A DNA stretch of 64,000 nucleotides. It comes from Geosiphon pyriformis uo1. Its lineage: Eukaryota; Fungi; Glomeromycota. The translations under genes were made by a program, and so were the position numbers. This document shows, piece after piece, positions 1 through 64,000 of the stretch. The stretch is taken from contig JAAOMT010000760.1 in assembly GCA_016748015.1 (NCBI GenBank), positions 540,039 through 604,038 on the forward strand, read 5' to 3'. Each line of letters opens with the position of its first letter. The first letter of the stretch is position 1. Below the pieces are notes generated by a model. The model saw only the letters and a program-made list of their open reading frames with translations, was not told the origin of the DNA and searched no databases.

Positions 1-1092
1 CCCCCCCCCCCCGCTGACAAATATGCTTGATCATGCGAGATGTTGAATGATTGTACATTTACCAACAAGGGTGATGCATAGGAGTTTGATTGTATAACTC
101 TAACGAATTTTGTAAAAGGTAAATATTCGTTAACGTAGAAACTTTTGGAAATCATTTCCTCAATTTTAATTGTTTTTTGTTTTCTTAAATGAAAAAGCTA
201 AATTGTCTCGATAAAATTCACAGACTAAAAAAGCATCTATTTCAATTTGAATTATTTTTGGAATCTTAAATTACGATCGACAATTTATTGCTGCGTGATC
301 TTCATACTTTCTTTCATCGATTCCAGATATTTGTGTAAAAAAATGCTTTCCGAAATTTTGATTGGTCTATTAATAATAAAAAAATCCTTTCCATTTTTCA
401 TTTATCGATTATTTGATGTGAGAAACCCTATCACTTTTTGACTTTTAATAAACGCGTTACGCATTTTGACGCCATTTTTAGATCACCTTTATTGAATTAC
501 GAAAAATCAAAAAAAAAACCAGCGCACAATTATCGTAAAAATTGTATCATTTTAATCGGTAATTTCATATATTTCTTTCGACCGAACCCTATACTTTTGA
601 CTCATGTCATTTTTACCCTGAAAGTTCCCAGGGTCTCCATCTCTACATATGAATTAGCTAACGATTAGGTAAACAAAAATGAAAAAGATTTTTTTTTTTT
701 TTTTTTTTTTCAATAATCCCAAAGTTAAAATAATAAAGAAAATTATAAAAAAGAATTTCAAAGAATAAGCATATGTCTCCGAAGCACGTGGTTACTAATT
801 CTCATTCCTTTTCTCCCACAAGTAAACATGCAATGGAAAACTTAAAATACTAAATTTATAAATCCCTTGAAAGAAATGCTTGGCATTGAATTACAATACA
901 AATTTAGCCTGGCTTTAATTTCAGGGCATCGGGTGTATTGTTTGTTGGCTTCAAGCCACGAGATAATCTTTTTGGCTTCTTTTTTGGGAGTTTCACTTTC
1001 TACATAAATTTGACCCACCAACCTTTGATACTTTCTCTAATTCACATTTCATTTTTGTAAAAAAAAATTAAAAAAATTAAAAAATAATTCAA

Positions 1093-2593
1093 ATGCAACC
1101 ACTCTATGAAAAAAATGATTTTACTTTTTCACAAGCTTTAACAGCTGCCTCATTCACAAATATGAAATCTTTATATCAAGGATCTAATACGGCTTCAAGT
1201 GGAAAAACAGTTTCTCGAAATAAGCTAAATTCATTGCCAGATAACTCACCTAATTCTCAAACTATTTATACCAATCATTCATTAAAGAGAAATTCTCAAG
1301 TATATGAGGAGGACTCTCCAATTAAAGGAGGTTTAACAAAAGCAAGTCGTTGTGAGTTTTCTTTTTTCATTTTCTAATAATTTTTAACAAAGATACCCCT
1401 CATAATTTCTAACTCTAAAAATCCATTTCTTTCAGATAGTCACCACGAAAGCTGTCCTTCATATCAAAGTAGCCCATCAATATCAGGTATGGAAAAATTC
1501 TAGCTATTTTTTTTACGAGCCTCAAACTTTTCATTTTTCTCACATTCTCACTAGATAATTTTGTTTCCATGAAAAAATCAGAGCCATGTATTTGGCATAC
1601 TGAACAATTTGAAATATCTCTCGATCAAGATGTGCCAAAAAGGAAACCAGGCAGAAAACTTTTAACCACCATCCCAAGCTCAGTAAGTGGCCATTTCAAA
1701 TACTCTTTTTGTCGTGCTCAAACTCTGCTACCTATTTATCCAATTTCGGCTCACGTTCTTTCTTACAGAAACGCCAAGCTCAAAATCGAGCAGCCCAGCG
1801 AGCATATCGTGAACGAAAAGAACAACGGGTGAAAGAATTGGAGAGTAAAATTCAAGAGCTTGAAACAAGTTTATCAAAAAGCGTCGAAGAAAATACGATA
1901 TTAAAAATGAAAATTGAAGAGCTACAAGCAGATCATTTTCTTGGGAAACAAACTTCAGAGTTCGATTCTAATACCCACACTAAAATTTCTTCAGCTCACA
2001 TGACACTCGACCCAACAAATATAATATCACATGGCACCAATTCACCACATCAAATTTTGAGTCCAACCGAAAATAGTTTTCAGCTTCAAAGTCAACCATC
2101 CTTTGATTTTGGCTCAACTGCTCCTACGACTCCACCATTTTCTGTGTCTTCAAACGAAAGTGACGAGGATGATAGTCTCACTTTTCAAGCGTTATCATAT
2201 TGCGTCTGTGGTCAGCTTCCAATTGCTACTTCTTTATCCACCAGTCCAAAATCGCCGACTATGAGCTTCCCAGATCCAGCCTCTTCACCCTTTCTGCTAA
2301 ATTTTCTTCCTACCCAATTTGACCCTTCATCTAAAACAAATGCACACGCTTCATGTGTATCTGGTTCCCTCAATAGGAATACTTGTCGCCAAGAACACTC
2401 ATCAATCGATTCAAGCCTTTCAACTGCACAAAAATTTCAAGATTTTATTACCCTTTCAGCTTTACAAATGCCAGTTCCTCAAGCTCAAAATCTACAGCAA
2501 CTTCCTACTGAAAACCAAAGTAATCGACTTGATACAAGAAAAGAGCTTGAATCAATGTTAGTGAAATTGGAAGAAGTTTTCTTTAGTCTTTAG
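1093..2593 (+). CDS. Yap1/Pap1 (AP-1)-family bZIP transcription factor, 4 exons (1093-1351, 1436-1486, 1555-1682, 1769-2593)
   Basis: GT-AG introns join the exons in frame to give KRKPGRKLLTTIPSS|KRQAQNRAAQRAYRERKEQRVKELE, the Yap-type basic region, followed by a leucine zipper. Confidence 0.9.
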
Positions 2594-3504
2594 AAAATTC
2601 TATTAATTGTTATAATAACACTTTGCATTCAATACTGTACATAGAAAATTGGTTTTAGAGAATACATATTGTAATTGTAAATTCCAAGCTTTTACATAAT
2701 GACTGGTTTTTGTAATTTTTTATTAGGAATTTTGAATCCAGAATATGATAAAAGAAGTATTTCAATATATAAGGATAGGTTTAAGAGGAGTGTAACGCAG
2801 AAAGATTTTTCCGATAACCCGAATTCATTGAGATTTTAGTTGAGGAACCTGAATTGAGCTACACTAGCCACTAGTTTTGTGAAAAAAAATTTTGGCTTTA
2901 TAGGAAAATGTTCCTTTTGTATTATAAAAGTAATCCAAAATAAGATGGGTGTTTTTTGATACAATAAATTCCCATATAGCGTGATTTCAAAGTTTCCACC
3001 CACATAATGCATAGCGATTTTACTGAATAGTCATGATAAGGGAAAAATTGAGAAAGAAAATATCGTGATGAAAGATATACTCATTCCTAATTTTTTTGTC
3101 GTCTCCTATCGACACTTGACCTAAGCCAGAAAAATTGCCGTATAGTCAGCTAAACCTGAAACAAAGAGACAAATTGGCTTAAATGATCTCAAACTGATCT
3201 GCCTAACCTCGAACAAATTACCCCACATTTTTAAATCTTTGGATTTTTACTCTCTTTTCCTTTTTTTAATCCAAACAATATTAAGCAAAAATTCTCATTT
3301 TTATCATGAGCTTGATTAAACCTTCATCTTATCCGAGATTTTTCAGAGTGGGCACAAGTTATCTGGAATAAAAACATGAAAATTAAGATTTTTGGGCTTT
3401 GCTTGTTAGTTATATTACTCGAGGACATATTTATTGAATATTACCAGAGAATTTTATTGAGAGTAAACAGAAAAATTTTGATGTATCCAGGAGACATTGA
3501 ATTT

Positions 3505-5406
3505 TTAACTGTCTGGTACAAAGCTTTCTATAAACCAATCGTTCGGAAAAAAAGTCCATATTGTTCCCGATATTGCCATAGCAGTACTCACACTTAAAAG
3601 AAATATGTTCCAAATTAATTCCATTTTGTTCAATTGGCAACCGAATAACTTTAAATGAGCTGCGATTGGGAAGATTCCAGAAATCAGGAAAGAGAATAGA
3701 GAGCCTAACAATGACTAATGGAAAAATTAGGTTAGTGGTTTAATATTAAAAAAAGAACCAACTACAGCATTGGGGCTATAAAAATTCCTACCAGTGCCCT
3801 ATCGAATTCAGGGAAAATTATGGAAGTTATCACCACTAAACCACTAAGACCTGTTCGTAAAATGAGTCGGCCCACAAATCTTCCCCATCGGTTGTTAAAC
3901 AAACCATGAAGAAATGATATCCGAAAAACAGTGACTTCAAGTGCCACATTGAGGGGTTGTAAGCAAAGAGGAAACTTTGATAATGGACTAACGACAATTA
4001 GCCATACAATGACAGAGTTAACCAGAATGTTGTATCCGGGAGTATTCATAATATTTTGCGTAACCTTGATTTTTGGCAAAAGATTAATTCAGTTTAGAGA
4101 ATTGGTTTGTGATTTCCTAGATATTCTGAACTCAAAGGGTATTCGTTACCTCTTGCAATGTATCCTTTCCAAACATTAAATAACCGGAAATCCCTAGCGA
4201 TAAATAGACAGCGCTAGTAATAATATAACTGATATTAATGGCTTTTTTAATTTGGCGTGGTTTTTCCATATCACGAAATAAAGAGGGCAGCACCGAATGT
4301 CCCGTAAGTCCGGCGTTGATTAAGCCAAAGGCGAGAGGAATTGTAATCCAAGTGGATGGCATAAAGGTTGTATGCATGGGTTCCCAAAGACTACCGGGCG
4401 CCTCTGCCTTGCTGAAACCATCATATATTACGACCAAAACAAGTGATGAAGCTGATATCATTCCAAGTAGAGAGGTGTAAGAGAGTAAATGTAACGGCAT
4501 CCAGGTAGTTGGAGTAATCACCAGAAAAGTCATGAATTTGAGTACATTGATATTGATTGCCGGATAAAGAGCTTTGAGAGAGTCACCAATCAGAATCATG
4601 AAAGTAACTCTGTATAAGAAGGGAATAAAAAATCAGAAGAGGATTATAGGCAACAGAGAAGATTATTCAATCATTTTTTTGCATTCCAATTACGTTTAAA
4701 AAACTTGTACTTACGATGCTGTATAAAGATCAAGTAAGAAAATAATACCAACAGCGATTCTGATATTTCTACCAAAGGCAAGATCAGCAATATCAGCATA
4801 AAATTTGCAAGCGGGATCAAGTTCCATACATTTGGTTAAGGTTTTTGCGGTGTAATTAGTTAAAACTAAACAAAAAATGAAAATTAAACTCCCGATAACC
4901 CATCCACAGTATTTAAAAGCAAGTGGAAATGATAATATAGCAATGCCAATTAGTAAATTCTAAATACATATAAAAAATTAATTCTCCAGACTCTTCAAAT
5001 CATATGTGAAAAATAAACATTCAAAAATCGTGTATGAAATTACCACTGCATTAAATACAGTTTGGGCAAGAGTGGACTTCCCTGGGTGAACATTGTGGCA
5101 GTTTTCAGCGGGATTTTCTCTTCTAGAATTGATCAAAGGGCTTGTTTCGTTCAAGCCTTGATATGGTTCCGGACCCTCAATGTCAGATAAATATCGCCGT
5201 GTTTCTGGTTCTTCTAATACTTCTTCATTGTTTAAAGGATGACTGAAACCCGACATATCATGAAATGGTTGTGAGCCATAGCTTGCGCTAATTTGCTGAT
5301 TTCGAGATATTGAATTCGCCCAAGAATTCATGGAATTTGCAAGTGATGCTCTTTCTTTAACTGGTATTGTTATGGGTATAGATGATGAATTTTTTACATG
5401 ATCCAT
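3505..5406 (-). CDS. Aa_trans (AAAP) family, Avt1-like vacuolar amino-acid transporter, multi-exon
   Basis: Exon ORFs include STLAQTVFNAV, GHSVLPSLFRDMEKP, GYLMFGKDTLQE, SKFPLCLQPL and LGSLFSFLISGIFP. Hydrophilic N-terminus and many hydrophobic helices. Confidence 0.88.
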
Positions 5407-5734
5407 TATATTTAATTATTAAGAAGGGATAATCAAGAATTTATCGCAGATTTTTAAAGAAAAGGACTTATAAATTATTCGATCTATTTATATATCCACA
5501 TTTTTCTTTTACATTTATTTGACTGGAAGAAGCTACTCCTCAGATTTTTAATAGAAAACCCAATATTAAAGTTCAAGATCCCAAGATAACTAACGAAGAA
5601 CCGACTACATTGATCATTCTATTGATCAATGGCCAGCATCAACGCCTAAATCGGATTATAAAACATAATCAACATGTGACAATTAACCAACTGCAGATAT
5701 CTTTTTTCTGCTTCAAAAATGCTGATCTTTTAGT

Positions 5735-6430
5735 ACAAAAAGAGGACAAAGACAACTTCTCGACATATGAACTCGTCTGCCTTTGATTTCCTCCAATACA
5801 TCTCCCTCCATTCTGCAAGATTCGTGGTTCTCTTCGACGATGCAACTTCTGACGGGCACAAACTCTTCCAGGATATTCTTGCTGTCAAAACAGTCTTCAT
5901 CTGCCGCATGCAGGAAAGGAGAGCTTCTCGCTACTGAAGAGAACGCAGAAACAAAAAATTGCAAGGGAAGACAACAGCTGCCTGTGGCAAACGCCAGAAG
6001 ATGGAAGGCATCATCAACCGCACGTCACTGGTCAAGATGCATCCCAACCACCCTCTGAAGCAGCTATTGAAGAGATGGATGGGCTCGGTGAGATTTGCCT
6101 TTAATATGTAGTGGGATCGAGCAAAAGGCGTAGCATCATTATGAAACAAGATGGTAGCACGGAAAAGGATGGTTAAAACTTATGGCGTTTTAACAAAAAC
6201 ATCTTCTTTTGGGCTATCTGGGGTGAAAAAAAGTTCGCAGGGCCATGGTCCGTTTTGGCATGCTCTTAAGAGGTTGCTTAGGGTCAGCTCTTCCACATCA
6301 CAGACGAAACGATTGATCAAGCATTGGTTGCGCAAAAGGAAGATATTAAATGTAATGCATAGCGACAACAAAGTGTATCAACAGATGATCTTTCTTTTCA
6401 ACCTCATACCATAAAAATTTGTACTCGAAT
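5735..6430 (+). mobile_element. IS607-like element relic A: TnpA C-terminus plus Fanzor2/TnpB N-terminal part, 3'-truncated
   Basis: The frame from 5767 reads AFDFLQYISLHSARFVVLFDDATSDGHKLFQDILAVKTVFICRMQERRASRY*, resembling the IS607 TnpA end (EL.EDILAI.TVF.CR..GRR). It continues as RTSLVKMHPNHPLKQLLKRWMGSVRFAFN (TnpB/Fanzor N-terminal motif), and later ITDETIDQALVAQKEDI...FQPHTIKICTR. Confidence 0.8.
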
Positions 6431-6779
6431 TTATTATTTTTACCTTGGAGTGTAAGGTAAGATATATAGAAGCAATTCCGAGGTAATTCGGCAAAATTCT
6501 GCTACGTTTTTTTATTATTTAAGTCGTTTTTATGCCATTTTTTATTCTTCATTTTTAAACCTCATTGCCAGAAGTTTTCACATTCTCTTCTGTTTTCTTC
6601 AGCTTTTGTGTGAAACCTACTACCAATAGAGCCATAGGTGACCTCTTTTGCCGACTTTTTTTAGTCATACTACTAGTAGTTACCACCAACTCCTGAACAA
6701 ATAGGTTGGTATCTTGTAAAATATTGAAAAAAACTATTTCTGGGATCAAGAGTCGAGGAAAAAAACAAAAAAATTAATT

Positions 6780-9700
6780 ATTTACTTATATATCTTTTAA
6801 AAAAATTAATAAAAATAAAAAGCTAATATATTTAACCAAATATAATTAAATTAATAAAACTAAAAATTTAAAAATTTAATTATAACAATATCTTATTTTT
6901 GTATTTAATTTAACAAATTCTACAATTTTTAGAATTATTATTTTATTATATTCAAAATTCTGTAAGCTTCTTAGTATTAACTTTTTAACACAAATTTTTT
7001 AATTAAAATTATATAAAACCAAGTCTTTAATATTAATAAATTGATTTTTTTAAATATAAATAAATTAATTAAATATTTCAAAATATTTAACTTATAAGTA
7101 CGCAAATATAAAACATTAGATTAAAAACTTTTGTATTTAATAACTATATTTATTTTGATTCTAATATTCAATAATAAATATAATTAATTATTAAATTTTA
7201 TAAAATTTATATAATAAAAAACATTAAATTGTAATAAGTTTAATTTGTATTGTTTTAATTAAAGTATAATTTAATTATTTAAATTATGTTAAATTATTTT
7301 AAGTTAAAAATTCTAAATAATTTATCTGCTTTTATTTTTTTAATATAATTATTTAATATTTTTTTATTTTAAACATAGTTTATTATTAAAATAATTAATT
7401 TTAAATTTATCTTTATAATTAAAAAAATATATTTTGTATTAAATTTATTAGCAAATACCAAATTAATTATGTTTTTTCAAGAAAATTTTTTTGGTTTTTT
7501 TTATTAAATGTAATTATAATAAAATAAAATACAATAAACAAAAAAATAATTTAAGCATAAAAAATAAGAATAGTAAAATAATTAATAAAACTAAATATTT
7601 TTAATAATATATAACAAAAACATTAAAATATATTATTATCATATTTGTAAACAAAACTATTTTATAATACTAATAACAAACAAATTAATTTAAATATTAT
7701 TTAACAAAAATATTAAGTTTAAATATTATAAACAAAACCAATTTAACAAAAAAAGTTTTATTTAAACCAAAAAAATTATACAAATTTAACACCAAATAGT
7801 TTAAACTTTAATATTTATATTAATTTTAACAATAATAGCATTAAAACTTTTTAAAACTTAAAAATAATAATAATATATTTGTTAATAAATAATTCAAATA
7901 AATTATAAGAAATTAAATTAGATAATATTTATTGATTTTTATTTATGGATTTAGTAAAATAATAATTATTTTTTAAAAATTAAAGCTTGATAAATAATTA
8001 ATTAATTAAAAAATAATAAAAAACTCTTTTTTTTTAAATTTTATAATTATATATTAAGAATAAATTTTTTTTTCTTTATTACTTTTTTACTGTTTAAATA
8101 GCCAAAAAAAATTAAAAAAACAAAAAACAATCCTTTTTTTTCTAAAATAACCAATTTTTTTATTATATTTTAAATTTTTTTTGGTATATCTTAAAATATT
8201 ACTAATTGTTTCTCTTTTTATAAAAAATCAAACATTGATTTTATTTAATTTTTTGGTATTTATAAATATAATTTGGTTTAAATATCTTATAAACATTAAA
8301 AAATTGTGTTATTAAACCAATAATTTTTAATTATACATAATAACAAAACTGGTTATATTGTTTATTAGTATTCTATTAAGTTAATTAATAAATAAAAACA
8401 ACTTTATTAAAAATAATAAAAAATTATATATTTGTATATTTTAACTTTTATTTTAAGCTTTTAAAATTTTATTAATAGATTAAATTAAAAATTTGTAAAC
8501 TTAAATCTTATTAAAATTCTTATTTATATATTTTATAAGTTTTATTATAATAGATTTTAAGTTTTTTAAGTATTTAGCTTTAGTTTTAATTTTAAAAAAA
8601 ATTCTTATTTTATATTTAATTTTGTTTTAAGTTTTGGTTATTCTGTTAAGCTTTAAATTTTTATATTAAGTCTTAATATTATTACAGTCAGATTAACAAG
8701 TTAATAAATAGAAAAAAAAGCAATATTGTATAATAATAAAATAATTAAAAGAGTAATTTAACTTTAATAAATAAATTGAATTAGTAAGAATTTAATATAT
8801 GAAATCAGTTTCATAAATATTTTTATTGTTATTTTTTTTACAAAATAACAAAAAAATTTAAAGATAGAAAGATAGTTTATACTGTCAACAAAAATAATAT
8901 ACTAGTATAATTTTATATCTTATATTAACACTTTTAAAATTTAATATCAAGTATTAATTATATTTTTTAATAAATATTTATTCAATATACTTTACAAAAA
9001 CTAATAATTATACAAATTAAAAAAAAAGGAAAAAAATAGCAAAAAAAAATAAAATAATAAAATAAAAAAGTTAATATTATTATATTGATTTAAGTATAAA
9101 TTAAATATAAATAATTTTCTATGACTTTAAAAAGTTTTACTTAAAAAAAAATTAATAATTAGATTGGTAATCATATCAATAATTCAGTCATTAATCAAAT
9201 CAATAATTAAATTAATAACTAAATTAATAATTATATTAATAATTATTTCTAAAAATAGAATAGTTAATTAATAATCTTAGTGATTAACACATATAACTAA
9301 TTATGGCTAAGTAAATAAAAGTTAAAAAGTAAAAAATTTAACTATAACAATATTATTATAAAAATATTAAACAAAAAACTTAAAAATTAATTAATAAAAA
9401 GTTTATATTATATTGTTATTTTTAGATTGTTTTGACTATAATTATATAATTAATAATTGATTAAAAAGTTTACACAATAATTTGATTAATATTTTTGAGA
9501 TAATAATAATATTATTAAAAAATTTGAGTTTTTAATTAACATAAAATTATTTTTATAATTCTTATAAATATTATTTTTTACATTTTCTTATTTATTTAAT
9601 CAAATTATTAATTAATATTATTTATTTAATAATTTTATTTATTTAATAGTTCTATTTAGTTTTTAAAAATTTATAAAATTATTAACTAATATTATAATTA

Positions 9701-11350
9701 AATATATAAAAACAGTTTTTTTTTAAAAAAATTATTAATCTTAATTTAAAATTAATTAATTCTTACAAATTAATAAAATAAATTTATATTTTGAAAACAT
9801 AATTAATTGTTTTAAAATTTACTACTTTTGACTAATATTCTAAAATTAATTAGTTATCAATTTAAATAAATTAATATATACTATTTTGATATTTAATTTG
9901 TTTAATTAATTACATATAGCTTAAGTATTTATATAAATCAATTTATAAGAAGATATAAATACAAAAAAAACAAATAAAAAATAGTTTTAAATATAAATTC
10001 AACAATCTTAAATTCTTAAAATATATTATTTATTTAAAAAGTAATTTTATAAATTAAAATAAAACTCAAACAATTCTAAAATAAACAATACTTTTTTGCA
10101 TAAAAATTATTAAAAAATTTTTAGATTTGCTAATTTTTATTGTTAATTTATTAAAAATTATTTAAAGTTACTATTTTATTAACAGTTTTATAATACAAAA
10201 AATAAAATATTTAAGTAAATTTAACAAGCAAGTATTGTATTTCAAGTTCTTTATTACAGTTTTTGTTTTAGTTTATGTTTGTTTTAAGAATAGTACTATT
10301 ATAGTTTGAATTTAATAAATATTTATATTTTGTTGTTTTTTATTTATATAAGTTTTCTGTTTAAAAAAGATGTATAATAAAAAATGTTAATAATTATTAC
10401 TACTTTTAAACAACAATAATAATATTTTATAAATATATAATACTAAATTACAATTTTATATAATTATAAATTTTAAATATTTTATAATAACCAGAATATT
10501 AAATTAATGTTAGACTTAATAGCTAATTTTTATAACCAATTTTAATTTTATAATCTCTTATTATCTTTGTTTATTATAAATGTTTTTTTATGTTATTTAG
10601 AATTTGAATTTAAAAAATAAAATAAAATTTATATATTAATAATAAAGCATATTATTAAAATTAAACAATTTAAATTTGTAATTACTTTGATTGTTTGTTT
10701 AAATTTAAAACTTTTTAAAATAATTAAAAAATTAACAATTACAAATATATATGTCCAAAATATAATAAATTTATTATTATTATTAGTTTTCTATTAAAAT
10801 TGAAATATAAGAATAAAATCTTATTTTCTAATAATTTGATTTATGTTTCAAAAATTTAAAATAGCATAAAATCTTAAAAAAAATCATAATAATTGACTTA
10901 CTAACTATTTTGAAATCAATAAAATAGTTAAATTAGTTGTAAAAAAATTAATTTGTTGCAAATTTAATAAGAATGCTTTATTTTAATTTTTGTATAAAAA
11001 CTATAACTTTCAAAATATTGTTAAACTTTGTTTTTTTTTTAAATAAAATAATTTTAGATTAAAGACCACAATTTATTTTTTGGTTATAAAAAAACTTTTT
11101 AAATTACCAAGTATTTAGATTTTTTTGTTTTTAATTTTTTATCTTTAAATTAATAATCAAACTAAATAGATTAATCAAATCTTAAAGCAATATTTGTAAT
11201 AATTTGTTAATTATTAACAAGATAATTGGTTTAAAATATTGTTATTAGCAAAGTTCGTATGCAATAATACCATTTAAGTTTTAATTAAAGCAACACTGTT
11301 TTTTGTTAATTACAAATAAAATTTACACTTCAGTTTTTTAGTAATTAGAA
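6780..11350. repeat. Extremely AT-rich, CpG-depleted block, probably a hypermutated transposon relic
   Basis: About 4.6 kb, roughly 85-90% A+T by eye, almost no CG dinucleotides and no ORF of 60 aa or more. The element class cannot be recognised. Confidence 0.55.
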
Positions 11351-11802
11351 AATTGATATTTTTTTTTGCTAAGCAGCACATTATATAAATAAAAAAAATC
11401 CAGAAAAATTAAAGCTTGCTTTTACTTTAAGAGAGCCACTATGGCAGATTATATTACAGATGGTAAATGTTTGATTATTGCGCTTTGCACCAATTTCATT
11501 CTCCCAGCTTGGGAACCAGAATGTTCAAAGCACATATGTGGCTGTACATGAATATAAATCACAATATTGTATATCTGGCTTGATAGAAAATAATACATGC
11601 AAGACTGAGTCACATTTCTTTCATTATTGCCATTAGACTTTAAAACTTTGCGCATTTATTTGAATAGCCTGAAAAGATTCGCTAGAACTGTCTGAATTCT
11701 TAAGAGTCGAATAGTGAATCTCAGTACAGAATATTTATAAATTTTTTAACTTTGGGCCAATTATCATTTAAATCATGTTCTGTCGTCCAAATAAACCCTC
11801 AA

Positions 11803-14138
11803 TTAAATTTGACGCAAAGCAATGATGAATGCCCCAATTATTACCCAAGCAACTATAAAAGTAAGCAGCAGAGCAATACCTTGCTGAAGTCCTACCTTCA
11901 AGGCTTTTCGCCGATTTTTAAAGGCAGCTCCATAAATCATAGCTTCTTCACGATTTTTGTCTAACCTGAAGATCAATATCAGTAAAGCTGATAGAGCATA
12001 ATAACCGTCCAAGTAGAAAGCCGGCATCATGTTGAGAATGCATAGGCCCAAGGATACAGATGTTGTGTAACTTGTACACCAATAATACGACTAATATCAC
12101 CATCAGATTTGAAGAGTTTAAAATTTTAAAATTTAAGGCTTAATGACTCACCTTAACAATAGTTCACATATCACTGGGATCGATCCTGGAATAAATGACC
12201 AGCGAGGTTGGAGATCGCTAACTTGAACTAAGTTGGGAAAAATTTATGTCTTCAATGAACATTAAGAAATATAATTTTCAAGTAAAACTTGAATAGAATC
12301 GCCCATACTCATTTCTAGCATTTCGTCCAACTTTCCAAAGAGAAGCACCATTTTTTCCTCGAAAGTATCATCATCCTGCTGCTGCTTCACTTCACTTACC
12401 CATGGTGGTTCTTGATAGTATATGCGAAGCAATTTAGTACTGGGAATAGGTGTATATGGAATAACACAATTGTGGCGTGTTGTGTTAATTCCCGGTAAAT
12501 CGACACAATCTGTATCACTTGAACATCTGTGTGCATCATTTCGAACAGTAGATACCGATGGAAGACAGGTATACTACATGAAAAGGAGCTGAGAATTCAA
12601 ATTATTGGCTGCTATTTTCTGAGAATAAGCCAAACCTTACCTGTTCATCAATATTTTCTCCGAGATGCTTGAAGCAGGATAAAGACTCATTATGTGATTT
12701 TCCGAATGGATATTTGTCTGAAACATCACAGCATTCCATAGATGAAGCAGCATAGTCTGCAGAAGAACAAAAACCTTTCCAGTCAGAACCATCAACAACA
12801 ATTTTATCAGGATCAATCAGAAACTTGTTCCATTGGTTTAGAGAAGATTCGGAGAGTGGGTAGTCATCAAGCCTCGTAATTAAACTTGATCGATGCAGAT
12901 GCAGGAAAAGTGGTGAATCCTAAAAAATTAAAATAGATCAATCTGGCAATCTTCAATGGTTTGGCCTAGAGCTATACGTACCTTTTCGATTGAGATGACG
13001 TTTACACCCCATCCATCCACAGATTTCCAAAAAGTTGACCCTAATACTACCTGAACCACTCCCATGCTCATCAAAAGAACCCCAATAATGTATAGGACAG
13101 CATTATGCCATACCCCAGCACATAAAATGCGCAGCTGACGTACACAAGGTAGGGAAACAAGTCTTTCCATATCAAGATTTACAAAAGCGCCAGGGTAGAG
13201 TATGTAGAGAAAAACTCCAGTATTCTTGATCAGGACAGATTCACTGAGAAAGGAAAGTGATTCAGGGAATTATCGAAATCTTTTGAGATAACCAAGTACT
13301 TTTAAGAAATTAATTCTTACTTAGAAGCCGCAATTGCATGCCCTGCTTCATGAAATATTCCACAAACTAGCAAAGCAAACAAAAAGTACAATGTGTGCGA
13401 AAGGGGAATAGTAAGTCCAGGAATCTTTCCAGCATCAGATTTGAAATTAATCTTAGTAAAGGACCTTTGATAAAATCCTTCTGCCAAATAAGCTTCAAGA
13501 CTCACCAATAAAGTGGTAAAATGATGTAAATGCGTAGAACTTAAATTAGGTCCAGAAAATTCATCCCCAATGGTTCTTTTTTGTAGTACTTTACTGACAA
13601 TCTCTTGGATTTCTTGAGATGATGGGTTGAATAAGGCAATAAGAATTTCACGAGCCGCGAAAATCATAAATCCAATACCAATGACCATCACAGCAATGGC
13701 GACGATAACCCCAAATCCAAACCATATTTTGAAAAAATGAGGTGCTCGAAATGCCAATGATTGAAAAAATGTGTTCAGATGGGAAGTTGTAAAACGAATA
13801 TTAAAGGTAGAAGCATCAATATGCGTCTTCCGTCGCCGATTTTTTGCGTATCGATATGAGTAGTTTGTGGGTAAATGATTCTCGACATCTGATAAAGCTT
13901 CGTTACTATCAACTTCACCAAATGTGGTCATCAGAATCTCGGGATTCGAGTTTATGGGAATTTGCTATAAGTCATTAATTAAATTATAACGTGGATAAAC
14001 GTGAGAATTTGGAGTTTTGATTAATAATCAAGGCTTCATATTAACCTTTGGATCAAATTTTAGTTTAATCAGAAAAACAAGGAAATGGATTGATCCCCAA
14101 AAAAAGAAAAAACAAAAAACTACAATCAACAACGACAT
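11803..14138 (-). CDS. Site-2 protease (peptidase M50, MBTPS2/S2P-like), multi-exon
   Basis: HEAGH zinc motif, FLYILYPGAFVNL, AGVWHN, a Cys-rich luminal insert and the NMMPAFYLDG motif. ATG at 14138 precedes a hydrophobic first exon. Confidence 0.9.
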
Positions 14139-14309
14139 TTTTTGTTGAAATTTGTTTCCAAAAAATATTAAATTTTTTAAAGTTTAGGTTTCTATCAAGC
14201 TCATTTTTCAATTGAGTTGGTGCTGATGAGATAATAATCACCATGCAAAATCAGGTGAACAATGTGACACGATATCTTTTTCGGAAACCGTTGCGGAAAT
14301 TGTGGCTAA

Positions 14310-15670
14310 TGATGGTCTCTAACAGCTCCATCTTTCTTGCCAAATTATCACTGATGTTGCGGGGTGAATTAATTTCAAAAGATCCAGTTTTAAATCCTAT
14401 TGAATTCTCACATTGAGGAATGGGTACAGAAGCATGTCTAATTTTTAAATTTTATATATCACATTAATATATTTCCTTTTTAATTTAGCAGGTTGTGGTT
14501 GCCTAACTCTGTTTGCATGTACACATTCTTTATCTCAATAGCATAAAAATCATCATAATTTTACTTAGAAAATAATACATCAATTTTTATTACTGCAGTT
14601 CAAGAATTGCCCAAAAATATTTTTTCAATTAATAGTGTTTTTATTCAAAGATAATACTTAGTAAGAAATTGACAAAGATGAAATAATTGAAAACAACAAG
14701 AACAAGAAAAAAAAGCCAGAAAAATTTTAATATTTGTAAGAAAAAAAGAGTAAAAAATTTACCAAGAAGTATTAAAAGCCAAATGCAATACAAAAAATAA
14801 TTATGAAACAATAATTGGGCTGTATTAAATAAATAATATTTTTTTAAATCTTTTGATATTATTATCATTATTATTACAGATTGGAATAAATGATAGCAAT
14901 TCAATTATAAAAAAGTACTGTGCAAAAAAACTATATAGCCAAAATTTAAAAAATTATCTATTTTTTCAGAATAAATACCAAAAAACAAAATAATTGGCTT
15001 AATAAAAGAGTGTTAAAACGTGTAATTATAAATTTATTTAAAATTTCTAACTTTTATAGTTGTTATTTATAAAAAACAAATTACTAATTTTTTTGTTCAA
15101 ATTTTTATATTTTTTTTATTAAGTAAAGTTCAATTTTATTATTAATATATATAAAATCTAAATTTGATTCAAAATTTGTTATTTATTTTTACTTTATAAA
15201 TATTTTTATTATTATATCTGTAATAAGATTGGTGTTAAAAATGCATTTTTTGATAATTTTATTCTCTGAACAGTTAAAAAATTTGCTAAAAACAAAGTTT
15301 TATGTAATGTGTTCAAACATAAATCCAAGATCATATTATTAAAAATCTTGTTGATAAATTTTACAGAAAAACTACATTTGGCTTGTCTGAAATTCTGATT
15401 TTATTATAATTTCTAAATTTAATAAAGATTAAATGAAAAATAACAAAACAGTGCAGAATATAATAATATAAACACATGTAAGTTTTAAACAAAAATTGAA
15501 GTTCAAACCTAAAGAGTTTAACAATCATGTTTTTTGGGTTATATACAGTTAATATGGAAAAAAAAGGTTTTTAAATGTAAACAATGCAATTATATATATA
15601 TATAAATATTAATAATACATGTGAAATATTTTTTCAAATATTATTTAATAGCTATTTACAATTTGAAAAT
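14310..15670 (+). mobile_element. IS607-like element relic B: intron-containing TnpA plus Fanzor2, degraded with internal deletions
   Basis: TnpA motifs: QIITDVAG*INFKRSSFK (14341), intron about 14432-14491, VVVA*LC, QELPKNIFSINSVF (14601). Fanzor motifs: RSIK..KQ*LGC, intron about 14829-14879, IKNLVDKFYRKTT/WLV*NSDFIIISKFN, NKTVQNIII*THVSFKQKLK, VFKCKQCN, NINNTCEIFFQILFNSYLQFE. Confidence 0.85.
14320..14650 (+). pseudogene. tnpA: IS607 serine recombinase TnpA relic (copy B)
   Basis: Matches the D(I/V)xSGxNFKRxG motif, the VVVAHRDRLC motif (partly deleted) and the C-terminal ELAEDILSINTVF motif after allowing mostly C>T/G>A changes. Confidence 0.8.
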
Positions 15671-15999
15671 ATATTATATTTATTTATTTCCAAAAATGAA
15701 TTAACTGCTTAAAATAAAAGCTAATAAATTTTTTATGTTTCATCAGAACCAAATACAAAGTATGGGTTATTGTTGGTTTCTTTGATAAAAATACTCAAAA
15801 GGATATAATATATTGAATAATATTGGCAAATCATATTGGAAAAGCAAATTCATATTTGCTACTGGTAACTAGGAGACAGCTTCAAAAGCCAGAGTTAAAA
15901 AAATACCTGATGTTATACTATATAAGAAGTTTAATCTTTAAATTTTCAAAGCTTGGAAGAATAAAAAATTAAATCTTAACTCTGCATTATGTTATTAGA

Positions 16000-16200
16000 T
16001 AATGCTGAAGAGAGACAGGATTGACGGGCATTATGAACATTCCTCTCTACAAAAATGCTTTGGTTCTGGTTGGACACGGAAAATTATACATATCAACAAC
16101 GGGCCTGTGAGTTTGCCAGGCTTTGCTGGATGATTGGACATATGATGATTTAGGTGGCTATTAATGGTCAATGTTGTCTATCTGAGTTCGACTCAAGCGA
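16000..16200 (+). mobile_element. Fanzor2 3'-end fragment C with putative omega-RNA scaffold
   Basis: Degraded AEE...KCFGSGW...NNG..(R)ALLD. Positions 16119-16132 are identical to 42823-42836, and 16155-16186 match 42874-42905 at 28/32. Confidence 0.7.
16119..16197 (+). ncRNA. Putative Fanzor omega-RNA scaffold (degraded copy)
   Basis: Homologous to the 42.8-kb copy. GGATG..TATCT long-range stem remnant, TGGCTA-TTAA-TGGTCA hairpin and terminal TGAGT-TCG-ACTCA hairpin. Confidence 0.5.
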
Positions 16201-17179
16201 TCCGTTCCTAGCAAATCCCTTTATTTTCTCTAGTATGTTAGTTTATCCAATTCCTTTGAGGAAGCAAATTCTAAATTGGATATTGATTTTATGATTTCTC
16301 TTCCATTGAAATTTCGATTCATTAAATATCAGTACACAAGATAAGGTTCCGACTAATAACTCAGATAATTAATTATCTCTCAGCATTCAATTAAAATTTC
16401 TATTCCAGAATTAAATACAATTTAAAGTATCAGGGGGAAGGGACAATTGATTTTGACTAATCCACAATTTTGTAAAAAGTGCAAGAGAAACATTTGAAAA
16501 TATCGATTCAAATTTTTACTGCAATAAAAACTTTGGTAAAAAGTTCGGAGATAATTGATCAAATAATTGTTTCTCGCTTCAAAATTTGAATTCCAAACCA
16601 AATCATCATATTTCGTTCAAATTTGAAATTTTCAGGCTATCATTATTTCACAGCCGAACCTCAGAACTTTGTAAAATAAAAAATTATTAATTTAGAAAAA
16701 TGGGAATTTGTCAAGATCATCACATTTCTTTATTAAAAAATGTAAAACTCCATGCCAAACGTGTCCAAGATGAATTAGATAAAAATTGGGTTGATAAATT
16801 CTTTTAAATATATGATCAAAGCGCTTTATTAGGAGCGTCTTTGGGCTTACCCTTCCATAAAAAATTCACTCTTACGTTTTTAGGACGAACTGAATAGAAA
16901 AGGAAGTGAAATTCATTAAATTTTTTGGGCTCCTGACGGTTCAATGAGATGTTGAAAATGTAATATTAAATTTTTCTAACTATATAAACGAGAATGAACT
17001 ATTAAAGCAAAAAAATTCGGATAAACTAAGTCAGTTAAAGGGGAATTAGGTAAGCTTGTAAAAGCTGGGAAATTATAATAATGTGCTCGATTTCTTCCTG
17101 TGGAAAACAATCTATTAAAATATTTAATTATTATAAATCGTTAAGAGGGAAAGAAGTTGCTAAACAACAGGGTGAAGTT

Positions 17180-17700
17180 GCTCACAATATCTTAGCAAAG
17201 TACCCACTTTCCGTGGCAACACCATTAGCAAAATTTCTCGTGTTACCAACCTCCTTGCAGAAAAGACTGTTATTTTGGTTATAACTGATGTCACACAGCT
17301 TCTCATTTATTCCTGCCGCCACCCATTTTTTCACCTACCTAATGGACCCTAACCCCATAAAATCGAACCGTGAAATCGTTAAATACTTTTGACGCAATGA
17401 TTGTCACAGATGCAATCGAAATCGCCAAATTAATTGGTGTTCCCTTCGCTCCTGTCAACATTACGTCGACCTACTTTGCAAAAATGGGCATTCATCGTCC
17501 TGGGCTTACTTATCACAATCGTTCCCAGATCGGCAAAATCGTGTACGGAAATCATTTTGTCACGACAGCCGAAATTAAAGCAAAGAAACGCATCCAGGGT
17601 TTGAACTCGGCAAATGAACTGTCCTGGACAAGCTCTCAGGCCACATTGCCATTCTGCCCAGCATCTCCAATAATCATATCCTAAAGCAAGACTTCCATGT
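17180..17700 (+). pseudogene. Degraded gene fragment, possibly the N-terminal part of a UDP-glycosyltransferase
   Basis: GC-richer island with the ORF piece FDAMIVTDAIEIAKLIGVPFA, broken by frameshifts. The resemblance is weak. Confidence 0.25.
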
Positions 17701-20619
17701 CGTGTTCTGCAGTGGTCATCTCATATAGCCCAGACCTCAAACTCCATTGAGAATATTTAGACTAGTAAAAAAGAATGGGGAAATCTTCCAGAGGAGGTAG
17801 TACTCATTAATGAATTGATAAAATTTATAAGATTCATCTCGAAAGAAAATGGCATATCAAAAGTTAAGAACTTTTTAGATCCAATAGTGGTTTTAGAAAT
17901 TAGTAGCTACTTTAGAGTTTTTATTAAGTATAATTTTTCGAAGTTGATTTGGTTGATGAAATAAATTATTAAAGTTATGCAAGGAGCATGAATAAAATTT
18001 TCAAGTTAATCTGGGAAAATTTCGAGATTTTGCCAATGAACCTTCATTATAATACTAATATAAATAAATCCAATGTCATTGTAATGCGTGGCTTGTTTTC
18101 TGAAACCATAGTTTTCTTTCATTAATGATATCGAAGTGACTTGATAATCAGTCTCACGCGAGTTTCTTGAGATTTGAAATCACGATAAAACTTAAATTTG
18201 CATAATGTGGTGTTTGCTCACTTGCTTCTACATTTTTACTCCTACATTTATCCAGGTTACTAAGCTGTGGTGATACCACTTGTTTTTTCTTGGAATCTGA
18301 ATTTAGTTAGCGAAATGAAGCTTAGAATCGATTAAGATATTGTCAAGTCATATCAACATGTGTTAATTCTGCTGAGGGTGAAGTTGGGCTGAACAAATAT
18401 AATACAGCATTGAAAGATTGCCTCAAAAGTTCTAAAGTCAGATAAATTGAAGCAATTGAAAAGATCAGCAGAATAGTCGGGCACAAGCCTGACTCTGGAT
18501 TGCAATTCTCAATTTTACTAAAAATGAACGCCAAAACAACCACCCAACCAAACGGTCTCGAACGCCAATCATCAGAGAGATGTGCAGTGAGACAGAGAAT
18601 GGCTTTTTTTTTATATTATTATCTTAGTGCCATTTGAATATTTGGTAATTCGATCATTGTTACCAAGTTGAGGTATGTACAAGTATGGAAGTCACACGAT
18701 GTCTTGTTTGGTTTGGTTTTTGAATATGATGAACAATATATGTGCTAGGAAAGTCTCACATGTACGTTTGGTTGGCATAAACGGTAAATACTGTTAAAAT
18801 TGATCCGAGATCCCTGAAAAGAATGGTTACAATAATGTTTATGTAAATAACTAAATAAATAAATATATATATATATATTTTTAATCTTTGAAATCTCTTC
18901 TTTGATTCTTTATGTGATAAATCAAGAAAAAAAACCTGGGAATATATAAACAATCAAAATTGTCGCGTGCCAATCGGGCTTCAGAGGATTTACCGATGAT
19001 ATATGATATTCATTAATGAGGGGTTACCAATTATTTATTTAATGCTTTTTTAATCTTAAATGAGTTTAATTGCATCAAACAGGTGCTCTGTGGGTCCGTT
19101 CACAATTGAATTTTTGGTGGTGGTACGTGCTCTGCGGTTTTTCTTGGGACTTTCAATGAGTAAAATAAAAATCTCTTTTTTAAAATTGAATTTTGCTTTT
19201 TGGTCGATATTAATGGGGGTATGTATGAATCATCATGTTTTAAGTTTCAATTGATATTTCTTTGAACTAATACATATGCTAATTTTCTCTATACAATATT
19301 CCCAATATTTTTTTAAGTTACAGGTTACGTAACGCGTGATTGATTAATTAAAAGATTTTGGGAAAAATTTTTCAAATTCAGAATACTATCGTGTACTTTT
19401 AATAAGTAATTATACTGAAATTAATTTTATGTAAGTCTTTCATTTAGGGTAGGGCTTGATTCAATTGAAATAGTCTTTTTTTTTGACAATATATATATAT
19501 ATATATATATATTTTCTTTATTTAATTTAAAAAATTGCTTTAAAAAATTGTGGTTCAGTTTTGAAACGGGATAACACATGTAAAAAATTTATTTTTTTTA
19601 TGTATAATTAAAACAAAAAAAATGATCAATTATCTTGGGATAATTTTGGTGGTGTTTGTTCGGAAAATTATTAAAATCCCAACAATCATAAAAAGTAGGA
19701 ATAAGATTTATAAATAAAATTTCTAACAAAAAGTCAAAAAATAAATAAATAAGGATAAGGATAAGGATAACGATAACGAGTCTTTATACCTTTAATATTT
19801 TGCTTTTTTTTTTTTTTTTTCTGTGTATCCCAGATCAAATCTTAATAAAATCGATGAATTATTATATTTTTGACCCGGGCCATATGGAATTTATTGAGTT
19901 TTATGCATAATCTCATGTTTTTTTTTCTTTTTAAAGAAAAAAAATTAGCTGCTTAATTTACGCGCGCGCGGAAAAAAGGAATATTTTTGATCATAATGCG
20001 TAGAAAATACAGGAAAACTACCAAAAGCGTCCTCATAATTGACTATCATAAAATTACAATAAAACATAAAATATCTGAATGAATAAGATTTAAAAAGATA
20101 AAAGATTTAACATCTTAACAGAATATCCCAGTCATCGAAAGATATTTGACGAAATTTTTGCTCTCTTGTAAACAAAAAAAAGCATGCGAAAAAAAAAAAC
20201 AATTTAAAGGTAAGGGGAGGAGATTGGTATAAACATAGCAAAATAAAATAAAAAAATTTGTACAAAATTCGAAATAAAAACACACGTACGTATATATATA
20301 TACAGATAATATGAATGCAAGAATGGGTGCAAACACAAAGCTAATTTCGAACGAAAATTTTTTAAAGAGATCAACAAAAAAAAAAGAATATTTTTGAATT
20401 TTGCCATTGTTTTTGTTTAAAAATGTCACAAAAAAATTACAAAAAATATCTCAAACGAAAATAATCTACAAAGAATTTTTAAAATATCAAGGGATGTTTC
20501 ATTAAAAGAAAAGTTTTAAAAAAAATTTTCTATTGGAGAAAAACATTTTTTGTATGTGTGTGTCATCCTTTTCAATAGAAAGTTTTATGGCCATCGAATT
20601 TTTGATACATCATCATATT

Positions 20620-21564
20620 TTAGTAGAAAAAACTTATCCTTGGCAATTTGTAATGTTCGTTTTGTACGATGGGAAACGCGTGTACAGGTGGTAATTCTAA
20701 AATTGGTAAACTGTCTCGATCCATTTTAGACAAAGAATCCAATAGGCTGCTTAAACTGGGTAAAGCTTTTTCTGATGCACTATGAGAATCATTTATCATT
20801 TCTTTATCAATGGTTGTTGGCAGTTCCTTACATTCTGCCAATCTTGACGGAGATTGATTTAATAATCGATGATTTTGTTGATTGGGTTCAACAAAATTGG
20901 AACAATGCTCAATATGTTCATTAAAATGTTGTTGATTAGTTTCCTTCTTTATGATTTTTTTAACCGAACATGTTGCAATATGCCTTGACAAATGACCAGA
21001 GCATTTAAATACTCTTTTACAATTAGGCAAAGGACATGGAATTCTAGAGGAGCTTTTTAACCCAAAATCTGTAGAATTCGATGCCGTAGATTCTGTAAAT
21101 ATAATTTTACAAGAGGAAATTGAGGGGGGTGATGATTTCTCAGAAGTTTGATGCTTTCTGAGTAGAATACTATTCTTGAAAGGGATCAATGGTATCCTTT
21201 TTTGTTTAGGATTTTGATGATTTTGTAAATTTTGTGGTGGATCTTTTCTTTTGAATTGCTTTTCATGTATTCTACCGTGACGTCTTAACTCGTCTGAACG
21301 AGAGAATTTCTTGCCACATTTCTTACATTCATGATTTTTTTCTCCTGTGTGTTTAGCGCTATGACGACGTAGATGTTCATGACGACTAAATTTCTTTTGG
21401 CATTCAGGACACGTATGTGACCTTACGCTGCTGCTACTGCTGTCCTCATCAGAGTAGTCAGAATTTTTTAAAAGAATTGTTGAGGGAATTTCTGGTCGTA
21501 AAGTGGAAAATTGCAAAGGTTTTTGGAATGGAACTTGACGAAAGAGTTTGGTATAGTTAGCCAT
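20620..21564 (-). CDS. CreA/Mig1-like C2H2 zinc-finger transcription factor, single exon
   Basis: [49 protein letters not shown] resembles the Mig1/CreA/EGR finger pair. It has an extra CPLPNC..H...C finger and C-terminal LPSL/LPPV/LPRI motifs. Confidence 0.88.
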
Positions 21565-22127
21565 TATGGTTTTGTAAATATTTCGTTATAATAATAAAAG
21601 AAAAATTTTCACATTAAAAGTGGTTATTTGGAAGGCAATTAGAATCTTATTTCATTAAGGTATATGTTTTGTTGATGCCAAGTTAAAAAAAAAATGAATG
21701 TAAGAAACCGCCAAATTGAAAATTTGTCGTTTCAAAACCAATGGCTTTAGTGAATTCAAGATTTCTGTGCATTCGCTTCACTATTTATAAAATTTTTAAG
21801 TGAGAACTTTTTTCTAAGAGACAAACAAGAAAATCTCGAGTACCTAATCTCGCTTTGTCATTTTTTAATAGGAATTTATTATTTACTAATTGAAGATTAA
21901 GAAGATCCAAAAGCACGAAACAAGAAACGAGTTGCATGATTTTAGTGTCAAAGGGGTTAATTTTGAATTTACTATTTTCAATATTATATATTGTTTAAAA
22001 AAAAAAAGATGGATGGCATTGTAGAAGATCAAATGTTATGCGATGCATAGATAAGAATGCCGCACAATATGTTACGCATTTCAAAAACTAGAAATTTTTT
22101 CTTTCATACTTTAAAAATTTCTCCTTT

Positions 22128-22174
22128 TTCTCTCTCACTCTCACTCACTTTCACTCTCACTCTCTCTCTCTCTC
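22128..22174. repeat. CT/CACT microsatellite upstream of the C2H2 gene
   Basis: tctctctcactctcactcactttcactctcactctctctctctctct. Confidence 0.8.
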
Positions 22175-24145
22175 TTTACAGTAAAAATAATTTTTTATTT
22201 GAATTTCCATTGTCATTTTATTAAATTATTCAATCGGTTTGTTTGTATTTTGTTAAAGTATACGAGATATCTCTTAAAAAAATAAAAAATAAAAAACAAA
22301 ATAAAAAAAAATAAAAAAGTTTTAAAGTTTAAAGCCATGCGGCCATTGTCTTTGGTCGAGAACAATGTAGTAGGACACAAAAAAATAGCAAAATAATACT
22401 GGAATAAACTTTGGACCAACATGAGATAATGTAAGTAAATGCTTTTAAAGGCCCCTTGACCAGTTCCCGGTTCATTTTATTTGTTACTGTACCTGAGGCA
22501 AATAAAACTTGGTGCTGGTTTGTGCGATGTGCCCATTAAAACCTAATTCATTTAAACAACAACAACAACAACAACGTATAATTCTTAGTAAATTCTCTAC
22601 GCCATGCAAGAAAATCATTTTTCAAAGAGTACAATCCATTTCCGAACAAATGTACATCCTTCACGCCAATTTTTTTTTGAACGAGTTATAAGAAGTTAGA
22701 AGAAACTTTACTGGGAACTCTTCTTCACGGAAAAAATCCTTTTCCGTCAAAACCTGAGGGAACGTGATGAGAGTGGTCGTATTGATCGATCTTCACCTTT
22801 AAATTGGGCCACGTTAAGACTTGTTTACTCTCGGGATTCCAATGATTTCCCGAGTTAGTGACATTGGTTTCCTTGAATAATAATAAAGCCCCTTCCCAAT
22901 GATAATCTCTTAAAATGGGAGTATGACGATGACACACGAGACATTGAATTCCTTGTAATGTAAATTTATGTGCAGGTACACGCCTGCATACTGCTGAATA
23001 AAGGGAATAAAAAAAGGGGACGGGATGGAACAAAAAAATTATATTGATTTGTAAACATAATATTTCCTCAAAAATGTTTGTCATTTTTGAGCCTGACAAA
23101 GTTCCCATTAATTTCATCGGCTAAATACTCACATGTTATATAAAAGCGAATGATAATCACTAAAATCTTTTCATTGCGTGTATTAAAGGAATTACTTGAA
23201 ACTTTGAAATCATCTAAAATGTAAGAGAATGAAGAAATTTTCAAATCAAGCCATTTTTATTCAATTTTGCCTTTTTGCCATTTTTAAATAATATTTTTGA
23301 ACAATGAAAAAAGGCATGAATTTTTTACCTGGATACCATAGTAGATGAGGTCAATCTTTAACAAGAATAAAGGATTTGTAAATCAGCCTGCGGTAAAGGG
23401 TTCAGAGAAAGAAAAAAAACCTTATTCAGGGAGTTTTTTGTTTAAAATTCAAATATTTTTTTTGATAAATTATTACTCTCTCTGTAACCAGTTGGTATTC
23501 AAAATGAAATTCGTGATTGAAGATTAAAAACTTTATCTTATCAAATGCTTAAATCATTGAAATTTATCAGTAATTTTAATTGAAAAAGGGAATTTTGATC
23601 AATTTTTTGATTAATGGAGGGAGAGTAACAATAACACAAATAATCATTATTAAATTTTTTTTTACTTTATTCTTGGAGAGTTATCATGAGAACTTTTTAC
23701 CTATTAATTTTACATAACGGTAGCATATTATCAGAAATTATAAAATGACAATAATTATTAACTTCGATAGCCCATAAAATATATATTATATAAAGATACT
23801 TTTAAGAATTTAAAGTAAGTGCTTTATCATATTTTAAAAATCCAATATACCAAATAAATTTTTAATGTAAATTTATACAGTAGTTAATTATAAATTATAT
23901 TTAGAGAAGATTCTGAATTGTTTTAAATAAAAAGTATCTTTTTCTTTTAAAAATAATTATTCAGTCATAGTAATAAATATTTGGAAATTAAAAATCTGGC
24001 TAATACATAAAAAAGTTAAAAATTTTTAAAATCGATGAAAAGAAGCTGCTGACAAACATTGAATATGTTATTGGATTTTCTTGTAATAATTGTTATGATG
24101 AGGCTGAAAAAAACAGAAACAAATTATGAATATTCTTATGAAATA

Positions 24146-24208
24146 ATAACATTTGATTAATAAGAATATTTGATTAATAATAATATTTGAGTAATAATAA
24201 TATCTGAT
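24146..24208. repeat. About 17-bp minisatellite, about 4 imperfect copies
   Basis: Repeated atatttga(t/g)taataa(g/t)a units. Confidence 0.65.
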
Positions 24209-25323
24209 AGTATTGTGCAAAGAATAGTTTTTTTTTTGTCAAGTTATGATTCAAAAAAATGGTGGATTTTTTTTTAATTGTTTTTCTTAAAAAGTTTTAA
24301 TCAATATTCTTAATTTTTAATTGTTATTAGGTCAATCAAAAAATTGGAAGATATATTTACATTACACTGAGATTTTTACGTAAAAAATAAATAAATTAAT
24401 TAATATCATGCTCTCTGTAAATAAATGCATTCAAGTTTTTTTATTGTTCCGAAACGCTAAATTAAAAACAATATTAAAATTAATTTATTGGAATTTTTTT
24501 CTAACGCATGATAATAGTCAACCAGATTATACCGTTATTGAATGATTAAATCACAATTAATTTTTTAATTTAATTAAAAAAACGGTTTAATATCGTATTA
24601 TATAAAAATATATTCATAATATAAAAAAAAGTCTAGAATAAAAATGATTTATAGCGTTTATTTTATTTTATTTTTTAAGAATAAGAAATAAATCAAAATT
24701 TATCCACAAAAAAAAATTACGAGTTTTGGTATTTTTTTGTCAAAGTGTAAGACTACATAAGATCGGTAAAAAGCCCGCGCGATCTGTCGGTTTTTAGGTA
24801 ATATTATTGAGAGTAATTCCCATGTGCGTTTTTCAGAGATATATATTAATCGTAATATTAAATTTTAGTAATAAACCAATGTATGAAATCGATAAATAAT
24901 AATTTCATTGAATAATTGGAGGGGTTTTTTAAAGATGAAATAATATTAAATATTTATAAATAAAACCCAACCTTAAAAAATTTTAATCAATTCAAATATA
25001 CTTAAAAAGATCAAATTGTCAATAGAAAAGGTATAGTAGTATTAAAACTTTAGGAAGAACCTTTAAAGCTTTAACATAAGGAATTATAATATGCTGAAGG
25101 CAGATCTATTTCAAATTCGTTTAGCGCGTCAAAAATAGATTGATGGATCAACATCAGTGATTGCTTAAGCCATTACAAATATTTGTGATTTAAATGATTT
25201 TTGTTCTGTTCTAGTAATTAAACGATCAAAGCCACCAGCATTTTCCTTTTGATCAGAAATTTGGGGGCACAATAAAAAACAAACTTTAAATATTTAAAAA
25301 CCAACTCTCTCATAAGAAATACA

Positions 25324-25397
25324 GCCTCCATGGCGCAATTGGTTAGCGCGTTCGGCTGTTAACCGAAAGGATCCTGGTTCAAATCCAGGTGGGGGCG
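25324..25397 (+). tRNA. tRNA-Asn (GTT), intronless
   Basis: Full cloverleaf: GCCTCCA/TGGGGGC acceptor stem, GCGC D-stem, TTCGG-CTGTTAA-CCGAA anticodon arm and CCTGG-TTCAAAT-CCAGG T-arm. A T-run terminator lies about 16 nt downstream. Confidence 0.97.
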
Positions 25398-27779
25398 TTA
25401 CCAATACTAATATTTTTTAATTTCGTGAAATAAATTGTTAAAGTGAGAGAGTAGATGTAGAAGGCTGTTTTTTATATATTATTAAGGAATTCGGAATTAA
25501 TAAATAGAGGCACCATCAATATTCCTATTTTTTTTAAAGGATTATTAAGAAAACTGAAAAAACTCAATTATGATTAACTTTTTAAAAAAATTCACAGTTT
25601 ATTAAAAGATTCAATGTTAAAATTTATTGAAAAATTATCAATTAAATCAAAATCATTATGAAAAATAAAGGATCCGAGAAATCTGGTCCCAAATTGATTA
25701 GTGAAACCAAAAAATCTGGGTATATATAAGTTTATTTTGTGATTGTAATCATGTCTAAATTATGGATTAATAAAAAAGTTCTGGTGGGTAGAAAGCGCAT
25801 GAGCCGCGTCTACAATAGAACATGTACAGGTTGTATGTAAGTAGATAAGATTTGGGTTACACTCAATAAAGCATTAAAAAAAATATAAAAACTTAAAAGA
25901 TAAAACCTAGAAAATTTATTTATTTTCAAAATTTCAAACCTCTAAACATTTTATTAAAACAACCCAATTTTTTTTATATAGGCATTCACAAAAATGAATA
26001 ATAAATTTGTTTATTTCAAGTAAAATCAGAATTTAAAAATTTTCACATTTGAAGTAAAAGCATTGAAGATGATGATTTTCCAAACAATTGTTTCATCAAA
26101 AGCAACTTTTGGTTGCAGGACCCTGAATTTTTTCGCTGGTGAGTGGATCTGCAAAAGAGTACCCAAATGGAGCTTTCAATAGTTTAGTTCTAGACGCTGA
26201 AACAATTTGGATTTTGGCGTACATTTAAACTCTAAATTTTGCTAAGAAAACCCAGATGGCTTCATTCAATTTGAATACATATATGCTCGTTTTTCATTTT
26301 AAACATTCATATCATGAAGTCAGGAAATTTAAAAGATAAAAAAATAAAATTCAATATCTTAAATGTATCAGAAATATTGCCTTTATGGTTTTTGAATTGG
26401 CCAAATACATACTTTTATGACTCTTTATATTTTTTAAGGGATGAATTTTTCGGATGAATATTTCAAGAATATTTCCCTCATCTATAAATATTTTTACCTA
26501 AATTGAATTAACAAATTTCATCAAAACTGTGATATCTTACATAATAAATCTCCAAGATTTCCTAAACTCTCATTCTTGAAACTTCTTTACTTTTTCTTCA
26601 ACTTGAGATTTTTACTAATCTTCAAAGATTTTAGCGATCACAATTTTTTCTTTTTCCAAATAATTTATAAAACATTTAAATTATTATGAAAATTTTGATT
26701 CACATAAATTATTCTCGTCAATTAAAGTTGTCTTGAAATTTCCTGCATTCTTTAAAACCATTTTGTAAAGAAATCTTTAATTTGTTTGATCTCAGATCTT
26801 TTCAGAGCTTTGAAATTCAAGACAAAATTTTTAATGGTAATTCTAACCTATTAATCATCTTTGAAAAAAACTTTTCGTTTCTCTTATGCGATTCTACAAA
26901 TGTATTTTTTATTTTATATTTCAGTAGACAGATCATTATTATTAATTGGTTGGCTGATTTTCCAATACATAACTCTATAATATGGAATTATTTTTTTGGT
27001 TTTTTTGTTGATTAAATAAAAAATTAATAATAATAATAACAATAATAATAATTTATTTTAAAGATTTTTATCTTTTTTGTACTTTTAAGGAAAATAAAAA
27101 AATTTTGAGTTAATTTTCTAAAACTTATTATGAACCATAAAAATTTTTAATTAAATGACTAAATAACATATTTTTCAATTTCTATTTTTACACAGATAAA
27201 CTTCAAGATTACTTTAACCCATCTTTATTTTGATAATTTTTGCTGTCAAGAAAATAAACATTAAAGAGAATTCATCAAATATTTTTTTTTAAAACCAAAT
27301 TTTTGTGAATTAATTAAATGAACATGTTAAATTGACAAAAAATAAAATAGTACTTGTTAATATTGCATAAAAATTGAAAGGCCTAGTGATATTAATTTCG
27401 TCACATATCATTTAATTATTACCAAATCGGAATAAATTGTTTTTTTAATTAAGGCTTTGTTATTATAAAATACATGATTGTATTTTCATATGCGCGAAAT
27501 AAAAAAATATCAAATGGTTTTTCTAATCATTTATTCAAAATTGGTGAATCATAAAAGTCGGCTTAAACCTTTAAGGAAAGGAAATCCTGTTTGTTTTCAT
27601 GGCTTTCAAGGCATTCAAAACATAATAATATTGAATAATTAATAGATATGCCTTGAAAAAAATAAACTTTGCGATGTATCTTAAATGAGAAAGCAAAATC
27701 ATTGTTAGTCAGTCTTTCGTTTAGCAGTTTGAATTGAACTAAAGGTATTCAAATCGAAGCCTTCAAGATAATAATCTTC

Positions 27780-29005
27780 CAACAATTGCCCCATGGGTAC
27801 AACTTTATTATGCTCCGGGGACCAAAATTTTTCTTCCAATGAGTTAATCGTTGTGGATTTGGGCTATTTAATAAGGATGTTTTCTGGATCGTGATTTAAA
27901 TTCGTTTTCAGTTGTTTCTTACTTGACTAATAGGAATATTATCGAAAAGAAACTCTTGCATCAAACCTTGGGTCTGGATCGCCCTTTATCAAATAATGAT
28001 AATCATAAAATGTTTGCAATCGCGATATAATCCAATGAAGTCAAAAATAGTATATGCTGGTTGCTCAGTATAAACATCGAATCTAGACAGAGGCAGGTAA
28101 TTAATGAAAGAAAAAATGGATTTCATTATTTTCTTAAATCTTACCTAAAAGTTGATTGGGCTAGTCGGCATATTCATGATTGTGCTTTGAGGAAGGATAG
28201 ACTTCCGTAACCGGAAAGCCCACTTACCCCTGTAATTTTCTAGTGCGGTCTGATTAGGGCAAAAAAATTCAAAAAATTCAAATTTTGTCAGATTTCAGCA
28301 AAAATCTATGAAAAACTTTGTACTTCGTGGGAACCATTTGCAATTTTTGGGATTTATTGGTAAAAATTAAAAACAACAATCCGTCAAGTTTTGAGGTTTG
28401 AATTTTATCGTATTATACGGTTCAAAAATAGACATATTCGAGTTGAATTTCATGAATATTTGGCCGCATTTCGTTTGAAGAGATTACTTTGAAACCATTC
28501 TTCCATTCATAAACACCATTTTTTTTCTTCTGAAACTTCATTTGCTTCAGGATGACTATTTTCGATTCCACATCTTTGACTCTCCCATAGACCATCTCAA
28601 TCTTCGAAACAGCTTCCTATTGCTTATAGTCAAACCAATAGTTTATGGATGGGACTGGAATTCCGATAGAAAACCTTTCTTGTTTGAAAGAAACTGATAT
28701 TAAAGGCTTTTGATAATTTCGAGAAAGTTCAAAGCTTTTGGAATTGAAAAAGTGGCAATATATAAAGCGCATATTTTTATTAAAAGCATGCGAAACCATA
28801 ATTCAAAATTTAATCTTGATGGAATTGTGAACCTTTTTATCAATTTAAAATTTCCGCGATGAAATCCATTTGCTATTTAGGTTTTGATGAAAGAGGCATC
28901 AAAATATTAGGTTCTTCAACACTATTTATATAATTCCCATTTTTAACTTGAATAATCGTTGTCAAGCTTTTTATTTTGAAGATAAGAATATCTTCGAAGC
29001 ATCCA
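27780..29005 (-). pseudogene. Possible decayed lipase-3 paralogue
   Basis: Scattered fragments (MRFIYC, EEWF..EMRPNIHEI, GLYRDC, H....PMG.C) occur in the same order as in the intact lipases. Many stops. Confidence 0.3.
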
Positions 29006-29313
29006 TTTTAGTGATTAAATAACTAAGCGATTTGAATTTGTCCTAGGTCTTTTTCCTTTTTAGCAACGTTTTTATTCATTCACTTGATTTGTCATTCAAA
29101 AAGCTGTTATTCATTAAAATTGTGAAATCCTACACATCCTAATACGACCATTCATCGTTGCACTTGCATAATACATGCAAGTGGGTTTAAGGATTAAAAA
29201 CCTCGATTTTTAAGTGAAACAATAAAGAATTGTTTAAAAGGAATTATTTTTTCAATAATTCTGTATCCAAATTGTCAAGTCCTCATGTTTTTATGTTCAT
29301 CAAAATAGTAATA

Positions 29314-30351
29314 ATGAAATTTTTGTTAATTGCACTTATTATTATTATTAATGTTCTGACAATGGTGAAGGCTTCGTTAATCGATAGGTTTTTCAATGAA
29401 ACTAATTCTACGTCTTCTTTTTCGTCGTCCTCGTCATCATCATCACCCACGAAAGAGACATGTGAACAAATTTTCAATTTAATTGCTCCGAAAAATTGTT
29501 CTCAATGCCAGAATACAATCTATCAGGCCGAGTCTAACTCTTCCGGACTTGATGGATGCTCCACCTTTTTAAATATTCAAAGAAGCGTTGACCAGAATAT
29601 TGAAACCTTTTTAGAGGACTCATGCACTAATAATCACTGTAATACCACTCTTGCTCAAGAATTATTAAAACAGATTGATAAAGATTGTAGCTCAGAGTTG
29701 AAGGCCTACATCAATAGTATCGATAGTGAGAATTATGATATGGAGGATCCTAATGGTATTGTTGCTGGAATTTGGGGTAGATTGTATATCTCTACGCCTG
29801 TCAAACAGAGTTTGTGTCAAAAGAATTTTAAGGGTGGTGAGTTCAATATAATTTAAGAAGCTTTGATGATATTTTCTTGTGAGATTTAAAACAACATAAA
29901 ATTTAAAGTTGAATTCTTTTAATTTACATTTTCTTCTCAAGGATACTGTGTACCAGACATTCAAGCTCAAATCAATCAATCCTTAACGACCAATCAATCA
30001 GCTCTTAATGGTAGTATTGTTTACTCAATTACTCCACCAGATTCATCAGTTAGCTATTACACTTCACAAAATCAAACGAGAGTTACCACAATGTTGCCAA
30101 AAAATATCCTTTGCAGTGAGTGTTATACCAAAATCTCCCAATCTTGGATTGATTATATAAATAAGAACCCTCCAGAGAATGGTATCATGAACAAACAAAT
30201 TGAGTTAGCTATTCAACCGGTCAAAGGGAATTTGACTGCGCTATGTAACATTCAGAGTTCAAATGGATTCAGAAAAATTGATTTAACTTTTATTAATCAA
30301 GCTTTTATTGGTTTGATATCATTTATTATTTTTTCTACTTTTGCTTGTTAA
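29314..30351 (+). CDS. Secreted Cys-rich, probably GPI-anchored protein, 2 exons (29314-29836, 29942-30351)
   Basis: Signal peptide MKFLLIALIIIINVLTMVKA, Ser tract and spaced Cys. A phase-1 intron gives CQKNFKG|GYC, followed by LCSECY and a hydrophobic C-terminal tail after SSNG. Confidence 0.85.
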
Positions 30352-33009
30352 TTTTATAAAAATCTTTTTAAGAATTTGATAAAGTATGTATTTAAAAAAT
30401 TACTTTTCAATATGATGTAAAATTTGAAAGTTACGACTGGGAGCGATTTAAATATTTTTCTTTGTTTCTTTTTTTAATTTTATTGAATAATTGTAGTTTA
30501 TTAGATCAATAATAGAATTCGAATTTTGGACTCTTAAAAAATTGAAATTTATCATTATTGAAAATAAGAATTATTTTGATTTACAAAAAAAATTTCTTTT
30601 TCAATTAAGTTTCACTCGTCAGGAAATTTCCATTATTGTAAAGTAAATGATGGGGTAACATGACTAATATCATCAATACTACTGGAATTGGAACGTAAAT
30701 AATTCTCTCAATTTTGCAAATCATCATTACAATGTTTTTTTCTCGATAAAATATAATTCGTATATGCAAGAAACCATCTGATTTTGTAATAAAAAAACTA
30801 TTTATGTTGCGCATTGAGAGTTAGAAATAAATTTTCTATGAATAAAAATTGATTCTTAACAGCCAACAAACATAAAAATGTATCATTTCCGATATTGAAT
30901 TCTGGTGCAAACAAGGATGAGAAGAAAACCTTGATGCTCAAAAAAAAGTAAAATAACTGAAATTTTGAGTGATTTATAAAATTTAAAAATCAAACGATAT
31001 TTAATAGAGCATCTGATTTACAGGAAAAATTTTCTTTTTAACATCTTTTTAATAATTAATTTTGACCCTTTAAAATATCTAGCAGTAATCTTTTTATGAT
31101 TCGATTAAAACATTTTTGTTTATAATTCAAATATTTCCTTTTTTTTTGAGAATAATCCATAAATTTTCAATTATATTTAGATTAAAAATTGACAAATCAA
31201 TTAATTATGCGAATATTTTAAAATTCTAAAATTGACACATAATTCTTTGGAATATGAATTCAATCATCATTTTGTTAAATGTTATTTATAAAAGCAATAT
31301 TTAAATTAGGAAATAAATAAGATTTAAAAATTTTAAAATAATTTTTGTCTTATAAATGAAAAAATATTCAATTATTTTTTTTAATAAAATAAAATTTATT
31401 ATTATTTTTATTATTGAACAATTTAAATAAAAATTTTTATGATTGTATATTTTAATTGAATATTATTGTAAATTTAAAAAATGGTTTTATTTAAAAAAAT
31501 TGTGTAAAACCAATTGTTTTGAATATAACTAAATACCTTAAATTTAGTACATGTTTTGTAACCATAAAAACTATTATGGCAATATTATTAAAATTTATTT
31601 AAAAAATTAAAATAATAACATTTTTTAAGTACTAAAATAAAAAAAATATTCAAATAATTTTTACTATAAATGTGTAATTTGTTTAAAAGGTTCAAAAATT
31701 TTATATTTGAAATAAGTATAAACACAATAATTTTTTAAAATTAATTTCTCTTTAATAAAATCTATTAATCTCAAATTTAATAAATTATCAACTTTTTTAA
31801 AATTAGTATATGAAAATTAAATTCTAGATCTAAATCAAATTTTTGTTGAAAACTTCTGTTTCTTAAGTGATTGCAGAATAAAAAAAAATATTAAGCCTTG
31901 AAAACTGTTTGAGAAATAGATTGGTAAGAAAAAAGTCTTTAAAAATGAATTTTTAAGCAAAAATTATATGATTATAATTAAAGAATTTTGTTATAAAAAA
32001 ACTAAAACAATTTAAACATCAACTAATATATAAAATAAATATATAACATATAATTATCTTTAAAAAAATTTATATCTTTTGAAAAAACTAAAAAAAACAT
32101 TAACAACAATATTAAAAAAGGTAAAATAACAATTATCAAGAATGAGCAAGAAATCCAAAATATATATTTTTGAGTTTATGTACTGTAAACTTTGAATAAT
32201 AAGTTATAAAAATTACTTCAACAGATTATTATTTCATATCTTCTTTATAATCGAAATTGAATTTAAAAAAAAAAATTGTAAATACAATTATTTATAATAA
32301 GCCAAAATAGACAATATTGTACTTATATTCAATTTAAGGATTAATCAAATTGACATAAATTGATGCAATTACAGTATTTTTTGTGTTAATTACGAAAATT
32401 CTCCTGATCAAATTCCGAGAGAAAAAACATTTTTACTTAGAATGGCTTTTTTATAAAAATAATAAATAGTGAATTTCATATTAAAATTTAAAAAAACACT
32501 TTCAGAAATTTACAAAATAATAGAAAAGAGTTGATGATTTCAATAGAATAACAATTTTAAGCACATAAGCTGTCTTGTTTGATCATTTCTTAATAGTTTT
32601 CATATTATGAACTAGCCATCAAATAGCCTGAAATTTAATCTCATTTAGTTCAAACAAATATAGAAAAAAATGCTAAGGAATTGTAAGGATTTAAACTAGT
32701 TATAGTAAATAATGGTTAAAGAATATTACTATTTTATTAATAAAACTAATAACAATGACAATAGTCGAAATAACTAAGTTGCATGAAATTTGAATTTGCA
32801 TTACGAAAAAAATGGGTTTCAAATTAATGTAATGAAATAATGCTTTATTAAAACTTATATTTAGCCCTAAGATGTAAAAATAATAATATTCAGCGTTTCT
32901 TTTTCTTAACTATCCGAGAATTATGTTCCAAGTTTCCAAAATAATATGAAATAACAATATCTCATTCAGCCACCTTACCTTTCACAAAAAATAAAATATT
33001 TTATAGCTA

Positions 33010-33546
33010 TCCCTATGATAATCTTACATGGGCAATTGGGGATATTTGCCACCGCGTTCAATATATCCCCCACAGATTCACTTTGACTGTTTGAGACAGT
33101 AATAATTTGACGCTTAATAATATCATTACGTTCGGCTGCACGAACAAAAATGTAGGCTGAATTAAATGAATTTGTTTTAGTGACATTTTGTGCGAAGCGA
33201 GATAAAAGAAAATATCAATTTTTCTCATTACCAAGATCCTCAAAGTGAACTAATCTGCAATGAGTATTCTGGTAGCGGTGACTGGAAGTTTGCAAAAAAA
33301 AGTTACGGTTTTTTTTTAATTAGCCGTACCATCGATCAGGAAGTCAACTTTTTCCGCGGTTGGTTGCCAAGTTTCAGATTTCCAGATGTCCCTATAAACG
33401 GGAATGACTTAAACTGGTATTCAAGTTTCAAGAAATTAATCATAAAGGCACCTTTCATTTGCCACGCCAAGAACAGGATTTTTTTAAACCCACTTCCATT
33501 ATTGGACAATTCCCGGCCTTTTACTTCATTACGAACTAACCCATAA
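33010..33546 (+). pseudogene. Possible decayed lipase-3 3' half
   Basis: ITFG, SHYQD, EYSGSGDW and IDQEVN loosely parallel VTFG, THTKD, EYWIS..C and ENQ|V of the intact paralogues. Confidence 0.25.
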
Positions 33547-35014
33547 GTTTCATGACCGGCATTGGCTAAACCCAGTACGACACTATGAGTTATCAGTTAT
33601 ACGAATCGAATAATTTATAACCTTGTAACTAAAACTACTCACTGGCTCATTTATCTGAACGTTAATGGTGTTGATAGTTGTTATTTGTGAAAAAAACAAA
33701 CAAAAAGAAGACTTTAAAAAATACTATTTGGTACCTGTTGAAAATTTTTTTAAATAATAAATTTTTAACAATTAGTATTTGGGATGTTTCAAAGAAAGTG
33801 TCCTTATCTTCTCACTTTCTTAATATTCTAAAAGCGGGGATCTGAAATCGCAAGATACTGTATTTCCAATCAGTGGATCACAAGCCCAAATATGCTGACC
33901 AGACCTTAAAAATTGGTTAGATAAAAATTTATAATCAGTCATATCATTTCAAAAACCCGCTGAATTCGATCATGAAGAGTTGTTCCTAGAATTTAAAAGC
34001 CTTTCTAAAGTACCCTATAAAATAAATTATTGGCAGTAAGACGCAAATTAATGGAAAAATTAAAGTCTTTTCTCAAATTCAATTAATTGTGCATTACTTG
34101 GATGGTGGCATGTGTATTAAAAAAATTCTAAATGTGTGTTGATATTTTTGACTCCCTGATCAGTTAATTAAGTTGTTAAAAGCAGATTAATTATTTTTTT
34201 GAAGAAGGCCTTCAATAAAAAGACCAAGGCCCTCTACAAATTCGATTATAATTTGGCTACATGATGATATATTGTGGCTCATTTAAAACTCGGGAACCTT
34301 TATTATTAATTAAAAAGACATTATATGCGTCAATCGAAAAGAAAAGTGAACATATAATTGGGAATAGATTGTATTCCAAATTTAATTGACTGGAATCGCA
34401 ATATATATCATGTCAATTTTATATATTTCATGATGATTGTAGCAGCTTTAAAGCTGGCCTTTATCCAGTTTAAATCCTAATTAGCGCTTTTTGATTTCAT
34501 AGCTTAAATTTTGAATTAAAAAAGGTTCATTACTTCTGTGGTTTAATAAAATCAGATAGCTTGGTATGCTCCAAATGGCTCATTTGACATAAGCTACTTT
34601 AATATACAAACTATATGCATATTTATAATACCAAGACTTCTTTCCCAGAGTACCTACTCAAATTAGGAGGCCTTTCTTCAAATGAAAATTAAGATAAAAT
34701 TTTACATTTGGTGAGCATATTTACAATCATAGTCAAAATATTCGATGAGCCACTTTTAAACTGGTAATTTTCCCAGAATAAAAAATGAGGTGTAGTTTTT
34801 TCTCTGTTATTTATAAATGGAATCACATGGAAAGAATGCATTTGAAACATTAACTTTAATAATTTTGGCATAGAACTTAATCCTGTAGTCTTTTTACTAC
34901 AAAACTTATTTCAACCATAATTTTTAAGATTATATTACCATAAAGGATTTACATGAAAAACTAGTATTCCTGAAATTAAATGAAAATCTGAAAAAGGTAA
35001 TTAGTAGGTTTAAT

Positions 35015-36176
35015 TTAATCGTAATAAATTCGGTTTCCACAATCTGCTTCCCAGCCGATGTCATTTAAAATTTGGGATTCGCCTGGTTCTACCGATCTGC
35101 TATCTTCTGCAATTAGGGATTCTCTTAGCTTGTCGGCTCTTTTGCTTCCTCTACTGCAATTAAAAAGTAATGCGGGATCCATTTCAGTCAGATAAAACTT
35201 TTTTAGATCTTTCCTTAATTCTTTTCTTAAAATTTGTTTGTACGGCATGACTTTGTAAAAGTAATCAACCGACGAAATCTCATAAAACCGAATCAATGCC
35301 AAAAACGGATCAATTTTTTTTTGAAGACTTTCGAACTCCTTGTTTGACCATCGAGAAAATTCTTTGGAGAGCGAAACATCCTGTGCACAACCCCAGCGAA
35401 TTGCTTCCTCCCAAATCTCGATTTCGCACATTTCCAGATCATCATGTCCTAACAATCTGACTAAAGCATCGATATTTTCTGAATTGAGAAAAGAGGTTGA
35501 ACTTAAAAAAAGCTTTGGTTGTTTTAATAAAGTGGTTTTCAATCTTGAGGCCAAGATTTGGAAATTTTGTGAATTATAAATTCGGCAATAGTGATCGTAA
35601 ACTTTAGTCGATATTTTGTCATCAAATGTGTTGTAAATTCTGTCGTAATTGTCTAGAATATGAGTTCGAATCGATTCTGCCAAGTTGGTCATTAAGAGTT
35701 CGTCTGCAGCCAAGTACATTTCAAAAAGGTCTGAATCACCGCCAGAGTTCTCGATTTTTAGTTGACCCGAATATATGTAACTATTTTTCAAAGTACAAAT
35801 ATTGTAAGTTTTATCTGATCGATTTATAACTCGACTTTCTATCAGCAAGGCTAACTCACCTCAAGATTAAAGCGAACACTGATGGTTCAATGTTAGGCTT
35901 CTCAAAAGTGACTCTCCCAGATGAATCTTTTTTGGACCAGTTAGTAGATAGAGCAGTTTTAAAATAATTACATCTTGCTTTTAGTATCAGCGTGTGTACT
36001 TTGAACGACTTGGACATAGCTTGGCTTCCGACTCTAATAATCATGTCGTGATCATCACTAGTTTCTAAAAGTTTTGAAAAGTTTGGCGCATAAGAACAAT
36101 CGATAGTCTCGAATGATAGTGCTGAATGATTACTTTGAGCTCTTCTAATGTTCATATTAGCAATGTTAATATTCAT
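35015..36176 (-). CDS. BTB/POZ-BACK domain protein, 2 exons (36176-35860, 35780-35015)
   Basis: DMIIRVG..FKVHTLILKARCNYFKTALSTNW..FEKPNIEPSVFALIL|YIYSG, AADELL, DDLEMCEIEIWEEAIRWG and IRFYEISSVDYFYKVMPYK. No TLDc/kelch tail seen. Confidence 0.92.
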
Positions 36177-36891
36177 TAAACGTTTTATTTAAGAATAAGA
36201 ACTACAGTCTATTATATCTCAACGAACAGATTTTATAATAGGAAATTCGATTACCATTTCTTTCTATAATTAGTTCACAATCAATCATTTACTATGCTTA
36301 ATTGTTATCAAACGGGAAAATTGTCATATTTAATTATGATTTATAAGAATTTGCAATGACAAAGCTCTTCAATTTTTTTTTAGCCTAGAAATTCAAGAAA
36401 GATTGATAAAATTTTAGTATTATTCATATCATTCCACAAATGTCTTTCCTTTATATCATAAAATTTCTTGAGGGTATGATTTGATTTGGATCAAAATATT
36501 TTTGAACAATTTGAACAATGGTTTCTTCTCTACCATAAAAACATTCGATAAATGAACTCCTAATTTGTAAATAATATTAGGATAGTTGATATTGGTATTG
36601 ATATTAAGGAAATATAAACTTTAAACCTTAAAGACATACTTTAAATTAATAATCTTTTTATGCGCTGAAAAAAGTGTCAATTTGTCTAAACTGAGGTACC
36701 TTTACAATTTAAAACCAATCATTTTTCAAAAATAGGTTCAAATTTCAAGATATACTTTAGGGTTATTGAATTTTTGAATATGAGAAATAGCAAATTCAAA
36801 AAGACTTGTTCAAAGAGGATTTTTTTATTTGTCAAGATATCTTAAAATTTTATGACAATCAACCAATCTAAGTTCTATTGGTTTAACATTT

Positions 36892-39800
36892 TTGATTTCA
36901 AGAAAAAAATCTGATATTTACAAACAGATTCTAAAAGTTTATTCCCAATAACAGACTTTTCAATATAAATTTATTTCAATATTATTTAGGTTGGTTCAAT
37001 TTGATATTATATATTAGCTACTTGTAATTAGTCATATTAATCATTTTAAAAAGTCTTATTCATTTGTTCATTTGATTCTTAATTCATTTTAATTTTTATA
37101 TTTTTTATCTTATTAACCCAATATAGATATGTGAATTTTTATCGTTTTTAATTTCATATTTAGAGCTTTTTTTATTAAGATATATAATAAATAAATTTTT
37201 TTAATACTTTTATTATTAAAATATATGAATATTTAATTTGAATATGAGAATTCTTTAAATTACATACTATTTTATTATTATTTGCCAATTTTGGAGTTTT
37301 AACAAATAAATATGGTTTTGTTTTTTCAAAATGGATATTTATATTATTTATTATTGAGATGAATTTATTTCAAAAGTCAAAAATTATTTAATATAAGAAA
37401 TAATGAAGGGTTTAAAATGTTTCTCATAATATGTTAATATAAATTTAATTATCAATATTTTTTTATTTTGAGAACCTAATTAACATAAATATATCTATGA
37501 ATTTTAAGTTTCTTTGAAATATATTTGCATTAAATTTTATTTTTTTAATATCAAAGAAATAAATAACGAAAAAAAATTTGCTTATAATTAAAATTAAAAA
37601 TGTTAAATATGTAATACTATTTATAATGAAGAAAGAGCAAATGAAAAAATTAGAGAGGGTACTCGGAAAACGTGCGTTCAATTTTCTATCAGTGGATTGA
37701 GTCTATACTTAAAAAAGACACATTTTATGTATATGCCTTTTTGCTGTAGTTTATTATACCCAAGCTATAAATTTTTTTAATTAAAAAAGGCATCATGGTC
37801 TCTCTCTGCGAAAAAAGATTGCTATCACAGCTTAATTAGGAAGCCTGTTTCCCCAATTAAAACATCTTGATAGAAATGTACACAATTTATCAAGTGATAA
37901 TTGACCGTGAAAATTCACAAAGAACTTTCCTCCAACGATGGTTAATATGCTTTTTAAAGTTCCTTGGTGGCAATAGAAAATCAAATTTTTAAAGTCGATT
38001 GAAAGTTTTTTTTGGAATAAAAATTTCTAGAAAGTTTGCGTCATCAATTTTAAGAACATTCTTACATTTATTTGCACTAAGAGTAAATAAACTATTCCCA
38101 AAAGGTATGGCGTGAATAAATTAATTTATTTAGTCAATTGAATCTTTTGTTTTAGGTAATTTGCGTAAGAGGATAACAGGTTTAAAAATATAAGGAAAAT
38201 AACTTTTAATGGACAATGAAATAGGTCATCTGTAGTACAAATTCGGTGAGTCAATGAAAAATGGATTTGGAAAAATTGGTTAAATCCCGAAATACCACTA
38301 TTAAATCTCTGGCTGTGATTTGCGAAAATTATTAACTTGACGATTATATTTTGAATTTAAATGAATTTATTATTATTAATAATATTATTATATTATTATT
38401 TTCTTATGCATTTCATTCAAAAATAATTTTAAATTCCTTTCGACTATTAATGAACCTAAATTNNNNNNNNNNNNNNNNNNNNTTGATTTCAAGAAAAAAA
38501 TCTGATATTTACAAACAGATTCTAAAAGTTTATTCCCAATAACAGACTTTTCAATATAAATTTATTTCAATATTATTTAGGTTGGTTCAATTTGATATTA
38601 TATATTAGCTACTTGTAATTAGTCATATTAATCATTTTAAAAAGTCTTATTCATTTGTTCATTTGATTCTTAATTCATTTTAATTTTTATATTTTTTATC
38701 TTATTAACCCAATATAGATATGTGAATTTTTATCGTTTTTAATTTCATATTTAGAGCTTTTTTTATTAAGATATATAATAAATAAATTTTTTTAATACTT
38801 TTATTATTAAAATATATGAATATTTAATTTGAATATGAGAATTCTTTAAATTACATACTATTTTATTATTATTTGCCAATTTTGGAGTTTTAACAAATAA
38901 ATATGGTTTTGTTTTTTCAAAATGGATATTTATATTATTTATTATTGAGATGAATTTATTTCAAAAGTCAAAAATTATTTAATATAAGAAATAATGAAGG
39001 GTTTAAAATGTTTCTCATAATATGTTAATATAAATTTAATTATCAATATTTTTTTATTTTGAGAACCTAATTAACATAAATATATCTATGAATTTTAAGT
39101 TTCTTTGAAATATATTTGCATTAAATTTTATTTTTTTAATATCAAAGAAATAAATAACGAAAAAAAATTTGCTTATAATTAAAATTAAAAATGTTAAATA
39201 TGTAATACTATTTATAATGAAGAAAGAGCAAATGAAAAAATTAGAGAGGGTACTCGGAAAACGTGCGTTCAATTTTCTATCAGTGGATTGAGTCTATACT
39301 TAAAAAAGACACATTTTATGTATATGCCTTTTTGCTGTAGTTTATTATACCCAAGCTATAAATTTTTTTAATTAAAAAAGGCATCATGGTCTCTCTCTGC
39401 GAAAAAAGATTGCTATCACAGCTTAATTAGGAAGCCTGTTTCCCCAATTAAAACATCTTGATAGAAATGTACACAATTTATCAAGTGATAATTGACCGTG
39501 AAAATTCACAAAGAACTTTCCTCCAACGATGGTTAATATGCTTTTTAAAGTTCCTTGGTGGCAATAGAAAATCAAATTTTTAAAGTCGATTGAAAGTTTT
39601 TTTTGGAATAAAAATTTCTAGAAAGTTTGCGTCATCAATTTTAAGAACATTCTTACATTTATTTGCACTAAGAGTAAATAAACTATTCCCAAAAGGTATG
39701 GCGTGAATAAATTAATTTATTTAGTCAATTGAATCTTTTGTTTTAGGTAATTTGCGTAAGAGGATAACAGGTTTAAAAATATAAGGAAAATAACTTTTAA

Positions 39801-40053
39801 TGGACAATGAAATAGGTCATCTGTAGTACAAATTCGGTGAGTCAATGAAAAATGGATTTGGAAAAATTGGTTAAATCCCGAAATACCACTATTAAATCTC
39901 TGGCTGTGATTTGCGAAAATTATTAACTTGACGATTATATTTTGAATTTAAATGAATTTATTATTATTAATAATATTATTATATTATTATTTTCTTATGC
40001 ATTTCATTCAAAAATAATTTTAAATTCCTTTCGACTATTAATGAACCTAAATT
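36892..40053 (+). repeat. Apparently exact 1571-bp direct duplication (36892-38462 and 38483-40053) flanking a 20-N gap
   Basis: Offset of 1591 bp. Identical ORFs at 37463 and 39054. The copies abut the N run at 38463-38482. Confidence 0.95.
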
Positions 40054-40609
40054 TTTAATTTTTTAATGTTTTTTAGGAATACCATGCATTAAATTCTGAG
40101 TTGTGGTTTCGCATAAGTGATAAAATTTTTTTGCAAAATTAACACATGGCGAAACCTGTTTCATTTTGTCAAATAAAGCATTGGATCATTTTATTTTTGG
40201 GAGCCTGAATTGCCTGCAATACTGGAACGTGCTAAATAAATAAACAAACAAACTGGAGGTATCAAGTTTTAGTCGAATTCGAACTTTGTTTAAAAATGCT
40301 CGACCATTAGTTTCGCTCAACTTTTCGTAACAGCAAAACAAAATTTATGCGTTAAATAATATTGAATTTTTAGATAATTTGACACAATGAAGAATTTTTT
40401 ACAATTAAAATTTAAATGATCGTAAGTATTGAAACTGCTTTCTATTATGGTTGGGAATATTGGGTATTTTTTAAGAATAGATCAGAGCCCAGCAAATAAA
40501 TTGAAATTTACTATACTTTTAATGATGTCTTAGTATTTTTTTTAATTATTAATATCATTACAATTTGATCACCATTTCTGAACTCTTATGTATTTTATGA
40601 TTTTATTAC

Positions 40610-40975
40610 ATATTTTATGTCCTGTCTTTTCTTTTTAATAGAAGCAACATCAACAATTATACCTTTCTTACTTTATTTTTGCTGATGTTGCAGACAAGAC
40701 CCTACTAGAACAATCATGTCACAGCTTGGTTCAAGAGATGTGTTTTTCTTTTTTTACTTTTTATTGTTTGAAGATCAAAACTTATACTTATTATTTTGGT
40801 ATTTAGACTGTGATTGCTCACTAATACTAATTCTTTCACCATTGTCTCAACAACACAAAAATCATCATAATAGACACATAAAATTACTCATTGTTCAATT
40901 TCACAGCCAACAATTTGGTTAAAAATATTATTACAATCAATACAGACTTTAATTATTAACAGCAAAAAAGAACAA
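40610..40975 (+). pseudogene. tnpA: IS607 serine recombinase TnpA relic (copy D)
   Basis: tatgtcctgtcttttct (YARVSS relic), KQ..QQLYLSYFIFADVA..KTLLEQSCHSLVQE, intron 40738-40806, TVIAH*Y* (HRDR), NNLVKNIITINTDFNY*QQKR (DLVEDIIAINTVFNCRQQGR). Confidence 0.75.
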
Positions 40976-41040
40976 AAAGTTCAATATTAAAGTGAGTTTT
41001 TTTTTTAATTCTGAAAAAGTAAAAGATAGAAAGAATAATA

Positions 41041-42641
41041 AGAAGTTTGAAGATACATGTGAATTTAAATGTGAACAAAAAACAATAATAAAGCAATAGT
41101 TGAATTGTGCCAGATAAGAAAAGATAAAAGTTTTAAATATGTTATATATATTGAAAATATTAACTTATGTTATTTTTGTTATTATAGAATTGTATATAAC
41201 ATAGTAGTAAAAAATTATGTTTTGAACAAGAAAAATAAAGGATTATAAACATCTTGATCTTAAATATTTTCAGAATTTACAAAAAAAATACATTACAATA
41301 ATGCAATCTTATATAAAAATAAAATCATAAAAGATACTATTCAAGTCTAAAAAGCTTGAACAAACTGTTTAATATTGTTTTTGGTTTTACTTATGAAAAC
41401 AATTATGGCAAACAATTACAATTTAAAAAGAAAACTGCAAAAATAATTTGCTATTTTTTAAACATAAACTTTATTTGCGGAAGCAATTGTTTAATAATCA
41501 ATTTAATCTTAAACTAAAAACTAAAGAAATGGCAAAATAAATAGCAAAATAACCATTAGTTTAGTTAATAACCACAAAAATTCAAAGAGTAACTTAATTC
41601 TTAATGTTAAAACTCTAAACAAAAAAAAATCACAGACAAAAAAAATGAAAAAAATAACAAATTAATCAAAAGTCTGGTTATTAACAACTATTACAATTAT
41701 TATAGTTTTAAAAACAAAAGCAAAAAAATTCAAAACCATTATTTTAAGAACAAAAAAATTATTCGCAATAAAAAAATGTTAATACACATTCTCCACTTTA
41801 TCTTAAATATCAAAAAATAATAATAACTAGTTTAATAAAAAAGAAGACACATTGTGACAACAAACTAGTATATAACTGGTTGCTTCAGTAGTGGATATTT
41901 ATACAAGTTTATAAAAAAAAAGGCTATCTCCCAATAATAATAATAAGAATCAAATGAAAATTTGCTTTCTAGATCTAAGTGTTTGTATCTTTCAAATCTG
42001 TAAGTTAATAACAGAAGTAAGATGTCAAAAACAAAATGTTAAAAATAAAACATTATGGTTAATTTATAATCTGTTTTTCTATTAATTAACAGGTATTTTC
42101 TAACACATAACTGTGGTGAAATTAGTGGCAATGATGTTCAAAAGCTTGTTCACATCTGACTTGCACCCAATTATCTAATCTCTTTTATAACCCAGGCTTC
42201 TGTGAAAAAGCATAACTTGATGCAATGTACATAGGCACGAATGTGCCAATGAATTTACAACCCTGTAAATGAAGTCCATAAGAAGACTACTCTATGGCTT
42301 GTGCAAACATTTGACATTATCATCATCCCACTCTTTAATGCAAGCGAGATAAGAAGAAAGACCCAAAAACGGAAAATTAATTTCAAGACAGTTCAAAAGA
42401 TAATGACATGAACACACTCAAGATTCAGGAAGAGGCTTTTATCAAAGGCCAAGAAATATGGAAAACAAGTGTGCACAGTCTCAAAAATGTACAAGCAAGA
42501 CATGCAGTCAATGTGGGTGCATCAATAACAAACTTGGAGGGAAGAAGTCTTTTCATTGCCATAAGTGCAACTTGAAATATTAACAGTGCATGCAGTATTT
42601 TTCTTCGAGCTCTATTGAATGGCTGCATAAAATTTGAATAG
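41041..42641 (+). pseudogene. Fanzor2 (eukaryotic TnpB) RNA-guided nuclease pseudogene with at least 2 introns
   Basis: RSLKIH..KQ*LNCAR|intron 41114-41187|IVYN; CDNKLVY; KICFLDLSVCIFQI (ICSLDPGVRTFQT, Asp at 41972)|intron about 42000-42092|YFLTHNCGEI; NEVHKKTTLWLVQTFDIIIIPLF; T*THSRFRKRLLSKA; VSKMY.SKTCSQCG..LGGKKSFHCHKC; INSACSIFLRALLNG; stop at 42639-42641. Confidence 0.93.
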
Positions 42642-42799
42642 TGGCTGAGTGAGACTCTGAATTCTGTTGTCTGTGAATGGTAGCATTTTTTTTTAAAAAA
42701 AAAGGAGACGAGATTTATTATAAAAAAAATATACAGCTGGAGCTGATAATAATGATAACAATGATGACGATAGCGAGAACTTAAAACATACAGCTGGAT

Positions 42800-42915
42800 G
42801 AGTGCCTGAAGGATTTCCTTCGGGCTTTGCTGGATGGATCTGTCCTTTGGGGCAGTTGAATGATAGGTTATGTTGGCTAGTAATAGTCAATGTTGTCCAT
42901 CCGAGGTATTCAGTT
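42800..42915 (+). ncRNA. Fanzor2 3'-end fragment E, putative omega-RNA scaffold
   Basis: Starts with SA*RI(F)LRALLDG (GARGIFLRALLDG). GGATGGA 42832-38 pairs with TCCATCC 42896-902 and encloses the hairpins CTGTCC/GGGCAG and ATGTTGGCTA-GTAA-TAGTCAATGT. Confidence 0.7.
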
Positions 42916-43368
42916 AGGCCTAAAACAAGTAGTTTAGCATCTTTAATTATTTTTTGGCAAACATTACTTGAAATTTGCAAACAGAGGAAATAATTCGCCT
43001 CGCGGTGCTTTTTTTATTACAATTAAGAAAATTATCTTTACTAATATTCCTTGTAATTCCATTATATCTTGGTTCTCAGAACAGAGTAAGTCTACCAGCG
43101 ATATGATTACTAATTCTTGACATGAGCGCAATCGCTAGTCAAGATGTCGTTTCATAAAATGTTACCCAAAAATGGCTTAGTTTACCTTTCTTGATGAATA
43201 ATAATGATCTATTCGATGAGATCCATCGATCACTCCCATTTTTCAACATGATCCGGAATTTCTCAAATTTTTATGAAAATTAACCCTATCCAAAATTTTT
43301 GAAGCATTCTGCCATATCATTCAAAGGTTACGTTTAAGATTTATCTCTCTGCACCTTTTTCAACTATA

Positions 43369-44889
43369 ATGACATTACGGCAAAAAAGGCTCTTTCAATC
43401 ATCCTCGCCGAGACATACTGAGCGATCCTCCTCAAAAAGACTCTTCGATAAGGTCAAGATTTGCTTCATCCCCTTACTAGTATATTCATTGTACTTTGCC
43501 CTTTTTTTTAAGTTTTGGAATGATATTACCGAAGCTTTTCCCAAGTCAAAAATCTATCTTTGGTCACGAGATAAGCTGTCTCATAGAAGGCAGAAGGGTC
43601 TGCCATCTTTGGGGATAAATGATTCATACATTCAGAATTCTCCGTGTATGCCTAGTGTAGGAAAGATAGGACCCAAACAAAATAACTGTTATTTGAAAAC
43701 GCTCAAACTTCAAACTATATTCATGAAGAAGCGATCCGATAATATCTTGCTTACAATGGATCAAATTGAGGGACTAGAATTACCCGACTTGCCGATACAT
43801 CGTGTTTACAATAATTGGACGTTAAAACTTCTAGAGAGAATGGCAAGATTCGCTAATTTAGCGTATTGCTCGACAAACAACAATGTTGGTTATATGATTT
43901 CCGGTGCTATAGGTAAAATCAATCGATATACAGCCTTGAAAATATGCATCAACCTCGCAATCGTCTCATTCTTTTTCTGAAGCCCATATTTTCAAGGATT
44001 TCGAGTCAAACGAAATTGTTGCATATTTTGGAGGACCTCATCTTTCACTAAAAGAGTGGCAGGAGAGAAAAAATGAAAGGACTGATTATTTAGCGAAATA
44101 TAAGTGGCCTTTAAAAGTTTCTTTAGAGGCAGCTTGGTTGGCTGATATTGAGCAAATAATGCCGGCTCTTTTTGATAAATTAAGAGATCTTTTGAATCAA
44201 TTAAAGGTTCAACCAGAAGATATGCCACATTTAAGATTTACAGGACACGGGATTGGGGGTGGTAAGCTGTTCGTTTGATGGTGATTAGATGTATAGTGGT
44301 ATTTAAAATTAATTGCTAATTAGTTCAATTTGGCAGTATACGCAGTGCTTGCAAGCCTCCTGTTACGATTTGAAATTCCCCAGTTAATACCTTCCAAGTC
44401 AGGTTGGCCATTCGTCTATTTGAGAACTGTCACATTTGGGCAACCACGTATAGGCGATACCAATTTTGCTCTGTTAGTGAATTCACTTTTAGGAGAAAGT
44501 GTTTATCGTGTCACTCACACCAAAGATTTTGTTTCGCATTATCCCCGAATTGAACAAGGATATAAACACCATGAAAGCGAATATTGGATTTCTTATTCAA
44601 CGTGCGATTGTGCACCCGCAAAATCCAATACACAGTTTGTTAATGATGATACGGATAATTTTATGCCTCCTCTTTACCATTGCTTTGGTTATAATAATAA
44701 AGACAATCCAAGACATGTTTTGACCGGTGAAAACCAGGTAAATTTCTAAAGTTTTCATGTAATTTGATTGCACAAAATTCATATAATTCCTACTTATCGA
44801 TTTCGCAGAAATGCAATGCTGGTCAAAATGATTTTTATGAATCAGCTCACTTTGGACCTTATTTTGGTACTCAAATGGGCCAATGTTAA
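43369..44889 (+). CDS. Lipase class 3-fold protein with N-terminal TM anchor and no nucleophile Ser (GHGIGG), 4 exons (43369-43912, 43983-44261, 44337-44737, 44809-44889)
   Basis: The spliced frame is intact: MARFANLAYC, FTGHGIGG|VYA, VTFGQPRIG, RVTHTKDFV, HHESEYWI, AHFGPYFGTQMGQC*. Confidence 0.9.
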
Positions 44890-46752
44890 AGATGTTCTTT
44901 CAATTGTTCTTTAAAACTTCTAAAGGTCATTACGTACTGATAATAAGAATTCTGCGACACATCACTAATAAATTACATTGGTGCTACAATAAGTTGAAGG
45001 GTTTACAGTTACTAATGCACGTGATAATTAGTGCGACAATTAAAATGAACCAAATTCAACAAATACAAATTTAAAAATTATAAATTAATTCAATTTTTTT
45101 TACAATCTTTCTGTCCAATATATATAAATAAAGCATCTAAATAATATTACTATGATTTTATCATGGTTGCAACACTTATCTGATAATATTTTTTCAATTA
45201 ATATTTTTAAAAAAATAAAACTTATTAACTGAAAATTTGGTTATATTATTATCTTTATTATAAACAATATGTTGTTTAAAAATTGATAAGTTTGCATTAT
45301 TTATTTGGTTAAGTTATAATATTATAACTAAGCTCTAATTATATATAAATATAATATTAAATATAATATTATTAAATTTTTAATTATATTTTTTATAAAT
45401 ATTTTGCCACACCCATTTTGATAAATGTATTATTTGCAAATATTTTTGTACGCATATTTTGTTAAAAATATTGTTATATTATGAATATTTGGTTATACAT
45501 TTCATATTTTAATAATTTTATATTTATGTTCATTTTATATTTAATTAACAAAAAATGAAATTAGTTTTTGATTCAATTTAATTAATTAATTTGAAATTGA
45601 TTAACCAAAGAATTTTATTAAAATTACTTCATAATTTTAGAGTTGATTAGCTACCAATTTTTATTAAAATTAATAAATAATTAAAAAAAATTCGAGTCCA
45701 AAAAAGTTGCAATTACTTTATCCTTAATTTATTAAAAACCCTTTTTAACTGATTCTTCAACTTGCAATAATTTGATATATATAAAAGTCTTTTTCCACAA
45801 AAATTTTGAATGCTTAAAATATTTTGTTCAGGCAAGAAATATAATTTTTATTTTGCAATTTTTGCAAATCTTTCAAACTGAGAAAATTTTGGATGTAATT
45901 TAAGTTTTTTAAGGTGAGATTTTACGCCACGCAGACAAAGTGTGTGTAATTCATGATTAAACTTTGTAAAACGAGGTTTATGTGAGTAGCAGATTCTCAA
46001 GGAAGATAATTTCGAATTAAATAATAAAGCTATATAAAATTATGATATAAAAACTTTGAGACCAAAATCTTTTGTGGTAGTATAAACTTTTCTAAAGAAC
46101 AGGGTAAATAAAAATGATTTTAAAAGCTTCACAAATAAATATTATAGTTTGAGAAAATCAATAGATCCTGTTATTAATTATCGAAAATTTAACCTTTCCC
46201 ATCTTTCTATGCACGAGTAAATAAAGCTTTACGGCGCCCAGACCTACCTTGAAATAATCGGAAATGATAATTGGATGAATGGAAATGAAAATCACCTGCA
46301 AGGGGTTAGCGTGTTTAACAAAGGAGAAAATGAAAAATTTCCTAATCAATAAATTTTCTATTTTTAATTCTAAAATTTTTATAATAGCTCAAATGTATTT
46401 ATTCCTTGAACAGGATTTTAGGTTTTCCAATTAATTTAATATATTGTTCACCCAATTGAGATTGATATGACCGAACAAACTCGTCAAGGGAGACTCGCGC
46501 ATACATAAGAAATCGTCATTTTTAAATTAATAATATCATTATTCACACGCATTTCACAATTAAAAAAGTCGGGAAATTAAAAAGATTCACCGAATATTAA
46601 AGCATCTTTATGCAATTAATTAAAAAAAAAACAGAAACTCAATTGTTGACCAAAGTATTTAATTTTTAGGAATCTTTTAAAACCCTACTCACTCTGCCAT
46701 TCAAAGCTCTCCTTTTATTTTTTTACCTCTATAACTTTTAAATTTTTTATTA

Positions 46753-48167
46753 ATGGACAACTCGAACTCGCATTCAAGTCATTTAGAAAGTAATCCATCA
46801 ACTTCGATGATTGATGCCTTAGAGATAGCGCGTGAGGAAAATTGTTTTGATACATTTGTTTTTGTGGATGGGCGTCGTTATATCGTTGCTGATAATTCGA
46901 TTAAGACATACTTGGTTTGTATTGAGAGTTGGGAGATTTATATTAGAGATATCAAAATTAATTCAAAACATTGTTATCACACAAAGCCTAACGATAACAT
47001 TGAAGCGGCTCGAGCAAATCATTATCATTATTTGCATAAATTTATTTGGCGAGGGCTTTATAGTTCACCAGTCAAGAAGAGATTGATGTTGGATAATGCA
47101 AAGACGTTGGATATTGGGTATTTATATGCTTTTTGAATAATAACTATTTAAACATTCTATATGAAATATTAAAGAGGCTTTCTAAATTTAAAGATGTGGG
47201 ATTGGTATGTGGACGCTAGTAAGTACCAGAAATTGTTTAACAACTGTTAATGGTCTTTTATTTTCAAAAGCTCTGTTTAAAAGTTAATCATTAGCTTAGT
47301 TTATAATGATCCTATAAATTTGGCAAAAAATAGGATATGGCAATAGAATACCCACTTTCAACATTCATAGGCATTGATGTTGCTCCAATATTTCCTAAAG
47401 ACGGCATGAAACCCCCGAATGCCGGTTATATCGAGACAAACCTAGTAAATGGCATCGCATTTCCAGATGCGACATTCGATTTCGTTCATCAACGATACTT
47501 GCTCACTGAAATACCAAAAAAACAATATAGTTAAATTGTGTTAAAAGAAGTGGCGCGCGTGACAAAACCTGGTGGATGGGTTGAGGTTGAAGAAATGAAT
47601 TGTATTAATAACCATGGACCAGTTGGTATTGAGATAGCTGAGATAAGTGCGTGTAATCAAAATTCACACTGGTTTAAGGTTTTCTGATTATGGGTCATCT
47701 GATTTTAAATTTTTTTTTCTGTGAAAAAGTGCGCTCATATCTTGAGTCATTAGGAATAACTGTTAATTCAGACCCAGCTTTCCCAGAATGGTTGAAGAAT
47801 GCAGGTCTTGTGAATATACAATCATCACATATAAAAATGCCACTGGGTATTTGGGGAGGAACAATTGGTAAAATGGTAAGCTCCCCCCTAAACATTAATC
47901 AGAGGATTTTATTTTATAAAAATCTTTCGCTACTTTATTTCATTTTCAATTTTGCAATCTAATTCTATGATATTTCTTAAGATGATCGACAACTTCGTTG
48001 TAGTCTTTAAGGGATTAAAAGTTATCCTGATGCCAAGATTGGGTATAAGTGAATCCGAATTTGATGAGAAAATAGAAATTTATCAAAAAGAAGTTAATGA
48101 ATACCGAACTGAGGTTTCCGTATTTCGTTATTGAGCTCAGAAACCTGAGCCTAAATTCTTACATTAA
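46753..48167 (+). pseudogene. SAM-dependent methyltransferase (LaeA/Methyltransf_25-like) pseudogene
   Basis: YL|PND.E..R, LDIG|CGIGMW, FIGIDVAP, FDFVHQR and RVTKPGGWVE. In-frame stops at 47532 (TAA) and 48132 (TGA, in Y*AQKP). Confidence 0.85.
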
Positions 48168-49422
48168 AAAAATGGTATTAATTTTTGGAAATTCTGATTC
48201 TTTCAAACTGTATGGAAAGCAATAGATGGTTTCGTGGGAGATTAAAATCACATTTCAAACTATAACTCATATTCCATAAGTCAACATGAAGGGTCAAAGT
48301 TGTTTAGAGTTTATAACACAAAAGTTGCCATATTGAAAATGATGTATTTGATATTTGATGACACCATAATGAGCAATCATTTTTTATATAAGGGTGTTAA
48401 GAAGTATTTTTCCGACATTTGGCTCACATGACCACAAACATGTATCTCCCTATTTTTGATTTAGAATAACCAACCTATTGCTAGTGAGGAAAACTTTTTC
48501 ATACATTTTATTAATAATATAAATTAACATTTTCCCCTAATTATGAGTCAGTTTAATCGCATTTACGAGCGGTTAAATATGTTAGAAAAAAACTCGACTC
48601 GGCTTTTTTCTAGAAAAAATTCTCTTATGATAAATATGTAAAAAGAATTTTACCGATTTGTCACAAATTACGCCTGGATTTTTACAATGTAATTAATCAG
48701 CTGAATTTATTCCCGAATTCGATTTCTAATATGTTATGTCGGATATTCAACTTCCTTATAAACCTTTTTATAAAATTTGCCTTTAGTTTACTTTTCAGTA
48801 ATATGTTTTTCAATTTTACCAATAAGAGTTGATCTCATAAATTTACAGGGAAGATTGTTATTTCACAAAATAGAATTATTACATGTATAATTAATATCTA
48901 TTTCCTGATTTAAAAATACCTTTCATTCGAAGAGAAATCAAATCAATATAAGTCTAATACTGATATATATAAACACATTTTGAGACAGAATCATGACTTT
49001 TAGTTGGATTATTGAGTTAATCAAAAAGAAGAAGCAAACATTTTTATGTATCTAAGCAATTTTATTGTCTCCTAACCACTTGATGGGTCATTATTGGAAT
49101 CTGTAGGTTTAACTTTTTTTATGGTCAAAAACTTTGTTTGAAAATTGCCTTAGTTTGGCTTTTTGAGCTAAAGGTGCTAAAAAACATTTACTAGCTCTTC
49201 AGATTTAAAGTCATCAAATTTTTAGATGGCGAATCACCAAAGACTTTTAATTTGATATGGCTAAATTCATTTTGAGAAATTAAGATAACTATTTTCCTAG
49301 AAACTCTCTTTTATAATCATATAGCGAGTATAAGAAAATTATTTATTGGTCGCATTTAAGCCAAAAGTTAATTTTTATTAATGCTTCTTAAAAATGCTTT
49401 TAGAACAAAACAATTTATTTTC

Positions 49423-50676
49423 TTATTTTAGATTATGAGCTTTCCAAGCAGCCCACCAAGTATCAATTCCATCGACGAATCCAAGATGACGCTGGTTCCA
49501 TCCCAACAAGGTTTGTGCTTTTTTGTTACTTGTTATCGTTTGAGTTGCAAGCCCTTCTTCCATAGGATTATTAGGGTTAGGTGAAGTAAAGGATATCACA
49601 TTTTGGGGGTTTTCTGATCGAGTAATTTAGTGTTCATTACATTTTTTTGAATCACTGTTAGGATGGAAAAGCGAACGATTAAGTAATTTTATTTACCTTT
49701 ATATCCAGTAACCCTGGCCACAGCCTCAAGACAATCACTAACTGATTCAGATTGGTTATTGGTAATATTAAATATATGACCTTTAACCAAATCTGCATTT
49801 TTAACAACTCGAAGATAGGCGTCAGCTTCAAAAAACCACATTAATATTAACACTATGATTTTTGGATAATCGAGAAAAACATATCCATTTATTTTATTAC
49901 CTATATCATCAACGTGGACAAGACTCCACCTGAGATTCGGAACACCAGGATGTGAAAGTATTCCAGCCAATGCACCACCAAACCAAAGTCCAGTTAAGGA
50001 ACCAGATTTCCCATAAATCTCTCCCGGACGAATCACAATTCCATTGAAATCGGAAGATGAAATGACCTTTTGTTCAATGGGAACTCTCCATGATATAAAA
50101 GGTGGTACATTGTTTAGTGGAGTATTTTCCGTCACAATTTCTGAACCATTGTCTCCATGAATCTGTATTTTAGGGAAGCGAAGATGAAAATAAGCTTTTA
50201 TGAAAAAAGAGTTTTTGTGATAAAAGAATTAATTTCAAATATGAAATATTGAATTATTACCCAAAGACCGGAAGTATAAATATAAGTCAACTTTTTTTGA
50301 TTATTGACTGCACGTCTTTTTGAAATGGTTTCAATTGTAGCGATAATATGTTCGGCATGTACAGTTCCGTTTTCATAGTTCACTGTAGTGTCAATTACTA
50401 CGTCAACCTTTTCAGCGATTGTGGACCATTTATTAACGTCTTTTACATCTCCAAGCACGGGAATGACTGTAAAAACAGGGTTGACGATAAATTTATTGAA
50501 AAAATAGACCAAAATATTAATATATCTAATTCGGTTTTACTCTCGTCTTTTGTCAATATCTTGGCTTTTTCCTCGCTTCGCGATAATCCATAAACTTGAT
50601 ATCCAGCTCGAGCCAATTCTACTGCAATTTCCTTTCCAAGATATCCCGTAGAACCTAGAATTAATACTTTTACCAT
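49423..50676 (-). CDS. NAD-dependent epimerase/dehydratase (extended SDR), multi-exon
   Basis: MVKVLILGSTGYLG Rossmann motif, YIYTSGLW, IRPGEIYG, WSLVHVDD and LLGWNQRHLGFVDGIDTWWAAWKA. Confidence 0.9.
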
Positions 50677-53600
50677 TTTTTAAAAGTATAATGGAATAGT
50701 TCACTATCGAGGAAATGTATTTAAATAAAATCAATTTTCTACGGTGGATTTCTGAAAATGAATATTGGTTATTAATCTTTATATTTTTCAAGTCCCGATC
50801 TCTATTAAACTCTTGGATATATGATCTTTTCAGTTTTTTAAAGTTTGCTGAATAATATAATATTATTTGTAATCAATAATAAAAAGTTAGTGTTTTAAAT
50901 TTAGTAGTAAAAGAAAAAGACGATTTTAATTAAAAATTGCATCATCGGAAGTGGTAGAACATGGTGGCTCTTCGTTAAGCCGAAGATAGATAAACTGTCC
51001 GTAAAACCCGAAAATTTAACCGTTACTTTGATTATGATTGCAAGAAATTTATTAATAATTAAAAAATGAACAAACGAGAAAATCAACATGAAATTTTTTT
51101 GTATCCTTGAATCTAGGATATATTATTTTGTAAAACTTGGTTTGTGAGATCAAGCTCAATTGGAATATTTGGTTAAGCATGACTTTTGGGATCATTTGCA
51201 TCTTTTCAAAAACGTGCTGTAATGTTACAAAAAAAATTATTTGCTATATTTGAATGCTTATATTATTCGTATTCACCAATATACATGGTTTTATACATGG
51301 CTGGCTTAAATCATTATCCAAGGCTCACTAAAAATAGAGTAACTACTTTACTTCGTTTATTAAAAATTGAAAAGGGAATTTAGAAATTTAGCCCAGTGAC
51401 CCATTATTTATAGATGAATCACAAACGCGTAGACTTTCACAAATTTATTTTGGAAAAAGCAGCAAACAATGATTGTATTTACTTAGCATATGCACATATA
51501 GTCACTGCATATTAAAATTCAAAAAATATGTAACGATAAATTTAATTGCAATCAAAAATAAAAGATTTCTAAAAAAGAACGATCCAAAAAAATGGTTAAA
51601 GTAGGAAATTTAACAAAAAATTATTAAAAATAAAATAAGTTGAGTTATAAGATATTTTCAACATTCAAATCATAAATATTTAGCAACAATATGACAATAA
51701 ATTTTTTAACACAACTAGTATTAAACATTTATTAAACATTTGGGCAATAGAAAAAAAAGTTGTTAATAATATTGATTAACACAATATTATTAAAATTGAA
51801 TAAAAATCAATTCTTTGTATAAGTTATATGTTTTAAACATTAAGTAAACTGTGCCACCTTATTTTTTGTAAAAATAAGAGGTTTTGATTGTGTTATACAT
51901 TTCTCAAGCCAATTGAATATAATATATGACAAATAGTTAATATTAAAACTTTCTGGCCTGTTTATTTCTCAACGATTTTTTATTTGCTGAAAAATAATTG
52001 TAAATTTTAACTTATTTTGATTGTACCAAACTGTTTAAAATTATGATTATTATTTGTCTTTATTCAAGGTGGCCAGCTGGTACATAATTTGATTTGATAA
52101 AACCAGTTTTGATGTGTTATTTTAAAGCATCACATTTAACAATTTTGCAGCATAAATAGAAAATAAATATTCTACTACATTGTGCACCAGTAAGTTTCAT
52201 TGCAAAAAATAATAATATTTTTAAACGAGATTATTATAATTAAATTATTATTCTATTTTTTATTTAAATTATAGTTAAAAGAATCTTAATACATATTTCA
52301 CTAATAGCTATATATACATTCTTTTCATTTTAATAAAATGGCTCATAATATTGCTTTTTAAACCATATTTAAGGTTGCGGAAAAACAATAGTAAAAAAAC
52401 TAAATCTTTACTTCCAAGTGTAAATAACCTTAATATTATTCTGAAGAAAAGATTGTAAGCTAAAAATTAAGGCATTATTCAAGACTAAAAAAAAAATCAA
52501 AAAAAACTTATATACAAAAAACACATATATTTAAAGTTTGGTGTCAATTTCAAATTAGATGCTACTTTTGAGATGACTGTACATTTATCTAATTAACATC
52601 TTTTATTATTAAATTTATTTTATTTTTTGAAATTCGATAAGCTTTTAGATGTTGCTTGATACAATTGAAATTTTTAAAAACTCAATTACACACTAGTTTT
52701 ACATTTAAAAATTAATATCATAATACTTAAAAATAAGAATAAAAATATTTATGTTAAACTATTTTATTTTGTCAAAATATCAATATAAATTTGATTTCAG
52801 CAATAAAAATTGAAATCCCACAAAAAGTTTCGTTATTTTTCTTTACAAAAAAACTAAATTTTAATTTCGACGAAAATAATAATTCAAGTTTATTTTATAT
52901 TTTAATCTTAATTAAAATAAAAAATTATAAATTATGCTTGAAATAACAAACATTAAATAACTGGATAATAAAAAATAATAAACATTAAACTGAAAAAGCA
53001 AATTAAACACAATTTTTTCAAAATATTTTAAGCAATTAAATTAAATAATTTGAAAAATTTGCAACAAAAACTTCAGTTTTTTGTTTGTGTAAATTAAAAA
53101 ATTATATTATTCCTTTATTCCAAATTTTTTTTTCTACAATCAGAAATAATAGTTTTACTAAGATTTTAGAATTTATTTCGTCTTCTATTGCCTTTTTTTA
53201 TGCCTATTTCTATCTGCCAATTTGAATTGCTTTTTCATTGCTAGAAGCAATAGCGATAAGATTTTTATTCGTTACAATATATTTTACACTCATTGTAGTG
53301 TAAATTAAGAAATATATTTTTAAGTTGCTGACATTTAAAAAAACTAATTTAATTTTTTTAACAACACTGTACTTTCAGTATAAGAATATATTCAAAGTCG
53401 ACATATTTAAATAGTATATTAAAAATAAAAAATGCAAAATTAACATAAATATTTTCTAATATTTTATTATAAATTTTGAGATAAAAATTTTAATTAAGAA
53501 TATCCAATTCTATTATTTGTAATTATCGTAAAAATGACTTGAATCAATCAAAAATAATTTAAATGTAATTTACTTCAAAAAATATAAAAAATAAAATATT

Positions 53601-55360
53601 TTAAACCAAAATTAAATAGAAATCAGTGCTTTCAGTTTAAATTTATTTCAGTTTATAATTTATTTTAAGTAAATAAAATTATATTTGATTGTATCATAAA
53701 TATTTTATATTAAAAATATAAAATTAAACCATTTATTTATAATAAGTTTAAAGTAAAATAAAAATAAAATTATTGTTAGATTATTGTTTTTATAATAATA
53801 GATTCTCTATAATATTTTATAATTTAAGTTTTAAAAATCAAATTTTTTACTATATTGTAAATACAACCAGCCTTATATTACAATTATGTAATTACAACAG
53901 GTTTAATTAAAATCATTCAATAGATATATTCAAAAATTTAAAAGTTTCATTAATATTTATATCAAAAAATCAAGAATATCAGTTCAGTTATTTAAAGATG
54001 ATCAGCTGAGAGAGACGCATGATTAAGCAAGTTACAAAGCCAATGAAAATGTCAATTTTATCGGTAGCCAAATTCTGTCAAGCAGACCCATTCACAAGCA
54101 TCTTTATTTTTGGGATTAATGCTTCAATATTTGATCTTTAAATGATACTAAAGAAACTTACCTATCTTTAACCAGCGAGGAAGGACTGAAACTCTGTTGA
54201 ATTATGATGAAGGTGCCTTTTACCTGAAAAAATATCAAATTATTAGAATCATGGAATATCCAAACCCTATTTGGTTATAGCACGAAAATATTAATTTTTG
54301 AAAGTTAAAAAACTACCAAGTTCTGAAATCCAAAGGGATAATTGAAAATTTTCTCTGTTAAAATTAATCTTCAATTCACTGGGTGACAATTCCCATCACT
54401 CACCAATCAATCTTTATGCACTTTCAAGCAACCGAGGGTTGGTAAATGGATGGCTGTGCATACGCTCGTCTCAATGAATGAGTGTTCAAGACAGACTCGA
54501 TAAAGAAAAATCGATGCGAATTTCCACGGAGATACGATGAAGGGAAATCATGTGGAGGAATAAAAGATAAGGGAAGGGAAAAAACAAATGCGAAGAGATT
54601 AGACTAATTTTTTCCATCATTGTTAAACGGCTCATATATATTAACAGATATTTTCAAAGCAACCAATACACTAAGTAATGCTTTTTTGTCACAATGTTTA
54701 GTCGAAACAAGACAAGAAAAAGCTTTACGACTTGATACTTATGCAATTTACAGTGAACAACATGCCTCTTCATTGCACCATAAAAAATGGAAGGCTTGGA
54801 TGAAACTAGTACAGTACGCGTCATGGGGATTCTTTATTTTTTCTAGTAAATCATATGAAGTCGTCGAATGCTGCTAGAAAAGTCCAGAAGCTTTGAAAAT
54901 CATGTACAATATTGGAATCGAAAAAAAATCGGCACAAATAAAAAGCGAAAATTTCGTAAAGACCCATTTTTTCCCTGTATATCTTCGTTGTTTCTTTAGT
55001 TTGACAAGCACTGCCGACACGAACCAAAGAAAACGATTCCTCTCTCTCAAGGGGAAATGTAAAAAAAAATTATGAAAAAAGGAGAAAGATGATAATAAAC
55101 ACATAAAGGTCGATATATTAATTAAGAAAGTCCTACGATTATTTTGGTAAGAGCTGGTAGCCGGTTCACTTGATGGTATTTCTCTCATAGCCATTGAAAA
55201 AAGATATTGTCATTTTGCTTAAGTAGATGATGGTGAGCCTGATTCATGATGGAATGATAGCGTGAAATTTTGGAGTGTGTCATAATCATATTTTTAAATA
55301 AGAGACTTGAGTAAAAATCTCCACGGCTACTGAATATATAATTTAAAAGGATCATTCTCA

Positions 55361-56899
55361 TCAACACAACAGTTGTTGAACAGTCATTCTACGTGTTGGT
55401 GTCTCTTCTAGATGTTCCTCCATATCATTGAGACTATTATTGCATTCTTGCCAATTTTGCTGTTCCTCTTCAGACATCACAATATCAGTCATTTGACAGT
55501 CCTGAGCTGTTTGTGTCTCTATGTCACGAGTTTTCATGTTAATTTGCGCAGAACTTATTAGATGTTCATTATTTTTAGAAGTTGCAGCAAATTTGAAGGG
55601 AGAAGAGGACAAACTCAAATTGAGTTCGTTGTTCTTTAATTGATTTGCAATAAGTGACGTAGATGAGAATTTATCTGCTCTTAGGGTCGTTGTGTTGCTT
55701 GATGATAATATTGAGAGTTGACGTGATTCGATTGGTTCAGAATTATTCGATTCTTCGTTGATAGTCGTATCTGAACCTCGTTGTTCGTCGCTCTCCGCAT
55801 CACCAACATGTTGAGTCGACATCATGCTTGAAGACGATGATACGGATCCTCGCTTTCTTGGATAATCTTCGTCATTTGTTTCGCGTCCTTGCAATGAATG
55901 TGAGGAGGCATTTGATCGTGAAGGAATTTCATATCGATCAAATTTCGATTTTTTGACGGTTTTACGTTCTCCCATATTGCAATCGTCGTCATTTTGGGAA
56001 TCTTGAGAATTGGACCTTTCACGTCGATCCCTCATCTCAGCGACCTTACCCTGCAAATACTCAATATAATCGATGGCACTCTGTAGAATATTCAATTTGT
56101 GTAAATGATCTTGGTCGGCGCAACTCGGGATCAAATCTTTGAGTTGCATAATTTTGTCATTTATGCGTTCACGTCGTCTTCGCTCAATTGCTGAATGTGA
56201 AACTTTACGAGCTAATTCACGCTCATCAGCCGTGGAACGTGATTTTTCTACTGCCGCAGTAGCCGCAGCTGATGATGAGCCACAAGATGGTGGCTGATGT
56301 GGCAATCCTGCATGAATTATTGAGATGTGATGTTGCATTATTGGGCGATTACTATTGGAAGACGAGCTGACAGCAACAGGAGGATCTCCAACGAGAGGAA
56401 AGGAAAAGATAGCTGCAGATGGACCGATGGGTTGTTTTGGAAGAATCCTTTCATACCGTGTTGAAGATATGTTCGTTGAGTTGCTGTTGGCAAGGGTGGC
56501 TTGCGTATGAGTTGGAGATGGTGGAAGTCGTAATTGCTGTTGCTGTTGTTGAGAGTGAATAACGTGATTTAAAGATTGAAGAGGAGGGGGTAACTTGAAA
56601 ACTGATTGTCCAGCTCCATATTCATGCTGTGATGGGTTTGAAAAAGGGGATACTGGTGGTGTTTCAAACGGTGGTAACATCATACCACCAGAACCAGGGA
56701 TCTGAGGTGTCATTGGGTTTGCTAGCGGTGAACTTGTTGGAGAAATCGGCATTATAGATGCTGTTGCGAGTTGTTGCGGCGCTATCCTCAAGTTAAATCC
56801 AGACGAAGAAGGTGGTGCTGGAACTATAGGGCGAAACATTGAAAGGTTTGGTGTCGATTGAGAATTCGAAATCGCCGACTGGTGTTTTCGTTGTTGCAT
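55361..56899 (-). CDS. bHLH transcription factor, probable start MQQRK at 56899
   Basis: RKVSHSAIERRRRERINDKIMQLKDLIP...KLNILQSAIDYIEYLQ, a Pro/Ser/Gln-rich N-terminus and a C-terminal MTVQQLL motif. Confidence 0.92.
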   Translation of the reverse strand: MQQRKHQSAISNSQSTPNLSMFRPIVPAPPSSSGFNLRIAPQQLATASIMPISPTSSPLANPMTPQIPGSGGMMLPPFETPPVSPFSNPSQHEYGAGQSVFKLPPPLQSLNHVIHSQQQQQQLRLPPSPTHTQATLANSNSTNISSTRYERILPKQPIGPSAAIFSFPLVGDPPVAVSSSSNSNRPIMQHHISIIHAGLPHQPPSCGSSSAAATAAVEKSRSTADERELARKVSHSAIERRRRERINDKIMQLKDLIPSCADQDHLHKLNILQSAIDYIEYLQGKVAEMRDRRERSNSQDSQNDDDCNMGERKTVKKSKFDRYEIPSRSNASSHSLQGRETNDEDYPRKRGSVSSSSSMMSTQHVGDAESDEQRGSDTTINEESNNSEPIESRQLSILSSSNTTTLRADKFSSTSLIANQLKNNELNLSLSSSPFKFAATSKNNEHLISSAQINMKTRDIETQTAQDCQMTDIVMSEEEQQNWQECNNSLNDMEEHLEETPTRRMTVQQLLC

Positions 56900-58339
56900 C
56901 TTGTATTCGTAAATAGGGCGTAAAAACTTATCGAATGAATGATTCGTTTTTGCCGAATGTTTCGGTATATTTATATTGCAAAATATGTTTATGTGTGACA
57001 CGTCAAATGATAGGGGGTTTTCGTTTAAATAGGTAGCAGGACAATTTCAAAAATTCTCAAGCTCTAAAAAAAAAGAGGGAAAGTCGTTAAGAATAGGGTT
57101 TAAAATTGAGGAGAGGTAAAATTATACTTGGGTTGGTGTAAGCTTGAATATATGCGTTTTGACTAAAAAATTTAGTTTTCGTCATAATTTTAAAATATGA
57201 TATATACTTAATAGTAGGTTTATTTGCATTGAACGCGTAAACAGATATGCAAACTTTAATTAGTGGTCTTCAAGTTTTCATGGACTCAACAGGTGTATAA
57301 TCAATGAAAAGTAGGTATATGGTATTGCTTCAAAGAAGAGTTTCAATTTAAAAAAGATAATGCATTGGTATTTAGGATAAAAATCGAGACCAAATTATCC
57401 AGCAATTGGCGGCATACTAAACGAGATGAGATAAAATTTGAAAATCGAAAACCCTAATCCCCTGATTGCGAATAGAATCGGCCAATACTTTTGAAGCGTG
57501 GACGAGGTTATATGAATTGATTGGTCGACGCAAGACGTCATTGTTCAAACGCTGATCAGTGCTAAAAAAAGTTGTATGACTTTTTAGTGGCAGATCTAGC
57601 ATCAGAATGGGTTTTCACGAGCTGCAAACAAATAAAGATGATCAATCTTGTCTGGAAAAACGATCCCATCCAGGAAAAGAGCAAAATGTGTCAAGGAAGA
57701 GGCATGATGGTCAATTTTTGTGCATCGATTCGCTAACATGTCATTAAATGAAGCACGTGTGTTTCTGATTGGATGTTGAATGAGTCGGGAGTCGGTTTCT
57801 AAATTTCCAAAAGCAAAAGGAGAGCTTTGTTGAACCATATATGATCCGATTTGGAAATGGGGTGGTTGGCATGTGAGACGTTAAAAATTCCCATTGGGCA
57901 CGAAAGGATAGAATATTTGAGTAATAAATCGCTGTGTATAAATATTTCCGTTAAAATCGGGAGTATTGCAAGCTGTGAAAAAGGGTTTTGTGAAATTGTT
58001 GACGGTTTGTAGAGCTTTTGGCTTAGTTTCTTTTCAAGATCTGCCCAAATGTTTGTCCCACTTTGGCAGTTTGTTACAGATTGAACATGGGAATACGAAA
58101 TGTCGTAATCTTGAGTCTTGTCGCTGGAAAATGATTTTATGAGAGATACAGATAAAGATAATGGATCAAGGACAAAAGAATAAATTTTTTCCTTCAACAG
58201 AAAACACGAACACTGAATTATGAGAGTGGTCACAGCCTTTTTGGGTATGGATCGTTCTTGGGGACTCTTTTAATGATGAAATTTTTTTTAGAAAGTTGAA
58301 TACTGGTTATCAATCAAAATTTAATAATTATTACACGAT

Positions 58340-58380
58340 GAAGTTTAGATATAGGAAGTTTAGATATAGGAAGTTTAGAT
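58340..58380. repeat. 15-bp tandem repeat, about 2.7 copies
   Basis: gaagtttagatatag units. Confidence 0.85.
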
Positions 58381-60098
58381 GGAAAAATACTGTTAATATT
58401 ATCTGTTGACGGATTGTAACACACGCTATTCTGCTTCCCTATTATTTTAAGGTGTCACATACCGTCATTGACAAATACTTATCCCAAAGCTAAAATTTTT
58501 GGTTAACAGATCTGATTCCGAATTTTCACACAACGGTCCTCTGGAGTTTTGGCCCGGAAGAAATAGGTTTCTGGAGCAAGATTTACAAGGGAAATCTTGA
58601 ACTGATCGGCATCGTGTTCACGTCTAAAGTTTTTATTCGTTGGATCATCTATATTATGAATAATTTTTTCTAAGAAATGTCAGGGAGCCAAAAGTTTTTA
58701 CAAGGTAAAAATTTCGGCGATAGAATTTTACTTTATAGTGACGTTAATTTATTCCACTAATAAACTTTGCCAGTGCCACCAGAAAAATATTTACCTCTTA
58801 TAAAATGGATGACTTTGGCACGAGAAGTCAAATTTTGGTAAACCAACATGTGTGTTGCACACTGTTGCATTATGAAGGACAAAGAATTTTGACTTTAACA
58901 AGTGTGGTTTTACCTAAGCATATGCATCTTTAAATGTTTTCTTTCGATGCATACAATCAATGAAACAAGGGACTTTATAGTAAAATATTTACAAACTAAG
59001 AAAAATTTCATATCTGAATTTGACTATTATATAAAATACACGGAATTATTAAGAGTTTAAATGGATTGTGAAAATTATAAAATTCCAAACGGTAATAAAT
59101 TTTTAAATTTTTGTAAAAATCTAAAATCACCAGAAAAATTGAGATTAGATTTTCATAATTTGCAGACAAAAAATGTTTTTTAAAATTTTATAAAATTTAC
59201 AAAATTGGTTTATGAAGTTTAAAAATTAAATTATTTTTTTATAATTCAAAGTCTCTAAACAAAATACCTGACTGAATAAAATACTTTAAGGGAAAAAATA
59301 AGACTTTTAGACTCTGTACAAAAATTTTAAAAAAATATCGTTTTTAAAGTTAATACTTTCCTAGTAAAAAAATAAAAGTTTATTTTTTAATGTTTTTATT
59401 TTATATTTTTGCAAGATTAAAAGGTCAATCAAAGTTATCTTTAGTGAAATAAAATTGTGATGAATCATGTATTATAAAATATTATGGTTATGCTAAAAGC
59501 CTTTAATTAAAGAAGTAATGTGAAAAGACTTTGAAGTATAGTTAATACAAAAAATGACATTTAATTATTTCAATTAATTTTTTATTATTTTTAATTTCAA
59601 TTTTTTGGTATAAATAAAACTATTGATAAAATTAAATTTGAAAGTTATTTTTAAATGTCAATTGCTTGGTTAATGTTGGATTTAATAAAATAACAACATT
59701 TATTTCTTAAATTAAAGAAAAAATTTTAAAACAAAGGTTATTATACAATAAATTCAAATAAGTTCATTAAAAAATGATTTTTTATATAAAACTTGTAAAT
59801 TAAATTTTAATGTATAAAACAATTATATTAGTCTTATTATAGTCCAAATCTTAATCCAATCAAAAGTTTGTAAAGAAAAAAGTAGTCGCCTAGAACTTAT
59901 TTAAATAAAGTTTTCTAGTTATATTGAAAATAGTAATAAGGAATTCAAATTATTTAGCTAGTGAGATGGTAACGCAACTCAATCTACCCAAATTTTTGGT
60001 TAATTTGGGAAACTTTTATTGTATTTTATAGCAATTGGTACTTGAGAAATCCACATATTTTGATCAAAATGGAGTCACTTTCCAGAACGGGATAAATT

Positions 60099-61624
60099 TT
60101 AGCCTTCGAACTTATAAAAATCTTCAGTTTGGTAAAATTTATCCGTACAACTTCCAAATTTTGTTCCAAAATAGATAAATTTTTGGGGATTTTGATTGTT
60201 TTCATCATCAATGGTACCGAGATTACATTCCTAAAAAACGATTCCAAATAAGAAAGTTTTAAAAGAAATCGAATAATCAAATGTGGTGTTCTTTCAAAAT
60301 TACTTGATTTTCCCCACGTGAACTTGATCGATGGGTTGAGATGGGACACTCATAAATTATACCATTATCAGGCTTCCACTCCTCATTTGAGCAATCACAA
60401 CTAAGTCCTGATATCCAAATTTCTCTTTCATGATGCCTTAAATTAGGTTGAGAAAGAAATTCTCTCGAAAGCCAACTATTAGAATGTGTCACTCGATATA
60501 ATGGGAGTAATTTTTCAGATCGATCCTTTTGGAAAGTTTTTTCCACCATTTCAGCAAATAATTGGTTACCAATCCGAGGTGAGTCAAATGTCACAATGTA
60601 GATTTTTGAAACATTTATTGGCCATTTTTCTTGTAATTCATTTAAAACAGCTGCTTTGAAATAAATTGCTGCTAATAAAGCGTATGCTATGAATTTATCA
60701 AAACTTAGTATCAGAGGCAGTTTTTATTGGAAAAAAGTGGACAATGAAATCCCAATTGAAAACATCATAATAAATTACCACCACCGATTTCATGCCCAGT
60801 GAAGTAAAACCTCATAAATTGAACCGTTGAAATAGGTTCGCTTTCCAATATAGAGTGAATTTTCTTTAAAATTTGAGGCATCATTTTCTTTACATCAGAA
60901 TTCCAAGCTGAATCAACATTACAAGCTTGATGAAGTATGAAATTACGTTTCATCTGAGTAAAACTTATTGGCCTGTTTTGCCAATCTTGTCGCGAGAGTT
61001 TTCGCCCTTTGAAATATACAATCAAATCACTACCGAATAAAACTCTTCCTCGTACTACATCAGCTATTAAAGAACGAAAACTATTTAATTCGGACCAAAT
61101 ATTGTAAATTTAGAATAAATTTATTGAATAAAGAAATTTATTGAATAAAGAAATTTATTACCTTTTATCCCACTTTCTTCAACCATATTTCCAATTTTAT
61201 TAGATTGTCGGCAATATCCCAAATTTGCGTAGAAAGTCATTGCTTTAAGATAACGCAAAACCTGTAGATCTGTCAGTTGTTTTCTTTTGAAAGAATTTCG
61301 TTTCTGAATCAGTTGTGTTGGAGCTTTATTTTTTGTAGTTCTAAAAATGTTATTGTTGTGGATTAAATCTTGTCTCTTGATCACAAGATTGGAAATATCG
61401 TCCAAAGATGAAATTTTTATTTTTGAATTTTCCCGATTGATTAAAAAATTTCTTGGATAGTCTTTTATCCATGGAATAAAACTCTTGTCATTATTTATTG
61501 ATTTCAGCCTTTCGAAATTTGAAAAAACTTTTATAAAATATTGGGTTAATGTTTTTGGTAAGGAACTGAGATACAAGAATAAAAAGAATATTCCGAAAAA
61601 TATATTTTTAATAAATTTCATCAT
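60099..61624 (-). CDS. Lipase class 3-fold protein with the whole catalytic triad substituted, 4 exons (61624-61162, 61063-60779, 60686-60304, 60230-60099)
   Basis: MTFYANLGYC, FTGHEIGG|AYA, TFDSPRIG, RVTHSNSW, HHEREIWI and QKFIYFGTKFGSC. Same three intron positions as the 43.4-kb paralogue. Confidence 0.88.
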
Positions 61625-62104
61625 TGATTCTCGGCGTTCACTTTGCCGAAAAATGAGTCCAAAAATAAATTCCTTATTTTAAGGAGACAGATGAGCGATG
61701 AAGATGGTGAAAAAAATTTTTTCTCCTATTCCTTGTAAAAGAAAGAGTTGTCCGACAAATATTTAGTTGGGGCCACCATTTATTTGTGAGCATCATGATA
61801 ATGGTTTTCGATTGATGATTTACATGTACATCTAGTTTTTATGTGAATTTTTATATTAAATAAAAGAAAATAAATAAAATATAGGATGAATCTAGTTGTA
61901 ACAACCTGTTACATGAAACAACCTCGAAAATAGCTTCAATTAGGATCGGAAATTTTATTAAATTTTAAAAAAATAACATGTAATAATGATGTGTATTATT
62001 TATTTTTATTGGACAAATTAAAGTTGAATCATTAATTTCACTAGAAATAAATGCAATTTTTAGTTATTGCAAAGTAAAAAATAAACAAATAATTGACTAA
62101 ATCT

Positions 62105-64000
62105 TACCTAATTTTGACATCTTGCACTATTGTGTCCTGAAAGACCACATCTACTACAAGTGTATTTTGTACGTGGTTTTCCTTTTTTTTTCAATAGCAG
62201 ACTTATAACATTTGGTTTCTGGGCATCCTTTACGTTGTGATACTAATGGATTTTCAACTTGCTCAAGCTTATTTTCTTTATTGACATCATCAACTTGATT
62301 GTTCTCCAGGACTTGGTCTTGATTTTGAAGTGTAGGCACCACTTTTTTATGTTGGCCAATAAATTGCCTTAACCATATTATCATCTCACTATGATTGTTA
62401 TGTTCAATAGCAAGCTGAGCAGTCTGTCATGCGAGTTCTCACACTTCACCATATTTTTGTTTCCTCTGTGCTGCAAGGCATAAAACATTGATAATGGTCT
62501 TAGGTACAGTTAAAAGATTTGGGATTACTATTTTGTCGGAAGAATTTTTTGCAGCCTCTTGATTTGTGAAGCAAAAAGCTTCAGTGACTAAATTATTGTC
62601 TCTTTTTTCATTAATATACCATCACGAGAATATCATTTGAATGTAAAACCCTGCAATTTTTGAATGTAGCATCACTTGAAAATAATGGCGACAAACAATA
62701 CCACAAAATATACTAGACAAGCATGAACAAAAAACAGAATCAACAATTATAATAAAATGTAAATGCTTGCTGTTTTTTGGATGTAGATTTGTAATCTTTC
62801 ACACTTCTTTGATGTTTTTTTTATTGACTTTAGCAACTATTGATTTCATAAGATTTGTTTTACATCATACAGATTCTCAATGAAATCACTCATTATATCA
62901 GGACTGGAATCCTAAATATCAAAATGTTGTTAGATAAATGACTTGAAAAAGTACATTAGGAAATAAATTCCTTTACTTTATTATAAGTATTGATATTAAA
63001 TGATAATTGACTTGCGATAAAGTATAGGTATTGTGTCATTTCTAAATGTTCTATAGATAAGATATGAAGTGTGAGATATTAAGTTATTTATTTGTCAACC
63101 TCAGAAAAGAAATCCTGGCCAACTGACATAATTTTCATATAAGATAAAAGTGTATAATATTCAAAAAAACGATTTTATTTTACCTTATTTTCAAGTTTTG
63201 TGTTTAATGCACTAGCAAGATCACACAAACTGCCATTTACTGAAAGCATGCATTTAATAATATTGTTAAGACCTTAAACACGAGAGGTAGTTTGAGTTCT
63301 TACAGTAAATATTTTTAATGTGAATGCACAGGTCCATGCTTGTTAGCTGGGATAAAAAGCTCTTATTAGGTAATCTTTAGCATTAATAAATGTTTCAATA
63401 AGTTATAATTATTATTCATAGAAATTTTGTTTACATAAACTATTGTGACATAGAAAAAAATTGTGAACAAAGCTTTTATATTAATTGTAAAGCTTTAACT
63501 TGAGATTTTTTGGTAAGTTTTCATTAATATAAAAAATACAATGAATTTGGTAAGTTGTTTTATATACTTGAACAATTTTTGCATCTGCTACAGGATTAAT
63601 ATTAGTAATAAACATTAATGGTTCTGTCATTGTTGCTTTTTTTGTGCATTTTAGAATCTATTTATATAATTTGGCAGTTTCATTTGATACAAGAGCTTGT
63701 ACAATGAAATAAGATCTTGTATTATTGTCTACAATAAAAAAAAAGTGGCATTTAATAGCAGTTGGTTTTTGCTGTATTGTCATTTAAAAAAATATTATAA
63801 TACTTTAATTAAAAAACAATTTGTATAAAAGACATTCAAAATACATAAATAAGCCAATTTTCATTAATTTCAAACTCTATAATCTATTTGAAATTATTTG
63901 ATTTGCAATTCATAAAAATTATTAACAAGTAGAATGTATTATGTTTTTTATTATTAAAAATTTTAAATTTTTATATTGCATTTATAAGATTACAATTGAG
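62105..64000 (-). mobile_element. MULE/FAR1-like (Mutator) transposase relic with SWIM finger and zinc knuckle, running off the window edge
   Basis: AWTCAFTLKIFTVRTQTTSRV*GLNNIIK, CSCLSSIFCGIVCRHYF (SWIM), KGCPETKCYKSAIEK (KGRP..KR.KS) and GLSGHNSARC. Many stops. Confidence 0.85.

Follow-up and report, generated by a model that had tools for sequence, protein, structure and literature searches.

Relics of probable spliceosomal introns in tnpA and Fanzor2 of decayed IS607-type elements from the fungus Geosiphon pyriformis

The window, a stretch of 64,000 nucleotides from contig JAAOMT010000760.1 of Geosiphon pyriformis, carries two decayed elements, copy B (~14.3-16.2 kb) and copy D (~40.5-42.9 kb). 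Judged from their sequences, they are dead, hypermutated members of two sister subfamilies encoding an IS607-type TnpA serine recombinase and a Fanzor2 RNA-guided nuclease, probably with ancestral spliceosomal introns. Among bacterial insertion-sequence families, only IS607 is, to our knowledge, met with again and again in eukaryotes and in the giant viruses that infect them. All five intron-like segments that an initial annotation had delimited in copies B and D were recovered to the base, and the flanking motifs it had quoted (TDVAG*INFKR, ADVA, V(V/I)AH and GCxR) are all present. The features are given below, with slashes at junctions.

5560..6110, + strand: copy A, intronless subfamily C, tnpA 3' part and Fanzor N-terminus with ..RWMGSVRFAFN.. 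uninterrupted (tblastn 5779-5928, E=8e-15; also 5779-6009 and 5938-6108)
14316..14431, + strand: copy B tnpA exon 1 remnant (..ITDVAG*INFKRSSFKS.. IEFSH*GMGTE), by DNA homology to L038, L039 and L040; internal 1-nt frameshift
14432..14491, + strand: copy B intron 1 relic in tnpA, 60 nt, phase 0, GCATGT..GCAG (L040 keeps GTATGT..GTAG)
14492..14655, + strand: copy B tnpA exon 2 remnant (VVVA*.. to ..INSVFIQR), by B/C/D family alignment and tblastn with the L023 tnpA read-through (14490-14651)
14725..14828, + strand: copy B Fanzor exon 1 remnant (..KKIIMKQ*LGC..), by blastn to L024 and L025 (E=8e-12 and 4e-10) and tblastn (14779-14829, E=4.5e-4)
14829..14879, + strand: copy B intron 2 relic in the Arg codon of GCxR/xxYN, 51 nt, phase 2, ATAAAT..ACAG, at a position homologous to D-family intron 2
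14880..15283, + strand: copy B Fanzor exon 2 start, then AT-rich unalignable DNA (gap between D-family profile positions 789 and 1864)
15284..15667, + strand: copy B Fanzor C-terminal remnant, ..FE-like end then stop (nhmmer 15284-15488, E=1.6e-9; blastn 15594-15667 to the L025 Fanzor 3' end)
15668..16206, + strand: copy B 3' non-coding region and right end (B-family DNA homology 15716-16115; D-family profile 16117-16206)
40517..40737, + strand: copy D left end and truncated tnpA exon 1 (YVLSFLF from YARVSS; ADVA/KTLLEQSCHSLVQE), by family alignments; no HTH, SGINFKR segment lost in a 27-nt deletion
40738..40806, + strand: copy D intron 1 relic in tnpA, 69 nt, phase 0, ATGTGT..TTAG (same column GTGTGT in L024 and GTATGT in L027; missing from subfamily C and L050)
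40807..40960, + strand: copy D tnpA exon 2 remnant (VIAH, then TAA TAC TAA from Arg/Asp/Arg-type codons, ..NLVKNIITINT..), by family alignment
40975..41113, + strand: copy D Fanzor exon 1 remnant (PF12323 match to the L024 equivalent)
41114..41187, + strand: copy D intron 2 relic in the Arg codon of GCAR/VxYN, 74 nt, phase 2, ATAAGA..ATAG (GTAAAA in L024 and L030)
41188..41999, + strand: copy D Fanzor exon 2, WED/REC region to RuvC-I LDPGV.. (tblastn 41189-41502 with L024 pieces; alignment)
42000..42092, + strand: copy D intron 3 relic in a Trp codon, 93 nt, phase 2, GTAAGT..ACAG (gap in tblastn of the L050 Fanzor)
42093..42641, + strand: copy D Fanzor exon 3 with RuvC-II, TNB zinc ribbon CSQCG..CHKC, RuvC-III and stop (tblastn E=1e-36 and 4e-19)
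42642..42930, + strand: copy D conserved 3' non-coding region and right end, guide-RNA candidate (family alignment columns 3000-3345)

The junctions of intron 1 read ..acagaa/GCATGT...GCAG/gttgtggttgcc in copy B and caagag/ATGTGT...TTAG/actgtgattgctcac in copy D, and those of intron 2 read ..tgtattaa/ATAAAT...ACAG/a and tgtgccag/ATAAGA...ATAG/a, respectively. The ATGTGT, ATAAAT and ATAAG-type donors had been interpreted as GT donors altered by a G>A change, and alignment of the genomic copies bore this out, since the less-mutated relatives L024, L027 and L030 retain GT and canonical GT..AG ends are kept at these sites in the least-mutated copies. In the latter, intron 1 starts with GTGTGT (L024) or GTATGT (L027, L040) and ends with ..TAG or ..CAG, intron 2 has a GTAAAA donor (L024, L030) and a ..TATAG acceptor, and intron 3 runs from GTAAGT (L024, L026) to ..AATAG or ..AACAG. 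All substitutions departing from GT or AG in the D family are G>A, and small donor deletions occur in two copies. The TGTATTAA/ATAAAT of copy B can be reached from TGTGCCAG/GTAAA through C>T and G>A changes alone; in L039, also of B type, the intron 1 donor is TTATTT. The GCATGT of copy B, previously taken for a possible GC-type donor, is more simply explained as a T>C change of the GTATGT kept in L040.

The best-kept copy, L024, has a GT start and an AG end in its three inserts. By our own estimate, based on the L024 base composition and three registers per end, such boundaries would arise by chance with a probability of ~1e-5; they are more than coincidence. This bears on the possibility that the segments came about in pseudogenes already dead, as ordinary insertions through AT-rich slippage or as small inserts, and were never spliced, their GT..AG ends being fortuitous. 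Every copy is indeed a pseudogene embedded in AT-rich, heavily mutated and indel-rich DNA, and the D-family tnpA carries two other family-wide 27-nt indels; however, coincidence would have to account for extended canonical donors and YAG acceptors in all three inserts of L024, for inserts that have the size of host introns, keep the frame and restore conserved residues on removal, and for the presence of introns 1 and 2 in two otherwise very different subfamilies. We regard this explanation as improbable, although a search of sequencing runs with L024:1900-4400 turned up none from RNA. The inserts measure 51-93 nt, and host introns, as judged by eye from the M50 peptidase-like gene nearby, ~70-80 nt, with donors GTAAGA, GTACGT, GTAAGG and GTGAGT and YAG acceptors. 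YTRAY-like motifs were noted, by eye only, 20-30 nt 5' of the acceptors, so that branch points are just loosely recognisable. Removal of the inserts restores the frame and the motifs VxE/VVVAH, GCAR/VxYN and TFQTW/YSPT, including the Trp of TF.TW/YSPT as in P0001. The comparisons support the reading of these segments as former spliceosomal introns; from the same features we infer that they would actually have been spliced and that TnpA would have been active in the nucleus.

The segments had been proposed to be insertions relative to intronless homologues, and this was confirmed with subfamily C, L050 and Pfam and PDB relatives, all of them contiguous at the sites. Subfamily C reads ..GMVSE/IVVT.., ..GSVR/FAFN.. 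and ..TFYM/YSPTEG.. without interruption, the first site being uninterrupted in copies L021 and L023. L050, an intact intronless relative of 2252 nt (Logan SRR29748405), reads LVKE/IVVTQRDRLCRF, QWMGCAR/LSYN and TFATW/YSPTEG. The PDB catalytic domains of IS607 TnpA, 3LHK and 3LHF, run unbroken across the intron 1 site; the intron 2 motif is unbroken in copy A, L012 (subfamily C), L050, P0009-P0013 and a phage TnpB (GGCR/LVYN), and the intron 3 region in L023 and P0001. The gaps in tblastn comparisons with L050 fall at the intron sites or a few residues off. With the L050 Fanzor against L024, L025 and L026 (E=4.5e-65) a gap of 30-31 residues lies exactly between TF.TW and YSPT. The PF12323 match (25.5 bits, cut-off 21), at the end of L024 Fanzor exon 1, covers profile positions 3-28 of 47 and stops exactly at GCAR; positions 29-47 were not recovered by Pfam search from the exon after intron 2.

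L050 resembles the fungal elements in gene order and in the motifs ASKALGVSSSTLRRW, YIYARVSS, DIGSGINFKR, IVVTQRDRLCRF, QWMGCAR and DPGVRTFATWYSPTEG, and differs from them in having none of the three inserts and open reading frames, with tnpA overlapping the Fanzor frame. The L050 Fanzor and the C-terminal exon of L024 share 63% identity. L050 was also considered as the unmutated form of these families and ruled out, its DNA match consisting of short 67-76% pieces with subfamily C. Alternatively, the introns might be real and subfamily C and L050 might have shed them, for instance by way of a cDNA intermediate or by gene conversion, or the B/D lineage might have arrived from another eukaryote with its introns in place. 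L050 could in principle be a transcript contig, but an identity of just 67-76% in short DNA pieces indicates that it is not a transcript of these families, and in bacteria, archaea and viruses the homologues of IS607 TnpA and TnpB have no introns and run through the sites unbroken. The absence of introns would thus be ancestral, and in the present, unrooted comparison the most economical history is that the B/D ancestor gained them once; loss or transfer seems unlikely.

The assignment of the two genes rests on the better-kept relatives. PF00239 gave 40.2 bits on L021 and 31.8 on L022 and L023 (cut-off 23.3), and the tnpA matches IS607-type PDB domains (3LHK, 3LHF, 3ILX and 6DGC). No Pfam family was found for the tnpA exon pieces of L038 and L039 or for L023:1687-1866, and the N-terminal piece L024:3702-3830 gave spurious WRKY matches only. 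The B-type copy L040 reads ASKQLGVSSRTLVRW 5' of the catalytic motif, which aligns with the HTH of L050; its Pfam matches, all below cut-off, were MerR (E=0.0066), MerR_1 (E=0.071) and HTH_17 (E=0.11). The HTH was not found in the D family and is undetectable in copy B itself. The D-subfamily tnpA, besides having no HTH, has lost 27 nt in frame at two places and carries TGA codons, common to the copies, in place of the arginines of HRDRLCR. A frameshift in its exon 2 was discarded: the L025 exon is a single frame with three GC>AT-type stops, and a 27-nt in-frame deletion is present instead. The Fanzor of L024 has LDPGV, CSQC..CHGC and DRDVNGA; the DPG signature of RuvC-I has been described (10.1101/2023.08.09.552727). 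The L024 equivalent of exon 3 gave 72.8 bits with PF07282, and its best PDB match was 9B0L, the mimivirus Fanzor2 L79 (E=4.7e-9). Viral contigs scanned with the Fanzor C-terminal exon yielded phage IS200/605-type TnpB loci only. In copy D, Fanzor exon 2 holds many stops and frameshifts and one nucleotide is missing directly before intron 3.

Copies B and D had been described as differing in sequence, and by BLAST their direct DNA similarity is nil, both in the self-BLAST of the window and in the genome DNA search with D. For the tnpA parts of B and D, tblastn gave no significant direct protein match. The D-family profile matches copy B collinearly at 14316-14888 (E=1.7e-23), 15284-15488 (E=1.6e-9) and 16117-16206 (E=8e-5). 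Their tnpA identity was established through a chain, from B and D to L039 by DNA and from L039, of B type, to intact TnpA by protein (residues 26-188 align, E=9.6e-19). Homology searches used single exon pieces, and local alignments used unspliced genomic DNA. The order is tnpA then Fanzor on the same strand, the tnpA stop preceding the Fanzor ATG by ~15 nt in the D family; subfamily C and L050 have the same order, and Fanzor is linked to tnpA in all three subfamilies.

Introns 1 and 2 occupy identical codon positions in B and D, and the start of intron 1 is alike in both, which would make them older than the B/D split. Within the B type, copy B is the sole example of intron 2. Its AT-rich stretch stands in for ~1.07 kb of family sequence including RuvC-I and intron 3, so copy B is unable to show the latter; the intron 3 region of L024 was unmatched in the B type, and the B-type copies retrieved either lack the RuvC-I region or have lost it. 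The proposal that the introns were gained before the family radiated agrees with introns 1 and 2. We propose that the common ancestor of B and D would have gained host-type spliceosomal introns before the subfamilies split. Intron 1 would have entered tnpA where the catalytic domain passes from ..V(Q/S/T)E to VVVAH(R)DRLCR (phase 0), and intron 2 the Fanzor, splitting the Arg codon of GCAR/VxYN (phase 2); intron 3, observed in the D lineage alone, splits the Trp codon that follows the RuvC-I motif LDPGVRTFQT (phase 2). With introns in both genes, nuclear splicing would have been needed for the expression of both, and an intron in the very recombinase that moves the element suggests that the element once relied on the host splicing machinery.

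The B type would have retained a full TnpA, with MerR-like HTH and catalytic domain, and the D type would be a derivative without the HTH and with internal deletions that must presumably have moved in trans. At least 13 D-type loci were found, on 11 contigs of the genome; in most of nine aligned D-type copies the flanks are unlike, and some sequence 5' of the left end is common to L024, L027 and D. The D subfamily, to which most copies belong, spread with its tnpA already crippled, which argues for mobilisation in trans and not by its own spliced transposase. We consider the chances evenly balanced that an intron-bearing IS607 tnpA worked from the fungal nucleus, with an autonomous B type making spliced TnpA and Fanzor2 and mobilising the D type. 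The initial annotation had envisaged a spliced serine transposase spreading in the nucleus for a long time. The intron-like ends agree with its first part, but the crippled tnpA of the spreading D type and the retention of tnpA in only four B-type copies do not; the long duration is not borne out either. Between L024 and L028 there are 612 GC>AT changes, 35 AT>GC changes and 78 transversions, and with the GC>AT changes set aside 113 of 2100 sites differ (~5%), so the D-family copies look like one burst. Later, a GC-to-AT mutation process acting across the genome would have ruined every copy and changed most GT donors to AT; the genomic copies seen are all dead, and none of them has open reading frames.

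Relatives in eukaryotes and giant viruses, as portrayed in the IS607 passages of Bao and Jurka 2013 (PMC3627910) and Gilbert and Cordaux 2013 (PMC3673617), include ACa-1 and ACa-2 of Acanthamoeba and ISvMimi. They share with the fungal elements a serine recombinase TnpA whose MerR-like HTH lies at the N-terminus (putative in the fungal B type), a TnpB/Fanzor2 gene behind it on the same strand, a compact size of ~2.3-2.4 kb and a conserved 3' non-coding end; unlike them, the fungal elements are multi-copy and dispersed in the nuclear genome, carry spliceosomal-type introns in both genes and are all dead. The tnpA and IS607 passages of those two papers make no mention of an intron in tnpA, and that of Gilbert and Cordaux states that evidence of IS607 transposition in eukaryotes was not found. 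That Fanzor genes take up host introns has been reported before, by Jiang et al. 2023 (PMC10530073), together with nuclear localisation signals and intron densities by family, and the Fanzor2 proteins tested there (ApmFNuc, MmFNuc, DpFNuc and BaFNuc) all come without introns. The present elements resemble those Fanzors in their captured introns and in the KKRKV at the L026 Fanzor start (MSNKKRKVG.., NLS-like), and differ from them in that the introns lie in a Fanzor2 within an IS607 element whose linked transposase gene is also intron-bearing.

A tnpA intron in two subfamilies that later spread to many loci would imply that tnpA was expressed as a spliced nuclear gene while it was active. If so, the copies would be direct genomic evidence for sustained nuclear IS607 transposition in a eukaryote, and the intronless sister subfamily of the same genome would record the state before intron gain. 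Intronless and intron-bearing subfamilies, side by side, may thus offer a before-and-after view of a prokaryotic element adapting to a eukaryote through introns, an NLS-like start on its Fanzor2 and non-autonomous derivatives. In practical terms the finding is of limited value: none of the copies is alive, elements of this kind were known already, and the uptake of introns by Fanzor genes has been reported before. Short TACAAT/ATTGTA motifs lie at both ends of the elements, as read roughly from the alignment with flanks blurred by mutation.

Five intron-like segments interrupt copies B and D, two dead IS607-type transposons of the window, which belong to sister subfamilies, and all five lie and read as described in the initial annotation:
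14432-14491, B intron 1 (tnpA), 60 nt, GCATGT..GCAG, immediately 5' of GTT GTG GTT GCC (VVVA)
14829-14879, B intron 2 (Fanzor), 51 nt, ATAAAT..ACAG, preceded by ..GGGCTGTATTAA
40738-40806, D intron 1 (tnpA), 69 nt, ATGTGT..TTAG
41114-41187, D intron 2 (Fanzor), 74 nt, ATAAGA..ATAG, preceded by TGTGCCAG
42000-42092, D intron 3 (Fanzor), 93 nt, GTAAGT..ACAG

Copy D is one of a family of repeats, about 2.4 kb long and 65-80% identical, with no fewer than 13 loci on 11 contigs; the best-kept copies are L024 (contig C701, minus strand) and L025 (C404). The nuclease pieces of these two matched PF07282 (TNB zinc ribbon, 72.8 bits) and PF12323 (HTH_OrfB_IS605, 25.5 bits), both above cut-off. The best solved relative of the D-family nuclease is mimivirus L79, a Fanzor2 (9B0L, E=4.7e-9), and its RuvC-I, LDPGV, contains the DPG given as a signature of Fanzors in 10.1101/2023.08.09.552727; a serine-recombinase remnant lies 5' of the nuclease gene. 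BLAST detected no similarity between B and D; a profile built from nine D-family copies matched B collinearly at 14316-14888 (E=1.7e-23), 15284-15488 (E=1.6e-9) and 16117-16206 (E=8e-5), B lacking about 1.07 kb of family sequence that includes RuvC-I and the third intron. Nearer relatives of B are L038, L039 and L040, and tnpA is kept in only four B-type copies: L039 aligns with an intact TnpA across residues 26-188 (E=9.6e-19), and L040 has a putative N-terminal HTH, ASKQLGVSSRTLVRW, with a MerR match below cut-off (E=0.0066). The clearest tnpA is that of a third, intronless subfamily, C (L021, L022/L023, L012 and, at about 5.56-6.11 kb of the window, copy A), which matches PF00239 at 40.2 bits and the IS607-type domains 3LHK, 3LHF, 3ILX and 6DGC in the PDB. 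In the similarity searches, in which single exon pieces served as queries, neither B nor D yielded a significant protein match with its own tnpA remnant. No intact copy of the element was found in the genome.

Comparison with intronless homologues identified the segments as insertions. Subfamily C is uninterrupted at the tnpA site (..GMVSE IVVT.., ..GRVSE IVAT..) and at the two Fanzor sites (..RWMGSVRFAFN.., ..RWMGLARFAIN..; ..TFYMYSPTEG..). A large protein search returned relatives of 50-63% identity in which neither of the two Fanzor sites is interrupted, such as P0001 (AIDPGVRTFATWYSPTEGCGKIG). P0001 is encoded on L050, a public-run contig (Logan SRR29748405, 2252 nt), beside an intact 248-residue TnpA with MerR and Resolvase domains, and the three sites read without interruption there: LVKE IVVTQRDRLCRF, QWMGCAR LSYN and TFATW YSPTEG. 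When the L050 proteins were aligned by tblastn with unspliced L024, L025 and L026, a gap of 30-31 residues opened exactly at the TF.TW/YSPT junction (E=4.5e-65), and L050 TnpA against L039 left a 19-residue gap no more than a few residues from the tnpA site. The PF12323 match ends exactly at GCAR, at profile position 28 of 47. L050, an apparently intact 2.25-kb IS607-Fanzor2 element with none of the three introns, is the closest relative found. In copy A (window 5560-6110) the 3' part of tnpA (..AFDFLQY..VFICRMQERRASRY*) is followed by an in-frame Fanzor N-terminus with contiguous RWMGSVRFAFN. In L050 (374-2188) and L023 (1448-2026) the Fanzor frame runs on upstream without a stop for about 150 codons, overlapping tnpA in another frame, and the gene models of two protein relatives, P0009 and P0011, have a similar N-terminal extension (..SAECKEGE..); the open frame could be a side effect of the conservation of tnpA.

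The boundaries vary among copies in the following way:
Intron 1: donors GTGTGT in L024, GTATGT in L027 and B-type L040, ATGTGT in D, L025 and L028, GCATGT in B, TTATTT in L039; acceptors TTTAG in the D family (TTTAA in L028) and ACAG, GTAG, GCAG or TAAG in the B type; length 69-70 nt in the D family, 53-60 nt in the B type
Intron 2: donors GTAAAA in L024 and L030, ATAAAA or ATAAGA in others, ATAAAT in B; acceptor TATAG (TATAA in the most mutated copies); length 70-75 nt, 51 nt in B
Intron 3: donors GTAAGT in L024 and L026, ATAAGT in L025 and L028, also ATAAAT and ATAGGT; acceptor AATAG or AACAG; length 90-93 nt

Within the D family, G>A is the only base substitution departing from GT or AG; small deletions affect the intron 2 donor in L025 and L031, and D keeps the GTAAGT donor of intron 3 with the loss of one exon base. 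Differences between copies are overwhelmingly GC-to-AT transitions (612 GC>AT, 35 AT>GC and 78 transversions between L024 and L028), which makes it reasonable to read the AT.. donors as decayed GT.. donors; this earlier proposal is borne out by the GT kept in the less-mutated copies. The spectrum is strongly directional and differs from classical CpA-biased RIP. Over the D-family alignment (L024-L031 and D) the fraction of C sites changed was 0.57-0.67, alike at CA, CC, CG and CT, with no clear dinucleotide preference.

Intron 1 is in phase 0, and introns 2 and 3 are in phase 2, the former splitting an Arg codon (AG|G or AG|A), the latter a Trp codon (TG|G); removal of the segment regains the conserved residue at each site. 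By our own arithmetic, which assumes the composition of L024 and a choice of three registers at either end of an insert, GT..AG would bound all three inserts by chance with a probability of about 1e-5. The window (G000:C634:540039-604038), with gene islands of about 35% GC amid stretches of 10-25% GC, belongs to an AT-rich assembly of 128 Mb with short GT-AG introns. An adjoining host gene, an M50 peptidase-like gene with a HEAGH motif (minus strand, 11.8-13.9 kb), has intron-like gaps, read by eye, of about 70-80 nt with GTAAGA, GTACGT, GTAAGG and GTGAGT donors and YAG acceptors. The sequences make it very probable that these segments were once spliceosomal introns, common to the two subfamilies.

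Introns 1 and 2 occupy identical codon positions in B and D, and intron 1 opens alike in both types (gtRtgttt.., then a T-run); both introns are therefore older than the split of the subfamilies, in agreement with the early gain first proposed. They are absent from every bacterial, archaeal and viral homologue examined and from subfamily C, and the simplest reading would be that they were gained once, in the common ancestor of B and D. The wider claim of a long-lived, fully eukaryotised and self-sufficient IS607 is upheld only in part: the shared former introns speak for it, but the D type spread with a defective tnpA, apparently in one burst. In D-family elements only about 60-80 nt separate the left end from the catalytic-serine motif, so the HTH is missing; one 27-nt deletion takes out the SGINFKR segment and a second follows LCR. 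The arginine positions of HRDRLCR read TGA TAC TGA in L024-L027 and TAA TAC TAA in D, and one of these arginines is CAA in the B type and TGA in the D type, each one GC>AT step from CGA. With GC>AT changes set aside, about 5% of sites (113/2100) distinguish L024 from L028, a divergence that suggests a single burst and not a long radiation. Since tnpA was defective when it spread, the D type would be a non-autonomous derivative, best seen as moved in trans by the TnpA of a B-type (or other) element.

IS607 elements with TnpA and Fanzor2 are described from Acanthamoeba and giant viruses (PMC3627910), to which the Geosiphon copies add a tnpA intron. That Fanzor genes took up introns and NLSs has been published before (PMC10530073); the present family likewise has introns and an NLS-like stretch, with an intron in tnpA besides. 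Gilbert and Cordaux listed IS607-like sequences in 14 eukaryotes with no evidence of transposition (PMC3673617). Term searches of these three papers and of 10.1101/2023.08.09.552727 turned up no passage on a tnpA intron; this intron and the intronless sister subfamily are the additions of the present analysis.

In D-family copies the tnpA stop precedes the Fanzor start by about 15 nt, and in L026 (G000:C701:312500-317000) the Fanzor N-terminus, MSNKKRKVG.., carries an SV40-type NLS core; a KRKGK..RPKRRKR stretch occupies the corresponding place in subfamily C. The NLS-like start may be a further sign of adaptation. In other copies C or H replaces the R of KKRKV, a change that the decay of a CGC codon would be expected to produce.

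A conserved 3' end is common to the B and D types (window 42800-42930 and 16117-16206, ..GTTGGCTAGTAATAGYCAATGTTGT..). In full copies ATTGTACGACTCAATCC comes after it, and the left end again has TACAAT motifs; candidate roles for these sequences are the end of the guide-RNA scaffold and TnpA binding sites. At L027:3369-3524 a subfamily-C-type tnpA fragment (ITQRDRLCQFAFDFFQY..) adjoins the D-type copy and may account for the upstream flank common to L024 and L027. A distinct repeat touches the left end of copy D (window 40400-40520, 96% identity to G000:C634:630209-630328, minus strand). An exact 1571-nt duplication (36892-38462 and 38483-40053) on both sides of 20 N (38463-38482) is most likely a scaffolding artefact and not a true tandem repeat.

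What the first reader, a model, noticed from the sequence alone, without database searches (positions are those of the whole stretch)
42800..42935. Foldable conserved 3' end: candidate omega-RNA scaffold with guide boundary
Seen: the last codons (LLDG, GGATGGA 42832-38) pair with TCCATCC (42896-902). This stem encloses a CTGTCC/GGGCAG hairpin and a 10-bp stem with G-U pairs capped by a GTAA (GNRA) tetraloop. It is followed by a degraded CCGAG-GTA-TTCAG hairpin. The 16.1-kb locus shares a 14/14 block and a 28/32 block, and has its own terminal hairpin TGAGT-TCG-ACTCA; similarity then stops. Established: TnpB/Fanzor omega-RNAs overlap the ORF 3' end and the transposon right end, with the guide taken from flanking DNA. 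Inference: the right end lies near 42915 and 16197, and the following 15-20 nt would be guide.
Basis: partly seen in the sequence, partly recalled or inferred. Interest (0 to 1): 0.78.

Follow-up and report, generated by a model that had tools for sequence, protein, structure and literature searches.

The report
Guide-RNA scaffold of dead fungal Fanzor2
This folded stretch lies about 160 bases behind a broken Fanzor2 nuclease gene in a likely fungal genome and is likely the remains of the RNA scaffold that aimed the enzyme at DNA; unlike in its bacterial relatives it sits outside the protein gene, likely as a duplicated gene end behind a predicted intron.

Summary
The hairpins and the blocks shared with 16.1 kb are real (z -3.4). 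Two readings need correcting. LLDG is not the gene's end: the broken Fanzor2 stops at 42639-41 after LLNG, and the folded block is a non-coding look-alike of those codons behind a predicted intron (42649-42793). The right end is probably ...ATCCG at 42903 (about 70%) and 16204, not 42915/16197. Bacterial IS607 relatives end sharply at ATC(G/C)G. There the codons ARGIFLRALxD form a 10-bp hairpin and a 3-bp stem whose loop pairs with the terminal bases, with covariation. The coding copies have lost the wobble pairing (1 of 6 versus 87 of 90). One intact relative (L052) and three read-through proteins share the layout. This copy is dead: catalytic sites are broken, it likely lacks 20 nt, and it decays like the gene. 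No RNA data; no two-sided covariation among three fungal copies. Fanzor2 proteins of these fungi are already catalogued; I found no paper on this scaffold layout. The scan earlier noted a viral Fanzor2 with pseudoknot elsewhere. New variant of a known kind.

The parts
40652..41000 (+). Probable remnant of the IS607 serine-recombinase gene (tnpA), heavily decayed
   Evidence: DNA alignment to 14321-14859, where IITDVAG*INFKR and VVVA motifs are read (weak tblastn, E 0.15-1.4); no meaningful direct tblastn hit here, so inferred
41013..42641 (+). Fanzor2 pseudogene with stops and frameshifts; predicted intron 42000-42092; stop TAG 42639-41. RuvC-II E and RuvC-III D regions are broken
   Evidence: tblastn with P0016 (E 1e-43) and with the L052 protein (E 7e-39); Pfam PF07282 pieces below cut-off; tree
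42588..42623 (+). Coding copy of the gene-end codons (ACSIFLRALLNG); 0 of 3 wobble-position pairs of hairpin A kept
42649..42793 (+). Predicted spliceosomal intron behind the stop (GTGAGA ... CATACAG); a second candidate acceptor lies 57 nt upstream
   Evidence: sequence, repeat D13; same place as the 79-nt GT..AG segment of L052; no RNA evidence
42804..42825 (+). Hairpin A of the scaffold: non-coding, frameshifted look-alike of codons ARGIFLRA
   Evidence: best window hit of a bacteria-only covariance model, 42797-42845, 15.5 bits, E 0.029, 12 of 13 pairs kept; folds
42829..42840 (+). Nexus-like 3-bp stem with 6-nt loop GGATGG (ancestral codons L-D-G-A); middle pair broken (C.U) in this copy, intact in L052
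   Evidence: (bacterial stem)
42840..42855 (+). Short hairpin CTGTCC/GGGCAG, also in L052, deleted in the 16-kb copy
42866..42897 (+). G-U-rich stem (10 bp core, up to 13 of 14) with GNRA loop: GTAA here, GCAA in L052, TTAA at 16 kb
42896..42903 (+). Terminal TCCATCCG: 3' strand of the predicted pseudoknot and probable right end (CG at 42902-03); about 20 nt of linker present in relatives is likely deleted just before it
42904..42923 (+). Flank that would serve as guide if the end is 42903; no other close match in the window
   Evidence: inference
14323..15665 (+). Second IS607/Fanzor2 relic (tnpA remnant plus very AT-decayed Fanzor2)
16103..16204 (+). Scaffold and right end of the second relic, full-length linker, ending GCGATCCG; nexus and short hairpin damaged by a 21-nt deletion
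   Evidence: (blastn to L052 1815-1938, E 5e-8)

Best explanation
The block is the conserved 3' end of a broken IS607-type Fanzor2 element and is likely the relic of its omega-RNA scaffold, which in this lineage likely arose as a duplicate of the gene's last codons and lies behind the stop and a predicted intron. In an intact element (L052) the transcript would run from the Fanzor2 gene through the last exon into the flank and be trimmed to an RNA of about 125-140 nt plus guide. Hairpin A, a 3-bp nexus, a short hairpin and a long GNRA stem would fold; the nexus loop GGAUGG would pair with the terminal CCAUCC as a pseudoknot; the 15-20 flank bases after ...AUCCG would be the guide. Fanzor2 would cut the empty site left when the serine recombinase excises the element at a CG dinucleotide, and repair from the sister chromatid would restore it. 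The TAM would end in CG but differ from the element's own TCCG. Shown: sequence, family, broken gene, sharp ends and covariation in bacterial relatives, loss of pairing in the coding copies. Inferred: expression, splicing, pseudoknot in fungi, duplication, TAM, homing. This copy is likely inert.
For: Family: top PDB hit of L052 exon 3 is 9B0L, ApmFz2 (E 1e-19; identity of 9B0L); relic groups with L052, P0135, P0016 at 98/87. Ends: in 9 of 9 multi-copy bacterial or phage groups (35 loci) identity stops after ATC(G/C)G or AACCG. L052, P0016, P0136, P0135 agree up to TCCATCCG (peptide SIR or IHP) and differ after it. Three contigs of the run that holds the window leave the window at 42896 and read on through a linker to ...ACTCAATCCATCCG. 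Structure in bacteria: 97.3% of 299 cells paired, 6 of 13 pairs with two-sided change, slid controls at most 68%; wobble pairs 87 of 90 versus shuffle mean 52, maximum 64; loop-to-terminus pairs at the two variable offsets 58 of 70 Watson-Crick versus 43, 0 of 10,000 shuffles, and 4-5 of 35 just beyond the helix. The window copy pairs GATGG with CCATC where most bacteria pair GATAC with GTATC. Duplication: the bacterial model ranks the non-coding block first in the window, above the coding copy (15.5 versus 11.5 bits); coding copies keep 1 of 3 (L052) and 0 of 3 (window) wobble pairs; part of the sister clade (P0137, P0140, P0144, P0146) still encodes RALLDGA, the peptide the block spells. Pseudoknot and scaffold-plus-flank guide are established for IS607 TnpB and Fanzor2.
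Against: No two-sided covariation among the three fungal copies with DNA (0 of 28 pairs; 8 one-sided changes). L052 and the 16-kb block fold no better than shuffles and the bacterial model misses both at E up to 10, while an unrelated site at 50092 scores like the coding copy. DNA similarity between gene end and block is modest: 3 of 10 comparisons reach p under 0.05 (23 of 2000, 4 and 26 of 1000 shuffles), all three with the window block as target; L052's block against its own gene end is not significant (1210 of 2000). Global alignment scores favour a longer, decayed end near 42918-21 over the deletion reading (127 versus 107 against L052; 116 versus 80 against 16 kb). The invariant GAT/ATC part of the bacterial count is circular, because the end was picked by a motif, and shuffles ignore kinship. 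P0016, P0135 and P0136 are known as peptides only. The left end was not found.
Confidence: 0.75

Rival explanations
1. Same scaffold, different end: the window copy has no internal deletion; 42897-42913 is the decayed linker (like CTGAG-TTCG-ACTCA at 16 kb) and the true end is decayed or lost near 42911-42921, close to the first reader's 42915. The perfect TCCATCC partner would then be a chance gain.
For: Higher global alignment scores; 7 of 9 matches to the 16-kb linker with one 2-nt gap; relatives often have T or TA after CCG, this copy has AG.
Against: Needs about half of the last 27 nt changed while the block is 84% identical to L052 (89 of 106); the terminal octamer is an exact match under the deletion reading, between two TCCA repeats in L052; by the shape of hairpin A the 16-kb copy is closer to L052 than to this copy, so its linker is the wrong yardstick; close paralogues in the same run carry a different linker and the full end (their identity with the three loose-end contigs is inferred).
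Confidence: 0.3
2. The block is only the DNA right end of the transposon: palindromes that bind the serine recombinase, with no RNA function in fungi.
For: GTTAGC/GTTGGC/GTTGTC units resemble the repeated TGTTA(A/G)C units of bacterial right ends; no covariation among fungal copies; weak folding of L052.
Against: Stems rest on many G-U pairs; GNRA loop; the nexus and loop-to-terminus pairing are kept with changed letters relative to bacteria; hairpin A was kept in the non-coding copy and lost in the coding copy; L052 encodes an intact 444-aa nuclease that would need a guide. Both roles can coexist, as in ISXfa1.
Confidence: 0.1
3. The block is the true gene end of a second, separate element or a stand-alone 'ghost' omega-RNA that landed behind the relic, not a fixed duplicated module.
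For: It spells FLRALLDG in one frame; ghost loci are described for SpuFz1 and other Fanzors; spacer length varies from 64 to about 440 nt.
Against: The same order (gene end, GT..AG segment, block) is in L052, P0016, P0135, P0136 and both window relics, and the first of these form one supported clade with the relic.
Confidence: 0.08
4. The scaffold outlived its gene and still supplies guides in trans to an active Fanzor2 elsewhere in the genome.
For: Block GC 45-47% against 17-36% in the relic genes; raw G/C to A/T change 7 of 55 against 101 of 306 (p 0.002).
Against: With codon position and CpG controlled the difference vanishes (6 of 49 versus 3 of 35, p 0.73; 16-kb copy 10 of 48 versus 9 of 21, p 0.08); GC is higher at both ends of each relic; both blocks carry damaging deletions or mismatches.
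Confidence: 0.07

Closest known systems
ApmFz2 / ApmFNuc (mimivirus IS607 Fanzor2; PDB 9B0L; PMC11832414, PMC10530073)
   Same: Closest solved protein; IS607 context with serine recombinase; scaffold at the right end with the last bases in a pseudoknot; conserved non-coding region behind the ORF (passages).
   Different: Its scaffold is about 205 nt and its TAM is GGG; here about 125-140 nt, end CG, genes with introns; no origin by duplication is mentioned in the passages read.
IS607 TnpB / pro-Fanzor of cyanobacteria, Chloroflexota and others (ISXfa1 type; 10.1101/2023.08.09.552727; loci L111-L189)
   Same: 39-52% protein identity; right end ATC(G/C)G; hairpin A, nexus and loop-to-terminus helix.
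   Different: In the bacterial loci these modules are the last codons of the gene; here they are a separate non-coding copy and the coding copy has lost the pairing.
NlovFz2 (Naegleria; PMC10432273)
   Same: Eukaryotic Fanzor2 whose scaffold ends in CG (GGCG) with TAM CCG.
   Different: No transposase linked in that paper; scaffold sequence looks unrelated by eye, not tested.
Fanzor2 proteins of Glomeromycota in the supplementary table of PMC10432273 (Diversispora, Geosiphon, Rhizophagus)
   Same: FZ2-labelled rows, one of which (CAG8448100.1) shows the same motifs by eye and ends RALLDG.
   Different: Listed as proteins; no omega-RNA, ends or activity seen for them in what I read.
RAGATH-18 IS607 TnpB reRNA (PMC11061315)
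   Same: An IS607 guide RNA that is independent of the coding sequence: precedent for non-overlap.
   Different: Different RNA family; Rfam finds no match here or in four bacterial relatives.

Membership tests
Fanzor2 | Eukaryotic host | tested here: met
   Introns and eukaryotic genes in the window (bZIP, HLH, C2H2); nearest named proteins from Geosiphon, Diversispora, Funneliformis. The fungal host is inferred.
Fanzor2 | D-X(125,275)-[TS][TS]-XX-C4 zinc finger-X(5,50)-RD motif, with RuvC-II E just before the zinc finger | tested here: met
   Intact in L052 (DPG, EAYTSKTC, DRD); present but broken in the window relic. Motif as given.
Fanzor2 | Clusters with IS607-type TnpB rather than Fanzor1 | tested here: met
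   Sits among IS607-type bacterial proteins; best PDB hit ApmFz2. No Fanzor1 row was in the tree.
IS607-type element | Serine-recombinase TnpA upstream | tested here: inconclusive
   Clear at 5779-5958 (E 1e-4 with bacterial TnpA); weak at 14323-97; only by DNA likeness at 40652-41000.
IS607-type element | Shared dinucleotide at both ends, no TIR or TSD | tested here: inconclusive
   Right end CG by homology; bacterial relatives with CG ends have CG at the left end; fungal left ends not located.
TnpB/Fanzor2 omega-RNA | Conserved scaffold ending at the transposon right end, variable flank as guide | tested here: met
   Sharp in bacteria; four fungal records agree up to CCG and differ after; the end of this very copy is about 70% sure.
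TnpB/Fanzor2 omega-RNA | Nexus stem-loop pairing with the last scaffold bases (pseudoknot) | tested here: met
   Covariation in bacterial relatives; complementary in all three fungal copies; nexus stem damaged in both window copies.
TnpB/Fanzor2 omega-RNA | Compensatory change among copies of this family | tested here: inconclusive
   0 of 28 pairs in only three copies, two of them decayed.
TnpB/Fanzor2 omega-RNA | Overlap with the 3' end of the ORF (common, not universal) | tested here: not met
   Block starts about 160 nt behind the stop in the window and about 100 nt behind it in L052.
TnpB/Fanzor2 omega-RNA | Discrete expressed RNA bound by the nuclease | not testable with these tools
   No RNA run was listed.
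TnpB/Fanzor2 omega-RNA | Guide- and TAM-dependent DNA cleavage | not testable with these tools
   Needs a bench assay.

The most novel reading that the evidence does not exclude
A fungal Fanzor2 lineage escaped the overlap between nuclease gene and guide RNA by duplicating the gene's last dozen codons: one copy kept the reading frame and dropped the RNA pairing, the other kept the hairpins and pseudoknot and dropped the frame, and a spliceosomal intron turned the scaffold into its own last exon, so that splicing may set or regulate the omega-RNA's 5' end. An intact, intron-bearing member with two KKRKV signals (L052) is ready to test.
Probability: 0.45. Interest if true: 0.65.

Novelty: new variant of a known kind. 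Interest (0 to 1): 0.45.

Why it matters
It gives the scaffold, pseudoknot, right end and a TAM prediction (ending in CG) for a fungal Fanzor2 clade so far listed only as proteins, and points to an intact 444-aa candidate editor. It also offers a readable case of how an RNA guide embedded in a bacterial coding sequence became a separate module in a eukaryote, by duplication and division of labour, which bears on how guide RNAs were freed from their genes on the way to Fanzor and CRISPR systems. The copy in this window is itself a fossil.

Tried and rejected
No whole genome is held, so copies could not be collected. DNA patterns in viral contigs gave chance hits only (2 loci; 20 loci). The metagenome pattern gave 55 loci, 54 of them chance. 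Searches with the decayed relic peptide failed, as did P0135 alone in viral contigs; a search with the read-through tail found only P0016. Rfam: only a tRNA in the window, nothing relevant on L052 or four bacterial loci. Sequencing runs: no RNA holder listed; laying the three runs on L052's end placed two short pieces only. Continued selection on the block was suggested by GC content and rejected after control. A TIR/TSD element (Fanzor2* type) was considered; no inverted end was seen in 41500-43500 and TnpA remnants argue for IS607, but the left end was not found. The automatic left-end walk worked for 1 of 5 groups and was redone pairwise. No second target for the predicted guides in the window at under 3 mismatches in 15. 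Dropped rows: 12 of 97 loci with the gene-end motif had no end motif, 15 of 112 lacked the gene-end motif, and about 6 of the 85 ends look mis-called by the pattern; they were left in the pair count. The model used 24 loci picked by hand for the RALxD form.

Full report
Observation. The region folds better than 200 of 200 shuffles (z -3.41; z -5.18 when cut to 42794-42903). The 14-nt block occurs twice in 64 kb against 0.08 expected. The 16-kb copy and the intact relative do not beat shuffles, so the strong score is partly a property of this copy.

The gene. Six-frame translation shows a broken TnpB-like C-terminus at 42094-42641. Searches led to proteins of Geosiphon, Diversispora, Funneliformis, Cetraspora and a chytrid. 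tblastn places three relics in the window: 41013-42641, 14738-15665 and an N-terminal piece at 5.9-6.4 kb. Serine-recombinase remnants lie upstream: clear at 5779-5958, weak at 14323-97, and by DNA likeness only at 40652-41000. One of 55 metagenome pattern hits, L052, is a true relative. With two predicted introns it encodes 444 aa with two KKRKV motifs and all three RuvC motifs; its last exon hits ApmFz2 best among solved structures. In a 46-row tree the relic groups with L052, P0135 and P0016 at 98/87; the proteins I labelled fungal need 3 changes, so they are not one clade in this sample.

LLDG is not the gene end. The relic ends IFLRALLNGCIKFE-stop at 42641. The LLDG of the finding lies about 190 nt further on. 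L052 has the same order: stop at 1711-13, a 79-nt GTAAGC..GCTAAT..TTAG segment, then the block. P0016, P0135 and P0136 are gene calls that read through this segment and the block; L052 translated in that frame matches P0016 almost letter for letter apart from stops. The segment looks like the other introns of the locus and varies in length (64, 73, 79, 145 nt; the first two counted from peptides), but no RNA shows that it is spliced.

Where the element ends. Of 112 bacterial and viral loci, 97 have the gene-end motif and 85 an end motif nearby. In 9 of 9 multi-copy groups identity stops at the last base of ATC(G/C)G or AACCG. The fungal records agree up to TCCATCCG and differ after it. The 16-kb copy therefore ends at 16204. 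For the 42.8-kb copy two readings exist. Either 20 nt were deleted between two TCCA repeats and the end is 42903, or the linker is present, decayed, and the end is lost near 42911-21. Alignment scores favour the second. The exact terminal octamer, the 84% identity elsewhere, frequent deletions in other copies and three contigs that leave the window at 42896 and reach the full end favour the first. I put it at 70:30. Depth falls to the window's own contig after 42921, so shared sequence does not run far beyond. Several records have T or TA after CCG, so the scaffold may take one or two more bases.

Structure. In the bacterial loci the codons ARGIFLRA form a 10-bp hairpin and the codons after L a 3-bp stem with a 6-nt loop. 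Pairing is 97.3% with 6 of 13 pairs changed on both sides; third-position pairs are 87 of 90 against 52 by shuffle. The loop bases GAT-NN pair with the terminal NN-ATC: AC/GT, AA/TT, AG/CT, TC/GA; 58 of 70 at the two variable offsets against 43, and 4-5 of 35 beyond. The GAT/ATC part is circular and kin were not thinned. A first stem-loop, the nexus, pairing with the scaffold's 3' end is described as general for TnpB omega-RNAs and was proved by compensatory mutation in ISXfa1; ApmFz2 has it too. The window block has the same modules: hairpin A at 42804-25, GCT-GGATGG-ATC at 42829-40, and GATGG facing CCATC. Among the three fungal copies no pair changes on both sides.

Duplication. A model built from 24 bacterial and phage gene ends ranks 42797-42845 first in the window (15.5 bits, E 0.029, rough), with 12 of 13 pairs kept; the coding copy scores 11.5 with all three wobble pairs broken; L052's coding copy scores 20.6 with four pairs broken. 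The model misses the blocks of L052 and 16 kb, whose hairpin A is shortened. Pairwise DNA tests are positive in 3 of 10 cases. P0137 and three cluster mates in the sister clade still encode RALLDGA, which is what the block spells, while the clade with the downstream copy has drifted to RGMLDGV or RALLNGC. The simplest history is an ancestor with overlap, a duplication of the gene end, then loss of pairing in one copy and of frame in the other. It is an inference; DNA of the sister clade is missing.

Mechanism. From IS607 biology: the recombinase excises and inserts at a dinucleotide, the nuclease cuts the empty site using scaffold plus flank, and repair restores the element; the TAM differs from the element's own end to avoid self-cutting. 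Relatives that end in CG have ACCG or GCG at the left junction, and NlovFz2 has a scaffold ending GGCG and TAM CCG. I predict a TAM ending in CG other than TCCG. Processing of the RNA from the mRNA by the nuclease is reported for TnpB (PMC10278001, seen as listing only) and assumed here. The window copy is likely inert: broken active site, damaged scaffold, and decay at the gene's rate once codon position and CpG are controlled.

What is known. Read: 10.1101/2023.08.09.552727 passages and sections 22-24; PMC10432273 passages, discussion and supplement hits, file 2 unreadable; PMC10530073 passages and a supplement search with no hit for six genus names; passages of PMC11832414, PMC11061315, PMC10691335, PMC13565253, 10.1101/2023.11.20.567912 and PMC3627910. 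Fanzor2 proteins of these fungi are in the first paper's table. Non-overlapping IS607 guides exist. Eight searches showed no paper on an omega-RNA of this clade or on release from overlap by duplication; subscription papers, Repbase entries and bioRxiv supplements were out of reach and may cover it.

Verdict. A real feature, correctly recognised in kind, with the coding overlap and the boundaries corrected. Known system, dead copy, but an unreported-looking layout and an intact testable relative: new variant of a known kind, interest 0.45.

Noticed in passing
L052:226-1937: Apparently intact 444-aa Fanzor2 with two KKRKV motifs, a GC-AG and a GT-AG intron, and a full scaffold; candidate for testing.
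   Followed up: yes
window 5779-6400: Third IS607 relic of another subfamily: tnpA 3' part running into a Fanzor2 N-terminus, 59% identical to the start of P0039 (Cetraspora), which is annotated as a TnpA-Fanzor fusion; cut off before a very AT-rich tract.
   Followed up: partly
window 36892-38462 and 38483-40053: Exact 1,571-bp tandem duplication, 100% identical, 20 nt apart; very recent event or assembly artefact.
   Followed up: no
window 7000-11000: Four kb at 9-12% GC, probably fully decayed repeats; similar troughs at 31-32 kb and 52-54 kb.
   Followed up: no
window 14200-16200 and 40600-42900: Both relics are most AT-rich in the middle (8-20% GC) and less so at both ends, as expected if a methylation-linked or RIP-like process spares repeat edges.
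   Followed up: partly
L111-L189, gene ends: A compact omega-RNA family inside the last codons of cyanobacterial and Chloroflexota IS607 TnpB genes, with clear third-position covariation and no Rfam model on the four loci tested.
   Followed up: partly
L052:1806-1811 with 1923-1928; window 16183-16195: TGAGTC just after the acceptor can pair with GACTYA in the linker (centroid); the 16-kb copy lacks the 5' partner and has a local TGAGT instead. Possibly a fungal-specific closing helix.
   Followed up: partly
window 42726-42741 and 42783-42798: 16-nt repeat 57 nt apart that duplicates the predicted splice acceptor, with a GAT/AAT-rich tract between.
   Followed up: no
tree: Proteins labelled fungal fall in two or three places among bacterial IS607 TnpBs, compatible with more than one transfer; not tested with test_one_clade.
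   Followed up: no
window 25324-25397: tRNA gene (Rfam RF00005).
   Followed up: no
P0023: A Borealophlyctis protein named Exportin-6 carries a Fanzor2-like stretch, probably a gene model that swallowed an insertion.
   Followed up: no
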